A program made the position numbers and the translations under genes. The notes beneath the pieces are model-generated. The model was not told the DNA's origin. It made no database searches and was given only the letters and a program-made list of their open reading frames with translations. From the NCBI GenBank assembly GCA_965237905.1, contig OZ250172.1, positions 2,240,001 through 2,304,000 on the forward strand: DNA of 64,000 nt, in the 5' to 3' direction. Origin of the DNA: Nitrospinaceae bacterium. GTDB taxonomy: Bacteria; Nitrospinota; Nitrospinia; Nitrospinales; Nitrospinaceae. This document shows, piece by piece, positions 1 to 64,000 of this stretch (its first letter is position 1; every line of letters begins with the position of its first letter).

Positions 1-110
1 TTTCGCTCCAGTAGGGGAAGGAAAGTGCCAAACATGGTGAAATTGTGCAACCACCGGTTGATTACGGTAAGAATTTGTTTATAATAGATTAACTTTAAAT
101 GTATCATTGA

Positions 111-125
111 ATAATGATTCATTAT
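111..125. promoter_or_regulatory. 7-1-7 palindrome ATAATGA-T-TCATTAT, possible Fur-family operator
   Basis: Perfect inverted repeat about 80 bp upstream of the 207 ORF. Resembles the Fur core GATAATGAT-A-ATCATTATC but is 2 bp shorter. Confidence 0.35.
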
Positions 126-206
126 GAGAAGTCTTTTGCTAATTTAAGATCCTGACTTCGGAATTTTACATTCTCTGATATTAAATCCTAAGAAAAAGGT
201 GTATAC

Positions 207-680
207 ATGAGCTTATTGGTGCGATTTGGGTCTGTTTTTTTGATGGTTCTGCTGGTAGGATGTGCCTCTCAGGGTGGAGGCGATGACGCGGCTTCCAAGA
301 AAGCAGAGGGTTCCGGTGGCGAAGTCCAGATGAAATCCATGGATATGGGTGTGACCATCACCAAACCGGCAGCAATGGCCGACGTGGCCAGTCCCGTCGA
401 AATTTGTATGGAAACCAAGGGCTATACCGTTGAGCCTGCTAAAAATGGCGTCAACGCAGGGAAAGGGCACCATCACTTGATTATCGATGCGGACCTGCCC
501 GATCTCAGTCAACCGGTACCCAAAGATGCACAGCACATCCATATGGGTGACGGGTCCAGTTGCAAAACAATTGAATTAGCCAAGGGGAAGATGTATACCA
601 TTAAGGCTCTATTTGCCAAAGGCAACCACGTTCCTTACGATCCCCCGGTTACCGATTCCGTAGTTGTTTTTGTAAAGTAA
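207..680 (+). CDS. DUF4399-like lipoprotein
   Basis: Lipobox LVGC; motifs GHHHLIID and HIHMGDG typical of DUF4399; purine-rich AAAGGT upstream. Confidence 0.75.
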   Translation: MSLLVRFGSVFLMVLLVGCASQGGGDDAASKKAEGSGGEVQMKSMDMGVTITKPAAMADVASPVEICMETKGYTVEPAKNGVNAGKGHHHLIIDADLPDLSQPVPKDAQHIHMGDGSSCKTIELAKGKMYTIKALFAKGNHVPYDPPVTDSVVVFVK

Positions 681-704
681 AAATAAATCAAATGGGAGAT
701 GGCC

Positions 705-872
705 ATGAACATTTTGTGTAGAGTTTTAGCAGTATTCTTTATTTTGATCCTCGTTGGTTGTGAAACGACAGGCGGCGGTGGTGGGGCACCCAGTGTCTCA
801 AGTAGCGGCGGGATGACTGACGAACAACTCGTAAAAATGGGTATCAAAGAGACGTACCAACATAGACAGTAA
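705..872 (+). CDS. Small (55 aa) putative lipoprotein, absent from the ORF track
   Basis: MNILCRVLAVFFILILVGCETTGGGGGAPS...HRQ*; GGGAG RBS, hydrophobic stretch and LVGC lipobox; followed by a terminator. Confidence 0.7.
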   Translation: MNILCRVLAVFFILILVGCETTGGGGGAPSVSSSGGMTDEQLVKMGIKETYQHRQ

Positions 873-890
873 TCTTGTTTGATTCAAGAC

Positions 891-921
891 GCGCGGGCCT
901 GAAAAGGTCCGCGTTTTTTTT
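891..921 (+). terminator. Intrinsic terminator
   Basis: GCGCGGGCCT-GAAA-AGGTCCGCGT followed by a T-run, between convergent genes. Confidence 0.8.
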
Positions 922-934
922 GCCTGAAACCGGC

Positions 935-1636
935 TTACCGGGAATCGGACAGGGTCAGGAATTCCGATAGGCTTTCCAGGATGATGTCCGCGCCGGGAAA
1001 ATCAATGTTTTGATTGAGGCGGTTTCTGACAATGATGCAGGCCATGCCTGCCTCACGGGCGGCGGTGAGGCCCTTCAACGCGTCTTCCACCACCACGCAT
1101 TGTGCCGCCGGCAGGTCCAGTTCCCGTGCCGCCTCCAGGAAAATATCGGGAGAGGGTTTTTCCGGCCGGGGCGGGTCTTTGCCTAGAATGGTTTGAATCA
1201 GCGAATCCGCATTTTCGTTTTTGAGAATGGCGCGGATGTCGTGAGCCCACGAACCGGAAGCGATCGCCACCTTGAACCGGCCATTTAATTTCTGGATAAA
1301 TTGTTTGGCTTCGGGAAACAACTTGATGTCTCCGCTCTGGCAGAACCGGGAGTAGATTTCGAATTTCTGTTGCCGCATCTCTTCCGGCTTTACGTCCAGC
1401 TTTAAGTTGTAGCGCTCTATCTCTCCCTGAATGCCCTTGCCTTTGGAGGTGAACTCCACCCAGTACTCATCCGGATCGATGCTGTGCCCATACCGTTCAA
1501 AAACTTCGTTGTAGGCGCGGTAATGGAACGGCTCTGAATCGGCGATCAAGCCGTCGAAATCGAGAATGACGCCTGCGCGCTGGTCCAGCAGTGCCTTCAA
1601 TTTGTGACTTCTTTCCGGGGAACCGGTTTCGCTCAT
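935..1636 (-). CDS. HAD-family phosphatase (beta-phosphoglucomutase-like)
   Basis: DFDGLIADSE motif I, KPSPDIF and EDA motifs. Start taken at MSETG; the track's 1696 start overlaps lepB. Confidence 0.85.
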   Translation of the reverse strand: MSETGSPERSHKLKALLDQRAGVILDFDGLIADSEPFHYRAYNEVFERYGHSIDPDEYWVEFTSKGKGIQGEIERYNLKLDVKPEEMRQQKFEIYSRFCQSGDIKLFPEAKQFIQKLNGRFKVAIASGSWAHDIRAILKNENADSLIQTILGKDPPRPEKPSPDIFLEAARELDLPAAQCVVVEDALKGLTAAREAGMACIIVRNRLNQNIDFPGADIILESLSEFLTLSDSR

Positions 1637-1664
1637 AATGGTGAGAAGGGATAAAGGAATTGAT

Positions 1665-2357
1665 TCAACGATAAACAGAATCTCCGAGGCGGTCATTGCG
1701 CACCTTCCACCAGCTGGTATCTTTGCTGTCCCAGGACCAGTAGATCCATTGTGCCTTGCCGCGTAAATTTTTCAGGTCCAAAACTCCCCACATCCGGCTG
1801 TCATGACTGTTTTCGCGGTTGTCTCCCATGACAAATATATGTTCTTCCGGGATGCGCAGAGGAGCCATGTTGTCCCTGGGGACCAGTGAAGACGGGGGTT
1901 CCGAGTGATGCGCATAGGGTTCTTTTAGCAATTTGTCGTTGATATAGACCCTTTGATTGATCACCTGAATGGTTTCACCCGGCAGGCCGACCACCCGCTT
2001 GATAAAATCTTTGTCCGGTTCCATGGGAAATTTGAAAACGACAATATTTCCACGTTCCGGAACGCTGGAAAAAAAATGATAGTCCGGAAACAGTTGGATA
2101 CTGGTAAACGGGATTTCGTTGGGAACATGGATGCTGTAGCTGAATTTGGAAACCAAAAGATGGTCCCCTATCAGCAAGGTTGGCTCCATCGACCCTGACG
2201 GAATTTTGAACGCCTGAATGATGAAGGTCCGAATCAGCAAGGCCAGGATCAGTGCAATGATCAGCGCTTCCGCGTATTCCCGGACAACGGTTTTCTGCGG
2301 TTTCCCGGCCTTCAGTACTTCTGCCGATTCTTCAGTATTTTCAGGTTTATTTGACAT
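1665..2357 (-). CDS. lepB: Signal peptidase I
   Basis: [10 protein letters not shown] (catalytic Ser), [10 protein letters not shown] (catalytic Lys), [11 protein letters not shown]; directly after lepA. Confidence 0.97.
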
Positions 2358-4149
2358 CCGTTCTCAGTACCGCCAGAAATGCTTCCTGCGGAATTTCCAC
2401 TTTGCCGATGAGTTTCATTTTCTTTTTGCCGGCTTTTTGTTTCTCCAGCAATTTTCGTTTTCGGGTGATGTCACCGCCGTAGCATTTGGCCAGCACGTTT
2501 TTACGGAGGGCTTTGACGGCCTCCTTGGCGATGACTTTACCGCCGACCGAGGCCTGGATGGCCACCTCGAACATTTGCCGGGGAATTTGCTCCTTGAGTT
2601 TTTTAACCAGCTCCCGACCCCGATGGTACGCTTTGTCTTTGTGAGAGATCATCGAAAGCGCGTCCACCAGCTCCCCATTGAACAGGATGTCCAACTTTAC
2701 CAGATTTGATTCCCGAAAATCTATAAAATCATAATCGAACGAAGCGTATCCTTTGGTCGAGGACTTGAGCTGGTCGTAAAAATCGAGAACGATTTCACTG
2801 AACGGCATATCGTATTGCAGGAGCACGGTTTTGGGGGTCAGGTATTCCATTTTGGTTTGAATGCCGCGGCGGTCACGCGTGAGGGACATGATGGTGCCCA
2901 CATATTCCTCCGGTACGATGATGGTTCCCGTCACGTACGGTTCCTCAATCCGGTCGGCCCGCGTTTGTCTGATCAGGTTCACCGGGTTGTCGATCATTTC
3001 CTCTTTCCCGTTTTCGTGAATCAGCCGGTAGATAACGGTGGGTGCCGTGGTTAAGAGTTCCACCCGGTATTCCCGCTCCAGCCGTTCGCGCACAATCTCC
3101 ATATGCAGGAGTCCCAGAAATCCGCAACGGAACCCGAATCCCAGCGCCGCCGAGGTTTCCGGTTCGTAAGTGAACGAGGAGTCGTTCAACCGGAGTTTCT
3201 TGAGCGCGTCGCGGAGCGGTTCGTAGTGGTCGCCCTGAATGGGATAGAGACCACTGAACACCATGGGTTTGACCTCCTTGTACCCTGTCAGCGGTTTTTC
3301 GCACGGACGGCCCACTTCGGTGATGGTATCGCCGATATGGGTCTGGTCGAGTTGCTTGATGCCGGCGATGATGTATCCCACCTCGCCCGCGCTCAATTGT
3401 TTGACCCGGCAGGGGGCGGGGGTAAAAGTGCCCAGCTCCTCCACCTCGAACTGATTGCCCGTCGCTATCATCCGTATGTTCATGCCCTCTGTGATCGTGC
3501 CATCCATCACCCGGGTCAGGGTGATCACGCCCCGGTAGGAGTCGTACCAGGAATCGAACAGCAGGCTTTTAACAGGATCTTTGGTCTTGCCCGATGGTGG
3601 AGGAATCAGGCGAACCACCGCTTCCAGGATTTCTTTGATGCCAATGCCCTCCTTGGCGCTGGCCAGAATCGCGTCCGACGAATCGATCTGCAAAACGTCC
3701 TCCAGTTGCTCCATCACCGCTTCCGGATTGGCGCTGGGCAGGTCGATTTTGTTGATGACGGGAAGGATATACAGATTGTGTTGCATCGCCAGGTTGACGT
3801 TGGCGATGGTTTGCGCCTGAATGCCCTGCGAAGCGTCGACCACCAATAGAACGCCCTCGCAGGCCGCCAGGCTCCGCGACACTTCGTAGGTGAAATCGAC
3901 ATGGCCGGGGGTATCGATCATGTTGAAGATGTAATTCTCTCCGTCATCCGCCTTATAGTGGAGGCGCACGGTCTGTGCCTTGATGGTGATGCCGCGCTCG
4001 CGTTCCAGGTCCATGCTGTCCAGAACCTGCTCCTTCATCTCTCTTTCCTGCAGGCCGCCGGTTTCGAGAATCAGTTTGTCCGCCAGCGTGGACTTGCCGT
4101 GGTCGATGTGGGCGATGATGGAAAAATTGCGTATGTTTTTTAATGGCAT
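2347..4149 (-). CDS. lepA: Elongation factor 4
   Basis: [27 protein letters not shown]-terminal [18 protein letters not shown]. Confidence 0.99.
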
Positions 4150-4257
4150 GAAAATTTCGTGTTGGTCTTCAAATCAATGATAAGTCGTTTCAATCCGCGA
4201 AAGGACTGGGTTGATGGGAGGCGGGAGTCAGCCGGAAAGGCCCGCCGGAAACCGGGC

Positions 4258-5319
4258 CTACGTGGTGCCGGCATCCACCTGGGGAATCGATATCCCCGGG
4301 GACGATTTCCGTGAGGAAGTTTTAACGGTCCATTGCGTGGTTTGCCGTCGAGCCAATGGCAGGGGGTAGAGATCGGACAAACGGTGTAGATAGGCCTGCC
4401 AATCATTAAACCGGAGTTTGATTGCTTCGTAATCCTCGGCATTGTCGATATCCAACGCGGCTCCGGGAAGCGGGGATTCCAATCCCATGAATCGCGTGTC
4501 CATAATATTAGAGATGCATTCCTCCAGTCCCTGTTTGGGAACCCATGACCGGAAAACCCGCACCAGGGGTTTGAGGTTCATCCATGAAAAAAACAGGCCC
4601 AGCAGTAATCCGATGTAATACCGGTAGCGGCTCTTCTTGTCTTTGCCGATGAGTTTCCACCCGAAGAGTATCACGTTTTTAAAATTGCGCTGGTACCGGT
4701 AGTGGTACATCTGTTGTACATAATGACGGTTTCCTATTCGGATGGGTTTGACCAGATGCAAATTGTTGATCCGGTACCGACGTTCTTTAAGATGAAGATA
4801 CGCCATTTCGACTCCCGGTTTCCCCGGTTCTGGATAAAAGGCCCGGAGGTTTTCTTCCGGAGTCAAACCCAACAGCAGGTCATTATTTTTCAGGTCGCTG
4901 TTTTGAACGAAATAATCAATTTCGTGCGACGTGATCAATGGTGAATCGCAGGGAACCACCAGAACCGCCCGGTCCCGGTAGGGAGAATTCTCCAGTTTGT
5001 TTTCTGGCACCTCTTCCGGCAGGGTGTGCAGAAAGCTGTGCCAGACATTCTCATAGAGATTCCGCTTTTGTTCCAGAACGTGGATGGGTTTTGGGCTGAC
5101 CCTGTTGATGCCGTCTGCGTCCAGGTGTCTCAAAAGGGCGTCGCGCGGGCCTGTGATGGTGATGCTGCGGACGGACTCCGCCCCCTGCAATGCTTCAATC
5201 ACATAGCTGATCACACATTTTCCCTCGATCGGCAGGAAGGCTTTGTGCTGATGGTACACCTTGTAGCTGTCTTTGCCCTCCCCAGCGACCAATAGGGCAT
5301 CGTATTGTTTGAATTCCAT
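4258..5319 (-). CDS. MobA-like nucleotidyltransferase-fold protein
   Basis: LLVAGEG..HKAFLPIEGK, PCDSPL, DIDNAEDY; AGGGG RBS before MEFKQ. Confidence 0.7.
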   Translation of the reverse strand: MEFKQYDALLVAGEGKDSYKVYHQHKAFLPIEGKCVISYVIEALQGAESVRSITITGPRDALLRHLDADGINRVSPKPIHVLEQKRNLYENVWHSFLHTLPEEVPENKLENSPYRDRAVLVVPCDSPLITSHEIDYFVQNSDLKNNDLLLGLTPEENLRAFYPEPGKPGVEMAYLHLKERRYRINNLHLVKPIRIGNRHYVQQMYHYRYQRNFKNVILFGWKLIGKDKKSRYRYYIGLLLGLFFSWMNLKPLVRVFRSWVPKQGLEECISNIMDTRFMGLESPLPGAALDIDNAEDYEAIKLRFNDWQAYLHRLSDLYPLPLARRQTTQWTVKTSSRKSSPGISIPQVDAGTT

Positions 5320-5538
5320 GGCCACGCCCCTGCTGGATTCTGTCCTGAATAACACTCAATTATATAATATTAAAACCGGAAATAATTATCAAAATGCGAA
5401 ATTGGGCCATTCTCTTAAAAGGCCTATAAATCAAGGCGGTTTTTTTGCCGGAGAGCGATTTTGGGCCTTGATCTCCCTCGGGAATTTGATTATACACAGT
5501 ATTCATCTTTAACCGCTCCACCGGGAACCCTTCATTTC

Positions 5539-6657
5539 ATGTCTGCCAACACACCGTTAAAAACCACGCCGCTTTTTGAAATCCACAAAAAACTGAACGG
5601 GAAGATAGTGCCCTTTGCCGGGTGGAATATGCCCATCCAGTATGCCGGGGTGATCGAGGAACATCGGACCGTGCGCGAAGGGGTGGGGGTGTTCGATGTC
5701 AGCCATATGGGGGAACTGGACATCCGAGGCCGCGAGGCCAAACCGTTTCTCCAGAAATTACTGACCAACGATATGGACAAGCTGGATAATGGCGGCATCC
5801 TGTATTCGCTGATGTGCTATGAGAATGGGGGCGTGGTGGATGATTTGCTGGTGCACCGGTTCGAGCAGGATCATTATTTCCTGTGCGTCAACGCCTCCAA
5901 TACGGACAAGGATTTTGAGTGGGCCCGTGGACTGGCCGGAGAATTTGACGTGCAGGTGGATAACATCAGCGACCGCACCGCCCAGCTGGCGATTCAGGGT
6001 CCGCGTGCCGAGTCCCTGCTTCAGAAGCTGACCGATATTTCGCTGGGCGATCTGGCTTACTATCGTTTTCAGAAGGGCTGGGTGAGTGACGAAGAAGCCA
6101 TCATCGCCCGCACCGGTTATACCGGCGAGGATGGGTTTGAAATTTATATGGATGCGAGTTCAGCGGTTCCGGTGTTCGAATCCTTGTTGGAGACGGGTAA
6201 GGAATTTGATCTGCAACCGATCGGCTTGGGCGCGCGCGATACCCTGCGCCTGGAAATGGGCTACCCGCTTTACGGACAGGAGATCGATGCCGACCATTCA
6301 CCTCTGGAAGCGGGCTTGGGTTGGGTCATCAAACTCAAGAAAACCGACGCCTTTGTGGGGCAGAAACCTCTTATGAATCAAAAGGATAAAGGGTTGTCGC
6401 AAAAGCTGGTCGGGGTCAAATTGGTGGACCGTGGCGTGCCCCGTTCCCATTACCCGGTGTTGAATGACGGAACCTCAGTGGGCGAGGTGACTAGCGGTAC
6501 ATTTTCACCGACCTTGAATACCGGAGTAGCCTTGTGTAATGTACCCACGGAATTATCAAAACCCGGCACGCGGCTGGACATCGCCATCCGCAACTCGACG
6601 GTTGCGGGAGAGGTGACGTCCCTGCCTTTCGTTCCCAGCCGGGTGAAAAAGAAATAA
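5539..6657 (+). CDS. gcvT: Glycine cleavage aminomethyltransferase (T protein)
   Basis: FDVSHMG, RTGYTGEDGFE, GLGARDTLRLE; upstream of gcvH. Confidence 0.97.
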   Translation: MSANTPLKTTPLFEIHKKLNGKIVPFAGWNMPIQYAGVIEEHRTVREGVGVFDVSHMGELDIRGREAKPFLQKLLTNDMDKLDNGGILYSLMCYENGGVVDDLLVHRFEQDHYFLCVNASNTDKDFEWARGLAGEFDVQVDNISDRTAQLAIQGPRAESLLQKLTDISLGDLAYYRFQKGWVSDEEAIIARTGYTGEDGFEIYMDASSAVPVFESLLETGKEFDLQPIGLGARDTLRLEMGYPLYGQEIDADHSPLEAGLGWVIKLKKTDAFVGQKPLMNQKDKGLSQKLVGVKLVDRGVPRSHYPVLNDGTSVGEVTSGTFSPTLNTGVALCNVPTELSKPGTRLDIAIRNSTVAGEVTSLPFVPSRVKKK

Positions 6658-6664
6658 AACCCCT

Positions 6665-6695
6665 GAACCCCGGATGCTTCGAAATGCCGGGGTTC
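6665..6695 (+). terminator. Intergenic stem-loop between gcvT and gcvH (weak terminator or stabiliser)
   Basis: GAACCCCGG...CCGGGGTTC inverted repeat followed by AT-rich sequence. Confidence 0.45.
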
Positions 6696-6741
6696 GGATT
6701 ATATTTTTCCATCGAACGAGAACAATAATAAGGAGGAAAGG

Positions 6742-7131
6742 ATGGAGGTCCCGAAAGATTTTCGGTATACACGTGAACATGAATGGCTGAAAGTGGATGG
6801 GGCCAAAGGAGTGGTCGGTATTACCCATTTCGCTCAGGACCAGTTGGGCGACGTGGTATTCGTCGAGGTGCCCGCTGTGGGAACGGAGTTGGCCGCGGAG
6901 AATACCTTTGGGGTGGTGGAGTCGGTCAAAACCGTATCCGATTTGTATTCCCCGGTCGCCGGCAAGGTAGTCGCCGTCAACAAAGACCTGGAAGCCAACC
7001 CTGAACTGGTCAACAAGGATCCCTACGGCAAAGGCTGGATGATCGAAATAGAACTGTCCGATTCCGGTGAGTCTGAGGGCTTGCTTTCGGCGGCAGATTA
7101 CGAAGCCTTCATCAAGGAACAGCAGGGATAA
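6742..7131 (+). CDS. gcvH: Glycine cleavage H protein
   Basis: HEWL, GITHFAQDQLGD, lipoyl-Lys motif VESVKTVSD; AAGGAGG RBS. Confidence 0.98.
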   Translation: MEVPKDFRYTREHEWLKVDGAKGVVGITHFAQDQLGDVVFVEVPAVGTELAAENTFGVVESVKTVSDLYSPVAGKVVAVNKDLEANPELVNKDPYGKGWMIEIELSDSGESEGLLSAADYEAFIKEQQG

Positions 7132-7156
7132 TTTGCATCCCGCATCCAACTGACTC

Positions 7157-8500
7157 ATGCGCTATATCCCGCACACGGAAACCGATATTCGGGAAATGCT
7201 CTCGGCCATCGGCATCAAGGAGATAGGGGAGCTGTTCCACAGCATCCCGGAGGCGTTGCGTCTGGAGGCTCCTCTGGACCTGCCCCCTGCACTTCCCGAG
7301 GCGGACCTCACACAAGCCCTGAACCAACTGGCGAGCCGGAATGTGAACCTTGAAGAATGCTCCGTGTTTCTCGGTGCGGGGGCGTACCGGCATTTCACGC
7401 CGTCAGTCGTGAATCACCTCATTCTGCGCGGCGAGTTTCTGACCAGCTACACGCCTTATCAACCGGAAGTCAGCCAGGGCACCTTGCAGGCCATTTTCGA
7501 GTTTCAAAGCTTCGTCTCCATGCTCACCGGCATGGAGATCGCCAACGCATCGATTTATGACGGTGCGTCTTCATTGGCGGAAGCGGTGCTCATGGCGCAC
7601 CGCGTCAACAACCGCAACGAGGTGTTGATGGCCCGCACCGTCCATCCCGAATACCGGCAGGTGGTGGAGACGTATACGCGGGGCATCGATTTCAAAATTA
7701 CCGAAGTGCCGTATCAGGAAAACGGCCAGACGGATCTTGATTTTATCAAACAGCACGTAACCGATGACATCAGTTCGGTGGTGATCCAGTCGCCTAATTT
7801 TTTCGGCATCGTGGAACAGTACGCCGAGTTGGGAGAATTTCTGAAGGAAAAGGAAACCCTGTTGATCGTCGTGGTGGCGGAGGCGACGTCTCTTGGCATT
7901 TTGAAACCGCCCGGCGAACGGGGAGCAGACATCGTCGCCGGAGAAGGGCAGGGTTGGGGATTGCCGGTATCCTATGGCGGACCCCATGTCGGATTTTTCG
8001 CAACCAAGGAACCGTTTTTCAGACAGATTCCGGGGCGCATTGTGGGCGAGACGGTCGACCGCGCCGGCCAACGTTCCTACGCGCTGACCCTGGCGACACG
8101 CGAACAGCACATCCGCCGCGAAAAGGCGACGTCCAACATTTGTACCAATCAGGGCCTATGCGCGTTGGCGGCGACGATTTGGCTGGCGGCAATGGGCAAG
8201 CAGGGAGTGCGCGATGTCGCGCTCCAGAACCTGAAGACCGCCGACGCGCTCAAGAATAAACTACAACATCTAAAGGGCTTTGGCCTGCGGTTCCTGTCCG
8301 ATACCTATAATGAATTCGTGTTGGAATGCCCCGGACCGGCGCCGGAACTTCATGCCAAACTGTTGGAAGCTAATATCGTCGCCGGTTTGCCCTTGGGACA
8401 TTTTTACCCTGAGCTGGGTAATTGTCTACTCCTCTGCGCCACCGAAATGAACTCTCTGGAGAGCCTTGACCACTTCGCCGACCAACTGGGTTCCTTGTAA
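7157..8500 (+). CDS. gcvPA: Glycine dehydrogenase subunit 1
   Basis: YTPYQPEVSQG, REQHIRREKATSNICTNQ; 447 aa, the split-P alpha size. Confidence 0.97.
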   Translation: MRYIPHTETDIREMLSAIGIKEIGELFHSIPEALRLEAPLDLPPALPEADLTQALNQLASRNVNLEECSVFLGAGAYRHFTPSVVNHLILRGEFLTSYTPYQPEVSQGTLQAIFEFQSFVSMLTGMEIANASIYDGASSLAEAVLMAHRVNNRNEVLMARTVHPEYRQVVETYTRGIDFKITEVPYQENGQTDLDFIKQHVTDDISSVVIQSPNFFGIVEQYAELGEFLKEKETLLIVVVAEATSLGILKPPGERGADIVAGEGQGWGLPVSYGGPHVGFFATKEPFFRQIPGRIVGETVDRAGQRSYALTLATREQHIRREKATSNICTNQGLCALAATIWLAAMGKQGVRDVALQNLKTADALKNKLQHLKGFGLRFLSDTYNEFVLECPGPAPELHAKLLEANIVAGLPLGHFYPELGNCLLLCATEMNSLESLDHFADQLGSL

Positions 8501-8717
8501 ATCTAAAACAGATCGAGAGGAATCTGGACCGGAGCCCTCCCCACCGACGGGTTTGGTAGGACCGCCATCTTCAATGAAATTGAAAAACTTTCGGGGAAAA
8601 GAGGGTTTTTTGATGTACAAACCGTAAATTTCGATTATCATTTAAAGGATCGACCACGTCCCAGTGGTATTCGATCCGGTCATTTAAGACCTTAACCGTG
8701 TAAAGGAGATCATACGC

Positions 8718-9038
8718 ATGGCAGCCTCGAATGGAAACAAACCACCCACCAAGTCAGAAGTATTTAATCACATCGCCTCGGAAACAGGATTAACCCGCAA
8801 AGAAGTCGGCGCCGTATTCGAATCTCTTGGAGGGATGATTAGCAAATCGCTCTCGTCGCGCGGTCCCGGCCTGTTCAACGTAGTGGGAATGATGAAAATC
8901 AAAGTGGTCAAGAAACCGGCTACCAAAGAGAGAAAAGGCATCAATCCTTTTACCGGCGAAGAAGCCATCTTCAAGGCAAAGCCCGCCCGCAAGGTAGTCA
9001 AGGTTCAGCCGCTGAAAGCCCTGAAAGACATGGTGTGA
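8718..9038 (+). CDS. HU/IHF-family DNA-binding protein
   Basis: TKSEV..IASETGLTRKEV, RKGINPFTGE arm; AAGGAG RBS. Confidence 0.92.
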   Translation: MAASNGNKPPTKSEVFNHIASETGLTRKEVGAVFESLGGMISKSLSSRGPGLFNVVGMMKIKVVKKPATKERKGINPFTGEEAIFKAKPARKVVKVQPLKALKDMV

Positions 9039-9077
9039 CCGTACCCCGTTACACCGCAGCACCCCAACAAAAATTAC

Positions 9078-9117
9078 ACAGCAGGCTCAAGGTGATTTAT
9101 CGCCTTGAGCTTGTTGT
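9078..9117. terminator. Long stem-loop between convergent genes
   Basis: ACAGCAGGCTCAAGGTGAT-TT-ATCGCCTTGAGCTTGTTGT, including G:U pairs. Confidence 0.7.
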
Positions 9118-9183
9118 ATAATCTCTCCTCTTTATTCTTGTTGTTGCCAGTACCCATTCTGTTAAAAAAAATTTCTGCGGAAC

Positions 9184-10557
9184 TTATTTGATTTTGCCTG
9201 TCAGTTCTTCGGCAGGGTAGGTGAGGATTTCGGACAGAGTCGGATGGTAATGCGGCATGGTGAGCAGGTCTTTCACAGTTCCTTTATAGTACATGACAGC
9301 AATCAATTGATGAATCAGCTCGCCCCCTTCGGGGCCGGTGATATGGCCTCCGAGGATTTCTCCGCTTTTGGGATGGCACAGCAATTTCACATGACCGTGC
9401 GTTTCCCCCAAGCATAACGATTTACCATGATCGTCGAACGGGTACGACGCGGCAAGATAATCGATTTTTTTCTTCGCGCAATCTTTTTCAGTGAGTCCGA
9501 CGCTCGCCACCTGCGGGTCGGTGAACACGACGTTGGTGGTGAGCCGTTCGTCGACCTCCCGCGGAGTTTGATCCAGATGCGTTGCGTTCCAAGCCGCAAC
9601 TTCGCCCTGCTGGATGGCGATGTGCACCACCTCGTGCAGGCCGTTGACGTCCCCCACCGCAAAGATGTGCGGCTGGCTGGTCCGCATGGCGCAATCGACG
9701 CCGATGCCCCACTCGCCCATCTCCACTCCCGCCGCGTCAAGGTTCAGCCCGTTGGTATTCGGACGGCGTCCCAGCGCATCCAGGATACACGCGGCGGACA
9801 CCGATTTCTCCTTCCCCTCGTGCATGAAACGGACGGTTTTATGATTTCCTTCGGCTGACACCTGTTGCAACTGTGTGCCGGTATAAACGGTCATGCCCTC
9901 CTCACGGAACCGCGCTTCGACGGGCCGCGCCAGATCTTCATCAGTGAACGACAGGATGTGTCGGCTTCGCTGGATGAGCGTCACCCGCGTGCCGATGCGT
10001 TGATAAAATTGCGCCAGCTCAACCGCGACCGGCCCGGCGCCCAGCACGATCATCGACTCCGGCCACTCTTTCAACTCCAGCACGTCGTCGCTGGTTAGAT
10101 ACCCCGTTTCCTCCAGGCCGGGAACGGGAACTTGATCAATGACCGATCCGGTGGCGATGATGAACGATTTGGCGGACAGCCGTTGTCCTCCGGCTTCGAT
10201 TTCATTGGGCGATACGAAGGCGGCTTTGTCTTGTATCAAGGTGAAGCGTGGATTTTTGAGTTGCCCGATACGGTAGTCCGCAAATTCGCGGATGAGCTTG
10301 TTTTTGCGATCGATGATGGCGGCCAGATCGGCTTGGACACCCGTTGCGGACAGTCCGAACTCCCCGGCTCGTTGCATGAGGGCCATGATGTCTGACGAGC
10401 GCAAAATGGTTTTGGTGGGCATGCACCCACGCAGGATGCACAGTCCGCCGAGCGGACCGGGATCGACGATTGCCACTTTCGCGCCTGCCGATTGCGCCGT
10501 ATCTGCCGCCGCGTAACCGCCGGAGCCGCCGCCGATGACGATGACATCGTAGTCCAT
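9184..10557 (-). CDS. Pyridine nucleotide-disulfide oxidoreductase (dihydrolipoamide dehydrogenase-like)
   Basis: GGGSGG FAD motif, GGLCILRGCMPTK redox disulfide, C-terminal HPTLSE. Confidence 0.9.
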   Translation of the reverse strand: MDYDVIVIGGGSGGYAAADTAQSAGAKVAIVDPGPLGGLCILRGCMPTKTILRSSDIMALMQRAGEFGLSATGVQADLAAIIDRKNKLIREFADYRIGQLKNPRFTLIQDKAAFVSPNEIEAGGQRLSAKSFIIATGSVIDQVPVPGLEETGYLTSDDVLELKEWPESMIVLGAGPVAVELAQFYQRIGTRVTLIQRSRHILSFTDEDLARPVEARFREEGMTVYTGTQLQQVSAEGNHKTVRFMHEGKEKSVSAACILDALGRRPNTNGLNLDAAGVEMGEWGIGVDCAMRTSQPHIFAVGDVNGLHEVVHIAIQQGEVAAWNATHLDQTPREVDERLTTNVVFTDPQVASVGLTEKDCAKKKIDYLAASYPFDDHGKSLCLGETHGHVKLLCHPKSGEILGGHITGPEGGELIHQLIAVMYYKGTVKDLLTMPHYHPTLSEILTYPAEELTGKIK

Positions 10558-10596
10558 GAAATGGGTCTGGGTGAAGAGTTAGTGGGGTCCGGCGCG

Positions 10597-11121
10597 TTAC
10601 TCGAAATCTTCCGGCGACAGGTTGAACTCTTTATAGCATTCCGTGAGCAAGCTACCCGCCGTTTCCACCATGTGCAGCTCTCCCTGTTCTTCGAACAGTT
10701 TTTTGGCGATGCGCAGGTGGTGGACGGCTTCTTTCCCTTGCTTGACGGAATAATGCACCGTTGCCAGGTTGCTGTGGGCTCGGGCGAAGTTGGGGTTGAT
10801 CTTGAGCGCCTCTTGGTAATGCTTGACCGAGTCCTCGATCATGTTCAGCAAGTTGCAAATAAACGCCAGACTGTAATGGGCCATGACGTCGTTCGGTTTC
10901 AGTTCCACTGCTTTTTGGTAGCAGGGCAGGGCCTTGGCGTTTTGCTGGAGTTTGCCGTACCGGCTTGCCAGGTTGAACCAGGCCCGGAAGTGTTCGGGGT
11001 CCAAAACCACGGATTGTTCATAAGCGGCGATGGCGCCTTCGTTGTCCCCAGCGCGGCCCAGCGTCACTCCCTTTTGGAACCAGCCCTCGGCGCTTTGGGG
11101 CGTTGTCGACTCGGTAGTCAT
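10597..11121 (-). CDS. TPR protein
   Basis: About four 34-aa repeats (AWFNLA, AHYSLA, AHSNLA). Confidence 0.85.
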   Translation of the reverse strand: MTTESTTPQSAEGWFQKGVTLGRAGDNEGAIAAYEQSVVLDPEHFRAWFNLASRYGKLQQNAKALPCYQKAVELKPNDVMAHYSLAFICNLLNMIEDSVKHYQEALKINPNFARAHSNLATVHYSVKQGKEAVHHLRIAKKLFEEQGELHMVETAGSLLTECYKEFNLSPEDFE

Positions 11122-11345
11122 CGGGTCATCCTTCTATGAAAAAGATTCAAAAGTTCAAAAAAATGTGTTTTGAGAATGGCCATATGCTACCCAGTTCAAA
11201 GGCCAATTGCAACCTCCGAGGGCCATAATCCGCTCTGTCGGACCGGAAAATACGGGAGACCCCTTGACCCCGGACGAAAAATGATTTTAAATGACGACCT
11301 TCAAAGAAAAACCGTTAAACCTGTATTATTGAGGAATTGAATACG

Positions 11346-11621
11346 ATGGCTGTTATCGAACCGGGGTCTGAGGAGGAACAAACGCTTTTGGCCCGATGGA
11401 TCCGGCGGGGCCGGGATTTGGTGGTTGGCACGTCCGCCATGGGGGAATCCTATCTGGATCCCAAGATCAAGCGCGAAGAAGAGGTGCAGAAGCTGACCGA
11501 GGACTATGTGAAATTCGACCACGAGGTGGCGGAACAATTGCCTCATTTGAAGGGCCGGTTCCGATGGGATCTGGAAAAATATTTCCGCGATCATTTCGGC
11601 CCTTACCTTCCCATAGAATGA
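11346..11621 (+). CDS. Hypothetical protein
   Basis: Plausible ORF with GAGG upstream; first of a three-gene + strand run. Start could be TTG 11337. Confidence 0.65.
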   Translation: MAVIEPGSEEEQTLLARWIRRGRDLVVGTSAMGESYLDPKIKREEEVQKLTEDYVKFDHEVAEQLPHLKGRFRWDLEKYFRDHFGPYLPIE

Positions 11622-11637
11622 ATTCCCAGAAACCGAG

Positions 11638-11961
11638 ATGTCTGAAGTCCACATATTAGACTTGGCCGATGCTCCGGAGGAGGGGCAGGGTAAACGGGTC
11701 GAGTTCAATCACCCTTTTACCGAATTTCCTTATGCCCTGGGGGTGTATTTCGCCAAAGGCCGCTATTTAGTGGTCACCGATACCTGCAAGAAATGCAATT
11801 CCAGCCTTGCGCAAGGGAAATTGAACGGCATGTACGCTCTGTGCGCCCGGGAACAGCATGCCTGGCATATCAAAACCGGCCTCTTCAAATTCGACCGCAC
11901 CCAGTCGATTCCCACATACCGCGTTATCGTCAAGGACGAAGGCTTGTATATCGAGATATAA
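11638..11961 (+). CDS. Atypical Rieske-ferredoxin-fold protein
   Basis: NirD/Rieske-like pattern C....SL..G....C......W...TG and IPTYRV; His ligands absent. Confidence 0.7.
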   Translation: MSEVHILDLADAPEEGQGKRVEFNHPFTEFPYALGVYFAKGRYLVVTDTCKKCNSSLAQGKLNGMYALCAREQHAWHIKTGLFKFDRTQSIPTYRVIVKDEGLYIEI

Positions 11962-11984
11962 TTACCTTGGATAAAGGTGATCCT

Positions 11985-13166
11985 ATGGCAATGCGATATT
12001 TATATTTTCTTTTATTTCTTGCGCTGGGCTTGGCGCTGTTGGTGTCAGCCGGTTGTTTTCGTGGATCCTCTGCTTCCGAGGAAACGCGATCCCGCATTGA
12101 ACAGAAGGCCGAAACTGCGAAGGGGTTGATCCGGCAAAGGGCGCAGTCCGGGGAAGATGTCAGCGGGGTTCTGGCAACCCTGGAGGCCGCTGGCGGCCGT
12201 TTTGAAAAGGGAGATGTGATGAGGGGCGAGGCCCTTTTGGATCAGGCCCTCGCGACGCTTCAATCCGGGAAGAGCGCCCCGCACGAGTTCAGCGAACCGG
12301 CGACCGATCTCTACAATGATCCGCAACCGGTTAAGGTTCTCGGTTATGACGCGTCGAAGGGTATTATGGAGCCCTTCATCACCCGTGACGGGCAGTATCT
12401 TTTGTTCAACAATGGAAACGCGGCCCACAACACCGATGGTACAAAGGGCGAGCCCGACCTCCATCACGCCCAACGGATCAACGATCATACCTTCCGGTAC
12501 CTGGGAGAAATCCGGGGAGCCAATTCGAGCATGGTCGATGGCGCTCCTTCGCTCGATCAAAACAACCGATTGTTTTTCATTTCCCCGCGCGCCTATCAAG
12601 AAAAGCGCTCAACGATTCATACGGGAATCTTTAAAAATGGAGAAGCAACAAACGTGGGTCTTGTGAACGGGGATATCTCTCCCAACAAACCCGGCTGGCT
12701 CAATATGGACGCCGAGATCAGCGCCGACGGCAAGACGTTGGTTTACACCGTGAATCAGTGGAATACGGATTTCAATGTCCCCAAGACATCGGATCTGCAG
12801 GCGGCGCAATGGGTCGGAGGCCGGTTCGAACGAATGAACGATTCCGACGCCATTTTTCGCAACATCAATACCGAAGAGCTGGAGTATGCGCCCTCACTCT
12901 CCGCAGACCAACTCACACTTTCGTTCACACGCGCCAGGATTAACATCAAGGATGGGAAACTACGGGGGATGGTCAGCCGCATTCTAATAGCGAGCCGGCA
13001 TTCCACCGAGGAGCCATTCCGCAAACCCCGGTGGATCAAGGCGATCACCGGAGTGGTCGAGGGCTCGACCATCACGCCGGACGAGAAAGTCCTCTATTAC
13101 CACAAAAAGGAAGGGGGTACCTTCCGCCTTTATAAGGTCAAACGCAGGGCCCGTCGAAGCAAGTAG
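11985..13166 (+). CDS. Lipoprotein with PD40/TolB-like beta-propeller repeats
   Basis: Lipobox SAGC; repeats PFITRDGQYLLF, PSLDQNNRLFF, EISADGKTLVY, PSLSADQLTLSF, TITPDEKVLYY. Confidence 0.8.
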   Translation: MAMRYLYFLLFLALGLALLVSAGCFRGSSASEETRSRIEQKAETAKGLIRQRAQSGEDVSGVLATLEAAGGRFEKGDVMRGEALLDQALATLQSGKSAPHEFSEPATDLYNDPQPVKVLGYDASKGIMEPFITRDGQYLLFNNGNAAHNTDGTKGEPDLHHAQRINDHTFRYLGEIRGANSSMVDGAPSLDQNNRLFFISPRAYQEKRSTIHTGIFKNGEATNVGLVNGDISPNKPGWLNMDAEISADGKTLVYTVNQWNTDFNVPKTSDLQAAQWVGGRFERMNDSDAIFRNINTEELEYAPSLSADQLTLSFTRARINIKDGKLRGMVSRILIASRHSTEEPFRKPRWIKAITGVVEGSTITPDEKVLYYHKKEGGTFRLYKVKRRARRSK

Positions 13167-13187
13167 GCGGTATTTGGAAGAGAGCGC

Positions 13188-13463
13188 TTATTCCCACGTC
13201 TCCAAAACTAGAGCATTGCCTTCCGCATCGTAGATCTTTTTACCTCTGAGGCAGATTTCAACCAATTTGAGAGCCAGTTCTTTGGTTTGGCTTCCACTAT
13301 CTCCATAAATGTTGAAATCTTTACCCAGCAATTCCGGAGATTCGATACGGCAATAAAAATTCCTGTTCTCAAAGGTGGCAAACGGGCCCTCGATCTTCAC
13401 GCTGAAGGGGCGCCGTTGTCCCTGTTCATCAATAAACGCTGTTACATAATAAGGGTTGTTCAT
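13188..13463 (-). CDS. Small hypothetical protein (DUF6968-like)
   Basis: GGGGAG RBS; V.I.GP....YC.I......IYG.S..Q...LA pattern; lower GC. Confidence 0.6.
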   Translation of the reverse strand: MNNPYYVTAFIDEQGQRRPFSVKIEGPFATFENRNFYCRIESPELLGKDFNIYGDSGSQTKELALKLVEICLRGKKIYDAEGNALVLETWE

Positions 13464-13602
13464 TTCTTCTCCCCGAAGATATATGAAACGATTGATCAAA
13501 TTTACTATTACATAAACAGTATTTGTCATGCAATAGTCACAGATAATGGTTCGGGCATCAAGTTTAAAACCCGTTCAATACCTGTCTATCATCGCAACAA
13601 GT

Positions 13603-13722
13603 TGTGGATAATTTGTTGAAACAATGTGGAAACTTTGTGGAAAAATTCGGTTAAATCATTGTAGGGAAAATGAATTGAAATCCTGATGATTGAAGACAGA
13701 TTTTATTCACGACTGTGGAAAA
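13603..13722. promoter_or_regulatory. Cluster of DnaA-box-like 9-mers
   Basis: TGTGGATAA (13603, perfect), TGTTGAAAC (13614), TGTGGAAAC (13625), TGTGGAAAA (13636), TTATTCACG (13703), TGTGGAAAA (13714). Confidence 0.6.
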
Positions 13723-13849
13723 CTTTTTGAATTTTTTTTGGGAGGTTTATGGAATGATGTCAGAATGGACCTGCTTAAGGAGGGTCGCGTTAGATTCGCG
13801 ATCGGTCAGGGTCAGCAGTCGGGTACCTGCTTACAGTTTGTGACACAGG

Positions 13850-15289
13850 TTACCGCCGCCACGCGTGAAACTTTTGGATGAAATTCAGCAGGCCTGTGGG
13901 CGCATGATTTTTTTTCCAGATGCCGGCGGCGTATTTGTTGGCTTCCGCCATCGTCGGATAAATGTGGATGGTTCCCAGAATCTGGTTCAGTCCGAGGCCG
14001 TGCTTCATGGCCAGCACGTATTCGGTGATCAAATCCCCGGCGTGGTAGCCGACAATGGTGACCCCCAGAATCTTGTCCTTGCCGGGCGGTGTCAATACTT
14101 TCACATAGCCTGTGTCCTCGCTATCGGCGATGGCGCGGTCGAGGTCGTCAATACCATACGTCGCCACGTCATAAGGGATGCCCTGTTCCTTCGCCTCTTT
14201 TTCGTTGAGGCCGACGCGCGCCACTTCCGGATCGGTGAACGTGGCCCAGGGAATGACCCTGTAATCCACCTTGAATTTCTTGAAGGGGCTGAACAACGCG
14301 TTGACCGCGCAGTACCAGGCCTGATGCGCGGCGGTGTGGGTGAACTGGAACGGACCCGCCACGTCGCCGCAGGCGTAAATATTTTTGTGCGTGGTGGTTC
14401 GCAGATATTGATCGACCTCCACCGTGCCGCGCGGTCCCAGTTTCACGCCGATGTCTTCCAGACCGAAGCCTTTGGCGTTGGCGGCGCGGCCGACCGCGAC
14501 CAACAATTGATCGAATTCTACCCGGTCGGTCCCGCCTTCTTTTTCCACCAGCATATAATTCTTACCGTCCTGCACCACCACTTCCTTGCATTTGGAATTG
14601 ACGCGCACGTCGACGCCATCGGCGAGAAATTTCTGGCGCACCATGCGGCTCGCTTCCTCGTCTTCGCGGATCAGAATGTCGGGGAGCATTTCCACGAGGG
14701 TCACTTCGCTCCCCAACCGTGCGAAACATTGCGCCAGTTCACACCCGATAGGTCCGCCGCCCATCACCATCAGTTTCTTCGGTAACTTGCTCAGGTTCCA
14801 GATCGTGTCCGTCGTCAGGTAGTCCACCTGATCGAGGCCGGGAATCGGGGGTACTGCCGGCCGCGCGCCGGTGGCAATGATGATGTTTTTCGTGGTTAGC
14901 GTTTTGCCATTCACCTCGACCTCGTGCGGGGAGAGGATCTTCGCGGAGCCGGTGAAGCAGTCCACACCCAGCTTCGTGTAACGCTCAATGCTGTCGTGCG
15001 GCTCCACTTTTTTGATGACGTTGTGCACGCGCTCCATGATGTCGGGAAACTCGAAATCCACCTGCGCTGATTTCAGCCCGAAGTCCTGCGACCGTTTGAT
15101 GTAAGAGAGAATTTTAGCCGAGCGAATGAGCGCTTTGCTGGGCACGCACCCGGTGTTCAGGCAGTCGCCGCCCATCAGGTGTTTTTCGATCAGTGCGACC
15201 TTGGCCTTGACGACCGAACCGATATAAGCCGACACCAGTCCTGCCGAGCCCGCGCCGATCACGATAATGTTGTAATCTTTCTTCGCCAT
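13850..15289 (-). CDS. Pyridine nucleotide-disulfide oxidoreductase (mercuric reductase-like family, no C-terminal CC)
   Basis: GAGSAG, GGDCLNTGCVPSK, GGGPIGCE, HIYPTMAE. Confidence 0.9.
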   Translation of the reverse strand: MAKKDYNIIVIGAGSAGLVSAYIGSVVKAKVALIEKHLMGGDCLNTGCVPSKALIRSAKILSYIKRSQDFGLKSAQVDFEFPDIMERVHNVIKKVEPHDSIERYTKLGVDCFTGSAKILSPHEVEVNGKTLTTKNIIIATGARPAVPPIPGLDQVDYLTTDTIWNLSKLPKKLMVMGGGPIGCELAQCFARLGSEVTLVEMLPDILIREDEEASRMVRQKFLADGVDVRVNSKCKEVVVQDGKNYMLVEKEGGTDRVEFDQLLVAVGRAANAKGFGLEDIGVKLGPRGTVEVDQYLRTTTHKNIYACGDVAGPFQFTHTAAHQAWYCAVNALFSPFKKFKVDYRVIPWATFTDPEVARVGLNEKEAKEQGIPYDVATYGIDDLDRAIADSEDTGYVKVLTPPGKDKILGVTIVGYHAGDLITEYVLAMKHGLGLNQILGTIHIYPTMAEANKYAAGIWKKNHAPTGLLNFIQKFHAWRR

Positions 15290-15435
15290 AGAAATAGATG
15301 AACCGGAACAAATGGATAATCAAACATCGCCTTATTAGTCGTTATTCTACCCCAATCCTTACACTGCCGGAACAGGAAGGATGGAAAAGTAGAAGTTAGC
15401 GGCCCGCGTCAGCGTGCCGCAATCTGCCCCTACGG

Positions 15436-16173
15436 CTAGTAGGTGATTTCGCCGCCGGAGATGCGGTGCGGGGTTTTGCCTAAATCAAGCGGGTGGTCTG
15501 TGCCGGGGAGGATGGTGCCGTCGGGAGAGTACGGACCGATCTTACTCCAGGTGCCGTACTGCAGTTCGCTCACATATTCGATCTTCACAATCGCTTTGGG
15601 ATTTTTGTAGCCGTATTTGAAAGGCACGATGACACGCAGGGGAAACCCGTGTTCATCGGACAAGGGGGCGCCGTTCATTTGAGTGACCCCAAGAGTGTGG
15701 GGATGGTTCAGGTCTTCGAGTGACAGGTGTTCGGTATAAACGTCGCCACAGTGGAAGACCACACCGGTGGCCTCCGGTTTCGGCGGACAGAGTTTCATCA
15801 ATTCGGAAAAACGGAAGCCGGTCCATTCCGCCTTGGCGGACCAGCACTCGACGCACTTCAGCCGCGAGGTTTGCGTGATCGGCTCCAGGTTTTTGAGTTG
15901 ATCCAGCGTGAAGGTTTTCGGATTCTCGCACAGGCCGCCGACCTCCAGCGTCCAGTCTTCGGCTTTAATGCGTCTCAGGGGTTTCCAGTAATTGATATAG
16001 AACTGTTTGAATTTGCCCACACGGGTTTTGCCGACGAAGTCGGTTCCCGTAAAATAATCCGGCTCGGCCCGTGCGGAACCCGGTCGGCTCCACCAGCCCT
16101 GCACGAATGCCGCGCAGAATGCGAACGTGCGGACCAGAAACGATCGTCGGCTTAATCCGTCGAATGGACGCAT
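15436..16173 (-). CDS. Tat-exported molybdopterin oxidoreductase (MsrP/YedY-like)
   Basis: Tat motif SRRSFL; CVECWS; HGFPLRVIVPFKYGYKNPK. Confidence 0.88.
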   Translation of the reverse strand: MRPFDGLSRRSFLVRTFAFCAAFVQGWWSRPGSARAEPDYFTGTDFVGKTRVGKFKQFYINYWKPLRRIKAEDWTLEVGGLCENPKTFTLDQLKNLEPITQTSRLKCVECWSAKAEWTGFRFSELMKLCPPKPEATGVVFHCGDVYTEHLSLEDLNHPHTLGVTQMNGAPLSDEHGFPLRVIVPFKYGYKNPKAIVKIEYVSELQYGTWSKIGPYSPDGTILPGTDHPLDLGKTPHRISGGEITY

Positions 16174-16808
16174 CGGAATCCCAGAAAGCTGAGCCGTTCC
16201 CCCGGAGGGATGGTGGCTTTTTCGAAGGCCTTGCTATATTCGAAATCGAGGTGCTTGTTCCACAACCCGCCACGAATGATTCTCAATTGGCCCTGGGCGT
16301 CGGCGGTCCATTCCCAGACCGACCCCGCCATGTCGTGAATACCGTAGGCGGAGACATCCTGCTTATTGGACGCTACATTTTTTTTGACGACTCCGGAGTA
16401 AAACGGATGCGGACGTTTTCTAGGTTTGCGGTCGCCCCAGGGGTAGATGAAGCCACTCTCTCCCCGCGCCGCTTTTTCCCATTCCGGCTCGGTGGGCAAT
16501 CGGCCTCCAATTTTTTCACAATATTCTTTGGCCTGGTACCAGGTGACTTTCGTCATCGGATGTTGGGCCGCGCCTTTGCGGAAACGGTAGTTGGGAAACT
16601 GCTCCTTGAATTCCTCATTGGTGACCTCGCTCTGGTCGATCAGGAAAGACTTGAGGAATAGGCGCCGTTCCGGTCCGTGGGGAGGTTGTTTCCCCTGGCC
16701 CATAGTGAACGGTCCTTCCGGTATCATCACCATCGATGAGGCAGATGCGATAGCGGGCGTACCGAGCGACACGATGATAATCCAGCTGGCAAGACGATGT
16801 AAGTTCAT
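16152..16808 (-). CDS. Secreted FGE-sulfatase (SUMF1/PvdO)-fold protein
   Basis: Signal peptide; EVTN, RLPTEPEWEKAARG, DMAGSVWEW, GFRC. Confidence 0.88.
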   Translation of the reverse strand: MNLHRLASWIIIVSLGTPAIASASSMVMIPEGPFTMGQGKQPPHGPERRLFLKSFLIDQSEVTNEEFKEQFPNYRFRKGAAQHPMTKVTWYQAKEYCEKIGGRLPTEPEWEKAARGESGFIYPWGDRKPRKRPHPFYSGVVKKNVASNKQDVSAYGIHDMAGSVWEWTADAQGQLRIIRGGLWNKHLDFEYSKAFEKATIPPGERLSFLGFRCVHSTD

Positions 16809-16844
16809 ACTTAAAGTCTACCAAGGACGCGGGCACCGATTCAA
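16794..16844. repeat. Direct repeat copy 1 (promoter plus first codons of the FGE-fold gene)
   Basis: ACGATGTAAGTTCATACTTAAAGTCTACCAAGGACGCGGGCACCGATTCAA; near-identical copy at 18614-18665. Confidence 0.9.
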
Positions 16845-17164
16845 CACATTCTAAAGAAAGGACTGATAAGCAGGCATTTAAAAGAGGAAAAATAAGAGGC
16901 GATTAACGAGGCTTTGTTGGTTTCGTTTTTAAAGGGATGATAGTGTTTTAGATTGGGTTTGTCGGCAAAGGGGATTCCCTGTTCGCTGTCCGCACCGCAC
17001 AATTGTATTAACACGTTTCTTAAATTGCTAATGCTTTCGTTTTTTGCCAATATATTCGATTAGGTTTTTTACTTCGAACAAGCACATTTGACGGGGCGGA
17101 TACGGCGCCACAAACAGATAAGAAAACAAAACTCAATTTAAGCAAGTGATAAGAGGTTCCGAAG

Positions 17165-17995
17165 TTAACACCACAATTGCTTTGTGATAGGGAACTTTTC
17201 GTAGCAATATTCATAAACATCTTTGTAGAACGATTTGACTTCACTTTCTAATTCATCATCTTGTTCAGTTTTATTTCTTGTTTTATTGACTCTAACTGCT
17301 CCATATTCCGCTTTTACTTGAACTTGGCAGAAATCTGGCAATCTCTCTATTTCTTCAGCGTTAAACAAATTCTCGTAAATTCCTACATAAACACCACTTT
17401 CGCCAAAAACACTGAGGGCTCGCTCAATTGTAATGTGATAATTAGTTCTGAATTTACAATGCTCAGATGCGTAGTATTGCCTCAAAGCATTAAAAAAGTT
17501 TTTCTCACCACTCTCTATTCCCTCATTGTAATTACCCCTATCCAAGTTAAATCTGACTGCACTCTTAACCCTATTTAAAGGATTTCGAATCAGAATTACC
17601 GCCTTACAATCAACTTCCCTATTTTGAAATTGACTATGAATAAATTTCAAACGTTTTTCACTCAAACCGCTGTATGAAGGGGTTATATCAGCCGAAACGG
17701 AAACACCGTCTACAAACAAGGAGTCAAAATAATCGAAGTAAAAATTTTCTTCTGTCTGCATTCGATGTCTAAGAAGTATTGCTTTGTTTGCAAATAACTT
17801 CTCTTTTAGTGGAACTTTTCCTATTAAATTGCGTCTGAGCGGAGGTAAATCTAACCCATCCCCAATATGGTATTCCTTAGCAAATCCGCCATCGTAGTTT
17901 TTATGTTGCCTCAGATATTCAGACAACCAAGTTGTACCACATTTTTGACAACCCAAACCTAACAAAAATTTCTTCTGAGACACCATATTTTTCAT
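17165..17995 (-). CDS. Sulfotransferase-family protein
   Basis: PAPS loop GCQKCGTT, KEYH, DITPSYS, RNPLNRVKS; AT-rich. Start uncertain. Confidence 0.85.
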   Translation of the reverse strand: MKNMVSQKKFLLGLGCQKCGTTWLSEYLRQHKNYDGGFAKEYHIGDGLDLPPLRRNLIGKVPLKEKLFANKAILLRHRMQTEENFYFDYFDSLFVDGVSVSADITPSYSGLSEKRLKFIHSQFQNREVDCKAVILIRNPLNRVKSAVRFNLDRGNYNEGIESGEKNFFNALRQYYASEHCKFRTNYHITIERALSVFGESGVYVGIYENLFNAEEIERLPDFCQVQVKAEYGAVRVNKTRNKTEQDDELESEVKSFYKDVYEYCYEKFPITKQLWC

Positions 17996-18458
17996 CCGAA
18001 AATCAATCATTTACCGAAAATGTAAGTCGTAAACCCACCATTGTAAACTACAGAAACACGCCTTTCAATACATTGGCTATAGCGTCCATCGCTGTCTTTT
18101 TCTTTCGACTGACAGCAACAGAATAGACTCTTCGTTGCATTTTGCTCTATGCGGAAAAGCACGTAGTTCGTTTCTTCGCCGCTGTGCTCATACTTCACAA
18201 GCGTGTTGATGCCCAAGTTAGCGGCTTTCTCGTCTTAAGTCTTAATAGGTAGTTAAGAACTGATTATGGGTCTTTTCCTGGCGTGGGGAAGAGCTACTTA
18301 TTTGAAAAGTTATGAGCTACTCGGTTTTTCCCAGCACGACTGATATTAAATAAATGACTCGGTTGAATGGTAATCAATTCGGCTTTTACAGAACTCGCAC
18401 CCTTGCCCTTTTCATTTCCCCATCAACGAATAAATATAAAAAACGAAATAGGAAAACT

Positions 18459-18572
18459 TCACCCAAGAATTTCCAATAAACTCTTTATTTCCTCGCCTCC
18501 AAGTTCTCTTACATGCTCAAGAACACCCATCGAGACTACAACATCGAAAGTATCGTCTGGGTAAGGCAAGTT
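18459..18572 (-). pseudogene. Class I SAM-methyltransferase fragment
   Basis: Reads NLPYPDDTFDVVVSMGVLEHVRELGGEEIKSLLEILG* with no start codon or motif I. Confidence 0.65.
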
Positions 18573-18613
18573 GACGGGGTGCCGAGTAACACCATAAGAA
18601 TCAAGCCGATAAT

Positions 18614-18665
18614 ACGATGTAAGTTCATACTTAAAAGTCTACCAAGAGCGCGGGCACCGATTCAA
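18614..18665. repeat. Direct repeat copy 2
   Basis: ACGATGTAAGTTCATACTTAAAAGTCTACCAAGAGCGCGGGCACCGATTCAA; one indel and two substitutions versus copy 1. Confidence 0.9.
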
Positions 18666-18831
18666 TAGTATACTATAAATGATTGATAAATAGGCTTTAA
18701 GAGGGGGTTGAACGGGAGGTCCCGGGCAAAGCAGGTGGTATTTATAAAAACAATCACTTATAATGTAATTTAAGTAACTTGAGTTTCTCATACATTCGGG
18801 GAACCTGTTTGGGACTTTCGGGTAATTCGCC

Positions 18832-19149
18832 ATGATCCAGCGATCAGAAAAATCCTACGGCACCGCGGTCAGTTTTGCGGGTGTGTTCGGTCTCTTGGGA
18901 ATCCAGCATTTCTATCTGGGCCGATATCTGCTGGGATTTTTCGATTTGGGTTTATCGGTCGGCGCCTTCGCATTTATTTTCCTGGGCGGATCTACCGAAG
19001 CCATCATAGTTGGAATGATTTTATTTTTGATCGATTTAGTGCATTCGATTTACGTGTTGGTAAAACTCTTGGCCGGAGAATACGAGGATGGAGAAGGCCG
19101 GTTGGTGATGTACCCCGGCCAGAAAATCCGTCCCGAAAATGTTATTTAA
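18832..19149 (+). CDS. TM2-domain membrane protein
   Basis: KSYGTA....FGLLGIQHFYLG...G. Confidence 0.85.
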   Translation: MIQRSEKSYGTAVSFAGVFGLLGIQHFYLGRYLLGFFDLGLSVGAFAFIFLGGSTEAIIVGMILFLIDLVHSIYVLVKLLAGEYEDGEGRLVMYPGQKIRPENVI

Positions 19150-19167
19150 TTTCAATAGGAGGAGAAT

Positions 19168-19434
19168 ATGAATCAGGTAGCTACTGAACATCCATCAGGA
19201 ACCATGTCTCAGCAGGGGCAAATCAGTGACAAAGGGTACGTGCCCGCCATTTTGATTTGTTTTTTTCTCGGTGGAATCGGCGTCCATCGTTTCTGGGTAG
19301 GGAAAATCGGTACCGGAATTCTACAGTTGTTGACTCTCGGCGGTCTCGGAATCTGGACTCTGGTCGATTTTATAATGATCGTCTGTGGCAAATTCACCGA
19401 TAAACAAGGACGCCTCATCAAGTCTCAGGGTTAA
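19168..19434 (+). CDS. TM2-domain membrane protein
   Basis: FFLGGIGVHRFWVGKIGTGIL.LLTLGGLGIW; AGGAGG RBS. Confidence 0.92.
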   Translation: MNQVATEHPSGTMSQQGQISDKGYVPAILICFFLGGIGVHRFWVGKIGTGILQLLTLGGLGIWTLVDFIMIVCGKFTDKQGRLIKSQG

Positions 19435-19457
19435 CCCACCCGCATAAAGATTGCTCC

Positions 19458-19497
19458 AAACAGCGGCACTGTTTCTCCGGAAACGTGCCGCTGTTTT
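19458..19497. terminator. Bidirectional terminator
   Basis: AAACAGCGGCAC...GTGCCGCTGTTT between convergent genes. Confidence 0.75.
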
Positions 19498-21052
19498 ATT
19501 CCCACTCGATGGTGCCGGGGGGTTTGGAGCTGATGTCATAAACGACGCGGTTGACGCCTTTGACTTCGTTGATGATGCGGTTGGAAATTTTACCCAGGAG
19601 TTCGTAGGGAAGGGGCACCCAGTCGGCGGTCATGCCGTCGGTGCTGTTCACCGCGCGCAGGGCGACGACGTTTTCATAGGTCCGCGCGTCGCCCATCACG
19701 CCCACCGTTTTGACCGGCAAGAGTACTCCGAACGATTGCCAGATTTTTTTGTACAGTCCCGCCGCTTTGATTTCATCCAGAATAATCTTATCCGCCTCCT
19801 GCACGATGGTGATCCGCTCCGGCGTTACGTTGTCGATGATACGGATGGCCAGTCCCGGTCCGGGAAACGGTTGGCGGGAGATGATCTCGTCAGGCATGCC
19901 CATCTCGCGTCCCAGCGCGCGCACTTCGTCTTTGAACAACTCGCGCAGAGGTTCCACCAGTTCCATTTTCATGTTCTCCGGCAAGCCGCCGACGTTGTGG
20001 TGCGACTTGATCACCGCCGACGGACCTTTGAAGGAGACCGACTCGATCACGTCCGGGTACAGTGTGCCCTGCGCGAGGAACTTGAAGTCGCCCGCTTTCT
20101 TGGCTTCCTCCTCGAAGACGTGAATGAACGTGTTGCCGATGATCTTGCGTTTTTCTTCCGGATCGGTCACGCCCTTCAGCTTTTTCAGAAACCTCTGCGA
20201 TGCGTCGACGACCTTCAGGTTCATGTGAAAATGTTCGCGGAAGGTTTCTTCCACCTTGGTACGCTCCCCGGAGCGCAACAGCCCGTTGTCAACGAAGATA
20301 CAGATCAGCCTGTTGCCGATCGCCTTGTGCAGTAGCACGGCGACGACGGAAGAATCGACCCCGCCGCTCAGCCCTAACAGCACCTTGCCTTTTCCTACCT
20401 GGTCCTGAATACCTTTGATCGCATAATCGGCGAACGATTCCACTTTCCACAGCGGTTTGCATTTGCAGATATTAAAAAGAAAGTTCCGGATTATTTTGAT
20501 GCCTTCCTGGGTGTGGACCACCTCCGGGTGAAACTGCAGGCCGTAAATTTTGTCGATGTTGTTCTCCATGGCCGCTACCGGGGAGTTGTCGGTAAATGCC
20601 GTGGTCTGGAACCCTTTCGGCAATTTGGAGATACGGTCGCCATGGCTCATCCACACCACCGATTTGCTGTGGATATCTTTGAAGAGGTGGGAGAACGCTT
20701 TGACCATCAACTCGGCCCGGCCGAACTCACGTTCCTTTGCGGGATCGACCTCGCCCTCCAACAGGCGGGTGATCAACTGCATGCCGTAGCAGATGCCGAG
20801 TACCGGTACTCCCATCTTGAACAGTTTGGGGTCGACCAGCGGCGAGTCGTCTTCCATCACGCTGGCAGGTCCGCCCGACAAGATGATACCTTTCGGATTG
20901 AACGCCTCGATGGTTGAGAAATCGACCGTGCAAGGATGGATTTCGCAATACACCTCGCATTCGCGCACCTTGCGGGCGATGTTCTGTGTGTACTGCGATC
21001 CGAAATCGAGGATCAGGACTTTTTGCTCGTGGATGTCGTTGGTTTTGCTCAT
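19496..21052 (-). CDS. guaA: GMP synthase
   Basis: [35 protein letters not shown]. Confidence 0.99.
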
Positions 21053-21092
21053 ATAAGATATATTTTTCTTCTCAATAAATATTTACGGAACC

Positions 21093-21155
21093 GTGTCACC
21101 CTGAGCTTGTCGAAGGGCGGCACGGTGTCATACTTCGACAGGCTCAGCATGACAC
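21093..21155. repeat. REP doublet (REPIN-like)
   Basis: TGTCACCCTGAGCTTGTCGAAG ... CTTCGACAGGCTCAGCATGACA inverted pair; single copies at 38324 and 58761. Confidence 0.8.
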
Positions 21156-21309
21156 CGAATTATTAAAATAAAAAAACCAACCGGACCGTTGGTTTGAAGC
21201 TGACAACTTATTACTTTTGCACTCTAGATGTTCCGCCAATGAACATCATGGCGAAAGATTTTTTCAATCGCGCCCTCAAGCCTCGGCGTATTGGCCCTGC
21301 GCCGAGCAG

Positions 21310-22773
21310 TTATTCAATATTGTAATTGGGGGCTTCCTTGGTGACGATCACGTCGTGCACGTGGCTTTCCCGCAGGCCGGACGGCGTGATCTTGATAAAC
21401 GTGGACTGGGTGCGCAACTCCTGAATATCTTTGCATCCGCAATATCCCATGCCGGCCCTCAGCCCGCCCAGCAGTTGGTGGACGGTGAACTCCACCGATC
21501 CCCGGTAGGGGATGCGCGCTTCGACACCTTCCGGCACCAGCTTGCTTTCGTTGAGCCCCCGTTCCTGGAAGTAGCGGTCGCTACTACCGTCGGACATCGC
21601 CGCGATCGATCCCATGCCGCGGTACTCTTTGTAACTTCGCCCCTGATACAGAATTTTTTCTCCCGGGCTCTCCTCGGTTCCGGCGAACAGGGACCCGATC
21701 ATCACGCTCGATGCTCCGGCGGCGATGGCTTTGGTGATGTCTCCCGAATGACGGATACCGCCGTCGGAGATGATAGGAATGTCTTTCGCTTCCGCCACCT
21801 CGACGCATTTTTTAACAGCGGTGATCTGCGGCACGCCGACGCCCGTCACCACGCGGGTGGTGCAGATTGATCCCGGCCCGATACCCACCTTTACCGCGTC
21901 CGCCCCGGCTTTGATCAATGCTTCGGTGCCCTCCACGGTGGCGACGTTACCGCCGATGAGTTGCAGTTTCGGAAATGTCTTTTTGATGGCCTCAATCGTC
22001 TTCAGCACCTTGTCCGAATGTCCGTGGGCGCTGTCGATCACCAGCACGTCGAGGCCTACCTCGGCCATTTCGCCGATGTGTTCCATATAGTCGGACGAAA
22101 CACCCAAGGCCGCACCCACCAGCAGACGGCCTTTGTCATCCTTCGCGGAGTTCGGGTACTCGGTCGATTTCAAAATATCTTTGAGGGTGAGTAAACCCTT
22201 CAGGTTGCCTTTGGCATCGACCACGGGCAATTTTTCGATGCGGTGATCGTGCAGAAGTTTTTTGGATTGGTCCAGCGAGAGGCCTTCTTTGATGGTGACC
22301 AGTTTGTCCTTGGTCATCAGGGTGGACAGTTTTTTGCTGTGCTGGGTTTCGAAACGGATATCCCGGTTGGTGAGAATGCCCACCAGTTTTTTGCTCTGTG
22401 TGATGGGGATACCGGTGATGCTGTATTTGTCCATGATCTCGAGCGCTTCGCCCAGCGTTTGGTCCGGTCCCAGAGTGATGGGGTCGTCGATGACCACGCT
22501 GACGGCGCGCTTGACGCGATCGATCATCTTGCGTTGCTGGTTGGGCGCCAAGTTGCGGTGGATGATACCGATACCGCCCTCCTGCGCCAGAGCGATCGCC
22601 ATGCTGGCCTCGGTGACCGTGTCCATCGGCGCGCTCAACAGCGGGCAGTTCAATTTGATTTTCTGGGTCAGACGGGTGCTCAGATCGACATCTGCGGGAA
22701 GCACCTTGGAGTAGGCCGGCAGGAGCAATACATCGTCAAATGTGAGGTAGGTTTCCGGTTCTTTCGTTGCCAT
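21310..22773 (-). CDS. guaB: IMP dehydrogenase
   Basis: [11 protein letters not shown] pair, catalytic [16 protein letters not shown]. Confidence 0.99.
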
Positions 22774-23012
22774 TTGTGTGTGGGAAGGGGGGCGAATCCG
22801 GTACAAAAGGTCCGCACCTGTTCACAAAAAGTAATTCTATCACGCCTCCCTGTCCGATTTCACATTATTTTTCTCTTACCCGTTTCCTGCCCGGAGGGGG
22901 AATATGCTGACCGTTTCCTCCGAGAGAATGTCACTGGGCGCAAATCGTAGGGCAAACTGGGTCCAGCGTTACGCTGGCCCCTCAGGGCAGGAGTGTGTTA
23001 ACCTGATTATCT

Positions 23013-24458
23013 ATGAAACTTAAATCTCTATTCCAAATTTTGGTCGTAGGAATGGCGTTGTGCTGGGCCAGCGGGGCCTACGCGGTGCCGATTACGGATA
23101 CCGATGATTGGTCCGGTACCTATTACAAGGGTAACAAAATCGGTTTCAATCATGGCCGGGTCGAGGTGCGGCCGGGCAACATCGATGTCCATACCAAAAT
23201 GTATTTCCGGCTGAAATCGGGCAAGCAGGACCAATCGACGATATTAACCCAGGACACCACGCTGACTCCGGATTTGCGCTTGAAACATTTCGTCCTGCTC
23301 CAGGAAATCATGGGCAAACGGCAGGAGGTAGTGGGACGGGTCGAAGGCTCCAAGCTGATTGTGGAAGTCAGCGGCCGCGGGTTCCATAGAGAACAGTCGA
23401 TCGACTTCCCCCCGGGTATTCACCCCTCGGCCACCGTTTGGCTGACTATCATGAAAAACGGGCTTGAGGTCGGCAAGAAAGGCAAGCTCAAGCTGTTCCT
23501 CGAAGCGTTTCGGATGGTTATGCCCATGACCTATGAGATTTTGAGAAAAGAGACGATCCAATTTGACGGCAAGAAGGTAGAGACCTTCGTCGTTCAGCAG
23601 AAATTTTCCGGAATGACCACTACGCTGTGGGCCAATGCCCAGGGCCATGTGCTTCGGGAACTGTCGCTCAATGATTTCGAGTCGATCAAGGAGACGAAAG
23701 AAGTAGCGATCCGCATGGACGACCAGCCGATGTCGGTCAGCAGTTTCATCACGCTCAGCCTGGTTAAAATCAAAAAACCCATCACCTCATCGGATAATAA
23801 GGGAAGGCTGAAACTGAAACTTTCCAATGTGCACGGACCCAAGTCCATTCCGCAGGACCATCGGCAGAAGGTCCTCAAAACCGAAAAAAAAGGGGAGGAG
23901 TCCTACACCACCACCCTGCTGATCGAGCGGGAGCCGAGGGCGCCGGTCAAACTGGTGTCTCTGCCGGTCCCCACGAGCCGGTATAGGGATTACTTGAAGG
24001 ACGCACCTGAAATCCAGGTCCAGCATCCTATGATCCAAACCCTGGCACAGGATCTGGTGGCGGGGCAGAAGGATGCCTGGCAAGCCGCCAAGCTCATCAG
24101 CACCTGGGTCTATGACAACCTCGACAAAGTGCTGGTGGATTCCTTCACTGCGCTGGATGCCCTGCACGACCGGCGCGGCGAATGCCAGTCCCACACCAAC
24201 CTGTTCACCGCGCTGGCGCGGGCGGCAGGCATTCCCACCAAGGTCGTCAATGGATTGGTGTACTCCCAGGAGTTCAAAGGATTCCTCTACCATGCCTGGC
24301 CGGAAGTCTGGGTCGGCGAATGGCGGGCGCTGGACCCCACCCTGGGCCAGCATCATGTGGACGCCACCCACATCAAGCTCTCCGAAGGCAATTACGCCGG
24401 GGCGCTGAAGCTGATGGAATTCATCGGCCAGGTTAATATTGAGCTGTTAGAGCAGTAG
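23013..24458 (+). CDS. Secreted transglutaminase-like domain protein
   Basis: Signal peptide; Cys-His-Asp triad GECQSH, YHAWPEVW, WRALDPT. Confidence 0.88.
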   Translation: MKLKSLFQILVVGMALCWASGAYAVPITDTDDWSGTYYKGNKIGFNHGRVEVRPGNIDVHTKMYFRLKSGKQDQSTILTQDTTLTPDLRLKHFVLLQEIMGKRQEVVGRVEGSKLIVEVSGRGFHREQSIDFPPGIHPSATVWLTIMKNGLEVGKKGKLKLFLEAFRMVMPMTYEILRKETIQFDGKKVETFVVQQKFSGMTTTLWANAQGHVLRELSLNDFESIKETKEVAIRMDDQPMSVSSFITLSLVKIKKPITSSDNKGRLKLKLSNVHGPKSIPQDHRQKVLKTEKKGEESYTTTLLIEREPRAPVKLVSLPVPTSRYRDYLKDAPEIQVQHPMIQTLAQDLVAGQKDAWQAAKLISTWVYDNLDKVLVDSFTALDALHDRRGECQSHTNLFTALARAAGIPTKVVNGLVYSQEFKGFLYHAWPEVWVGEWRALDPTLGQHHVDATHIKLSEGNYAGALKLMEFIGQVNIELLEQ

Positions 24459-24789
24459 CATCCCTCCCGCAATCCCTTGCATTTTATACGAAAACCGACC
24501 ACCCAAAATTTATCCACAGGCTTCCAATGTCTAAATGAGGTGGTTTAAAAGGGCTATAGGCTGGTTATCCTCATTTCATGGGAGAATAAACGGTAGGCAT
24601 GCTTTTCAAGCTTATTTGATATGCTGAAAGCGCTCGACACCCCCGGAAAACCCTGTTATCTCTGTGAATTACGCACCTTCCACAGCTGCTTTAATTTTCC
24701 CTATCTATCAGATTTAAAAGGAGCTATAACGTAACTACCTAAATTCAAAGGGATTTAAAACACGCCACATTGAGTAGACGGTTTTTGAG

Positions 24790-24817
24790 TTGACACCCCA
24801 ATATATAGTGATATGTT
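24790..24817 (+). promoter_or_regulatory. Sigma70-type promoter with embedded NrdR-like box (copy 1)
   Basis: TTGACA-CCCCAATATATAGTGA-TATGTT; the spacer matches the NrdR consensus acaCwAtATaTwGtg. Confidence 0.65.
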
Positions 24818-25011
24818 TGATATTCGGCTTACTAGCGTCGCCAAAAAAAATCCCTATAGAGTTTGGTACTTTGGAGGGTACGGACTCTATAGGGATTGAG
24901 TTGGCACATCCTATTTATCTTGGTTTGACAGAAGGACAGCCCACTGCCTTTTACAAAATTTGTTGGTCCTCTGTCAAATTTTTTTAAAATTATTTGTTAA
25001 ACGGAGGGTTT

Positions 25012-25221
25012 ATGTACAGGCAGGTAACTACTGTAAAAGTTAGAACGATTTGTGATGGTTGTTGGAATGAAAATATTAATAATTTTGAACCCTCAGGTAT
25101 TCCTGGAGAAATCCGCTGTTCTTGTGGAACTATAAATTATCGAGATGTTTTTCCAGAATTTACGTCCACTGACGGAGTTTTATATTTTAAGATTATCAAT
25201 TCTGTGTACATTCAAAATTAA
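25012..25221 (+). CDS. Small (69 aa) putative zinc-ribbon protein
   Basis: GGAGG RBS; CDGC...CSCG; downstream of promoter copy 1. Confidence 0.55.
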   Translation: MYRQVTTVKVRTICDGCWNENINNFEPSGIPGEIRCSCGTINYRDVFPEFTSTDGVLYFKIINSVYIQN

Positions 25222-25641
25222 TACTTTGCAATTGTTTAAAATGTTGATTGTTGGGAATTGGAGCAACAGGTAGCCCCATATGTTGTGGTGCTATATTTAA
25301 TTTCCCTATATGATTTTTTAGATTTTTAATATATTGAAAAATTGATAGTTCCAATTTTTAAAAAACTTTCCACAGTTTACTAAGGCAGAAATTAAGGGAA
25401 TTAGCCCCCTTCCTAACTTTTCCCTCTGTTTTTTATTTGGTAAATCATAAAGAGAAACTTACCAAGCCCAACTTAGGCTCTCCATCAATATAACCCCTTC
25501 TCAAACCCCAAGAAACCAAGTTAATAATTAATTAATTTAGATTTTTACCTATTTCTAGCTTTAAGTAAAAAAGAGCTAAATTTATAAACCCTTATGGCTA
25601 AAAGGGTTGAAAAGTCGACGCAATTTATGGGTAAATTTCAG

Positions 25642-25669
25642 TTGACACCACAATATATAGTGGTATGTT
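25642..25669 (+). promoter_or_regulatory. nrdJ promoter with NrdR box (copy 2)
   Basis: TTGACA-CCACAATATATAGTGG-TATGTT about 230 bp upstream of a ribonucleotide reductase. Confidence 0.8.
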
Positions 25670-25692
25670 TATCAACAAGATACCAAGTTTGG

Positions 25693-25754
25693 TATTGACA
25701 TAGGCTTTATGCTGGAACTGCGTAAGCAGTTCCAGCATAAAGCCTATGTCAATA
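25693..25754. repeat. Perfect 29-bp inverted repeat with GTAA loop
   Basis: TATTGACATAGGCTTTATGCTGGAACTGC-GTAA-GCAGTTCCAGCATAAAGCCTATGTCAATA. Confidence 0.95.
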
Positions 25755-25829
25755 AAATGTGACTGAACTGAATTCAATTAGCTCTAGATCTTTAATAAGC
25801 ATAAAGTTACGACATTAAAAGTATAAAAA

Positions 25830-25860
25830 AATTCCTCGATAGGGAAACTATCGAGGAATT
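25830..25860. repeat. Perfect 13-bp hairpin in the nrdJ leader
   Basis: AATTCCTCGATAG-GGAAA-CTATCGAGGAATT. Confidence 0.9.
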
Positions 25861-25895
25861 AGAAACTTTATTTAAGCTACTTTTTGGAGAGATTC

Positions 25896-28800
25896 ATGCA
25901 TATTCACCGCGCTTTTACCCAGGGTTTAGACGATGCCTACAGTGGCCTCACTTTTGAAGAACGGACCTCGAGAATTATCAACGCCGACGGTTCGGTAGTT
26001 TCTGAGATCGATAATGTAGGTGTGCCCAGTATGTGGTCACAGATGGCGGTGGACATCATGGCCCAGAAATATTTCCGCAAAGCCGGTGTTCCGGCACGCA
26101 CCAAAAAGCGATATGAAGCGGGTGTTCCCGAATGGCTGTGTCCTTCCGAAGCGGATATCGAAGCTCTTTCCCAACTGCCCGAAGGGGAACGGTTTGGAAG
26201 CGAGACTGATTCGCGCCAAGTGTTTCGCCGGCTGGCCGGGTGCTGGACCTACTGGGGATGGAAGAGCGGATGCTTCAGCAATGAAGATGCCGCCCGCGCT
26301 TATTATGACGATATGCGTTACATGTTGGCCCACCAGTATGCCGCGCCCAATTCCCCGCAGTGGTTCAACACCGGATTGAACTGGGCTTACGGAGTTGAAG
26401 GACCGGCGCAGGGCCATTACTTCACCAATCCGGAAACCGGCCTGCCCGAAAAATCGAAAACCGCCTACGAACGGCCGCAACCGCATGCCTGCTTCATTCT
26501 TTCCGTCAGCGATGACTTGGTGAACGAAGGCGGCATCATGGACCTGTGGCAACAGGAAGCGCGTCTATTCAAATACGGGTCCGGTACTGGCACCAATTTT
26601 TCGAAACTGCGCGGAGCGGGAGAATCCTTGTCCGGCGGTGGCCAATCGTCCGGCCTGATGAGTTTTCTGAAGATCGGTGACCGCGCGGCAGGCGCCATCA
26701 AATCCGGCGGCACCACACGCCGCGCCGCCAAGATGGTTACCCTCGACATCGACCACCCCGATATCGAAGAGTTCATCGAATGGAAAGTTAAGGAAGAGCG
26801 CAAAGTCGCCGCACTGGCGGTGGGGAGCAAGTTGTGCCGCAAGCATCTCAAGAACGTTTTGCAGTCCTGCTGGGACTGGAATGACGAAGAGAACCGGTTC
26901 AACATTCACTCCAATAAGAAACTGCGCAAGGCAGTGCGGGCAGCGGTGCGCGATTTCATTCCGGAAAACTATCTGTACCGCATCATCCAGTTGGGGACGC
27001 AGGGCGTGCGCGACGTCGAGTTCGAGGAATACGACACCAATTGGACCTCGGAAGCCTACCAGACGGTATCGGGCCAGAACTCCAACAACTCGGTGCGCCT
27101 GACCAACGATTTTTTGAAGGCGGTCGAAAACGACAGGACGTGGGACCTCACCTCCCGCACCAGCGGCAAAGCGGTTAAAACCGTAAAAGCCCGCGATTTG
27201 TGGGAGAAGGTCAACGAATCGTCCTGGGCCTCTGCAGATCCCGGCGTGCAGTTCGACACCACGGTCAACGAGTGGCATACCTGTCCGGAAGGCGGCCGCA
27301 TCAACGCGTCCAATCCCTGCTCGGAATACATGTTTTTGGACGACACCGCGTGCAACCTCGCTTCGATCAACCTGATCCAGTTTTATAACGAGGAGAGCGG
27401 ACAATTCGACGTGCCCCGGTTCATCGAAGCCTGCCGGTTGTGGACGCTGACGCTTGAAATTTCCGTGGCCATGGCGCAGTTTCCGAACAAGGCCATCGCG
27501 CAGAAAAGTTATGAGTACCGCACTCTGGGTCTCGGTTACGCTAACCTCGGAACCCTGCTGATGGTTCAGGGGATTGCTTACGATTCGAAAGAAGCGCTGG
27601 CCATCACCGGTGCGATCACGGCATTGATGACGGGTACCTCGTACGCCATGTCCGCCGAAATGGCGGCCGAGCTGGGGCCGTTCTCACGGTACGAGGCCAA
27701 CAAGAAACACATGTTGCGGGTGATCCGTAACCATCGCCGCGCCGCTTACAACTGCGATTCCTACGAGTACGAAGGCCTCACCACCTTCCCGCAGGGCATC
27801 GACGCCGCGTATTGTCCCGAATATCTCCGGACCGCGGCGGTAGAGTCGTGGGACCGCGCTCTGGAGTTGGGTGTTCGTCACGGCTACCGCAATGCACAGA
27901 CCACCTGTATCGCCCCGACCGGCACCATCGGCTTGTTGATGGATTGCGACACCACAGGCATCGAGCCCGACTTCGCACTGGTCAAGTATAAGAAACTGGC
28001 AGGTGGGGGTTACTTTAAGATCATCAACCAATCGGTGCCCATGGCGCTGAGGAAGCTGGGATATCTGGAACCGGAGATCAATGATATCGTCAGCTATTGC
28101 GTGGGTTCGGGTAGTCTCGCCATGTCCCCGATCATCAACCACGAATCGTTGAGGTCCAAAGGCTTTACCGACGAGGTGCTGGAGAAGGTAGAAAAAGAAT
28201 TACCGAAAGCGTTCGACATAACGTTTGCCTTCAACAGACATGTTATCGGGGAGACCTTCTGCAAGGAGACTCTAGGCATCAAAGAAGAGTTGTTGGACGA
28301 TTTCAGATTCAACATGCTCAAGTATTTGGGATTCTCCGATGACGACATCTGCATGGCCAACGACGCGGTGTGCGGCACCATGACTATTGAAGGCGCGCCG
28401 CACTTGGATGAAAAACATTACCCGATCTTCGACTGCGCCAACAAGTGCGGCAAGTACGGCAAGCGGTTTATCCGTCACGAAGCGCATATTCATAAAATGG
28501 CCGCCGCCCAGCCGTTTATTTCCGGCGCGATCTCCAAGACCATCAACATGCCCAACAGCTCCTCGGTCAAGGAGGTGGAAACCGCTCACATGCAATCGTG
28601 GAAATTGATGCTCAAAGGAACGGCGGTTTATCGCGATGGGTCCAAACTCAGCCAGCCGCTCAACAGTGTGGCGGCAGACGACTTCAAGCTGTCCACGCTG
28701 GAGGATGAAGAGGAAAAAACGCCTCTCAAGGTGGCGGAGGAAATGGTGCAACAGGTCATGAAGCGCCATACCCTGCCTCACCGCCGGAAAGGCTACACGC

Positions 28801-29537
28801 AAAAAGCGGTGGTTGGCGGACACAAGGTGTATCTGCGCACAGGTGAATACCACGACGGCACGTTGGGTGAAATTTTCATCGACATGCACAAGGAAGGCGC
28901 GGCCTACAGAAGTTTGATGAACTGCTTCGCCATCGCCATTTCCCTCGGCCTGCAACACGGCGTGCCGCTTGAAGAATTTGTCGATGCGTTCGTCTTTACC
29001 CGGTTCGAGCCCAACGGCATCGTGACCGGCAATGACCGAATTTCCATGTCGACTTCGACGATTGATTATATTTTCCGGGAGCTTGCCATCAATTACCTGG
29101 GTCGGAACGATCTGGCCCAGGTAACTCCTGAAGACCTGCGCTCCGACGCACTTCAGAAAAACGAAGAGATGTCGCCAGGAGATCAAAAAGGACAGGAAGC
29201 AGGAGACGAGGGCAAGATCATAGAGCTGGACTTGGGAGTCGAAGAAGAACCGACGGACTCGCCGACCGAAACATCAGAGCCTCATCCGGTTGACGGGAAT
29301 GGCAACGGTCATGGAAAATCCAACGGTGGATCCAATGGAGGCACCAACGGCGGTATGGCCGTTCAGGCCCTGGGAACCGTGGTTCTCACCAACCGCAGTA
29401 CGAAAAACGGCTCCGCGTTAGCCAAGTTGAAAGGTTACGAAGGTGACCCGTGCGGTGAGTGCGGTCAACTCACCCTGGTCCGAAACGGCACCTGCTTGAA
29501 ATGTTTGTCCTGCGGTGCAACGTCCGGGTGTTCATAA
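25896..29537 (+). CDS. nrdJ: Vitamin B12-dependent (class II) ribonucleotide reductase
   Basis: [41 protein letters not shown]-like domain, C-terminal [22 protein letters not shown]. Confidence 0.97.
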
Positions 29538-29574
29538 GTTAATCCCCTCCGAATCGTCCGGAGCATCGTGGCTT

Positions 29575-29622
29575 AAGGGCCAGATCCTTATTTACCCTGC
29601 CAAAGTAAGGATCTGGCCTTTT
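29575..29622. terminator. Terminator between convergent genes
   Basis: GGCCAGATCCTTA...TAAGGATCTGGCC-TTTT. Confidence 0.8.
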
Positions 29623-29639
29623 CTTATTTGAAACCCGCT

Positions 29640-30617
29640 TCAGTCCTGAAGCGGGTTTTCTGTTTGGAAATCAGTTTCGGGATTGACCGATTTGGCGCAA
29701 CGGAAACCGAAGGTCGGATTGTTGATGTTGGGATCGGCCAGGTTGCGGTAAGAAATGGTGGCCATCTCCGGCGGACTCCTCCAGCCACCTCCTTTAGCCA
29801 GATACAGAGAATTGCTTTGCAATCCCGGTTGGGATTCCGCAAGCGATGAAAGCATCACCGGTGTGCTCACCCATTCCCACACATTGCCGATCATATCCAA
29901 CGCCCCGAACGGGCTGGCACCCTTTGGCAAGGAGCCGGGCGGTGCGGCATTCACGAACCCGTCTTGATCTCCCTGGATATTTCCGAATCCCTCCAAGGGT
30001 TGATCTCCCCAGGGCAATAAATGCTCCGAGGTTCCGCGGGCGGCCGCTTCCCATTCGTTTTCCGTCGGCAGACGTTTTCCTGCCCATTGGCAATACCGTT
30101 GGGCATTGAACCAGTTGACCGCCATAGCCGGACACTGCGGACATGCCTCGCCGCCGGTGTAGAGTGTTTCATCGTAGTCCGGGTTGAATTGCTTGTATTG
30201 CGCCACCGTGATTTCTGCCCGGTCGATCAAAAACTCCGGCACGGTTTTGTGTTCGAGTCGCCGGTTTTGCCCCACTTGAAATGAGGACACATTTTCCGAG
30301 GGAACCCAGTAAGACCCGGACGGAACCCGGACCAGTATCGATTGATCCTTGTGATGGATCACAGTCGGCAGGCGGAATGTTCTGGGAATTTTCGAAGTGG
30401 GTGCGGGTCTGATCGTGGGCCGGGTATATTGAACCGTCGCTTTTGGCTTGGATTGTTTGGGAGTGGGTGCAGGGACGGTTTTGCCTGGCTGATGTTTGGT
30501 TTCAGGAAATAGGGTTCCGTGTTGGGTCCGCTGGTGAGAACGGGTCCGCTTATCGGAGGAAGTCGCACAGCCTGAAACAAAAAGCACCGTCAACAACAGG
30601 ATACCTGCAAACTTCAC
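29640..30617 (-). CDS. FGE-sulfatase-fold lipoprotein
   Basis: Lipobox VSGC, Pro-rich linker, RLPTENEWEAAARG, DMIGNVWEW, GFRC. Confidence 0.88.
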   Translation of the reverse strand: MKFAGILLLTVLFVSGCATSSDKRTRSHQRTQHGTLFPETKHQPGKTVPAPTPKQSKPKATVQYTRPTIRPAPTSKIPRTFRLPTVIHHKDQSILVRVPSGSYWVPSENVSSFQVGQNRRLEHKTVPEFLIDRAEITVAQYKQFNPDYDETLYTGGEACPQCPAMAVNWFNAQRYCQWAGKRLPTENEWEAAARGTSEHLLPWGDQPLEGFGNIQGDQDGFVNAAPPGSLPKGASPFGALDMIGNVWEWVSTPVMLSSLAESQPGLQSNSLYLAKGGGWRSPPEMATISYRNLADPNINNPTFGFRCAKSVNPETDFQTENPLQD

Positions 30618-31036
30618 TGCGTTTCTGCCTCCTCTTTCATGTATTGATCCATCTTCTTTTTCAAACGGCGGTAGATGGCGTATTCCCTATCCGCTTTTTT
30701 CTTTTGACCCATCTGTTCGTAAGTGTAGCCCAGACTGTAATGGGCATCTACAAAGGTCGGGTCGAGACGCAGAGCGGTTTGGAATGCCTTTTCAGCCAAG
30801 TCATATTTTTTCCGGTAATTGTGAATTCCTCCCAGCCCATAGTACCCGTTCGGGTTTTTGGGATTTTTGTCGATGGCATTTTGAAACGCCTGTTCCGCGC
30901 CCTCATAATCTTGTGATTCGATATGGGACAGTCCTTCCTTGTAATAATCGTCGCTGTTTTTGTCCGAGCATTGCGGTAAAATCAAAGCCAGTACACTGAG
31001 CAGGCACAGGGTTAAAAGAGTTCGGATGGAGGGCAC
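30614..31036 (-). CDS. Exported TPR protein
   Basis: Hydrophobic N-terminus with Cys, then three TPRs; stop overlaps the next start (ATGA). Confidence 0.85.
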   Translation of the reverse strand: MPSIRTLLTLCLLSVLALILPQCSDKNSDDYYKEGLSHIESQDYEGAEQAFQNAIDKNPKNPNGYYGLGGIHNYRKKYDLAEKAFQTALRLDPTFVDAHYSLGYTYEQMGQKKKADREYAIYRRLKKKMDQYMKEEAETQ

Positions 31037-31174
31037 GAGAGGCCTTTTTTATAGGGTTTGGCGGAAAATAGGTCGTCAGTGAGACTATTAAAAATGATAA
31101 CACCATTAAAGGGTTTCTGCCAGAACAACCCCTCCCGGATATTCAAACCGATTGGATAAGGGACCATTGCGCTC

Positions 31175-32458
31175 ATGGAAATCAACTTCTATTGGATAGC
31201 CTTCGCCGTCGGGACGTTTTTGCTTTGCGTGCTCGCAGTGTTGATCGTCAAAGGCTATGGGATATTGCAGGTGCGGTGGTTGAACATCTCCCGTTTGCGC
31301 AACCTTCAGCAACGGGCATCCGCCACCTCCGATCCGATCGAACGTGCCTCCCTAAATGCGATCACGGCACGTTGCGAAGCCCTGCGCGGTCGCTGGGTGC
31401 TCGGCGAACCGGATTTAGCCTTGATCGAAAATACGCGGTGCCTGGTCCGGGAGATCGCGGAACTTCATTATCCCCAATCCGACCAACCCCTCGCCGAAGC
31501 CCGGATCGAAAAAATTCTGAACGCCTTTCTTGAAATGAAAACGCACATCCTGCAGTTGACCCGCCTGCGAGGCATTCGGGAATGGACCCGGTTTCGACTG
31601 CGCCACCTGGTATGGTTGTCGGAAGCGTGGGCGCGTAAGACCCAATGGGAGCAAACCCCCACCGTCAAGACCGTGCGCCGTTTCAAACTGATTCCAATCG
31701 TTAAGTGGATTTACACGGCCCTGCGTTCGCTGGATCTGGTTTTCTGGTCCTTGAAAATGACGGTGTTCTTTTTATACGACATCGTGTTTAAAGTTTTTCT
31801 CATCCGGTGGTATTTGCTGGTGGGAGAAACCGCCATTCGGGTTTACAGTGACCGGGAAAAGGATGAAGAGATTTCTCCGGAAGAACTGCTGGAAGATATG
31901 GATGCCCTGCCGGATCAAAAGGAATTTCAGGAAACCGGGTTGACAGGAGAGGTTAAAGAGCGAGTCGATGCCTCGCGTAACGCCCTTTTGTTTCATCTGG
32001 GTGCGATGAGCTGGCAGGATGCGCGCCAACGCTATGATGGCTTGGTGAAAGAGATTGCCCGCGTCCATCATCCGCAGGCGGAGCGGCCTCTGTATGAGGC
32101 GCGGTTATATGATTTGCTGATCGGTTTCTCGCGGTTTGCGGAGCAGGTCGTGAACCTCAACACTAAACCGGTCGTCAACAAAATGCTCAAACTCCGCCTA
32201 TCCCATCTGCTGAAGGTGAAGGACGCCACGAACTGGGCGCTGGAAAACCAGTTGGTTGATCTGGCGCGTAAATACAAGGTTGGAACAGCAGTTAAATATT
32301 CCGCCCTCATTTACAAAGCATTTAAAAAGGGACATCCGGGTATTTTGTTTAAGGATGCGGCGCTGATCCTTACGCGGGAAGCCGGAAAGCGGTGGGTGCT
32401 GGTTTACCTCCACGATAAGATCGCCGTGGAGGCCAACTGGGTCTACAAACCGAAATAG
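31175..32458 (+). CDS. Membrane-anchored hypothetical protein with an internal duplication
   Basis: N-terminal TM; two copies of LV.EIA..H.PQ...PL.EAR. Confidence 0.75.
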   Translation: MEINFYWIAFAVGTFLLCVLAVLIVKGYGILQVRWLNISRLRNLQQRASATSDPIERASLNAITARCEALRGRWVLGEPDLALIENTRCLVREIAELHYPQSDQPLAEARIEKILNAFLEMKTHILQLTRLRGIREWTRFRLRHLVWLSEAWARKTQWEQTPTVKTVRRFKLIPIVKWIYTALRSLDLVFWSLKMTVFFLYDIVFKVFLIRWYLLVGETAIRVYSDREKDEEISPEELLEDMDALPDQKEFQETGLTGEVKERVDASRNALLFHLGAMSWQDARQRYDGLVKEIARVHHPQAERPLYEARLYDLLIGFSRFAEQVVNLNTKPVVNKMLKLRLSHLLKVKDATNWALENQLVDLARKYKVGTAVKYSALIYKAFKKGHPGILFKDAALILTREAGKRWVLVYLHDKIAVEANWVYKPK

Positions 32459-32481
32459 ACGGTCCTTGGAAAATGCCGGGT

Positions 32482-33537
32482 CTATTGTTTGGAGGAGGTC
32501 ATGGATTTACCCAGATTGGATATCTCCGCCACCAATTGAATCCTGTCCGACTGCAAGCTCATACGCTTGTCGATCAGGGTGTCGATCTGCACGTTGACCT
32601 GATCAAAACTTTCATCGCCGGGATATTCTCTCAGTAACGTCTGGAAAGAATCGTTGATTTTCAGTTCCGTGTGGAAACTGTTTTCAAACGACAGGACCAG
32701 GGACTGGAAGATATCCTTGAAACCCTGCGAAATGGAAAATTTGTGCTTGTTGGTCTGCGCCCAGTTTTTTAAAGTGTCGGCTCCTTGTTCAACCGCCTTT
32801 TTGGAAGCGCCCAGCTCAATATTGGCGATTTTAACGAAAGAGGTTCCGTTCTCCGGAACGTAATTGGAAACCCCGGTCACTTCCGGTCCCTCCATCTCGG
32901 AGACACGGGCTTTGATGAGGTAGACCAGGCTCTGGTTGGAATGGACAATGGATTTGAACAGGTAATATGACGGATTGTCCTGTTCCAACTGGCCCATCCG
33001 CAGTTTTAACAACTGATTCTCGCCTTCCAAGGCACGGATGATGGTTCTCCGTGACTGCAGGTCAAACTGGTTGACCACCGACAGGTCCCGGGTCAAACTT
33101 GCCTCAAACAGATTATAAGTGTCGTCGAGCGATTGACGGATGATCTGGGTATATTCTTTGAGGTACCCGTTGAATTCTTTCACTTGGGGACGGAACCGCT
33201 CAGTTTTAAAGTCGGGTTGGTAGAGGGTGTCCAGTTTTTTGTTGGCGGTTTTGAACTTTTCCTCAATGATGACCGACATCTGGCGTTTTTTCTGAAGCGC
33301 GTTCTCTTCTCCAATGGTTTCCATCAATACCGCTTGGCTCAAATCGTCGATGGCCGAGGTTTGGGTGAAAATTTCTGTCAATTCGTTGTACAGACTTGTA
33401 GAACTTTCCAGATACCGTGTGTATTCCTTAAGATCGTGAAACAGATCCGTATTTCCACTTGGAGCGGCGGCAAGGTTGTTACTCAATGAAAGAACACAAA
33501 TCAAAAGGATGACAGTAGCGCGGTATCGAAATTTCAT
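32482..33537 (-). CDS. Secreted helical hypothetical protein
   Basis: Signal peptide, GAGG RBS, 351-aa ORF. Confidence 0.75.
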   Translation of the reverse strand: MKFRYRATVILLICVLSLSNNLAAAPSGNTDLFHDLKEYTRYLESSTSLYNELTEIFTQTSAIDDLSQAVLMETIGEENALQKKRQMSVIIEEKFKTANKKLDTLYQPDFKTERFRPQVKEFNGYLKEYTQIIRQSLDDTYNLFEASLTRDLSVVNQFDLQSRRTIIRALEGENQLLKLRMGQLEQDNPSYYLFKSIVHSNQSLVYLIKARVSEMEGPEVTGVSNYVPENGTSFVKIANIELGASKKAVEQGADTLKNWAQTNKHKFSISQGFKDIFQSLVLSFENSFHTELKINDSFQTLLREYPGDESFDQVNVQIDTLIDKRMSLQSDRIQLVAEISNLGKSMTSSKQ

Positions 33538-33738
33538 AACCCTCTTTCCTTAGATGGGGAAAACATCGGGCATGGCCACTCGTTTCCCAAATTTCCGTTT
33601 TTATTGACCTAATCTCAGGATAAGTAAGGAAAGGGCGCTTGGCAAACATTATTTTGGAATGTAATTGTAAATTTAATTGGGATGGTATTTAACTACTTGA
33701 ATTAGCTGGAGTCTCTGTAGAAGCGGAGATTTTAAAGT

Positions 33739-34590
33739 TCACCCAATTGGGTCACTTGGAGGGGTCAGCCGATAGGAAACGCGCACCTCGCTGGCATAAA
33801 CGTCCGCCCAGTGGGAGGCTTGTTTTTGCTCCGGGGTCCACAGGTCCCGCCAATGGCAGGGTTTCTGGATGTAGTCGTCCCACTTCAGAAACCGAAACTC
33901 CAGGCCCAGAACCTGGAACCAGATTTCCAGCAGGGCGCGGCTGGGGAAGGTGGTCAAGACGAGCTCCTTTCCTTTATAGGGGAAGGCATTGGGAAGCCGG
34001 TAATCTTTTTTCTCCGACTGCGTCAACGAGGTCAGCAGGAGGGGGCTCTCGAACGTTTCATCCTTCAAATGAGAATAATACTGGAGCGCGTCCTTACCCT
34101 GCAGGGCGGCATACCGGGCGGTGAAGGTATCGAGTAGAATACACTTACGCGTCACCCGCTCCATCAGTTGGAGCAGGCGAAAGGGTTCCATAACATAATA
34201 CAGCAGTCCGAAACAGAGGACCGTATCGAAGCTATCAGGTTCGCAGGCTTCCAGAAATTCGAAAACGTCTTTCACTTCAAACCGGTAAGAATCGGGAGAT
34301 ATCTGCATTCGGCGGAACAAATCCTCCCCTTTCCGGACCATGGCTTCCTCGGTGTCCACGCCGTGAACATGCTGCGCACCCAACTGTAAAGCGGCGTAGG
34401 AGAGGGTTCCCATATGCGAGGCCAAATCCAGCACCTGGCAATCCCGGATCACGTCCGCATGGCGGGCCAGCAGGGTGTCCACGCGGCCGTTCAAACATTC
34501 GTAATGATAAGGAATAGCCCAGCGCTTGCTCCGGCTGTCCTCCTTCAAAAAGGGCGAATCTTCTGGGAAATAAGGCTTGACCTTTTTCAA
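33739..34590 (-). CDS. Class I SAM-dependent methyltransferase
   Basis: VLDLASHMG motif I, FDTVLCFGLLYY. Confidence 0.85.
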   Translation of the reverse strand: MKKVKPYFPEDSPFLKEDSRSKRWAIPYHYECLNGRVDTLLARHADVIRDCQVLDLASHMGTLSYAALQLGAQHVHGVDTEEAMVRKGEDLFRRMQISPDSYRFEVKDVFEFLEACEPDSFDTVLCFGLLYYVMEPFRLLQLMERVTRKCILLDTFTARYAALQGKDALQYYSHLKDETFESPLLLTSLTQSEKKDYRLPNAFPYKGKELVLTTFPSRALLEIWFQVLGLEFRFLKWDDYIQKPCHWRDLWTPEQKQASHWADVYASEVRVSYRLTPPSDPIG

Positions 34591-34804
34591 TCGTAACCTA
34601 TTGACTTATTAAATATTATTTGTTTTCTCACGCTGAAGCGGGAGAAGTTCTGCAGGCGGTTATTATAGCCTAAATGACTGAAAAAGCAGGAGCGGATTGG
34701 CTGTAAGGTCTGTTGTATCCTCACGACCAATAAAACTAGTTGCATTGATATATGTAGATAGGTGAATATGTTCTGATTGAGGGTTAATTTTAAAGGTATT
34801 TTCA

Positions 34805-35728
34805 ATGCCAAGACGCTTTTCGATGAAATTAATTCTGGGTACGGCTCTGATCCTGTTGGGAGCCGGGATTTCTGCACAAATGTGGCCGGGAGGCTGGACC
34901 CACGTTCTGGCTCAGGATTCTGCGGTGATCCGGGTCGCCGGGTCCACCACAGTATTGCCCATTGTATCCCGCGCGGCGGAGCGGTTCCAGACCCGCCACA
35001 CCTCGGTCAAGATCACCGTCAATGCTGGCGGCTCCGGTGTCGGCATTCATGGAGCGGGTACCCGACGGTTGGATATCGGCTTCGCGTCCCGTGAAATCAC
35101 TCCCAAAGAAAATAATCGTTACGCTGCCTCCCAACTCAACACGACCGTCATCGGACGCGACGCCGTGGCCTGCGTGGTGTCTTCCGAAATATTTCACGGC
35201 GGGGTGCATTCGCTTTCCAAACAACAGATCGGCGACATTTATCTCGGACAAATCACTAACTGGCAACAGGTCGGCGGACCGGATCGTCCGATCATCGTTA
35301 TCGACAAGGAAACGCACCGCGGCACCCGCCATGTGTTCATGCAATACCTGTTCGGAAAATCAAACGCACGGGCACCGGGCGCGCGGCTGGTCACCGGCTC
35401 CAACAACGAGGAGCAGGCCAAAATCGCGCAAAGCGATTCCGCCATCGGCATGCTCTCCATTGCCTGGATCAATGACGATGTGGTCGGCATCGGTATCCGC
35501 GAAGGCCGTCAGGTCATAGAACCCACCTTGGACAACGTGCGCACCGGACATTTTCCTATCGCCCGTAATCTGAATCTTATAACCGCCGGTAAACCCAAAG
35601 GCGTGGTCAAACAATTTGTCGATTACCTGCTGAGTCAGGAAGGCCAGGCCATCGTTGAGGCCAGCGGGTATATTCCCATTCACTCCCCGCAAGCCGTCTC
35701 CAAGGTAGCGGGCCAACTGACTCAATGA
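34805..35728 (+). CDS. pstS: Phosphate ABC transporter substrate-binding protein
   Basis: AGSTTV, GGSGVG, DIGFASR, IYLGQITNWQQVGG; first gene of the pst operon. Confidence 0.88.
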   Translation: MPRRFSMKLILGTALILLGAGISAQMWPGGWTHVLAQDSAVIRVAGSTTVLPIVSRAAERFQTRHTSVKITVNAGGSGVGIHGAGTRRLDIGFASREITPKENNRYAASQLNTTVIGRDAVACVVSSEIFHGGVHSLSKQQIGDIYLGQITNWQQVGGPDRPIIVIDKETHRGTRHVFMQYLFGKSNARAPGARLVTGSNNEEQAKIAQSDSAIGMLSIAWINDDVVGIGIREGRQVIEPTLDNVRTGHFPIARNLNLITAGKPKGVVKQFVDYLLSQEGQAIVEASGYIPIHSPQAVSKVAGQLTQ

Positions 35729-36603
35729 CAGATAAATTCTCAAAACTGTTTGCCGAAAGGGGACCGGCGTTTTGGTGGACCGGTTTCACGGCACTCATAG
35801 CCTCCGGAACCATTTTCATTCTGTTTGTCAGTCTGGTGATCGAAAGCATTCCCGTTTTTAAAAAGCAGGGAGTCTCGTTTCTGTGGGGAACGGACTGGTT
35901 CGCGGGCGAGGCGTACGGTGCCTTGCCGATGATTTTCGGTTCGTTGATGGTCACCGGTCTCGCAGTGGTGATGGTGCTCCCCTTCGCGCTGGGGAGCGCA
36001 GTCCTGACCTCTGAATTTCTCAACGGCCGTTTACGCCTGATAGTCAAAGCCGCGATGGAGTTGCTGGCGGGCGTGCCCGGCATTATTTACGGATTAATGG
36101 GCATCGCGCTGTTGACCGTGTGGGTGCGCGATGTGTTCGGCCTCATCGACGGCAACACCTTATTTACGGCGGGACTGTTGTTGGCGGTGATGATTCTACC
36201 GACGGTCATGACCCTTTCAGAAGATGCCCTGCGTGCGGTGCCCGGTGAATTCCGCGACACGGCATTGAGCCTGGGGTTGACCCGGATGGAGATGGTTCTG
36301 AAAGTGGTGGTGCCGCAGGCGTTACCCGGATTGGCCGGGGCGGTGTTTCTGGGACTGGGACGCGCCATGGGCGAGACCATCGCCGTGATGCTGGTGATCG
36401 GTGGCATCGACCGCATTCCGCAACCCTGGTTTAACCTGTTCGCACCCGGGCAAAGTATTCCCTCCAAGATTGGACGCGAGGCCGCCGAAGCGCTCGGCTT
36501 CGACGTGCAATGGAGCGCCCTCATCGCGCTGGGACTGGTGTTGTTCGTGATGGTGATGACGTTGACCTCGGCCGGAAATCTTTTGTTGAGGAGAGCCCGA
36601 TGA
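35725..36603 (+). CDS. pstC: Phosphate ABC permease
   Basis: ELLAGVPGIIYG, MILPT, GRAMGETIAV. Confidence 0.93.
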   Translation: MTDKFSKLFAERGPAFWWTGFTALIASGTIFILFVSLVIESIPVFKKQGVSFLWGTDWFAGEAYGALPMIFGSLMVTGLAVVMVLPFALGSAVLTSEFLNGRLRLIVKAAMELLAGVPGIIYGLMGIALLTVWVRDVFGLIDGNTLFTAGLLLAVMILPTVMTLSEDALRAVPGEFRDTALSLGLTRMEMVLKVVVPQALPGLAGAVFLGLGRAMGETIAVMLVIGGIDRIPQPWFNLFAPGQSIPSKIGREAAEALGFDVQWSALIALGLVLFVMVMTLTSAGNLLLRRAR

Positions 36604-37451
36604 ACCAACGCCTCTTCAAAGAGCGGACGATCCTGTTTACGCTGTACGGTTTTACCGGTTGTGGCTGTCTGGTGCTGGCCGTCATTCTGGCGACGGTTTT
36701 TACCAAGGGAGCCCCCGCCATCGGCAGCTCCTTTCTCTTCGAAGAGTCGCGCAATTTCGGGTTGGAGGGTGGTATCCTTTATCAGATTGCAGGCACCTTG
36801 ATTTTGATGACGGGCGCGGCCCTCGTATGCCTGCCGGTGGCTTTAGGATCGGTCCTGTTTCAAACCGAGTTTTTGCATTCCCCGCAACTCAAAAAAAACT
36901 TTCGTCTGCTCATCTATTCGCTCAACGCCGTGCCCACCATTATTTTCGGATTGATCGGTTATCTGTTCTTCGGCATATTTCTCGAAGCTGGGGTGTCGTG
37001 GGTGACGGGTATCTTGATTCTGGCGGTAATGATTCTACCGACTCTGCACGTCAGCATTCACGAGGCGGTGGAGTCGATTCCAAAACATTACCGGGAAGCG
37101 GGCCTGGCGTTGGGGTTGTCACCGGGGCAACAGATGCGCGCCGTCATTCTACCGCAAAGCCTGCACGGCATCGTGACGGGAACCCTGTTGGGACTGGCGC
37201 GGGCGGCGGGGGAGACGGCGGCCATCATGTTTACCGCCACCGCGTTTTCCGGCGTGCGCCTGCCGCAGTCGTGGACCGAACCGGTGACTACTCTGCAAAC
37301 GCATATTCTGGTGCTGGCGCAGGAAGCGGCCAATCCGGTGGCGCTTACGAATGCCTGGGGAGCGGGGCTCGTGCTTTTGACGTTGGTGTTTATTTTGATC
37401 ACAGCGACGCTCTGGATTCGATCTGGTTTGGAAATGGAGGCGGAACGATGA
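36600..37451 (+). CDS. pstA: Phosphate ABC permease
   Basis: AVPTIIFGL, REAGLALG, ARAAGETA; ATGA overlap with pstC. Confidence 0.93.
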   Translation: MNQRLFKERTILFTLYGFTGCGCLVLAVILATVFTKGAPAIGSSFLFEESRNFGLEGGILYQIAGTLILMTGAALVCLPVALGSVLFQTEFLHSPQLKKNFRLLIYSLNAVPTIIFGLIGYLFFGIFLEAGVSWVTGILILAVMILPTLHVSIHEAVESIPKHYREAGLALGLSPGQQMRAVILPQSLHGIVTGTLLGLARAAGETAAIMFTATAFSGVRLPQSWTEPVTTLQTHILVLAQEAANPVALTNAWGAGLVLLTLVFILITATLWIRSGLEMEAER

Positions 37452-38152
37452 CCGAAAATGCCATTCAACTGGAACAAGTCAAACTCAGTTATTCCGGCAA
37501 GGCGGTGATCGAGGCCGCCTCCTGCACCGTTCGCAAAAATGCGGTGACGGCGGTGGTGGGTCCGTCGGGAAGCGGCAAGTCCACCTTGCTGAGAACCTTG
37601 TGCCGGATGAACGACCGCATCCCGGGATTTCAGGTAGAGGGAAACGTGACGGTGCTGGGACGGGATATTTATGATCCGGGGATCAACGTGTATGAACTGC
37701 GCAAGCGGGTGGGGATGGTGTTCCAAAAACCCTGCGTGTTTCCCAAATCGATTGTCGAGAACGTCATCTTCGGTCTCAGGTTTCACGCTTCCCCAAATGG
37801 TGCGAGTTTTGCCGAACGGTCGGAGCAGGCCCTGCGCGATGTGTTTTTGTGGGACGAAGTGAAGGACCGCCTGCACGATCCGGCGCACACCTTGTCGCAG
37901 GGCCAGCAACAGCGGTTGGCTATGGCGCGCACCTTGGCAGTCGATCCCGAAATCCTGCTGATGGACGAACCCACTTCGGCGCTCGATCCCAAATCCTCCC
38001 GCGCTATCGAGGATTTGATTCTATCCCTGAAGGATCGGCACACCCTCGTGCTGGTGACGCACAACGTCGATCAGGCCGAGCGCGTGGCGGAAGATGTGAT
38101 CTGCGTCGACGAAAAAACCGTCTGCCACAAACCCTGCCAACGCCCGGGGTAG
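37448..38152 (+). CDS. pstB: Phosphate ABC ATPase
   Basis: GPSGSGKST, GMVFQKP, LSQGQQQRL, DEPTSALDP; true start inside the track's 36659 ORF. Confidence 0.93.
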   Translation: MTENAIQLEQVKLSYSGKAVIEAASCTVRKNAVTAVVGPSGSGKSTLLRTLCRMNDRIPGFQVEGNVTVLGRDIYDPGINVYELRKRVGMVFQKPCVFPKSIVENVIFGLRFHASPNGASFAERSEQALRDVFLWDEVKDRLHDPAHTLSQGQQQRLAMARTLAVDPEILLMDEPTSALDPKSSRAIEDLILSLKDRHTLVLVTHNVDQAERVAEDVICVDEKTVCHKPCQRPG

Positions 38153-38323
38153 CCCCGGAGCTAATTTAGCTGAGGCGTTACAGCGCGGCCTAAAAGTTAT
38201 TTTCGCCATTGAGCGCAGACTCCCTGCCAACGACCCCTACCGGGGGAGGGGACTGGCTGATGGTTTACGGCATTCGATGATCTCTGTCCGCAACTCAGAG
38301 TTTTTAAATTACCCGCGGCAATT

Positions 38324-38347
38324 TGTCACCTTGAGTCTATCGAAGGG
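38324..38347 (+). repeat. Degenerate REP copy
   Basis: TGTCACCTTGAGTCTATCGAAGGG, matching the 21094 arm. Confidence 0.7.
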
Positions 38348-38378
38348 AATACAGATAAACACGGATGAAAACTAAATA

Positions 38379-38454
38379 CTCCTCCCCTTTTCAAGGGGAG
38401 GCTGGGAGGGGTTGATATTAACCACCCCTAGCCCCTCCTTTTCAAGGAGGGGGA
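38379..38454. repeat. Second palindromic REP-like doublet
   Basis: CCTCCCCTT-TTC-AAGGGGAGG ... CCCCTCCTT-TTC-AAGGAGGGG. Confidence 0.75.
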
Positions 38455-38551
38455 CTGGAGTTAAAGATGCTGGGATTATCCCCTTTAAAAGGGTGGGCGA
38501 AGGGCCTATAATTTCGGTGATATCCATCAAACGGTGAATCAAGGTTCAGAG

Positions 38552-40123
38552 ATGAAGCGACAGAAAAACCGCAAAGACGAATTTGTGTTTTCGACCGGCG
38601 ACGAGGCGTTGTCGACCTTGGGAGAGGAGCTCCGCCTGAAATATCCGGAGATGGCGGAGAAGTTCGCGCGCCTGCAGGGTTCTGACCCGGTGGTCCGGCG
38701 GCTGGTGGATACGGTACACGACCTCATGCCTTACGACTGGCAGGACTCCGAACAGTTTTATCAGGGAGCGATGTATTGCGTGCGGGGCCATTACCTGGGG
38801 GCGCTGGGGGAGTTTTCCGAGATTCTAGAAGTGGAACCGGAAGCCTACCCGGTGTATCACCTGCTCGGTTACGTGTGCGGGAGCATGGGCAAATACAAGA
38901 TGGAGGTGGATTATTACCGCAAGGCCATCAAGATCAAGCCGGACTACCCGCAGGTGTATTATGATCTGGCGCTCGCTTACTGGATGATGGGCAAAGAGAA
39001 CAAAGCCTACGCCGCCATGAAACAAGGGGTGGCGGTCCATCAGGATTTCGCGGTGGCCGATCATTGGCTGACCTTCGCCTCGGATCACCTGGGGCGTTAT
39101 CAGGATCCGGATGGCTTGGGGGAAAAGGAAGAAGGCGAAAAAGTGCGATGCCTGACTCAAGCTTATTACCTTTTGGGCATGGCTTATCTTGATTATGGAC
39201 TGAATGCCAATGCGCGTTCGGCGTTCAAGAACGCAGTAAAATTGAAAGAAGATTTTGCGGACGCGTATTATCAACTGGGAGAACTGCACCTCAAAAAACT
39301 GCGCAATCCCAAGCGGGCCCGTAGTTACCTGGAGACCGCCGAATCGCTATACACTCAGGCAAACGACCTGACGCGGGCTGGCCTGGCCCATCAACTGTAT
39401 ACGCCGTTGGCAGAAATCTCTGACAAGGAGCAGGCCGCTGATGACTGGTTGAAAGAGGGTCTGCGGTTACAGCAATTGGGGTTGTATCAGAGTGCGGTCG
39501 ATGCCTATAAGAAAGCCATCACGTTTCACCCGGATTTTGTCGACGCGTATTACAATATGGGCATCGCGTACGGCAGTCTGGAGGATGTCGGGCAACCTAA
39601 AATAGATCAGGCCATCGGTGCGTTGAAACATGCGGTGCGATTGAAACCCGATTTTGTTCACGCCCATATCGCTTTGGGGGCTTCGTATATCCGGCGTGGA
39701 GATTTTCAGGATGCAGTGGATTTGCTGGAGGATTCGGCGCGTCTGGCTCCCGACGATTACAATATTTTTTATTATCTGGGAACGGCGATGCGCATGATGG
39801 GGAAGGTCCAGGAATCGCTTTCCATTCTCGAAAAGGCCGTTTCACTGGCGCCGGATTCGGTGCATGCCCGGTTTTCGCTGGGGTTGGCGTATTATGATTC
39901 GAAGCGGCTGGAGCTGGCCCGGGATGAATTTCTGGAGACCGTTCGCCTTCGCCCGGATTTTGCGGATGCGCATTACCTGTTGGGCAGTTTATATCACTCC
40001 GCGCTGGAGGATTCAGAGCGGTCCCTGTTTCATTTGAGAAAAGCGGAGAAGTTGTTTTCAAAACTCAAGGATTACCCGAAGGTATCGCGTGTCCGAGAAT
40101 TGATGACGACACAACTGGTTTGA
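38552..40123 (+). CDS. Multi-TPR protein
   Basis: Many TPR units (AYYNMGIAY, AHIALG, ARFSLG, AHYLLG). Confidence 0.9.
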   Translation: MKRQKNRKDEFVFSTGDEALSTLGEELRLKYPEMAEKFARLQGSDPVVRRLVDTVHDLMPYDWQDSEQFYQGAMYCVRGHYLGALGEFSEILEVEPEAYPVYHLLGYVCGSMGKYKMEVDYYRKAIKIKPDYPQVYYDLALAYWMMGKENKAYAAMKQGVAVHQDFAVADHWLTFASDHLGRYQDPDGLGEKEEGEKVRCLTQAYYLLGMAYLDYGLNANARSAFKNAVKLKEDFADAYYQLGELHLKKLRNPKRARSYLETAESLYTQANDLTRAGLAHQLYTPLAEISDKEQAADDWLKEGLRLQQLGLYQSAVDAYKKAITFHPDFVDAYYNMGIAYGSLEDVGQPKIDQAIGALKHAVRLKPDFVHAHIALGASYIRRGDFQDAVDLLEDSARLAPDDYNIFYYLGTAMRMMGKVQESLSILEKAVSLAPDSVHARFSLGLAYYDSKRLELARDEFLETVRLRPDFADAHYLLGSLYHSALEDSERSLFHLRKAEKLFSKLKDYPKVSRVRELMTTQLV

Positions 40124-41403
40124 TGAATCGTATTTCCACTATAAATAAATTCTTTGCGGGATGGATCTGGGTTGCTGTGCTCCTGATGTTTTTGTGTATG
40201 GGGACCGCCGGGGCGGCAGAGACTCCAACGGATATTGAGAAAGAGATCGATTCGTTACCCGCCTTGGAAATGGCGGAGCGGGCGTTGATCGATACCTTGT
40301 ACTATAATTTCGATCCATGGATGCATCGATTCAAACGCCGTATCAAGCAACTGGAGGCTGGTCCTCAAACCCTCGCCAACCAATTGGAACTCATGCGGTT
40401 TTATTTTTACATGGCCGGCCTGAACGGCGAGTTGACCCATGTCCTGTCCTTTACCAGCAAGTTCAAGATCGAAAAAGTCAAAAAGGATTTTCTGTATTAC
40501 AGCGGTAAGGCCAAAGCCCTGGCGGAAACCCTTCTGGAGAACCCGGAGCTTTCCAAGGAGGATTACGCCGATGCTTATTTTTTCCTGGGCGCGTCGGAAG
40601 GCTATATGGCTCTGTTGGAATATGGTGAAGGGAATCTATTTTCGGCCTTGATCGACGGCCTGAGCGCTGACAATCATCTTGAGGACGCTTTGAAATTGGA
40701 CCCCGGTCATGCCGACGCGCATGTAGGGCTGGGGATCTACCGGTACGGCAACACCCGTCTGGGCGGGCTGGGCAATTTTATCATGCAGGGCGGGAGCGAC
40801 CTGCGCCTGGTGGGTCTGCGTCATATTGAGACTGCGCTTGAGAAAGAAATTCTGTCGGAACCTTTGGCGCTCAAAACCCTGATTTGGTTTTATATTTCCG
40901 AACAGATCAACCCGGATAATGCTGATCTCCCCGACAACGATCCGCTCTCATCCTATATCGCCCGGTCGCGCGCGATGTATTTGCTGGACAAATACGAGCG
41001 TCTTTATTTTGTCGACGTCCCGGAAGGCTTTGTCGGCAACAAGGGTCTGGCTATGATGAAAGCCATTCAGTTCGTCCTGAATGACGACTATGGCAAGGCG
41101 CTCGAACAGTTTGAGAAGAATCTAAAAATATGCGATTACCTGATACGCGTTAGAAAGTTCAAACTCAACCCGCAATATGTGGATACCATAAAAGCTGCGG
41201 CTAAGTTTTGCCGATTGATGATTGCCGCCGGGGCGAATACGGGTGTACCCAATCCCAAGTCATGCGTGAAAGTCAACGAGCAGATTGATTTCATCGAAGA
41301 TGGGGGCAGTATGATCGAATACGAATCCTCCAAAATACGGGCAGAAATCCAGGACGTATTCCACCACCGCCTTAGAGACCTTTCCTCCCGCCTGGACTGT
41401 TGA
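40123..41403 (+). CDS. Exported helical/TPR-like hypothetical protein
   Basis: Signal peptide, DAYFFLG and DAHVGLGIY; coupled to the upstream TPR gene. Confidence 0.78.
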   Translation: MNRISTINKFFAGWIWVAVLLMFLCMGTAGAAETPTDIEKEIDSLPALEMAERALIDTLYYNFDPWMHRFKRRIKQLEAGPQTLANQLELMRFYFYMAGLNGELTHVLSFTSKFKIEKVKKDFLYYSGKAKALAETLLENPELSKEDYADAYFFLGASEGYMALLEYGEGNLFSALIDGLSADNHLEDALKLDPGHADAHVGLGIYRYGNTRLGGLGNFIMQGGSDLRLVGLRHIETALEKEILSEPLALKTLIWFYISEQINPDNADLPDNDPLSSYIARSRAMYLLDKYERLYFVDVPEGFVGNKGLAMMKAIQFVLNDDYGKALEQFEKNLKICDYLIRVRKFKLNPQYVDTIKAAAKFCRLMIAAGANTGVPNPKSCVKVNEQIDFIEDGGSMIEYESSKIRAEIQDVFHHRLRDLSSRLDC

Positions 41404-41515
41404 CATTTCAGCGGTTACCCGCCGTTGCGTTGGCCTTTTCAGGTTTCTTTGAATTGTAAGGACCCTTCCTCTAACACGACTAAACTCCAAGCGTGAACAA
41501 AGTTATTGGAGTCCT

Positions 41516-42451
41516 GTGAAAATTTGTTTTAAATCCGTGGGTATCAAGACGCTCGGTTTGATCCTGTTGTGGATCGGGTTGTCTGCTTGGGATTTTTCCA
41601 AGCACAGCATCCCGCTGGGTGAAATCCTGAGCGGGGGACCGGGTAAGGACGGCATCCCCGCCATCGACCGGCCCCAGTTTGTGCCGGCCTCCAAAGCCAG
41701 TCGGACTTTTCTGGAGGACGGAGACCGGATCATCGCGTTGGTGATGAACGGCAAGAAGAAAGCTTATCCTATCAAAATTCTCAACTGGCATGAAATCGTG
41801 AACGACAGCATTGGCGGCCGCCGTGTGGTGGTGACGTTTTGTCCCTTGTGCGGCACCGGCATGGTGTTCGACGCGAACGCGGTGGGCAGGCGATTGAATT
41901 TCGGCGTGTCCGGTTTGTTGTACCAAAGCGACGTGCTGTTGTACGACCGCCAGACTGAGAGCCTGTGGTCGCAAATCAAGCAGGAAGCGGTGACCGGCAA
42001 GCTGACCGGAACCCGTCTGCAATTACTGTCTTCGACCCAAACCACTTGGGGTGCGTGGAAAAAGCAGCATCCGGATACTTTCGTGCTGTCCACTCAGACC
42101 GGGTATTTTCGGGATTACGATCGTGATCCTTACGAAGATTACTACACCAGCCGGGATGTCATGTTTCCAGCCGGCAAATTGAACCTTCGCTACCACCCCA
42201 AGGAACAAATCATTGGCGTAGAGTTGGATGGGTTGGCCAAAGCATATCCATTCACCGAACTGGCGCGGGTGAAATCGCCCTTCAAAGACAAGGTGGGAAA
42301 GAAAACCGTGTGGGTCGTGTACGACTCCAAGTCACGGACGGCGACGATCAAGGATGTTTCGGGAAAAGAACTGCCTTCCGTGGTCGGGTTCTGGTTCGCC
42401 TGGTATGCGTTCCACAAGGACACGCAGGTCTATACCGCACAAAAGAATTGA
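41516..42451 (+). CDS. DUF3179-like protein
   Basis: GGPGKDGIPAID, HEIVND, TFCPLCG, SGLLY, YDRQTESLWSQ, FWFAW. Confidence 0.88.
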   Translation: MKICFKSVGIKTLGLILLWIGLSAWDFSKHSIPLGEILSGGPGKDGIPAIDRPQFVPASKASRTFLEDGDRIIALVMNGKKKAYPIKILNWHEIVNDSIGGRRVVVTFCPLCGTGMVFDANAVGRRLNFGVSGLLYQSDVLLYDRQTESLWSQIKQEAVTGKLTGTRLQLLSSTQTTWGAWKKQHPDTFVLSTQTGYFRDYDRDPYEDYYTSRDVMFPAGKLNLRYHPKEQIIGVELDGLAKAYPFTELARVKSPFKDKVGKKTVWVVYDSKSRTATIKDVSGKELPSVVGFWFAWYAFHKDTQVYTAQKN

Positions 42452-42604
42452 GCGGGAGCGCTATACTGTTAATCGAAACATTCCGGCCAGCGTAATGCTG
42501 AACCCAAAATATTCCTTCGCCAGTCAAGGTTTTAAAGTTACCAGCGGAGGTACTCCGCGTGCGTTTAAGATTTTCCCCAATCACATCGAAATCGGTTTCT
42601 GAAA

Positions 42605-43546
42605 TTATTCCGCCTGGGGTTGGGGGGAGGGATGGAGGTTGGATTTGAAGGTGGCGAAGATGTCCTGGATCGGGGGGATGAGTTTGGCCTGTAATTCCTC
42701 CGGTACCCAGTTGATTTTTTCGACCGGCCAGTCCTGAACTTGTGCCACGTCCAATCCGTACTTGGAGTAATGGTCCGCCAGGGTTTGTTCGTAACCGTAC
42801 ACCAGCGCGTTCTCCAGAATTTTGTGGTACAGGTCGCGTATCTGCAGAGGATCGAACAAGCCTTCGAGAAACGTCTGGGTCATTTCCGCGATGAGGGGTT
42901 CGGCGTGTTCCAGAAACTCCCGCGAGTGTGCTTTCTCCAGCGTGCGGTAGGTAATGATCACATCCTGTAACAGGTATTTGATCGTTTTGGGATCGGTCAG
43001 TACCGGGCCCCGCTCGATGTCCAGACTGTTTTTGAGTTCCTTCACCAGCCGCACTGAATCGTAAAGGATGGACTGCTCCCACCCGGCCTGGTTCCAGACG
43101 ATGATCGGCCTCAGCCAGTTGATCTTGCGGTTGGCGTCTTCCAAGTGCATGGTGATGGTAGGGCGGGTTTTGTTGCTGTGCGGCAGGCGGCCGCCCCACA
43201 TTTTGAGATCGAGTGCCAGCCCGTAGGGCAGGAACACTTCCGCGAGCGTCTTGAAGTAGATGCTCACCAGTTTTTCCATGTTTTCATGTTTGTCGAGCGG
43301 GCTGTTCTGCGGCAGGTTGACGATGCAGTAGAACCGCCATATTCGCCGGAGCGATTTGCCGAAGGGGTCGGCGATCAGGTACGTGCCGCCCCAGATGCCG
43401 GAGGTGATGGGCACGACGATGTTGTGTATCTGGCGCATTCGAGAAGCGACGCAAACAGCGACCTTACCGTACAACTCGTTCAGGTAGTAGAGGTTGATGC
43501 AGTCGTCTTCAGTAAATACCGGTCCAGAGGCTTTGGGCGCTTCCAT
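42605..43546 (-). CDS. Hypothetical protein
   Basis: 313-aa ORF with host-like codon use; no recognised motif. Confidence 0.75.
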   Translation of the reverse strand: MEAPKASGPVFTEDDCINLYYLNELYGKVAVCVASRMRQIHNIVVPITSGIWGGTYLIADPFGKSLRRIWRFYCIVNLPQNSPLDKHENMEKLVSIYFKTLAEVFLPYGLALDLKMWGGRLPHSNKTRPTITMHLEDANRKINWLRPIIVWNQAGWEQSILYDSVRLVKELKNSLDIERGPVLTDPKTIKYLLQDVIITYRTLEKAHSREFLEHAEPLIAEMTQTFLEGLFDPLQIRDLYHKILENALVYGYEQTLADHYSKYGLDVAQVQDWPVEKINWVPEELQAKLIPPIQDIFATFKSNLHPSPQPQAE

Positions 43547-43722
43547 GGGAAAATCGTCTCGTCATCCAGCGGTTCGTGTTGGTGTCGCGAGTACAAGGCC
43601 CTTTTCTTATCATATTCAGGTCAAAAAATCTTGGATTTATTTCGTTCTAAAGGATGAAGCAGGACGGGTTTTCAGGATAATTTTTCTAGCGAGAGGGCGG
43701 GGAGCGGTGATTTTGAGCGGGG

Positions 43723-43995
43723 TTAGAGCCCCTCTTCCACGGATGCGTTGGTTTCGCTGATGACGATGATATGGTTTTTGTTCACCGCCATAAAGGGAAC
43801 CTGATAAAGGAGTTTGCCGGATTCCTCGTCATAGACAGCCGCGTTGGACACCGCGACAAATTTGTCAACATCACTGTTCATTAAATCCAGGAGGCGCATG
43901 TTGGGCAAGCAATGGACGGCGCCTTCGATTTTTTCTCCAGCGGTCCGGATAATGGTTTTAATCTTAACCTTTTTGACCATGCTTTTATAAGCCAT
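43723..43995 (-). CDS. Small hypothetical protein (DUF6812-like)
   Basis: GGAGG RBS; IEG.VH....RLLD.MN....FVAV....VNKNHI. Confidence 0.75.
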   Translation of the reverse strand: MAYKSMVKKVKIKTIIRTAGEKIEGAVHCLPNMRLLDLMNSDVDKFVAVSNAAVYDEESGKLLYQVPFMAVNKNHIIVISETNASVEEGL

Positions 43996-44143
43996 GCGAT
44001 CAAGCCTCCATGAATTATCATATTCTGCATAAGATACTGTAAACCTTATAATTAAAAGTGTAACGCCCTCCCTCTCCAAAATCCAGTAAAACCTTTGATT
44101 TTTGGAAACTTGGAACATGCGAAAGAAATTGAAGAAGGGGAGG

Positions 44144-45190
44144 TTAACCGTGCAGAGCGTTGAACTGAATGCGGTGAATTCCGGACGTTCCGGAGGGAAA
44201 CGGGTCGCGCTGGCCATCGCGCTGGATCCCGCTGTATTGATCGGCGGCGCGGACGGCAACGGAATAGCGGCCACGTCGGGGCAATGCCATGGGAAAGGAC
44301 CAGAATACCCAACTGTACGGGGACAACGGTTTTTCCAGTTTGGCGAGGGACCAGCTCCGTTCGCCGTCGGTGCTTACCTGGACATATTGAATGCCCCGGT
44401 CCCCGGCGAAGGCAATCCCTCGCAGGATGGTTTTCGAGCCCCGCACCCGGGACCCGTTTTTGGGGAAGTCGATGCGTGAGATGATTTTCACTTTACCGTC
44501 GCGGGACCAGTTTCTTTTCTCCCAGTAGCCGGTATGGGTTTCATTGGACACTTCTATTTCACGGATCCATTTGACCTGCTTGATGCCGTACAGGCCGGGG
44601 ACCAGCAACCTCAGGGGGAAACCGTGTTCGCGCGGCAGGGGTTCGCCGTTCATGGTATGGGCCAGCAAAGCAGAACGGTGACGGCCCCGGCTCAGAGGGA
44701 TGCTGTCGTGGTAGCCGTCGGCCCCTTTAAAGATGAGCGTCTTGGTAAAAAAGTCCGGGTCGGCCTCGTCCAGTAACTCTCTCAGGGAAACCCCTTCCCA
44801 TTCGGCATTACCCAGGGCGTAACCGCCGACCGGGTTGCCGATACAGCTCAAGGTAATAATTCGCCGGACAGTGGGCCGTTTCCGGATTTGATCGAGGGAC
44901 AGGGTCAGAGGTTGGTCGACTTTCCCGGTAATTTTCAGACGCCAGGTTTCGGTATTCAGGGGTTTCGGAGGGCCGTGGATGTCTTCAACATAAAATTCAG
45001 AATTGGGAGTGATGGGCGTCACAGCACCTGCCGGCACGGTTGTCTTGAGTTGCATATCCGCGACAGGAGTAATCGAATAGGACTCCAGGGATTCTCCAAA
45101 AGAAAAACGGGCCGCCAGGGCCCGTAAAGGATAAAACACCAGGGATAAAACGCTAAACAACAGGCAACGCAGAAACTGGTAACGCGTCAT
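44144..45190 (-). CDS. Sulfite-oxidase-family molybdopterin oxidoreductase
   Basis: TLSCIGN, NAEWEGV, HGFPLRLLVPGLYGIKQVKW, C-terminal dimerisation domain (GIAFAG..V.VSTDG). Confidence 0.9.
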   Translation of the reverse strand: MTRYQFLRCLLFSVLSLVFYPLRALAARFSFGESLESYSITPVADMQLKTTVPAGAVTPITPNSEFYVEDIHGPPKPLNTETWRLKITGKVDQPLTLSLDQIRKRPTVRRIITLSCIGNPVGGYALGNAEWEGVSLRELLDEADPDFFTKTLIFKGADGYHDSIPLSRGRHRSALLAHTMNGEPLPREHGFPLRLLVPGLYGIKQVKWIREIEVSNETHTGYWEKRNWSRDGKVKIISRIDFPKNGSRVRGSKTILRGIAFAGDRGIQYVQVSTDGERSWSLAKLEKPLSPYSWVFWSFPMALPRRGRYSVAVRAADQYSGIQRDGQRDPFPSGTSGIHRIQFNALHG

Positions 45191-45211
45191 TGCTGTTCAC
45201 CCAAGACCGGG

Positions 45212-46201
45212 TTAGTCGCAACAGGAATCATCGTTCGAGGGTGTTTCATCGGGATCGATGATATTGAACATCTCCCGATAGGGATGAGATTCGAGCAAGC
45301 TTGCGAAATCCTCATCCACTTCCACGGGAACGCCCATGGGAAACTGGATGTTCTGAAAAGTGGCCGCATGCAAGGGGCCGGCATAAATCGCCTGCACCTT
45401 TCCGGGACAACAGGATTGTTCAACGGGTACGGGTTTGTAGGCGGTCAGGATATAGGAATAGAACCGGATGCCCTCGACGGTTTTCCACAAGTAATCCTTT
45501 TTCAGGGTGAAGCCGTGGAAATCGGTCTGTTTCGAATAGTTAATGAACTCATCGAGAGTCAGCGCGCCGGAGACGCATTCGCCCCACAATTCGCGGTTGT
45601 TGCGCATTTCCTGCGGAACCGGTTTGTCCGAAATGATATCGGCGATGACGAATCGGCCGCCGGGTTTCAGGATTCGGTGAATTTCGCGGAAGACTTCTTC
45701 CTTGTCGGTGGACAGATTGATAACGCAGTTGGAAGTGACCACATCCACGGACTGATCGTCCATGGGAATGGCTTCCAGAAAACCGTGTTTGAATTCGATA
45801 TTGTTGTACCCCAGGTTTTTGGAAACCTGTTCGGCGTTTTTGCGGGCATTGGCGAGCATATTCTCCGTCATATCCACGCCGGTGACCTTGCCCTTCGGTC
45901 CCACAATTTTTGCGGCGATGAAACAGTCGATGCCGCCGCCGGAGCCGAGGTCTATCATGGATTCGCCGGGAGCGATGTTGGCCCGGTTCACGGGACTGCC
46001 GCATCCGTAGGAAATGTCCATCACCTCGGAAGGAATATGCGAAAGGTCACCGGGATCGTAATTGACCGGGCAACACAAACTTTCCTGGGTAGCGACCGCC
46101 GCCTTGGAATAATAATCGCGGACGTCGTTGCGGGTGACTTCAGAACACGTTTCGGTTTCAGTACCGGCTCTCCTGTCATTCATCTGAACATTCCTTTCCA
46201 A
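45212..46201 (-). CDS. arsM: Arsenite methyltransferase-like protein
   Basis: LCCP, SYGCGSP, DLGSGGGIDC, SNCVINL, WGECVSGAL (conserved ArsM cysteines). Confidence 0.8.
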   Translation of the reverse strand: MERNVQMNDRRAGTETETCSEVTRNDVRDYYSKAAVATQESLCCPVNYDPGDLSHIPSEVMDISYGCGSPVNRANIAPGESMIDLGSGGGIDCFIAAKIVGPKGKVTGVDMTENMLANARKNAEQVSKNLGYNNIEFKHGFLEAIPMDDQSVDVVTSNCVINLSTDKEEVFREIHRILKPGGRFVIADIISDKPVPQEMRNNRELWGECVSGALTLDEFINYSKQTDFHGFTLKKDYLWKTVEGIRFYSYILTAYKPVPVEQSCCPGKVQAIYAGPLHAATFQNIQFPMGVPVEVDEDFASLLESHPYREMFNIIDPDETPSNDDSCCD

Positions 46202-46214
46202 TTATATAAATTCA

Positions 46215-46520
46215 TCAACTTGATTGTTTAAGGGAATCTTTGATTTTGGTTTTAGCTTGCTCGCTGAGGACCTCCTGCTGTTGCGTCGGTGCTTCCTCCC
46301 TTCCCAGTTTCCGGGCGAGTGCGCGGATGGTTTCCAGTTGTTTTTTATAAAAGCAACAAACGTCGCAAATGGCAAGATGAAATTTGAGCCGCAGGCGTTT
46401 GCCTAAAGGTAGGGAGCGATCCATCGTCTCCGAAATGAGGGGCGTGGTGTCCCTACACGTCATTTGGAACCATTGGAGCAGCCGCCCCATGAATTTTACC
46501 ATTATAGAGTTTGATTTCAT
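46215..46520 (-). CDS. zf-HC2 anti-sigma factor
   Basis: MTC....LIS....HLAICDVC; start overlaps the sigma stop (TAATG). Confidence 0.88.
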   Translation of the reverse strand: MKSNSIMVKFMGRLLQWFQMTCRDTTPLISETMDRSLPLGKRLRLKFHLAICDVCCFYKKQLETIRALARKLGREEAPTQQQEVLSEQAKTKIKDSLKQSS

Positions 46521-47095
46521 TACTGCTTCGTATCCCAATGACTCGTTTCCAGGCATTTACGGAGTTGGTTCCGGGCCCGGTGTAAAATCACCCACAAATT
46601 GGTCGGGTTGATATCCATTTCCTTACAAATTTCCTCGGAGGCCAACCCTTCTATCTCCTTTAAAACAAATATGTTACGGAATTTATCTGACAATTTGTCC
46701 AGGCATTGAGCCATGGCTTCCACAAGTTGCTTGTTTTCAGCCGCTTTGTGGGGATCAGTATCCCAGTTTTTGGGAGCGTTTTCCCAATGTCCGTCTTGGT
46801 GGTAAGCGTTTTCCAAGGGATCGGATCCGTCGTCCGGTGTCAGCTCAAACGTTCTCCGGGTTTTCAATTCCCTGAAATGGTCCAGGATTTTATGTTTCAA
46901 AATGCCGAACAACCAGCTTTTTTCCGTAGATCTTCCCTGGAAAGAGCCTTTGGCCTGCAGAGCAGCGAGCAGGGTCACTTGTACGATCTCCTCGGCGGCA
47001 TCAGGATTTTTCACCCGGACCAGAGTGTATCGATACAGCATATCACCGTATCGGTCCACCCACAAATCGCTATTCAGAGTTTCCGGCATTTTCAC
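46520..47095 (-). CDS. ECF RNA polymerase sigma-70 factor
   Basis: AEEIVQVTL, SWLFGILKHKILD, region 4 EICKEMDINPTNLWVILHRAR. Confidence 0.93.
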   Translation of the reverse strand: MKMPETLNSDLWVDRYGDMLYRYTLVRVKNPDAAEEIVQVTLLAALQAKGSFQGRSTEKSWLFGILKHKILDHFRELKTRRTFELTPDDGSDPLENAYHQDGHWENAPKNWDTDPHKAAENKQLVEAMAQCLDKLSDKFRNIFVLKEIEGLASEEICKEMDINPTNLWVILHRARNQLRKCLETSHWDTKQ

Positions 47096-47122
47096 GATAA
47101 TCCCACTCTAAGATTGCTGTTG

Positions 47123-47152
47123 TTGACTTCCACCTCTCGAAGCTCATATACT
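47123..47152 (+). promoter_or_regulatory. Putative leaderless promoter of the ArsR gene
   Basis: TTGACT-18-TATACT, 7 nt before ATG 47160; no SD. Confidence 0.5.
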
Positions 47153-47159
47153 GGCTTCC

Positions 47160-47558
47160 ATGAACCAGACACCCGATGCAGGGCAATGCGCCAAAATACT
47201 AAAATCACTGGCCGATGAGTCGCGCTTGAAAATCGTCCGCCTTTTGCTGAACGGAGAAAAAAGCGTTTCCGAAGTGGTCCGCTCCCTCCGCATGGCTCAG
47301 CCACAGGTCTCGCATCACCTTTCGATTTTGAGGGGTTCCGGGTTGGTGGATACCCGAAGAGAGGGTAAAAAAATCATCAACTTCATTGATCCGGAAGTTA
47401 AATATATTCTAAAAAAGAAAGAAATCGGTCTGGATCTGGGATGTTGTTCCATCCAATTTGACGAAACTCCGAACCCCCCCCACTTCCTGAAGTTGTCAAG
47501 CACCACCCCTCCTCAAGATATAGCTTCGGCATTATACCTATTTCGACGATCCAATTAA
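47160..47558 (+). CDS. ArsR/SmtB-family regulator
   Basis: LKSLADESRLKI, QPQVSHHLSILR..GLV..RREG; C-terminal GCC. Confidence 0.92.
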   Translation: MNQTPDAGQCAKILKSLADESRLKIVRLLLNGEKSVSEVVRSLRMAQPQVSHHLSILRGSGLVDTRREGKKIINFIDPEVKYILKKKEIGLDLGCCSIQFDETPNPPHFLKLSSTTPPQDIASALYLFRRSN

Positions 47559-50500
47559 AAGGACTTATTTGAAGGGGTTTGTGCCAAGTGGGAGGGGTAC
47601 AGATTTTTATAAATTCCGTGGTTTCGAAACACGTGTTTGACGTAGCCCCGGGTTTCGGGATAGGGGATGGATTCGACAAAGACGTCCATATCCTTGATAC
47701 TGCGGAATCGTTTGAGCCAGGCCTGCAACACTTTTGGCCCGGCGTTGTAGGTGATCAGAATGTAAACGCCATTGCCTTTGTGTTTTCGGGTGAGATTGCT
47801 CAGATACCGGACGCCCAGGCGGATGTTGATATCCGGCTCGAACAGGAAATCCGTGTCAAAGGTTTGGTTCGGATGGGTCCATGCGAACAGGCGTTTGCCA
47901 GTCTTGGGCATGATCTGCATCAGACCCCGCGCTCCGGCGGGTGACAGGGACCTCGTGTTGTACATGCTTTCCTGTCGAATCAGGCTTTTCACCAACCAGG
48001 GGTCCAGATCGTACTTCCCAGCTTCAATTTTTACATACTCCGAGTAGACCGAAGGATAAAAGTTGATCCAAAATTGCCGGGGCAGTTCCTTCTCGCCATG
48101 TTTGGTTTTGAAATCCTTGAACAATTGAAGGACTTGCAGTGAGTCGGCATAGGCTTGCGCGCGATTGTACCAATGAGATAACCACATGACACCGGAAAGA
48201 TTTTTTCGAATGGATCTCCCCAATCTCAACAACTCGATCCGGGCCTGGGTGAATTCTCTCAGCTCGATCAGCTCGGATGCGCGTTTGAAATGAAATCTTT
48301 CTCTTGCAGACAAGCGACGCCCCGGTTGAGTAAAGGAGTGTTTCTTCTTATAGGAGGCTTTTCGGAAAGGCGAGAAGCCTTGCAAGGGTGTGGGGAATAC
48401 CTCATCCAAATGATTGATGGCCTCCAAGCCGTAATAGGTGTAGGGAAATCGATGGGCCAAATCCTTAAACAGGATCTGAGCTGCCGATGTTTTGTCCAGT
48501 TTTTCGGCCGCCTTGGCCATCCAGAATAAGTTTTTATCCGTGAGGTTGCCTTTAGGAGATTGGTCGAGGTTGTCTTTGAATTGATCGAAAGCTTTCTGCC
48601 ACTGTCCGGCTTTAAAATGAATCCACCCGCTTCTCCATGCCGCCATTTCCCCCTGCATTTCACGACCGAATTTCCGCGCCAGGATTCGGTACGTTCCGAG
48701 AGCTTTTGCGTGCTTTTGGATATCCTCATAAATGCGCCCCTGATAAAACAGGGGCTGTGGAACCCATCTGGAATTCGGGGATGTTTTTATAAGGGTGTTG
48801 ATGTGGCTCAAGGCTCCGGAGGGATTGCCCAGATTCCACAGGTTCCCCGCTATGAGAAAATGCGCTTCGCTGGTTCGGCGGTGTTTGGGATACTTTCTTA
48901 AAAACTGCCGCAGAACAATATTGGCTTTGGACCGTTTGCGAAGGCCTTTGTGAGCTTCCGCCAAATAAAAGTAAAGGTCAGCGGGGAGAGGTTTGCCCCT
49001 CAATTTTTTTTGGATCGCCTTGATCTCCTGGATCACCGGGGTGTAGTCGACACTATTCAACAACGCGCGCATGCGTCGTCGGGTTTCTCTTAGAGTAAGA
49101 GGGCGGGGAGTCAGGGAAAGTTCTTTGACCATTCGATCCATTTGAACTTTGGCCTGAAAGCGTGCCGCAACTTTGGGGTGACGAATATAAAGCTTACGGT
49201 ACAGATTGTATACTTGGTCATGATCCCTCAAAAGTTTGGACAGCTTGACTTGGTGGTTGATGATATCAGGAACCAGCACTTTCCATTTCCGGGTGGAGAA
49301 CTTCCGGGAGATCAGTTTTTCCGTCTGTCTCAATTCTTTAATAGCCTCTTGAAAATTTCCCAGTTTCTCATGCGCATCGGCGCGAAGCAGGCGGACCTCA
49401 GGAATCAAGAGGGTGAGCGGGTGCTTTTTTAAAAGACGGGTAGTTTGTTTCAACACCGCTTGCCATTCTTCTTCGGCCTGGTAGATGCGGGCCAGCTCAA
49501 GCCGGATGTAATCCCCCATTTCGGGATATTCCCAGAGAACATTTTTCAGTTGGGTTTTTGCCTGGTCATAATTCTCTTGATGGGCGTAAATTTTCCCGAG
49601 CATAAAGCGCGTGCGTTTTTGTGTTTTCGGGTCCACCCCGGTGAGAAGGAGTTTTTCAAACAGGCCCTGGGCCTCATCCCACCGGCCGGAATGATATTCG
49701 TGAACTCCGGATTGAAACCATCCTTCGTTGGAGGCAGAAGCAGGCGCGGGACCCCACAGGAAAAGCCAGCCGCACAACAGGAGTGTCGCTCCGAGCGGTA
49801 CCTGTGCCAGAACTTTTTCCTTGATCTGTTGCGCTGTTTCGCCGGGATCGAGGAGCAGAGTGATCCGGGCGGCCATTTTTCTGAACCAAGTCAATTGACG
49901 TTTGGCGAAATGGCGGGTGTCCCGTTTGATCTCATAGACCGCACGGTCCAGCGGCAGGTCGCTTTCCAGATGTCGCGCCATTTGGGAATAGCCGATGCTT
50001 TGAAACGGTTTCAATCGAGAGCCGTAACCCTTGTTCAATAAGGATTCGACTTCCTCTTTCAATCCTGCGTCCATCATGATATCCACCCGGCGCTCGATTT
50101 GGTCGTAGAGATGTTGACGATCGGTTTCCAGTACGAACAGGTACGATTCAAATTCGTAATCGGCTGAGGCCTCCTCGGCATGAAATTCGGAGAACTTCCG
50201 GCCCGTTTCACGGTGGACCGATAACGCGCGTTCGATTCGCGATGGATCGGTCGGCTGAATTTTCCCGGCATAGTCCGGATCGACACCTGCCAACTCTGCG
50301 TGCATCTTCTGCGTTCCTTTCTGCTGGATTTCATCCTGGACCTGGCGACGGATCTCTGGAGATACGGAAATGGCGCAATCTCGGTCTTCCAGCAGGGTTT
50401 TCAAATAGAGACCGGTGCCTCCGACCATGATCGGAATCTTGTTCCGGTTTCGGATCTCCCGGATTTGCGCCAATGCCCGTTCCTTAAACTCAAACGCTGT

Positions 50501-50713
50501 GAACTCCTCATCGGGTTCGAGAATATCAATCAGGTGATGGGTGACGCGCTCCCGCTCAGCCTGGGAGGGCTTGGCTGTCCCGATATCGAAATGCTTGTAG
50601 ACCTGCATGGAGTCGGCGCTGATAATTTCAGTGCCGAGATGCTCCGCCAGGGCTAGCGCAGTTTTACTTTTACCTGAGGCGGTGGGACCGCTCAGGATAA
50701 TTAAAGGAAGCAT
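47555..50713 (-). CDS. miaA: tRNA dimethylallyltransferase fused in frame to a TPR/Slt lytic transglycosylase
   Basis: GPTASGKS, DSMQVY, GGTGLY, AKRQLTWF; then a hydrophobic segment; then TPRs and IRQES, GARGLMQIMP, YNAGP, ETRGYV. No stop between domains. Confidence 0.9.
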   Translation of the reverse strand: MLPLIILSGPTASGKSKTALALAEHLGTEIISADSMQVYKHFDIGTAKPSQAERERVTHHLIDILEPDEEFTAFEFKERALAQIREIRNRNKIPIMVGGTGLYLKTLLEDRDCAISVSPEIRRQVQDEIQQKGTQKMHAELAGVDPDYAGKIQPTDPSRIERALSVHRETGRKFSEFHAEEASADYEFESYLFVLETDRQHLYDQIERRVDIMMDAGLKEEVESLLNKGYGSRLKPFQSIGYSQMARHLESDLPLDRAVYEIKRDTRHFAKRQLTWFRKMAARITLLLDPGETAQQIKEKVLAQVPLGATLLLCGWLFLWGPAPASASNEGWFQSGVHEYHSGRWDEAQGLFEKLLLTGVDPKTQKRTRFMLGKIYAHQENYDQAKTQLKNVLWEYPEMGDYIRLELARIYQAEEEWQAVLKQTTRLLKKHPLTLLIPEVRLLRADAHEKLGNFQEAIKELRQTEKLISRKFSTRKWKVLVPDIINHQVKLSKLLRDHDQVYNLYRKLYIRHPKVAARFQAKVQMDRMVKELSLTPRPLTLRETRRRMRALLNSVDYTPVIQEIKAIQKKLRGKPLPADLYFYLAEAHKGLRKRSKANIVLRQFLRKYPKHRRTSEAHFLIAGNLWNLGNPSGALSHINTLIKTSPNSRWVPQPLFYQGRIYEDIQKHAKALGTYRILARKFGREMQGEMAAWRSGWIHFKAGQWQKAFDQFKDNLDQSPKGNLTDKNLFWMAKAAEKLDKTSAAQILFKDLAHRFPYTYYGLEAINHLDEVFPTPLQGFSPFRKASYKKKHSFTQPGRRLSARERFHFKRASELIELREFTQARIELLRLGRSIRKNLSGVMWLSHWYNRAQAYADSLQVLQLFKDFKTKHGEKELPRQFWINFYPSVYSEYVKIEAGKYDLDPWLVKSLIRQESMYNTRSLSPAGARGLMQIMPKTGKRLFAWTHPNQTFDTDFLFEPDINIRLGVRYLSNLTRKHKGNGVYILITYNAGPKVLQAWLKRFRSIKDMDVFVESIPYPETRGYVKHVFRNHGIYKNLYPSHLAQTPSNKSF

Positions 50714-51410
50714 AAATTTCCTGCATGGTTTGTGTGTAACTGCCATCGGGATGATAGATGGTCAATGTTTGCTCTAAAGGTGTTTGAGGAGCCTCCCCCT
50801 TGACCGCCTCCACGAGGCAGATTTTCGGAGCGACCTCTTCATGACCGAACACCCGGACAAACCGGGTCGGGTTCAACTGAACCTTCCGGAGTTGTTTCAT
50901 TACCTCTTCCAGCCGGTAGAAAGGATAGGCCAGTGCGATTTTGCCTCCCGGTTTTAACAGGGGGGCACCTACCGCGGTTACAGTCTCCAGCGTCAGGGCC
51001 AGCTCGTGCCGCGCCAGGGCTTTTTCCCGGCAGGGATTTATTTTACCGCTGTTCACTTTCCGGTAAGGCGGATTGCTCAGAATCCAATCGAACGATTCAG
51101 GTTCCAAATCGCTGGCGACGGCCTGGAAATCTCCTTCCACCACCCGGATGCGATGGGACCAACCGTTGGTTGCTACATTATCCATCGCGCTTTGGTACAG
51201 GGATTTTTGAATTTCGACGGCGGTGATTTCCAGATCCGCCTGGCGGCTCATCAGGAGCAGGGGAATGACGCCGCACCCGGTTCCGATATCCAGAATTCTG
51301 GACCCTCCGGCCGGTCGGACCCAGTGGGCGAGCAGAAACGGCTCCACCGAATACCGGTAGCCCTCTGGATTTTGACTGATAGTGATTTGCTCGGCGATCT
51401 GGTTTTCCAT
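50670..51410 (-). CDS. tRNA1(Val) A37 N6-methyltransferase-like (TrmN6/YfiC family)
   Basis: GYRYSVE..LLA, LDIGTGCG, SNPPY, ARHE. Confidence 0.88.
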   Translation of the reverse strand: MENQIAEQITISQNPEGYRYSVEPFLLAHWVRPAGGSRILDIGTGCGVIPLLLMSRQADLEITAVEIQKSLYQSAMDNVATNGWSHRIRVVEGDFQAVASDLEPESFDWILSNPPYRKVNSGKINPCREKALARHELALTLETVTAVGAPLLKPGGKIALAYPFYRLEEVMKQLRKVQLNPTRFVRVFGHEEVAPKICLVEAVKGEAPQTPLEQTLTIYHPDGSYTQTMQEIYASFNYPERSHRLR

Positions 51411-51604
51411 TTAGGTCCCTTATCAGGGCTCTCCCCGTCCTAAGTGGTTAAAAATATTATAATTAAAGTCTAACGCATTCCTTGGAACCGGGCAACCCGC
51501 CGAAAACGGCTAAAAAGGGGTATCTCTTTGATTTTATTGTGCTATAATTTTTTAATAGGATGTATAGCTGAAATACACCGAAACCTTTAACGCCAGGTGA
51601 TCAC

Positions 51605-51880
51605 TTGGGCGAATTCTTGGGCCAGTTTTTTAATGAAGATCAGGTTTTTGGCGCCATCCTGTTTTTTGCCGGGACGGCTCTGTTGACTTGGTGCGCCAAG
51701 GTGGAACGCGTGGAATTGGCCAAGATGCGGGACCCCAAGTTGAAATGGGCGTATATCGATGCCGATGGGAAGAAGCGTGACGAAGTCAGAAAAAGGAACA
51801 GGCGCAGTATTATTGTCAACATTATTGGGGGTGGCATGGCTGCGTACGGTCTTTGGGATTTTCTGACGAACATTAAATAA
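51605..51880 (+). CDS. Small two-TM hypothetical protein
   Basis: AGGTG RBS with TTG start; two hydrophobic segments. Confidence 0.65.
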   Translation: MGEFLGQFFNEDQVFGAILFFAGTALLTWCAKVERVELAKMRDPKLKWAYIDADGKKRDEVRKRNRRSIIVNIIGGGMAAYGLWDFLTNIK

Positions 51881-51892
51881 GAAACGGTGTTG

Positions 51893-52861
51893 TCAGCCGA
51901 ACGGCCAGAACCAGCGCTGATTTCTCTCCCTCAACAGAACGGCCACCAATTCCTTTTCGTGTACCATCGGGTGATCCCTTAACGTCACCACAGTCCCCTC
52001 CTCGGGAGCATGCACTTCTTCCAATATAACTCCCTCATACAGATCACGGACTTCTCCTAATTTATCTCCTTTTTCCACCGTCGTCCCGATGACCGATTCA
52101 GGATAAAATAGTCCTGCTTCCTCAGTCAGCACAGGGCATTCGTCAGGGGCATCAAAAAATGCCATTTCCCGCTGGCTCGCCTTTTCACGGTTAAGACTCA
52201 ACAATCCCTCGGTCTTCATGAAATTTATAATCCCATCCAGCAGTAAATCACAATATTGAGGATGATAGGTTTGGGGTTTTCCTGCAGACAGGATAAAGGG
52301 ATGCAGGCCCATCAGGTCCCACTGCTTCGCCAGATTCAGAACCAGCGACGGGGACTCTGCGACCTCCCGACCGATGTGAAGTCCCAGACTGCGGGCCAGA
52401 GTGCGTCGTTTGCGATTGGGGTCGATCAGTTTGACGTGCGGTGCGTCCTCGTAATGTTTTTCTCCGGTTTGCAGGATGATGCCGTAGTCGGATTCGGCAG
52501 TATGCCGGATCACTGTATTGCAGATAGTTTCCGTCAACTCCCCGACTTCCATTCCAGGGAAGGTCAAATCCACATCCTGACTGTCGAAATTCCAGATCGG
52601 ATTCCCGGTTTCCCAGGCCTTGTAATTGACGACCGGGAAGATTTGAATGGTCCCCCGAATTTGATACCCGGTTTCTTTTCCGGCCTCGACATTATTGAGA
52701 AACCGGGATAGACGAGACGCCACCATCAGTCCGTTCAGCCGGTCGCCCTGCAGTCCGCTAACGATGGACAGGGTGTCTCCACTTTCCGGACCCCACCGGT
52801 TTTTGTAAAGAATCAGCGGTTCTCCGAAAGGAGTGGGGATATTGAGTATTTCTTCTTTCAC
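51893..52861 (-). CDS. AstE/AspA (M14)-family protein with degenerate Zn ligands
   Basis: SGLQGDRLNG, IFPVVN, FPG, C-terminal biotinyl-like domain. Confidence 0.85.
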   Translation of the reverse strand: MKEEILNIPTPFGEPLILYKNRWGPESGDTLSIVSGLQGDRLNGLMVASRLSRFLNNVEAGKETGYQIRGTIQIFPVVNYKAWETGNPIWNFDSQDVDLTFPGMEVGELTETICNTVIRHTAESDYGIILQTGEKHYEDAPHVKLIDPNRKRRTLARSLGLHIGREVAESPSLVLNLAKQWDLMGLHPFILSAGKPQTYHPQYCDLLLDGIINFMKTEGLLSLNREKASQREMAFFDAPDECPVLTEEAGLFYPESVIGTTVEKGDKLGEVRDLYEGVILEEVHAPEEGTVVTLRDHPMVHEKELVAVLLRERNQRWFWPFG

Positions 52862-53826
52862 GGTTTGGGTTCCCGGTCCAACGCCACCCGGGCGAGCAAA
52901 GTTCCTGAATGGACCACAGGTTGTTCCCGCAGGGTAAACAGCAGACCGTTGCCCGGTGCCGTCACTTCTTCCAGAACAACACCTTCCACCGGGTCCAGAA
53001 CCTGGCCGATGATTTCGTCTTCTCCCACCCGTTGTCCCAATGCCACCCGGCTGACAAACAGGCCGGAGTGCTTTGCGCTGGCTTGGGCCACCCCTCTCGG
53101 GTAGACCACCTGCGGGGCGGGCGCCGATGGAATGTCGGAAGGTAAGGACGCCAACACTCCCTGGTGATGAAGCAGGTGCATCATTCCATGGAACAAGCGG
53201 TCCACAAAATCCGGTTCAATACGCAGGCAGATTCCGGTTTCGATCACGAGAGTGGGGATATCCAACTTGTTCAGGTTGTAGCCGAGAGTGGATTCGAACA
53301 CTCCTGCCATGGGATGAATCCAGATGATATCGGTGTGGGTTTGCAAGGCCAAAGGAAGCAGTTCTTCAGAAAACTCCTCAATGATCCTTATCTGCGGCAA
53401 TTCTTTAAGGTGAAGGTTGGAGGCATGGATGTCCACCACCAGGTCGGAGCTTTCCTTTAAATCCTTAAATATTTCCTGAGACATTTGAACGGGGAGGGAC
53501 GCTCCGGGATGTGGACCCATCATCCGGTTCATATCGGACCCATAAAACGGCCACAAGCGGGTGCCGTGGTTGAGTGCCGGTGGGTTGGCCGCTGGATAAA
53601 TATGAACCTCACCCTGAAAGGTCTCCGGTTGTGTCTCCTGGATTTGGCGCAGAGCGTGAATCAGTCGGTGGCACAGGTACAGGCCTTCCAACTCGTCCCC
53701 GTGCAGGCCGGAAACAAACGAGACGCGCTGCACCGGTTTCTTTCGATGAGCAGAGAACGTTTGTTTGACTATATTCAGGGATGAGCCCAATGGACTGGCA
53801 CGGGAGAGAAGGGTCTGGGTTTTCAA
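52858..53826 (-). CDS. AstE/AspA (M14)-family hydrolase
   Basis: SGLHGDELEG, DMNR, DIH, IETG. Confidence 0.88.
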   Translation of the reverse strand: MKTQTLLSRASPLGSSLNIVKQTFSAHRKKPVQRVSFVSGLHGDELEGLYLCHRLIHALRQIQETQPETFQGEVHIYPAANPPALNHGTRLWPFYGSDMNRMMGPHPGASLPVQMSQEIFKDLKESSDLVVDIHASNLHLKELPQIRIIEEFSEELLPLALQTHTDIIWIHPMAGVFESTLGYNLNKLDIPTLVIETGICLRIEPDFVDRLFHGMMHLLHHQGVLASLPSDIPSAPAPQVVYPRGVAQASAKHSGLFVSRVALGQRVGEDEIIGQVLDPVEGVVLEEVTAPGNGLLFTLREQPVVHSGTLLARVALDREPKP

Positions 53827-53856
53827 GATCGGCTCCGACTGAATCGATTCAGATAA

Positions 53857-55311
53857 TCAATAAGAAGGCTTTTCTTTCTTTTTTTTCGGTTCGATGTTCA
53901 TGGCATCGATTTTCCGCTTGAGAGTGTTTCGATTAATTCCGAGATCCTTGGCGGTGGCAACCTGGTTCCCCCGATTTTTTTCGAGTAACTGCTCGAACAA
54001 ATGCTTTTCTACCGTTTCGATCAATAGGTCGTGTAGTTGACCTTTCCCGCTATCAAAATGGTCCTTCAGAAAATTTTTCACCAACGGATTCATTTCCGCA
54101 TCCCACGTGATGTCTGCCGGTTCTGGTGCGGGCGGGTCGACCTGCAAGTTGAGCGGCAGGTGTTCCAAAAGCAGGGGACCGCTCGACGCCAACACCATTC
54201 CGCGTTTGATCACGTTTTCCAATTCGCGGATGTTGCCAGGCCAGTGATAATTTTTGAATACCTGTTCTACCTGAGGGGACAGAAATACCTGGCTCCGTGT
54301 CAGTTCTCCAGAAAACTTTTTCAGAAAAAAGTTGGCCAGCAGGGGAACGTCTTCCGCCCGTTCCCGAAGCGGAGGTAAATGAATATTGATGACATTGAGC
54401 CGGTGATACAGATCTTCACGAAACCGTTTCTCATCCATGAGTTCCGGAAGGTTCTGGTTGGTGGCGGCGATCACCCGTACGTTGACCCGGAGAGGCTCTT
54501 TGCCCCCCACCCGGTAAAATTCATTGTTCTGTAGCACTCGCAGAATCTTGGCTTGCAGGGCGATTTCCATATCGCCGATTTCATCGAGCAGGATGGTTCC
54601 GCTGTCAGCCAGTTCGAATTTTCCTTTTTTGGCTTCCACCGCTCCGGTGAAGGCGCCTTTCTCGTGGCCGAACAGTTCGGACTCCAACAGTTCGCGTGAA
54701 ATAGCGGCACAGTTGATGAAGATGAAAGGACGCTTGACGCGGTCAGAATAAAAATGAAGCGCCCGCGCCACCATTTCCTTGCCGGTTCCGCTTTCACCGG
54801 TGATCAAAACGGGAAGCTGGGTCACGGCGGCCTTGCCGATGGTTTTGAATATGTCCTGCATGGTTTTGCTTTTGCCGACGATGTCATCCACCGAAAAATC
54901 GCTACCGCTGACGGACACCGCCTCCTGAGGGGGAGTCACCTGGGAGCTTGCCGTTACCTTGTCGATCAATCCATAAATTTCGTTAAAATCGAACGGCTTG
55001 CTGATGTAGTCGTACGCGCCCTTGCGCATGGCCAGAATGGTGTTGTTCATGGTGTCCTGGGCGGTCATGACGATGACGTGAGTTTGCGGCTGCTGGCTTT
55101 TAATGTGATCCAACAGGTCCATGCCGCCCATCCCCGGCATGAAGATGTCGGTAAAAATGAGCAGGTAATTGTGGTTCGTCATTTTTTCCAGCGCTTCCTC
55201 GGCGCTGTCGGCGGTATGGACGGTCAGGGGTCTTTCCTCCAGTGCCTGCGCGAAGACCCAGCGGATGTTTTCTTCGTCATCGACGATCAGAATTTTATTT
55301 TCAGTGGTCAT
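53857..55311 (-). CDS. ntrC: Sigma54-dependent response regulator, NtrC-type
   Basis: Receiver (MTAQDTMNNT), GESGTGKE, GAFTGA, Fis-type HTH LGINRNTL. Confidence 0.85.
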   Translation of the reverse strand: MTTENKILIVDDEENIRWVFAQALEERPLTVHTADSAEEALEKMTNHNYLLIFTDIFMPGMGGMDLLDHIKSQQPQTHVIVMTAQDTMNNTILAMRKGAYDYISKPFDFNEIYGLIDKVTASSQVTPPQEAVSVSGSDFSVDDIVGKSKTMQDIFKTIGKAAVTQLPVLITGESGTGKEMVARALHFYSDRVKRPFIFINCAAISRELLESELFGHEKGAFTGAVEAKKGKFELADSGTILLDEIGDMEIALQAKILRVLQNNEFYRVGGKEPLRVNVRVIAATNQNLPELMDEKRFREDLYHRLNVINIHLPPLRERAEDVPLLANFFLKKFSGELTRSQVFLSPQVEQVFKNYHWPGNIRELENVIKRGMVLASSGPLLLEHLPLNLQVDPPAPEPADITWDAEMNPLVKNFLKDHFDSGKGQLHDLLIETVEKHLFEQLLEKNRGNQVATAKDLGINRNTLKRKIDAMNIEPKKKKEKPSY

Positions 55312-55313
55312 GG

Positions 55314-56402
55314 TTATCCTTGCTCCACGGGTAGGAACACCTGAACCCGCGTGCCTTTCCCTGTTTCCGATTGCACGTTCATTTTGCCTTTATGGTTCTC
55401 GACAATTTTCAAGGACAGCGGCAGGCCCAGTCCGCTTCCCTTGCTCTTAGTAGTGTGAAACGGGGTGAATATGTTGTTCAAATCCTCGGCTCCGATGCCG
55501 GGGCCTGAATCCCTGATTTCCACCAGAATGGCCTGCCGGGAATTGGGGCGGGTCTCTGTTTTAACCGTGTAATTCGAATGAATCCGGGTCATGAGTTCCA
55601 GCGTTCCGTCTTCGGGCATGGCCTCCAGGGCGTTGCGCACCAGATTGAGGAACACCTGCTTCAATTGATCTTCATCGCCCTCCACCTGCGGCAGGCTGGG
55701 GTCGTAATTCTGAACAAACCGGATATCCGCATGCCCGTTCTTTTTTTCCAACAGCAGGATTTCCTCCAGGATCTGATGGATATTGAGTAGTTTGAGTTCC
55801 AGTTGCATCGGACGAGCAAAATCCAGCATGCGCTCCATCATGCGGTTGATGCGATCCGATTCCTTGATGACCACGTCGAGGAACTTGTGATGCTGGTCCG
55901 GCAAACGCTTGCGCAACAGTTGGGCCGACCCGCTGATCGCCACCAGGGGATTTTTAATTTCGTGCGCCATGCCCAGGGACAACACACCGAGGTGCGACAA
56001 TTCGTCCATCCGCTTCGAACTCTCCTCCAACTCCTTGAACAGGCTCATATCGCGCACGTGCAACACTGCGCCCTGGGCGGGCACTCCGTTATTCATGTAA
56101 GGCGACACGGTGACGCTGACCGGGAAGGACGAGTGGCTGGTTTTACGGAAACCCTGCCCCCGGACATCGCGAAACGAAAACCCGCGCGTCAACGTTTCCT
56201 GGATTTTCGCGTTGATTTCCGATTGCTCAGAAAAAAGCTCTGTCAATGGTTTGTCCTTTAACGACTCGATCGACGAACGAAACATCTCCTCAATGGCCGG
56301 ATTGGCTTTTTCGATCGTGTTGTTTGAAGACACTAGAACCACCCCGTCAACAAAAGAGGAAAAGATGTGTTCAAAAAAATGATGGTCGCCATTTATCGTC
56401 AT
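55314..56402 (-). CDS. ntrB: PAS histidine kinase, NtrB-type
   Basis: AHEIKNPL..ISGSAQLL, YDPSLP, QVFLNLVRNA, GSGLGL. Confidence 0.85.
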   Translation of the reverse strand: MTINGDHHFFEHIFSSFVDGVVLVSSNNTIEKANPAIEEMFRSSIESLKDKPLTELFSEQSEINAKIQETLTRGFSFRDVRGQGFRKTSHSSFPVSVTVSPYMNNGVPAQGAVLHVRDMSLFKELEESSKRMDELSHLGVLSLGMAHEIKNPLVAISGSAQLLRKRLPDQHHKFLDVVIKESDRINRMMERMLDFARPMQLELKLLNIHQILEEILLLEKKNGHADIRFVQNYDPSLPQVEGDEDQLKQVFLNLVRNALEAMPEDGTLELMTRIHSNYTVKTETRPNSRQAILVEIRDSGPGIGAEDLNNIFTPFHTTKSKGSGLGLPLSLKIVENHKGKMNVQSETGKGTRVQVFLPVEQG

Positions 56403-56414
56403 GCCGGTTACCGT

Positions 56415-56807
56415 TTATTTGGACGCCTTGTTCTTTTTGGAAGTTTTCGATTTACCGCCCGTGTATGGATTTTTACTGTTCGCCTTGGGCGCGGGTTTGG
56501 GTTCGGGTTTGGCGGCGGGAGCCGGAGCCTTGTCCGGTGCCGGATTGCCTTCCGATTTCGACTCGGCGGGAGCCGCCGGTTTGCCCTGCGAGCTTTCAAC
56601 TTCCCAACCTTTTTTGCGGGACTCCGAGGGATAATCGTTGGCGTACCAGCCGTCGCCTTTCAGGATAAATCCGCCGGCGGACACCATCCGCCGCGGCTTG
56701 CCCTTGCATCCCTTGGTCTCGCATTTCTTTGGAAGGGGCGCGCTGACCGCATGGATCAGCTCGAAGACACCCCCGCATTTCTCACATTCGTATTCATAAA
56801 TAGGCAT
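56415..56807 (-). CDS. FmdB-family zinc-ribbon protein
   Basis: MPIYEYECEKCG..FE, LKGDGWYANDY, low-complexity tail. Confidence 0.9.
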   Translation of the reverse strand: MPIYEYECEKCGGVFELIHAVSAPLPKKCETKGCKGKPRRMVSAGGFILKGDGWYANDYPSESRKKGWEVESSQGKPAAPAESKSEGNPAPDKAPAPAAKPEPKPAPKANSKNPYTGGKSKTSKKNKASK

Positions 56808-57156
56808 TGCGCAGAACTCCAGAAATATGAAATCCCCAAAAAAAGGGGAACATTGAACCTAAAAGCGCTTAAATTTTTGGCAGATTTAGCCGCCTTTACA
56901 AAAACTATCATTTCGACATCGAAAAGGCAAGTTTTCAAGATAAATTTTGACGCATTTTAAGGCAAAAGTTGAGTCTCTACTAGATTTATAACAGGAAGAT
57001 GTTGACACCCAGGAGGGGGAAATTGATGGCGGGTGTACTTGTGAGTTCCCCAATGTATGGGGAGAAGTTCAACTATCGTCTATATTACCGACTACTTCAC
57101 GGCCGACGTTTCATTACTTTTCCTCAGCTCGATTTCGTAGATTCCGCCATTGGCGC

Positions 57157-58635
57157 TCAAAAACAAGGCATCATTGATATTAACCATAGTCTCAACTGGG
57201 CTATGGAAGAAACTGAATCGGTGGACAGAGACGGATCATTAACCATCACAGTACCGATCGCCGTACCATTGCTTACAAAAAGATCCCTTCCGGGGGAGCC
57301 GTCCTCGGCCGCGAAAAACAGCGTGCCGTTTAGGTTAATTAAAGATTTGGGATTAGAAGATCTCCCGCACGCAGCAACATTTTTCACCATCTTTGTGCCG
57401 GATGACGTGCCGTTGCTTTTCCAAAGTTCCCTTCCGTTGATACCATCGTCAGCTGAGAAAAACAATGTACCATTGACATTAGTTAAATAGTAAGGATTGG
57501 AAGAGCCGTCCTTCCAAATATCCTTCACCAATACGGTGCCGGCTGTCATACCGTCGCTTTTCCACAGTTCGATTCCGTGGGTGCCGTTGTCGGCTGTGAA
57601 AAAAAGTGTGCCGTTGACATTGGTAAGATCTTGAGGCTTCGATGATTTGCTCCCAGTATTGATATCCTTCACCAATACGGTACCGGCGGGTGTGCCGTCG
57701 GTTTTCCACAGCTCTTCTCCGTGAGTGCCATCATTGGCTCTGAAAAACAATGTGCCGTTAACGTGGGTCGTGTTGCCGCTTATGATGATATCTGCAATCA
57801 TCATAGTACCGTCCTCGGTACCGTCGCTTTTCCAAAGTTCCCTTCCGTTGATACCGTCGTCAGCCATGAAAAGCAGTGTGCCGTTGGCATTGTTATACCC
57901 GATAGGAATGGAAGTGTCAGGACCAACCCGAATATCCTTCACTATTACCGTGCCCGCCGCGGTGCCGTCACTTTTCCACAGCTCGATTCCGTGGTCAAAG
58001 TCATAGGCGGCAAAAAACAAGGTGCCGTTTATGTTGATAAGAGGTCCAGGATTTGAATAGCCGTCCGTCAGAATATCCTTCACCAATACAGTACCGGCTG
58101 ATGTGCCATCGCTTTTCCAGAGTTCCCTTCCGTTGACACCGTCGTCAGCTGTAAAAAACAGTGTGCCGTTGACGTTGGTAAGATCTTTAGGTTTCGAGGA
58201 TTTGCTCCCAGTATTGATATCCTTCACCATCACCGTACCAGCCGCAGTGCCATCGCTTTTCCAGAGTTCTTTTCCGTGGATACCGTCGTCAGCTATGAAA
58301 AACAGAGTGCCGCTGACGTCAGTCAAATATTGAGGACTGGAAGAATTAACACCCGCACCGATATCCTTCACCATCACGGTACCGGCCGCGGTGCCATCGC
58401 TTTTCCAGAGTTCCCTTCCGTAGAGCTCGTGGTTGGCGCGGAAGTAAGCCACCGGGCCAATGGTCATTATTTCAGCTGGCTTGGAATGAGGTATAGCGGC
58501 GGTAATCTGCTGATTGATGGCCTTGATGAGTTGGGGTTGGGCGGCTAATACGGGCAGATGGATAAAAGTAATCAGGATAACGATCCAAAGGACCGCCCAG
58601 GAGGGTTTTGTCTGATTCCGTTTAAGTTGATTCAT
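57157..58635 (-). CDS. Secreted ELWxxDGT-repeat protein (3' end probably frameshifted)
   Basis: Signal peptide; eight ELWK(S/T)(D/N)G repeats plus one degenerate repeat. Confidence 0.9.
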   Translation of the reverse strand: MNQLKRNQTKPSWAVLWIVILITFIHLPVLAAQPQLIKAINQQITAAIPHSKPAEIMTIGPVAYFRANHELYGRELWKSDGTAAGTVMVKDIGAGVNSSSPQYLTDVSGTLFFIADDGIHGKELWKSDGTAAGTVMVKDINTGSKSSKPKDLTNVNGTLFFTADDGVNGRELWKSDGTSAGTVLVKDILTDGYSNPGPLININGTLFFAAYDFDHGIELWKSDGTAAGTVIVKDIRVGPDTSIPIGYNNANGTLLFMADDGINGRELWKSDGTEDGTMMIADIIISGNTTHVNGTLFFRANDGTHGEELWKTDGTPAGTVLVKDINTGSKSSKPQDLTNVNGTLFFTADNGTHGIELWKSDGMTAGTVLVKDIWKDGSSNPYYLTNVNGTLFFSADDGINGRELWKSNGTSSGTKMVKNVAACGRSSNPKSLINLNGTLFFAAEDGSPGRDLFVSNGTAIGTVMVNDPSLSTDSVSSIAQLRLWLISMMPCF

Positions 58636-58760
58636 CTTAAATGTGTGTTGGGTTCACTTAATAGTGTAGGACTGGGGTACAATTAAGTCAAGACCAAACA
58701 GACTAACTTAATGGGGCCGGAGGAATAATGGGATTGCAGGATGCACAGGAAAACCTGCCG

Positions 58761-58784
58761 CCCTTCGACAGGCTCAGGGTGACA
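58761..58784 (-). repeat. REP copy
   Basis: CCCTTCGACAGGCTCAGGGTGACA, enclosed by AAAACCTG/CAGGTTTT. Confidence 0.8.
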
Positions 58785-58954
58785 GGTTTTTCATTCCGAA
58801 GACGGCAATAAAAGTTTTCGGGGGTATTTGAAAAGTTGGGTCCAGTGTCACTCCAGGCGGAGAGCCTCCGCTGGTTACAAAAAAATCGATTGGCGAAAGC
58901 AACCCTTGATTCACGCCAAACGTTCCGGCAAAATTTGCCCCGGGCCTTGCCCGG

Positions 58955-59872
58955 TTAAACTTCGGTCAGCCAGTGTTTGAACTTGGGGGATTTGCCGGCG
59001 ACGATGTCGAAGAAGGATTTCTGGATGCGGTCGGTGGTGTCGCCTTTCGATCCGTTGCCGATACTGCGGTTGTCGATCTCGCGGATCGGGGTGATCTCGG
59101 CGGCGGTGCCGGTCAGGAAAATTTCGTCGGCCAGGTACAGCTCATCCCGCGTCAGCGTTTCTTCCTTCAACGGGATGTTCAGTTCTTCACAGATGCCGAA
59201 CACCGCGTCGCGGGTGATGCCGTCCAGGCAACTGCTCGACAGCGGCGGGGTCATTAGTGTGTTTTTATATAAGATGAATATATTCTCACCCGACCCTTCG
59301 GAAACGTAACCATTGGGATCGAGCAGAATCGCTTCGTCGTAGCCGTCACGCACCGCTTCCGCCTTGGCGAAGATGGAGTTGATGTAATAGCCGCAGGCCT
59401 TGGCCTTGGTCATGCTGATGTTGACATGGTGCCGGGTAAACGAGGAGGTGCGGACGCGGATGCCCTTGTTGAGTCCGTCGTCGCCCAGGTACGTGCCCCA
59501 CGGCCAGGCGGCGATGGCAACGCGGACGTTGACGCCCTCCGGGTTCAGGCCCATTTTGTTGTCGCCCAGGAAAACGATCGGGCGGATGTAGCACTCCTCC
59601 AGCTTGTTGACCGAAACAACATTAATGATGGCCTTGGTGATGTCCTCCGGCGAAAAGGGGATGTCGATCCCCAGTATTTTGGCGGAGTTGAACAGGCGCT
59701 GGACGTGCTCCGGCAGGCGGAAAATGGCCGATTTGCCGTTCTCCGTGCGGTAACAGCGGATGCCCTCGAACACACCGTAGCCGTAATGCAGGGTGTGGGT
59801 GAGGACGTGGACATTCGCTTCGTGCCAGGGGACCAGTGCCCCGTCCATCCAGATTTTTTCCGATTTTTCCAC
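58955..59872 (-). CDS. ilvE: Branched-chain amino acid aminotransferase
   Basis: LHYGYGVFEG, YIRP, KAKACGYY, EGSGEN, LDGITR, GTAAEITP. Confidence 0.97.
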   Translation of the reverse strand: MEKSEKIWMDGALVPWHEANVHVLTHTLHYGYGVFEGIRCYRTENGKSAIFRLPEHVQRLFNSAKILGIDIPFSPEDITKAIINVVSVNKLEECYIRPIVFLGDNKMGLNPEGVNVRVAIAAWPWGTYLGDDGLNKGIRVRTSSFTRHHVNISMTKAKACGYYINSIFAKAEAVRDGYDEAILLDPNGYVSEGSGENIFILYKNTLMTPPLSSSCLDGITRDAVFGICEELNIPLKEETLTRDELYLADEIFLTGTAAEITPIREIDNRSIGNGSKGDTTDRIQKSFFDIVAGKSPKFKHWLTEV

Positions 59873-59954
59873 GTTGAGCCTTGATGAAGGTGAATTTACG
59901 CTAAAGGGCCATTTTATGAGGGGGTTGGGGTAAAATCAAGCCAAATAAAACCCA

Positions 59955-59983
59955 TTGACATGATAAGGTGGGTCTGATAATTT
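59955..59983 (+). promoter_or_regulatory. Putative tRNA operon promoter
   Basis: TTGACA followed by a GATAAT/TAATTT -10-like element upstream of tRNA-Lys. Confidence 0.5.
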
Positions 59984-60017
59984 CTTACGCTTCACGTGTG
60001 TCACGCAAGTGCATCAC

Positions 60018-60093
60018 GGGCCGCTAGCTCAGTTGGTAGAGCAACGCCCTTTTAAGGCGTGGGTCGAAGGTTCGAATCCTTCGCGGCTCACCA
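60018..60093 (+). tRNA. tRNA-Lys(TTT)
   Basis: Cloverleaf; anticodon arm ACGCC-CTTTTAA-GGCGT; GGTTCGAATCC; encoded CCA. Confidence 0.97.
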
Positions 60094-60122
60094 ATTTCTT
60101 TCTGCATCAAATACCACACACA

Positions 60123-60200
60123 GTCCCCATCGTCTAGCCTGGTCCAGGACACCGGCCTTTCACGCCGGCGACGCGGGTTCGAATCCCGCTGGGGACGCCA
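60123..60200 (+). tRNA. tRNA-Glu(TTC)
   Basis: GTCCCCA/TGGGGAC acceptor; CCGGC-CTTTCAC-GCCGG; GGTTCGAATCC; encoded CCA. Confidence 0.97.
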
Positions 60201-60348
60201 GGTTTTTCCCTCTATTTCATTGATTCTCCTGAGGCCATGGCCTCATCCTCTCCTTAACTTTTATTCTCCCCGCTTCCATTGATCCGGTCGGGGAAATGGG
60301 TTATTTTCAATAGAGCAAAATTTCCTTCATTCATCCAGGAGCTTCGTT

Positions 60349-61158
60349 ATGAGAATTCTTCTTGCCTTTTTCTTTATATTCAGTTTTATCGCTTGTGCCA
60401 ATTCCGATGTTCAGACGAATGGGGGTATTCAAACGAAAGAGATCGAATACTCTTCCGGCGGCACCACCCTGAAAGGTTTTTTGGCCTGGGACGATTCCGT
60501 GAAAGGCAAACGCCCTGGTGTACTGGTTGTCCACGAATGGTGGGGCCACAACCAACACGCTCGCGATCGCGCCCGCATGCTGGCAGAGCTCGGTTATACC
60601 GCGTTCGCGGTTGATATGTATGGAGACGGCAAATTTGCCGACCATCCGAAAAAGGCCGGCGAGTTCATGAGCGCGGCGTTTGAGGATTGGGAGGGAAGCC
60701 AGGCGAAATTCAACGCGGCGAAAAAGTTATTGCAAAATCATGCGACGGTCGACCCGGAACGCATTGGGGCGATCGGGTTTTGTTTCGGCGGTGCCGTCTC
60801 CCTGCGCATGGCGCGCGGCGGTGCCGATCTGGATGCGGTGGTCGCCTTTCATAGTGCGCTTCCCCTCGCTCCTCCGGTGAGTCCGGGCCAAGTGAAGGCC
60901 GCAGTGCTGGTCATCAACGGTGCGGACGATGGTTTTCTGGACCCCAAGACGGTGGCAACCTTTAAAGAGGAGATGGCGGGTGCGACGAAGGATTTCAGAT
61001 ACGTCAGCTTAAAAGGAGTCAAGCACAGCTACACCAACAAGCAGGCCGACGAGTTCAGCAAAAAGTTCGATATTTCCGCGCTGGAATACAATGAAAAAGC
61101 CGACCAGAACGCCTGGTCCGCCATGCAGGTTTTCTTCAAGCGGGTCTTTTCCAAGTAA
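60349..61158 (+). CDS. Dienelactone hydrolase family protein (exported)
   Basis: HEWWG, nucleophile GFCFGG, GADD, HSYTN; AGGAG RBS. Confidence 0.92.
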   Translation: MRILLAFFFIFSFIACANSDVQTNGGIQTKEIEYSSGGTTLKGFLAWDDSVKGKRPGVLVVHEWWGHNQHARDRARMLAELGYTAFAVDMYGDGKFADHPKKAGEFMSAAFEDWEGSQAKFNAAKKLLQNHATVDPERIGAIGFCFGGAVSLRMARGGADLDAVVAFHSALPLAPPVSPGQVKAAVLVINGADDGFLDPKTVATFKEEMAGATKDFRYVSLKGVKHSYTNKQADEFSKKFDISALEYNEKADQNAWSAMQVFFKRVFSK

Positions 61159-61323
61159 GGACGGATTTCAGGTTTCCCCCTTCTTTCAGGTCGAGTTTGA
61201 GAGCGAGGAAGGAAAGCAGGTCTTTCATGGAGGGCACTCCGACGGAGCCGGTCATTATTAGATAATTTTAATCTTGGCCCAGAGCCTTGATTGCAGAGCA
61301 TTAATAGGTTAAGGAAAATAAAT

Positions 61324-61554
61324 TTAGTCACCAAGAAAGCCGCATTGAGGAAGGTCTTCGCCATTTTTTTGATCTTTGCACCATTTCTCAAGCTGTTTCC
61401 TCGTCAGGCACGTGGGGTCTCCTGGCTCAGCGTGCCTACAGGCACACTCTGGAGATGTTTGACAAATTGAGGAGTAGGAGACGTAGCCAATCACAGTAAG
61501 AAAAACCGCTCCGAGAACCCAAACTACAATTTTATTTCTTCCACTGTATTTCAT
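61324..61554 (-). CDS. Small membrane-anchored Cys-rich protein
   Basis: N-terminal TM followed by six Cys within 47 aa. Confidence 0.55.
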   Translation of the reverse strand: MKYSGRNKIVVWVLGAVFLTVIGYVSYSSICQTSPECACRHAEPGDPTCLTRKQLEKWCKDQKNGEDLPQCGFLGD

Positions 61555-61873
61555 CTGCCAATTTCACTCTCAGTATAACTACATATTAGATTTGGACTTT
61601 TGGTTGTCATGGTTGCTTTCCTTCAATATAAACCATGTTGCGGTTAATACTAAAAGGTCGGTTTTCCGTCCTTTTCCTAGAGGTAATGCCTGATAGATTA
61701 CGGTTAAAGCCAGTTCTTATATCCCTATTTGCAAATGGTTGCCGATGAATGGAGATTAAGATTTGACGAGGTGCCGGACTTTGGTTAAAATGTGCCCAAT
61801 CCATTTTGACTCAAGAGATCCTTGTGCGTTCGGAAATCCTTTGCCTCCGGGTGCCAGGCCATTGCAGGGAGCT

Positions 61874-62515
61874 ATGACTAAATTAAAGCGGGGTTTCTAT
61901 TTTGTGCGATACGGTGTGGGGAAATTATTTTTTCCTGCTCTGGAGCCGTTGTTTATTTTGCGGGAAAACCTGAGCACAGCCGTCCGTCGGCATTTCGACC
62001 AGGCGATCAAACATATTGAAAACAAAAACTTTGCAGTGGCCCAGCTGAATTTGAATATGGTGCTGAGCCTTTACCCCAAGCATTTTCTGGCCCGTGTGTA
62101 CCGTGGCCGGATCTACCTCCAGCAAAAGCAGTACCGGCTGGCTTCTGAGGATTTATTGCAGGCCAACCGGATCAGCCCGTTCCGGTTTACGCATTACCGG
62201 CTGTATCGCGAATATCTGGAATCGATTGGTGAGGGCACCCAGCTTGGAGAAGGCCGACCTCCGGCACATTGGATGGGTCGGCTTAAAGGGCTGAGCCAGA
62301 CCTCTGATATCACTGGATACGACGGCATAGAGGCTTCCGATCTACAATCGATTTTTGAGGATTCCACAGATCTGGAAGAGGAACAGTTGATGCTCATACA
62401 GGACCCGGATTTAACCCAGAGTGACCAGGAAAAATTCGGGGATATGGGTCCGATCACACCTCGTGAAGCGGAAAACGCCGACTGGGACCACATCCTTAAA
62501 AAACTTACCTCTTAA
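61874..62515 (+). CDS. TPR-containing hypothetical protein
   Basis: GGGAG RBS; ARVYRGRIY TPR; acidic tail ending GPIT..E....DWD. Confidence 0.75.
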   Translation: MTKLKRGFYFVRYGVGKLFFPALEPLFILRENLSTAVRRHFDQAIKHIENKNFAVAQLNLNMVLSLYPKHFLARVYRGRIYLQQKQYRLASEDLLQANRISPFRFTHYRLYREYLESIGEGTQLGEGRPPAHWMGRLKGLSQTSDITGYDGIEASDLQSIFEDSTDLEEEQLMLIQDPDLTQSDQEKFGDMGPITPREAENADWDHILKKLTS

Positions 62516-62521
62516 ACTTTC

Positions 62522-64000
62522 CTAGAATTTCCCCCCGGTTCGCAATAGTTCACCCATCTCGTTTTTGGAGATGGGTTTGCTGAACAGATAACCCTGCGCC
62601 TCATCGCAATTCAATTCCGTTAAAAATTTTCTTTGTTCTTCGGTTTCCACGCCTTCGGCGATGGTTTTCATATTCAGACTTTGCGCGAGGGTGACGATGG
62701 CTTTGGTGATGGCCATGTTGGTCTGCAGGGTAAGATCCTTTATAAAGGTTTGATCGATCTTCAGGTAATCCATTGGAAGATTTTTAAGATAATTGAGAGA
62801 GGAAAAACCGGTTCCGAAGTCGTCGATCGAAATCTTGATTCCCAGTTCACTGAGTTTGTTCAAAATGGAAACCGCCAGGGTGGTGTCCTGCATCAAAACG
62901 CTTTCGGTAATTTCCAGCTCCAGATGGTGCGGCGAGATTTTCGTTTGCTTAAGAACTTTGCTGATTTCGGACACCAGATTGGGATGGGTGAATTGAACCA
63001 CCGACAGGTTGACTGATATGGGAATTTGCGGCAACCCGGCTTCCTGCCATATTTTGGTCTGTCGGCAGGCGGTGAGCAAAACCCAATGTCCCAGTTGAAT
63101 AATGAGCCGGGTTTCTTCGGCAATGGGGATGAACTGTTGAGGCATGACCAGCCCCAACTCCGGGCTGTCCCAGCGTATGAGAGCTTCCATGCCGGCAATT
63201 TGGCCTGATTTTAAATTAATTTTGGGTTGGTAATACAATTCAAACTCTTCACGATCCAACGCCTTTCGTAGATTTTTCTCCACCGCCAGCCGTTCCATCG
63301 CTTTGAAATTCATCGCCGGGGTATACAACTGGAACGTATTCCGTCCCTTTTCCTTGGCCCGGTACATGGCCAGATCGGAATTTTTCAGGAGTGTTTTGAT
63401 TTCCGTACCGTCGTCGGGGAAGATGGAGATACCGATGCTACAGCCGACATACAATTCGTTATCTCCAATTTTAAACACCGGCATTACCGCGTCGAGAATC
63501 TTCTCGGCCAGTCGGGCCGTGTGATCTGTATCCGTCAAACCCGGGATGAGGATAATGAACTCATCTCCCCCCATTCGTGCGATGGTGTCCTGTTTGCGCA
63601 GGACTTCCTTGATTCTCAAGGAAACCTGCTGAAGCAACTGGTCGCCGGCTTCATGTCCCAAAGAATCGTTGATGGTCTTGAAATGGTCCAGGTCCAGGAA
63701 GAGAATGGCCACTTTCTGGTTGTTGCGGGAAGCGTTGGCCAAAGCCACCGCGAGCCGGTCGTTGAGCAGGTTCCGGTTGGGCAGACCCGTCAGGGAATCG
63801 TAATAGGCCATTTGCCGGATGGTATTTTCCATCTGCTTGCGTTCGGTCAAATCCTGAACCCAAACCAGAATTTCCAAATGGGAATCTTTGGGTTCCACCA
63901 GTTGGAGTTTGCATTCGGCAGGGTAGGAGGACCCATCTTTCCTTTTAAAAGCGGTTTCAAATGAAACCATAGGCCGGATTTTGTTTATGAGGGAATCGCA
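62522..64000 (-). CDS. PAS-GGDEF-EAL protein (5' partial)
   Basis: PAC (KRKDGS..QDLTERK), intact GGDEF, EAL and DDFGTGFSS; frame open to the window edge. Confidence 0.95.
   Translation of the reverse strand, partial: CDSLINKIRPMVSFETAFKRKDGSSYPAECKLQLVEPKDSHLEILVWVQDLTERKQMENTIRQMAYYDSLTGLPNRNLLNDRLAVALANASRNNQKVAILFLDLDHFKTINDSLGHEAGDQLLQQVSLRIKEVLRKQDTIARMGGDEFIILIPGLTDTDHTARLAEKILDAVMPVFKIGDNELYVGCSIGISIFPDDGTEIKTLLKNSDLAMYRAKEKGRNTFQLYTPAMNFKAMERLAVEKNLRKALDREEFELYYQPKINLKSGQIAGMEALIRWDSPELGLVMPQQFIPIAEETRLIIQLGHWVLLTACRQTKIWQEAGLPQIPISVNLSVVQFTHPNLVSEISKVLKQTKISPHHLELEITESVLMQDTTLAVSILNKLSELGIKISIDDFGTGFSSLNYLKNLPMDYLKIDQTFIKDLTLQTNMAITKAIVTLAQSLNMKTIAEGVETEEQRKFLTELNCDEAQGYLFSKPISKNEMGELLRTGGKF

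Follow-up and report, generated by a model that had tools for sequence, protein, structure and literature searches.

To our knowledge, bacterial genes are assumed to serve one compartment each, and the signal-peptide tools that we know of examine N-termini only. The gene for FbcH of Bradyrhizobium japonicum is said to yield both cytochrome b and cytochrome c1 by way of an internal signal-like segment (attributed to Thony-Meyer et al. 1991). In published work, signal peptidase I cuts RsiV at an internal A-x-A site and RasP acts next (PMC9044953), RseP breaks down leftover signal peptides as well as the stubs of type II proteins (PMC8144685), and RodZ, whose transmembrane segment lies far from the N-terminus, is targeted by SecA (PMC9360617).

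We analyzed a 64,000-nucleotide stretch of DNA from a Nitrospinaceae bacterium (the window), in which a single gene joins a complete MiaA to an Slt-type enzyme through a predicted internal Sec-type signal. We found no description of a MiaA-Slt fusion in the literature within reach of our search (bioRxiv supplements and most subscription journals lay beyond it, and a passing mention is possible), and no match to the protein in the small files among the supplements of metaproteome papers. Databases annotate the 1,050-residue fusion simply as 'MiaA'. Because signals are sought at N-termini only, the cell-wall hydrolase in this entry is missed.

The fused gene, its distribution and its ancestry

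The minus strand from 47555 to 50746 is a single stop-free frame. In 5 of 30 related loci a stop codon in the same frame separates an ATG upstream of 50713 from the rest of the gene, and all 78 full-length relatives have an ATG at the position of 50713. We therefore took ATG 50713 as the working start, which gives an ORF (47555..50713, minus strand) of 1052 amino acids and about 122.6 kDa; residue numbers follow this form. The first-pass annotation had described one ORF of about 1050 residues with a complete MiaA and a TPR/Slt enzyme, and matches to IPPT, TPR and SLT domains bear this out. A TrmN-like methyltransferase gene (50670..51410, minus strand), whose top NCBIfam match is a tRNA A37-N6 methyltransferase with a score under the cut-off, overlaps the miaA start by 44 nt and precedes the fusion in 77 of the 78 full-length loci. 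An uninformative promoter scan returned no minus-strand site near the junction.

The MiaA domain (residues 1-306; 49796..50713, minus strand) is complete, with the P-loop G9-S16, D34, R209 and a KRQxTWF motif. Pfam IPPT covers residues 37-279 (E 1.8e-85), and NCBIfam miaA (TIGR00174) scores 303 bits (cut-off 148.65) over model positions 1-282 of 288. T11, K15 and D34 are kept in all 78 full-length relatives and R209 in 77 (one gap); they line up with their equivalents in solved MiaA chains and presumably act as the P-loop Thr and Lys and the catalytic Asp and Arg. The 25 or so residues that were earlier read as a linker are instead the final strand and helix of MiaA (residues 280-305; 49799..49876, minus strand). 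The alignment with E. coli MiaA (2zm5) extends to residue 302, and the structure model has a strand at 283-288 and a helix at 294-304 (pLDDT about 85), with low confidence near the junction only at 307-328. The export signal is thus joined directly to MiaA's last helix. The fusion is the sole miaA of the genome (a single match), and the related genomes have no further full copy, apart from G054 with two fused ones. Because there is no separate full miaA, miaB is present, and all 9 listed tRNAs that read codons starting with U carry A36-A37-A38, the fused MiaA must act in the cytoplasm.

Residues 328 to about 870 (48104..49732, minus strand) make up the TPR/alpha-superhelix of an Slt70-type enzyme, with a flexible loop at 772-792 and Pfam TPR families matched between IPPT and SLT. 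The SLT catalytic domain (about 871-1040; 47594..48103, minus strand) contains GLMQ and YNAG motifs and matches Pfam SLT (PF01464) at residues 893-1005 (E 1.7e-22; 79.6 bits, cut-off 21.3). Residues 886-1036 align with 449-599 of 1qsa, placing E915 (47969-47971) at position 478, which we take to be the catalytic Glu. E915, S916, G930, M932, Q933, Y989, N990 and G992 are invariant in the 78 full-length relatives. Scores fall below the cut-offs of the Slt70 model (NF008631; 95.5 bits, cut-off 536) and of the BB0259 flagellar-assembly lytic transglycosylase model (NF047373; 135.8 bits, cut-off 234), and similarity to the Slt70 fold is TM 0.53 over about 730 columns. Judged by the NCBIfam cut-off, the Slt half is a member of a TPR-rich Slt-like subfamily and no Slt70 orthologue, although its similar fold indicates that it functions in the manner of Slt70.

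All 94 loci that span the junction are fused and none is split, in 93 genomes from 22 genera and 4 families, all of one order. This holds even where overall identity is as low as about 38%. The order is most likely Nitrospinales, a group of marine nitrite-oxidising bacteria. Every full-length locus is one open frame spanning both domains. This count leaves out 9 of the 102 in-order genomes: five without a match, one with a paralogue-level match only (G032), and three in which contig ends interrupt the locus (G048, G074 and G104), the two ends in G104 overlapping in frame across the signal. G094, which is 59% complete, has a frameshift within MiaA, away from the junction. Stops seen inside raw matches were set aside; none lies in the junction after locus excision, and those inspected are upstream of the true start.

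ORFs with both IPPT and SLT domains, which the first-pass annotation had proposed seeking in relatives, are thus present across the 22 genera. Its concern about a lost stop codon or an assembly error is answered by the same loci, which have no stop between the halves, and the fusion marks the whole order rather than a strain-specific event. On the evidence of related genomes, the fusion is real and old, and both an assembly error and a recent read-through are ruled out. Contigs from sequencing runs (X1/X2) are identical to the window and are possibly the source of the same DNA.

In other orders of the class, miaA terminates with a stop in all 15 genomes examined (18 minus G044, G116 and G119, the last two without a match), and in 10 of the 15 the next gene is a separate slt whose product begins with a signal peptide. 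The unfused ancestral arrangement is still visible in sister orders, with miaA and slt adjacent and often overlapping at stop and start. Signal peptides of stand-alone Slt proteins (e.g., P0136-P0139, P0162) align to the fusion profile from about position 305-315. When the whole-fusion profile was compared with 1.84 billion representatives, the best 150 matches (at least 337 bits) comprised 19 two-domain, 17 MiaA-only and 114 Slt-only proteins; all 19 share the same junction, and there was no independent MiaA-Slt fusion among the 150. Comparison of these arrangements shows the fusion arising in the ancestor of the order, by loss of the miaA stop and the adjacent slt start.

The internal signal segment

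The predicted Sec-type signal (49733..49798, minus strand) consists of Pro306, a core at about 307-320 and a c-region at 321-327. As first noticed in the first-pass annotation, a hydrophobic stretch ends here in an A-x-A-type site; this stretch, V305-A327 (49801-49733), has the highest hydropathy windows of the protein. Pro306 is kept in 73 of 78 full-length relatives and position 300 holds Lys or Arg in 75 of them (K300 in the window), with Lys and Arg of the MiaA helix supplying the positive n-side of the signal. The predicted signal peptidase I site (49730..49741, minus strand) is A327/S328 or A325/S326, both A-x-A; the cleavage matrix favors 325, and the first TPR helix of the model begins at 329. 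All 94 junctions have a hydrophobic core; 86 carry a net positive charge on the n-side, and in 89 the n-side exceeds the c-side in positive charge. A lipoprotein (SPase II) signal was considered and rejected, none of the 94 junctions having a lipobox Cys where the core ends.

The strict A-x-A-type motif was found in 80 of 94 junctions, compared to 270 of 1073 internal membrane helices (25%), 15 of 66 hydrophobic segments that are the only internal one of their ORF, and 143 of 247 N-terminal signal-like segments of this genome. After 1000 local shuffles of the junctions the motif occurred in 38.8 ± 4.3 (maximum 52). It is present in the majority of loci for 18 of 22 genera and persists regardless of the low identity of the segment between genera (22%, compared to 57-58% for the catalytic domains). 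With a cleavage matrix built from N-terminal segments of this genome, a class that mixes signals with anchors, junctions reached a median score of 7.5, held-out N-terminal segments 5.9 and internal helices 0.3-0.4, and the fusion ranked first among 66 ORFs with a single internal segment. These signal criteria and scores are home-made rules, and the related genomes are a non-independent sample. A relaxed form of the motif is present in all 94 junctions, and also in 70% of membrane helices. By its descent and its character, as read from the sequence, the internal segment is the ancestral Slt signal peptide.

Proposed synthesis and competing explanations

We think it probable that the segment inserts into Sec N-in/C-out, that signal peptidase I frees a soluble Slt, and that MiaA is left tethered or is freed by RseP. 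Translation would begin with MiaA, in the cytoplasm. The signal would then engage Sec, and the 725-residue TPR-Slt portion would be threaded to the periplasm, as the charge bias and descent of the signal suggest. The conserved motif points to a cut by signal peptidase I after A-x-A, giving a soluble Slt of about 85 kDa. MiaA (about 37 kDa) would stay at the inner membrane face through the leftover signal, or RseP would free it; this last step, drawn from analogy, is the weakest. Both halves would do their usual jobs, produced one-to-one from a single start. The genome encodes two signal peptidase I genes and RseP. Of the two topologies offered in the first-pass annotation, the cut polyprotein is the one that we favor, and the permanent trans-membrane form seems less apt.

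In that second form, the fusion would remain an uncleaved bitopic (type II) protein with MiaA inside and Slt outside, the A-x-A motif being a relic or a site of low efficiency; it may simply be left over from the ancestor. The uncharged stretch (median 21 residues) is long enough for a membrane in many members, and the median KD19 is 2.03 for junctions, 2.05 for membrane helices and 1.94 for N-terminal segments, so that hydrophobicity cannot tell a cleaved signal from an anchor. The strict motif is absent in 14 of 94 junctions, among them 3 of the 5 in genus g9 and 6 of the 10 in g20, a genus with a matrix median of -0.5 and mostly without Ala at -1. RodZ is a bacterial example of this topology (PMC9360617). 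We nonetheless regard a permanent anchor as unlikely, since the -3/-1 pattern outlives heavy turnover of its neighbors in the 18 genera, several members have just 13-16 uncharged residues, and the first TPR helix begins just a few residues later, as it does in secreted stand-alone Slt.

An in-frame internal start could instead produce a normal pre-Slt, the full-length product mainly supplying MiaA. All five genomes of genus g9 have an ATG 18 codons past the TWF motif, after a 4-6 nt SD-like match, that would yield a textbook signal peptide, and synonymous change in this stretch is reduced (pS 0.43 compared to about 0.62). An ATG is found at codon +2 in 57 of 94 loci, and the SD test is a weak one, passed by only 36 of 78 true starts. 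However, 34 of 94 loci have no ATG, GTG or TTG from +3 to the hydrophobic core, 14 have no start codon even counting +2, none of the +2 codons has a 4-nt SD match, and a start with an SD occurs in 12 of 94 (13%) compared to 211 of 1404 background windows (15%). A conserved TTG start at a recurrent Leu was rejected, TTG being unenriched there (14 observed of 67; 10.9 ± 3.0 expected). Across the 94 junctions there is overall no conserved internal start, with genus g9 possibly having one. In the window, the nearest Met before the signal is M280 (49876) and one TTG lies inside the hydrophobic core, in agreement with the initial observation that no obvious start codon with an SD precedes the hydrophobic stretch. 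MiaA would still be made solely as the fusion, so the internal signal must be handled anyway. We consider a dual-start gene quite improbable.

Envelope-conditional cleavage or RseP release might also set MiaA activity and couple tRNA modification to wall turnover. The architecture resembles RsiV and FecR, which the literature describes as cut in two regulated steps, and there are no re-splits among 94 loci in 22 genera. However, the segment has no sensor domain and no conserved motif apart from P306, and overlapping genes, once fused, are not easily separated again, so that the persistence of the fusion is explained without a benefit. Regulated processing of this kind is very improbable indeed. 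No result supports the earlier idea that the fusion links i6A37 to wall turnover; the two genes are already adjacent, often overlapping, in sister orders, so the fusion may only have fixed existing co-expression. We give a low probability to two-step release serving as a device by which the i6A37/ms2i6A37 level tracks wall-hydrolase export or envelope state.

Assembly error, recent read-through or a programmed frameshift giving free MiaA has next to no probability, given the uniformly fused loci and, in all 7 genera tested, a pN far under pS for each of the two catalytic domains. Slippery heptamers lie close to the junction in 32 of 94 loci but are scattered (at most six at any single position), with no conserved frameshift site among them.

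Comparison with known systems

The fusion is a clean marker of its order, which includes cultured species. It also offers a natural experiment, across the order, on whether an internal signal behind a 306-residue enzyme can be processed as a routine by Sec and signal peptidase I. Controlled two-step release, if true, would be a direct physical link from peptidoglycan turnover to decoding in the main marine nitrite oxidisers, and would make the fusion an example of two-compartment polyproteins, a class that has been overlooked in bacteria.

The whole fold of E. coli MiaA (2zm5/3foz; PF01715) is matched down to its final strand and helix, with a Foldseek TM of 0.85 on the target, but whereas free MiaA ends at about 310 residues, the fused form continues into an export signal and a 725-residue predicted periplasmic enzyme. 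Slt70-type enzymes (E. coli 1qsa/1qte, P. aeruginosa Slt 5ohu and Neisseria LtgA) have the same alpha-superhelix followed by an SLT domain; unlike them, the fused Slt has neither an N-terminal signal nor its own start codon.

FbcH and RsiV are precedents for the proposed mechanism. Like FbcH, the fusion is one ORF with an internal signal-like segment; overall it shows no conserved internal start, though genus g9 may have one. FbcH unites two subunits of one membrane complex, whereas the fusion unites enzymes of unrelated pathways whose mature products are predicted to reside in different compartments. RsiV (B. subtilis and C. difficile), FecR and RseA (E. coli) are type II proteins with a cytoplasmic N-terminal part, as in the fusion. 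In RsiV, signal peptidase I cleaves at an internal A-x-A or V-x-A before a site-2 protease makes the second cut. These three are regulators in which cleavage destroys or activates the signalling part, whereas the products of the fusion would be housekeeping enzymes.

Reading frame and state of the two halves

The miaA-slt fusion ORF (47555-50713, minus strand) lies in a single open frame of the window, from 50746 to 47555. The conserved start is the ATG at 50713, giving 1052 aa; the equivalent ATG opens all 78 full-length relatives, and in 5 of 30 related loci a stop separates the upstream ATG from the frame. Pfam identified IPPT (residues 37-279), TPR families and SLT (893-1005), and the NCBIfam miaA model placed the ORF above its cut-off. 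An AlphaFold2 model built on the 78-sequence alignment (mean pLDDT 86) matched E. coli MiaA (TM 0.85 on the target) and Slt70 (TM 0.53 across 729 columns) in Foldseek. In this model the last elements of the MiaA domain are a strand at 283-288 and then a helix at 294-304, residues 307-328 form a low-confidence segment, and a helical solenoid runs from 329 into the catalytic domain. The first-pass annotation had placed a linker of about 25 aa behind MiaA. Because the sequence alignment with E. coli MiaA reaches residue 302, and given the modelled last strand and helix, that stretch is instead MiaA's own C-terminus, and by alignment and model the predicted export signal is joined to MiaA with no spacer.

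Judged by conservation, both halves look functional. MiaA T11, K15, D34 and Q273 and Slt E915, S916, GLMQ and YNAG were invariant in 78 of 78 relatives, and MiaA R209 was kept in 77. In the alignment with 1qsa, E915 coincides with residue 478, which we take to be the catalytic Glu. Across seven genera, pN was 0.05-0.13 in both catalytic domains, compared to a pS of 0.45-0.71. The fusion is the sole miaA of the window's genome, and no separate full copy was found in any genome examined. The genome also has miaB, and all nine listed tRNAs for U-starting codons carry A36-A37-A38. Table S10 of PMC13768755 contains a 3105-nt gene with no label beyond "tRNA dimethylallyltransferase", behind a TrmN-type gene, with transcript values in six of eight Black Sea samples; from size and neighbours alone, we infer that it is homologous to the fusion.

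Distribution and history of the fusion

We searched all 120 genomes of the phylum, 102 from the window's order and 18 from other orders of the class. We infer that this order is Nitrospinales, because the labels of named homologues read Nitrospinaceae, Nitrospina, Nitrospinales or Nitrospinota. Loci were cut out of the genomes and then translated. The fusion was in frame in all 94 loci covering the junction (93 genomes, 22 genera, 4 families), 78 of them full length at 1017-1060 aa. Nine in-order genomes fell outside this count: five had no match, one had a paralogue only, and three had contig breaks. On this comparative sequence evidence, the fusion is real and order-wide. One bin with 5% contamination (G054) held two full fused copies (L046 and L068), reflecting a duplication or a mixed bin.

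Outside the order, miaA closed with a stop in all 15 genomes examined, and the Slt proteins had N-terminal signal-like segments. In ten of the 15 (families f7-f9), slt lay behind miaA on the same strand, its start mostly overlapping or just past the miaA stop; one genome (G108) had an insert of ~770 nt between them. In the other five (families f5 and f6), the genes were on different contigs with other neighbours. FastTree trees of each half, rooted on f5, placed the 32 fused representatives (at most two genomes per genus) in one clade, with support of 0.89 for MiaA and 0.66 for Slt. The window's genome also encodes a second TPR/Slt paralogue (G000:C1:164895-167318, minus strand, 808 aa). It is unfused, starts with a normal N-terminal signal peptide, and in the Slt tree groups beside the fused clade. 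Among the best 150 matches from 1.84 billion cluster representatives, 19 were two-domain proteins, all sharing this junction, and no independent MiaA-Slt fusion was present.

The simplest history is that unlinked genes became an operon and then fused once at the base of the order, an order of events that hangs on the chosen root. The reason for the fusion was probably modest: overlapping genes merged, and the joined protein worked since its signal continued to be recognised. To split the genes again, a stop and a start would both have to arise anew.

The junction as a predicted signal peptide

Between genera, identity was lowest at the junction (22%, compared to 57% in MiaA, 34% in the TPRs and 58% in SLT). 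Its design was nonetheless kept: the last MiaA helix supplies a basic residue, and a Pro and a hydrophobic core lead into a brief polar run that ends in small residues. Stand-alone Slt proteins, own signal peptides included, join the fusion profile at ~305-315, an alignment that shows common descent of the internal signal from a stand-alone Slt signal peptide. A lipobox was present in none of the 94 junctions.

Using a strict site rule of our own (Ala at -1, a small residue at -3, 2-11 residues past the core), we found sites in 80 of 94 junctions, a count that includes kin genomes and so loci that are not independent, compared to 270 of 1073 internal membrane helices. The rule was passed by 15/66 single internal hydrophobic segments, 143/247 N-terminal non-lipobox segments of the window's genome, and 7/15 outgroup Slt signals; when the junctions were shuffled locally, 38.8 ± 4.3 of them passed (maximum 52). 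By a home-made cleavage-site matrix, trained only on N-terminal segments of that genome, junctions score like signal peptides (medians of 7.5 for junctions, 5.9 for held-out N-terminal segments and 0.4 for internal helices), and the fusion ORF ranks 1 of 66. In sequencing run X4, one contig fits both flanks of window positions 49545-49808 but not the intervening 262 nt (signal and first TPR); it probably comes from a diverged relative.

We consider cleavage by signal peptidase I into two products fairly likely, from sequence features and analogy. The n-side of the junction is positive in 86 of 94 loci, and the genome's candidate proteases are two signal peptidase I genes and RseP. Sec would insert the fusion N-in/C-out, as suggested by the n-side charge and by the precedent of RodZ (PMC9360617). 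A cut at A327 or A325 would yield an ~85 kDa periplasmic Slt and a ~37 kDa MiaA carrying a signal stub. RseP might then free MiaA; it cuts type II stubs once the outer domain is removed (PMC8144685).

Two observations count against cleavage: hydrophobicity by itself did not separate signals from anchors, and genus g20 (e.g. L061, L115-L118, L126 and L131), where most c-regions end in V/T-M/I-G instead of A-x-A, scores at background; this is possibly a lineage with Gly at -1, or one without cleavage. A permanent, uncleaved membrane anchor is nevertheless unlikely. Production of Slt from an internal start is less probable still. From the third codon after TWF to the core, 34 of 94 loci lack any ATG, GTG or TTG, and a start with an SD occurred at the background rate (12/94 compared to 211/1404), a weak test given that just 36 of the 78 true starts satisfied it. 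A Met at +2 (57/94) sits within the MiaA fold, with no 4-nt SD match in any of the 57. Slippery sites, which a frameshift would use, were scattered. Genus g9 is the exception: all five loci (L063, L064, L073, L074 and L075) have an in-frame ATG at +18, just ahead of the signal and preceded by an AGGA-type SD-like word. In this genus Slt may have recovered a start of its own while the fusion was retained. Regulated release as the main explanation is very improbable, and an artefactual fusion scarcely credible.

Neighbouring genes and known systems

A TrmN-like A37 methyltransferase gene (50670-51410, minus strand) shares 44 nt with the start of miaA, coupling two probable position-37 tRNA enzymes; it precedes the fusion in 77 of the 78 loci, and several outgroup loci also have it ahead of miaA. 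Tail-to-tail downstream (44144-47558) are genes for an ArsR regulator, an ECF sigma factor accompanied by a small partner, an ArsM-like methyltransferase and a sulfite-oxidase-family protein, in place of which most relatives have a different ~320-aa gene behind slt. In most of the outgroup loci (L078-L097) slt is followed by a ~450-580-aa gene, similar from locus to locus and a candidate amidohydrolase by eye, with no match within the fused loci or the window's genome. Elsewhere in the window are a lepA-lepB pair (1665-2357 and 2347-4149, minus strand), including one of the signal peptidase I genes, and a secreted 492-aa protein with repeated ELWKSDGT-type units (57157-58635, minus strand).

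No description of a MiaA-Slt fusion was found in the searched literature, most subscription journals and bioRxiv supplements lying outside it. The separate parts are already known, as is internal signal processing in bacteria, reportedly in FbcH and also in RsiV. As proposed for the fusion, signal peptidase I acts on an internal site in RsiV, followed there by a site-2 protease (PMC9044953).
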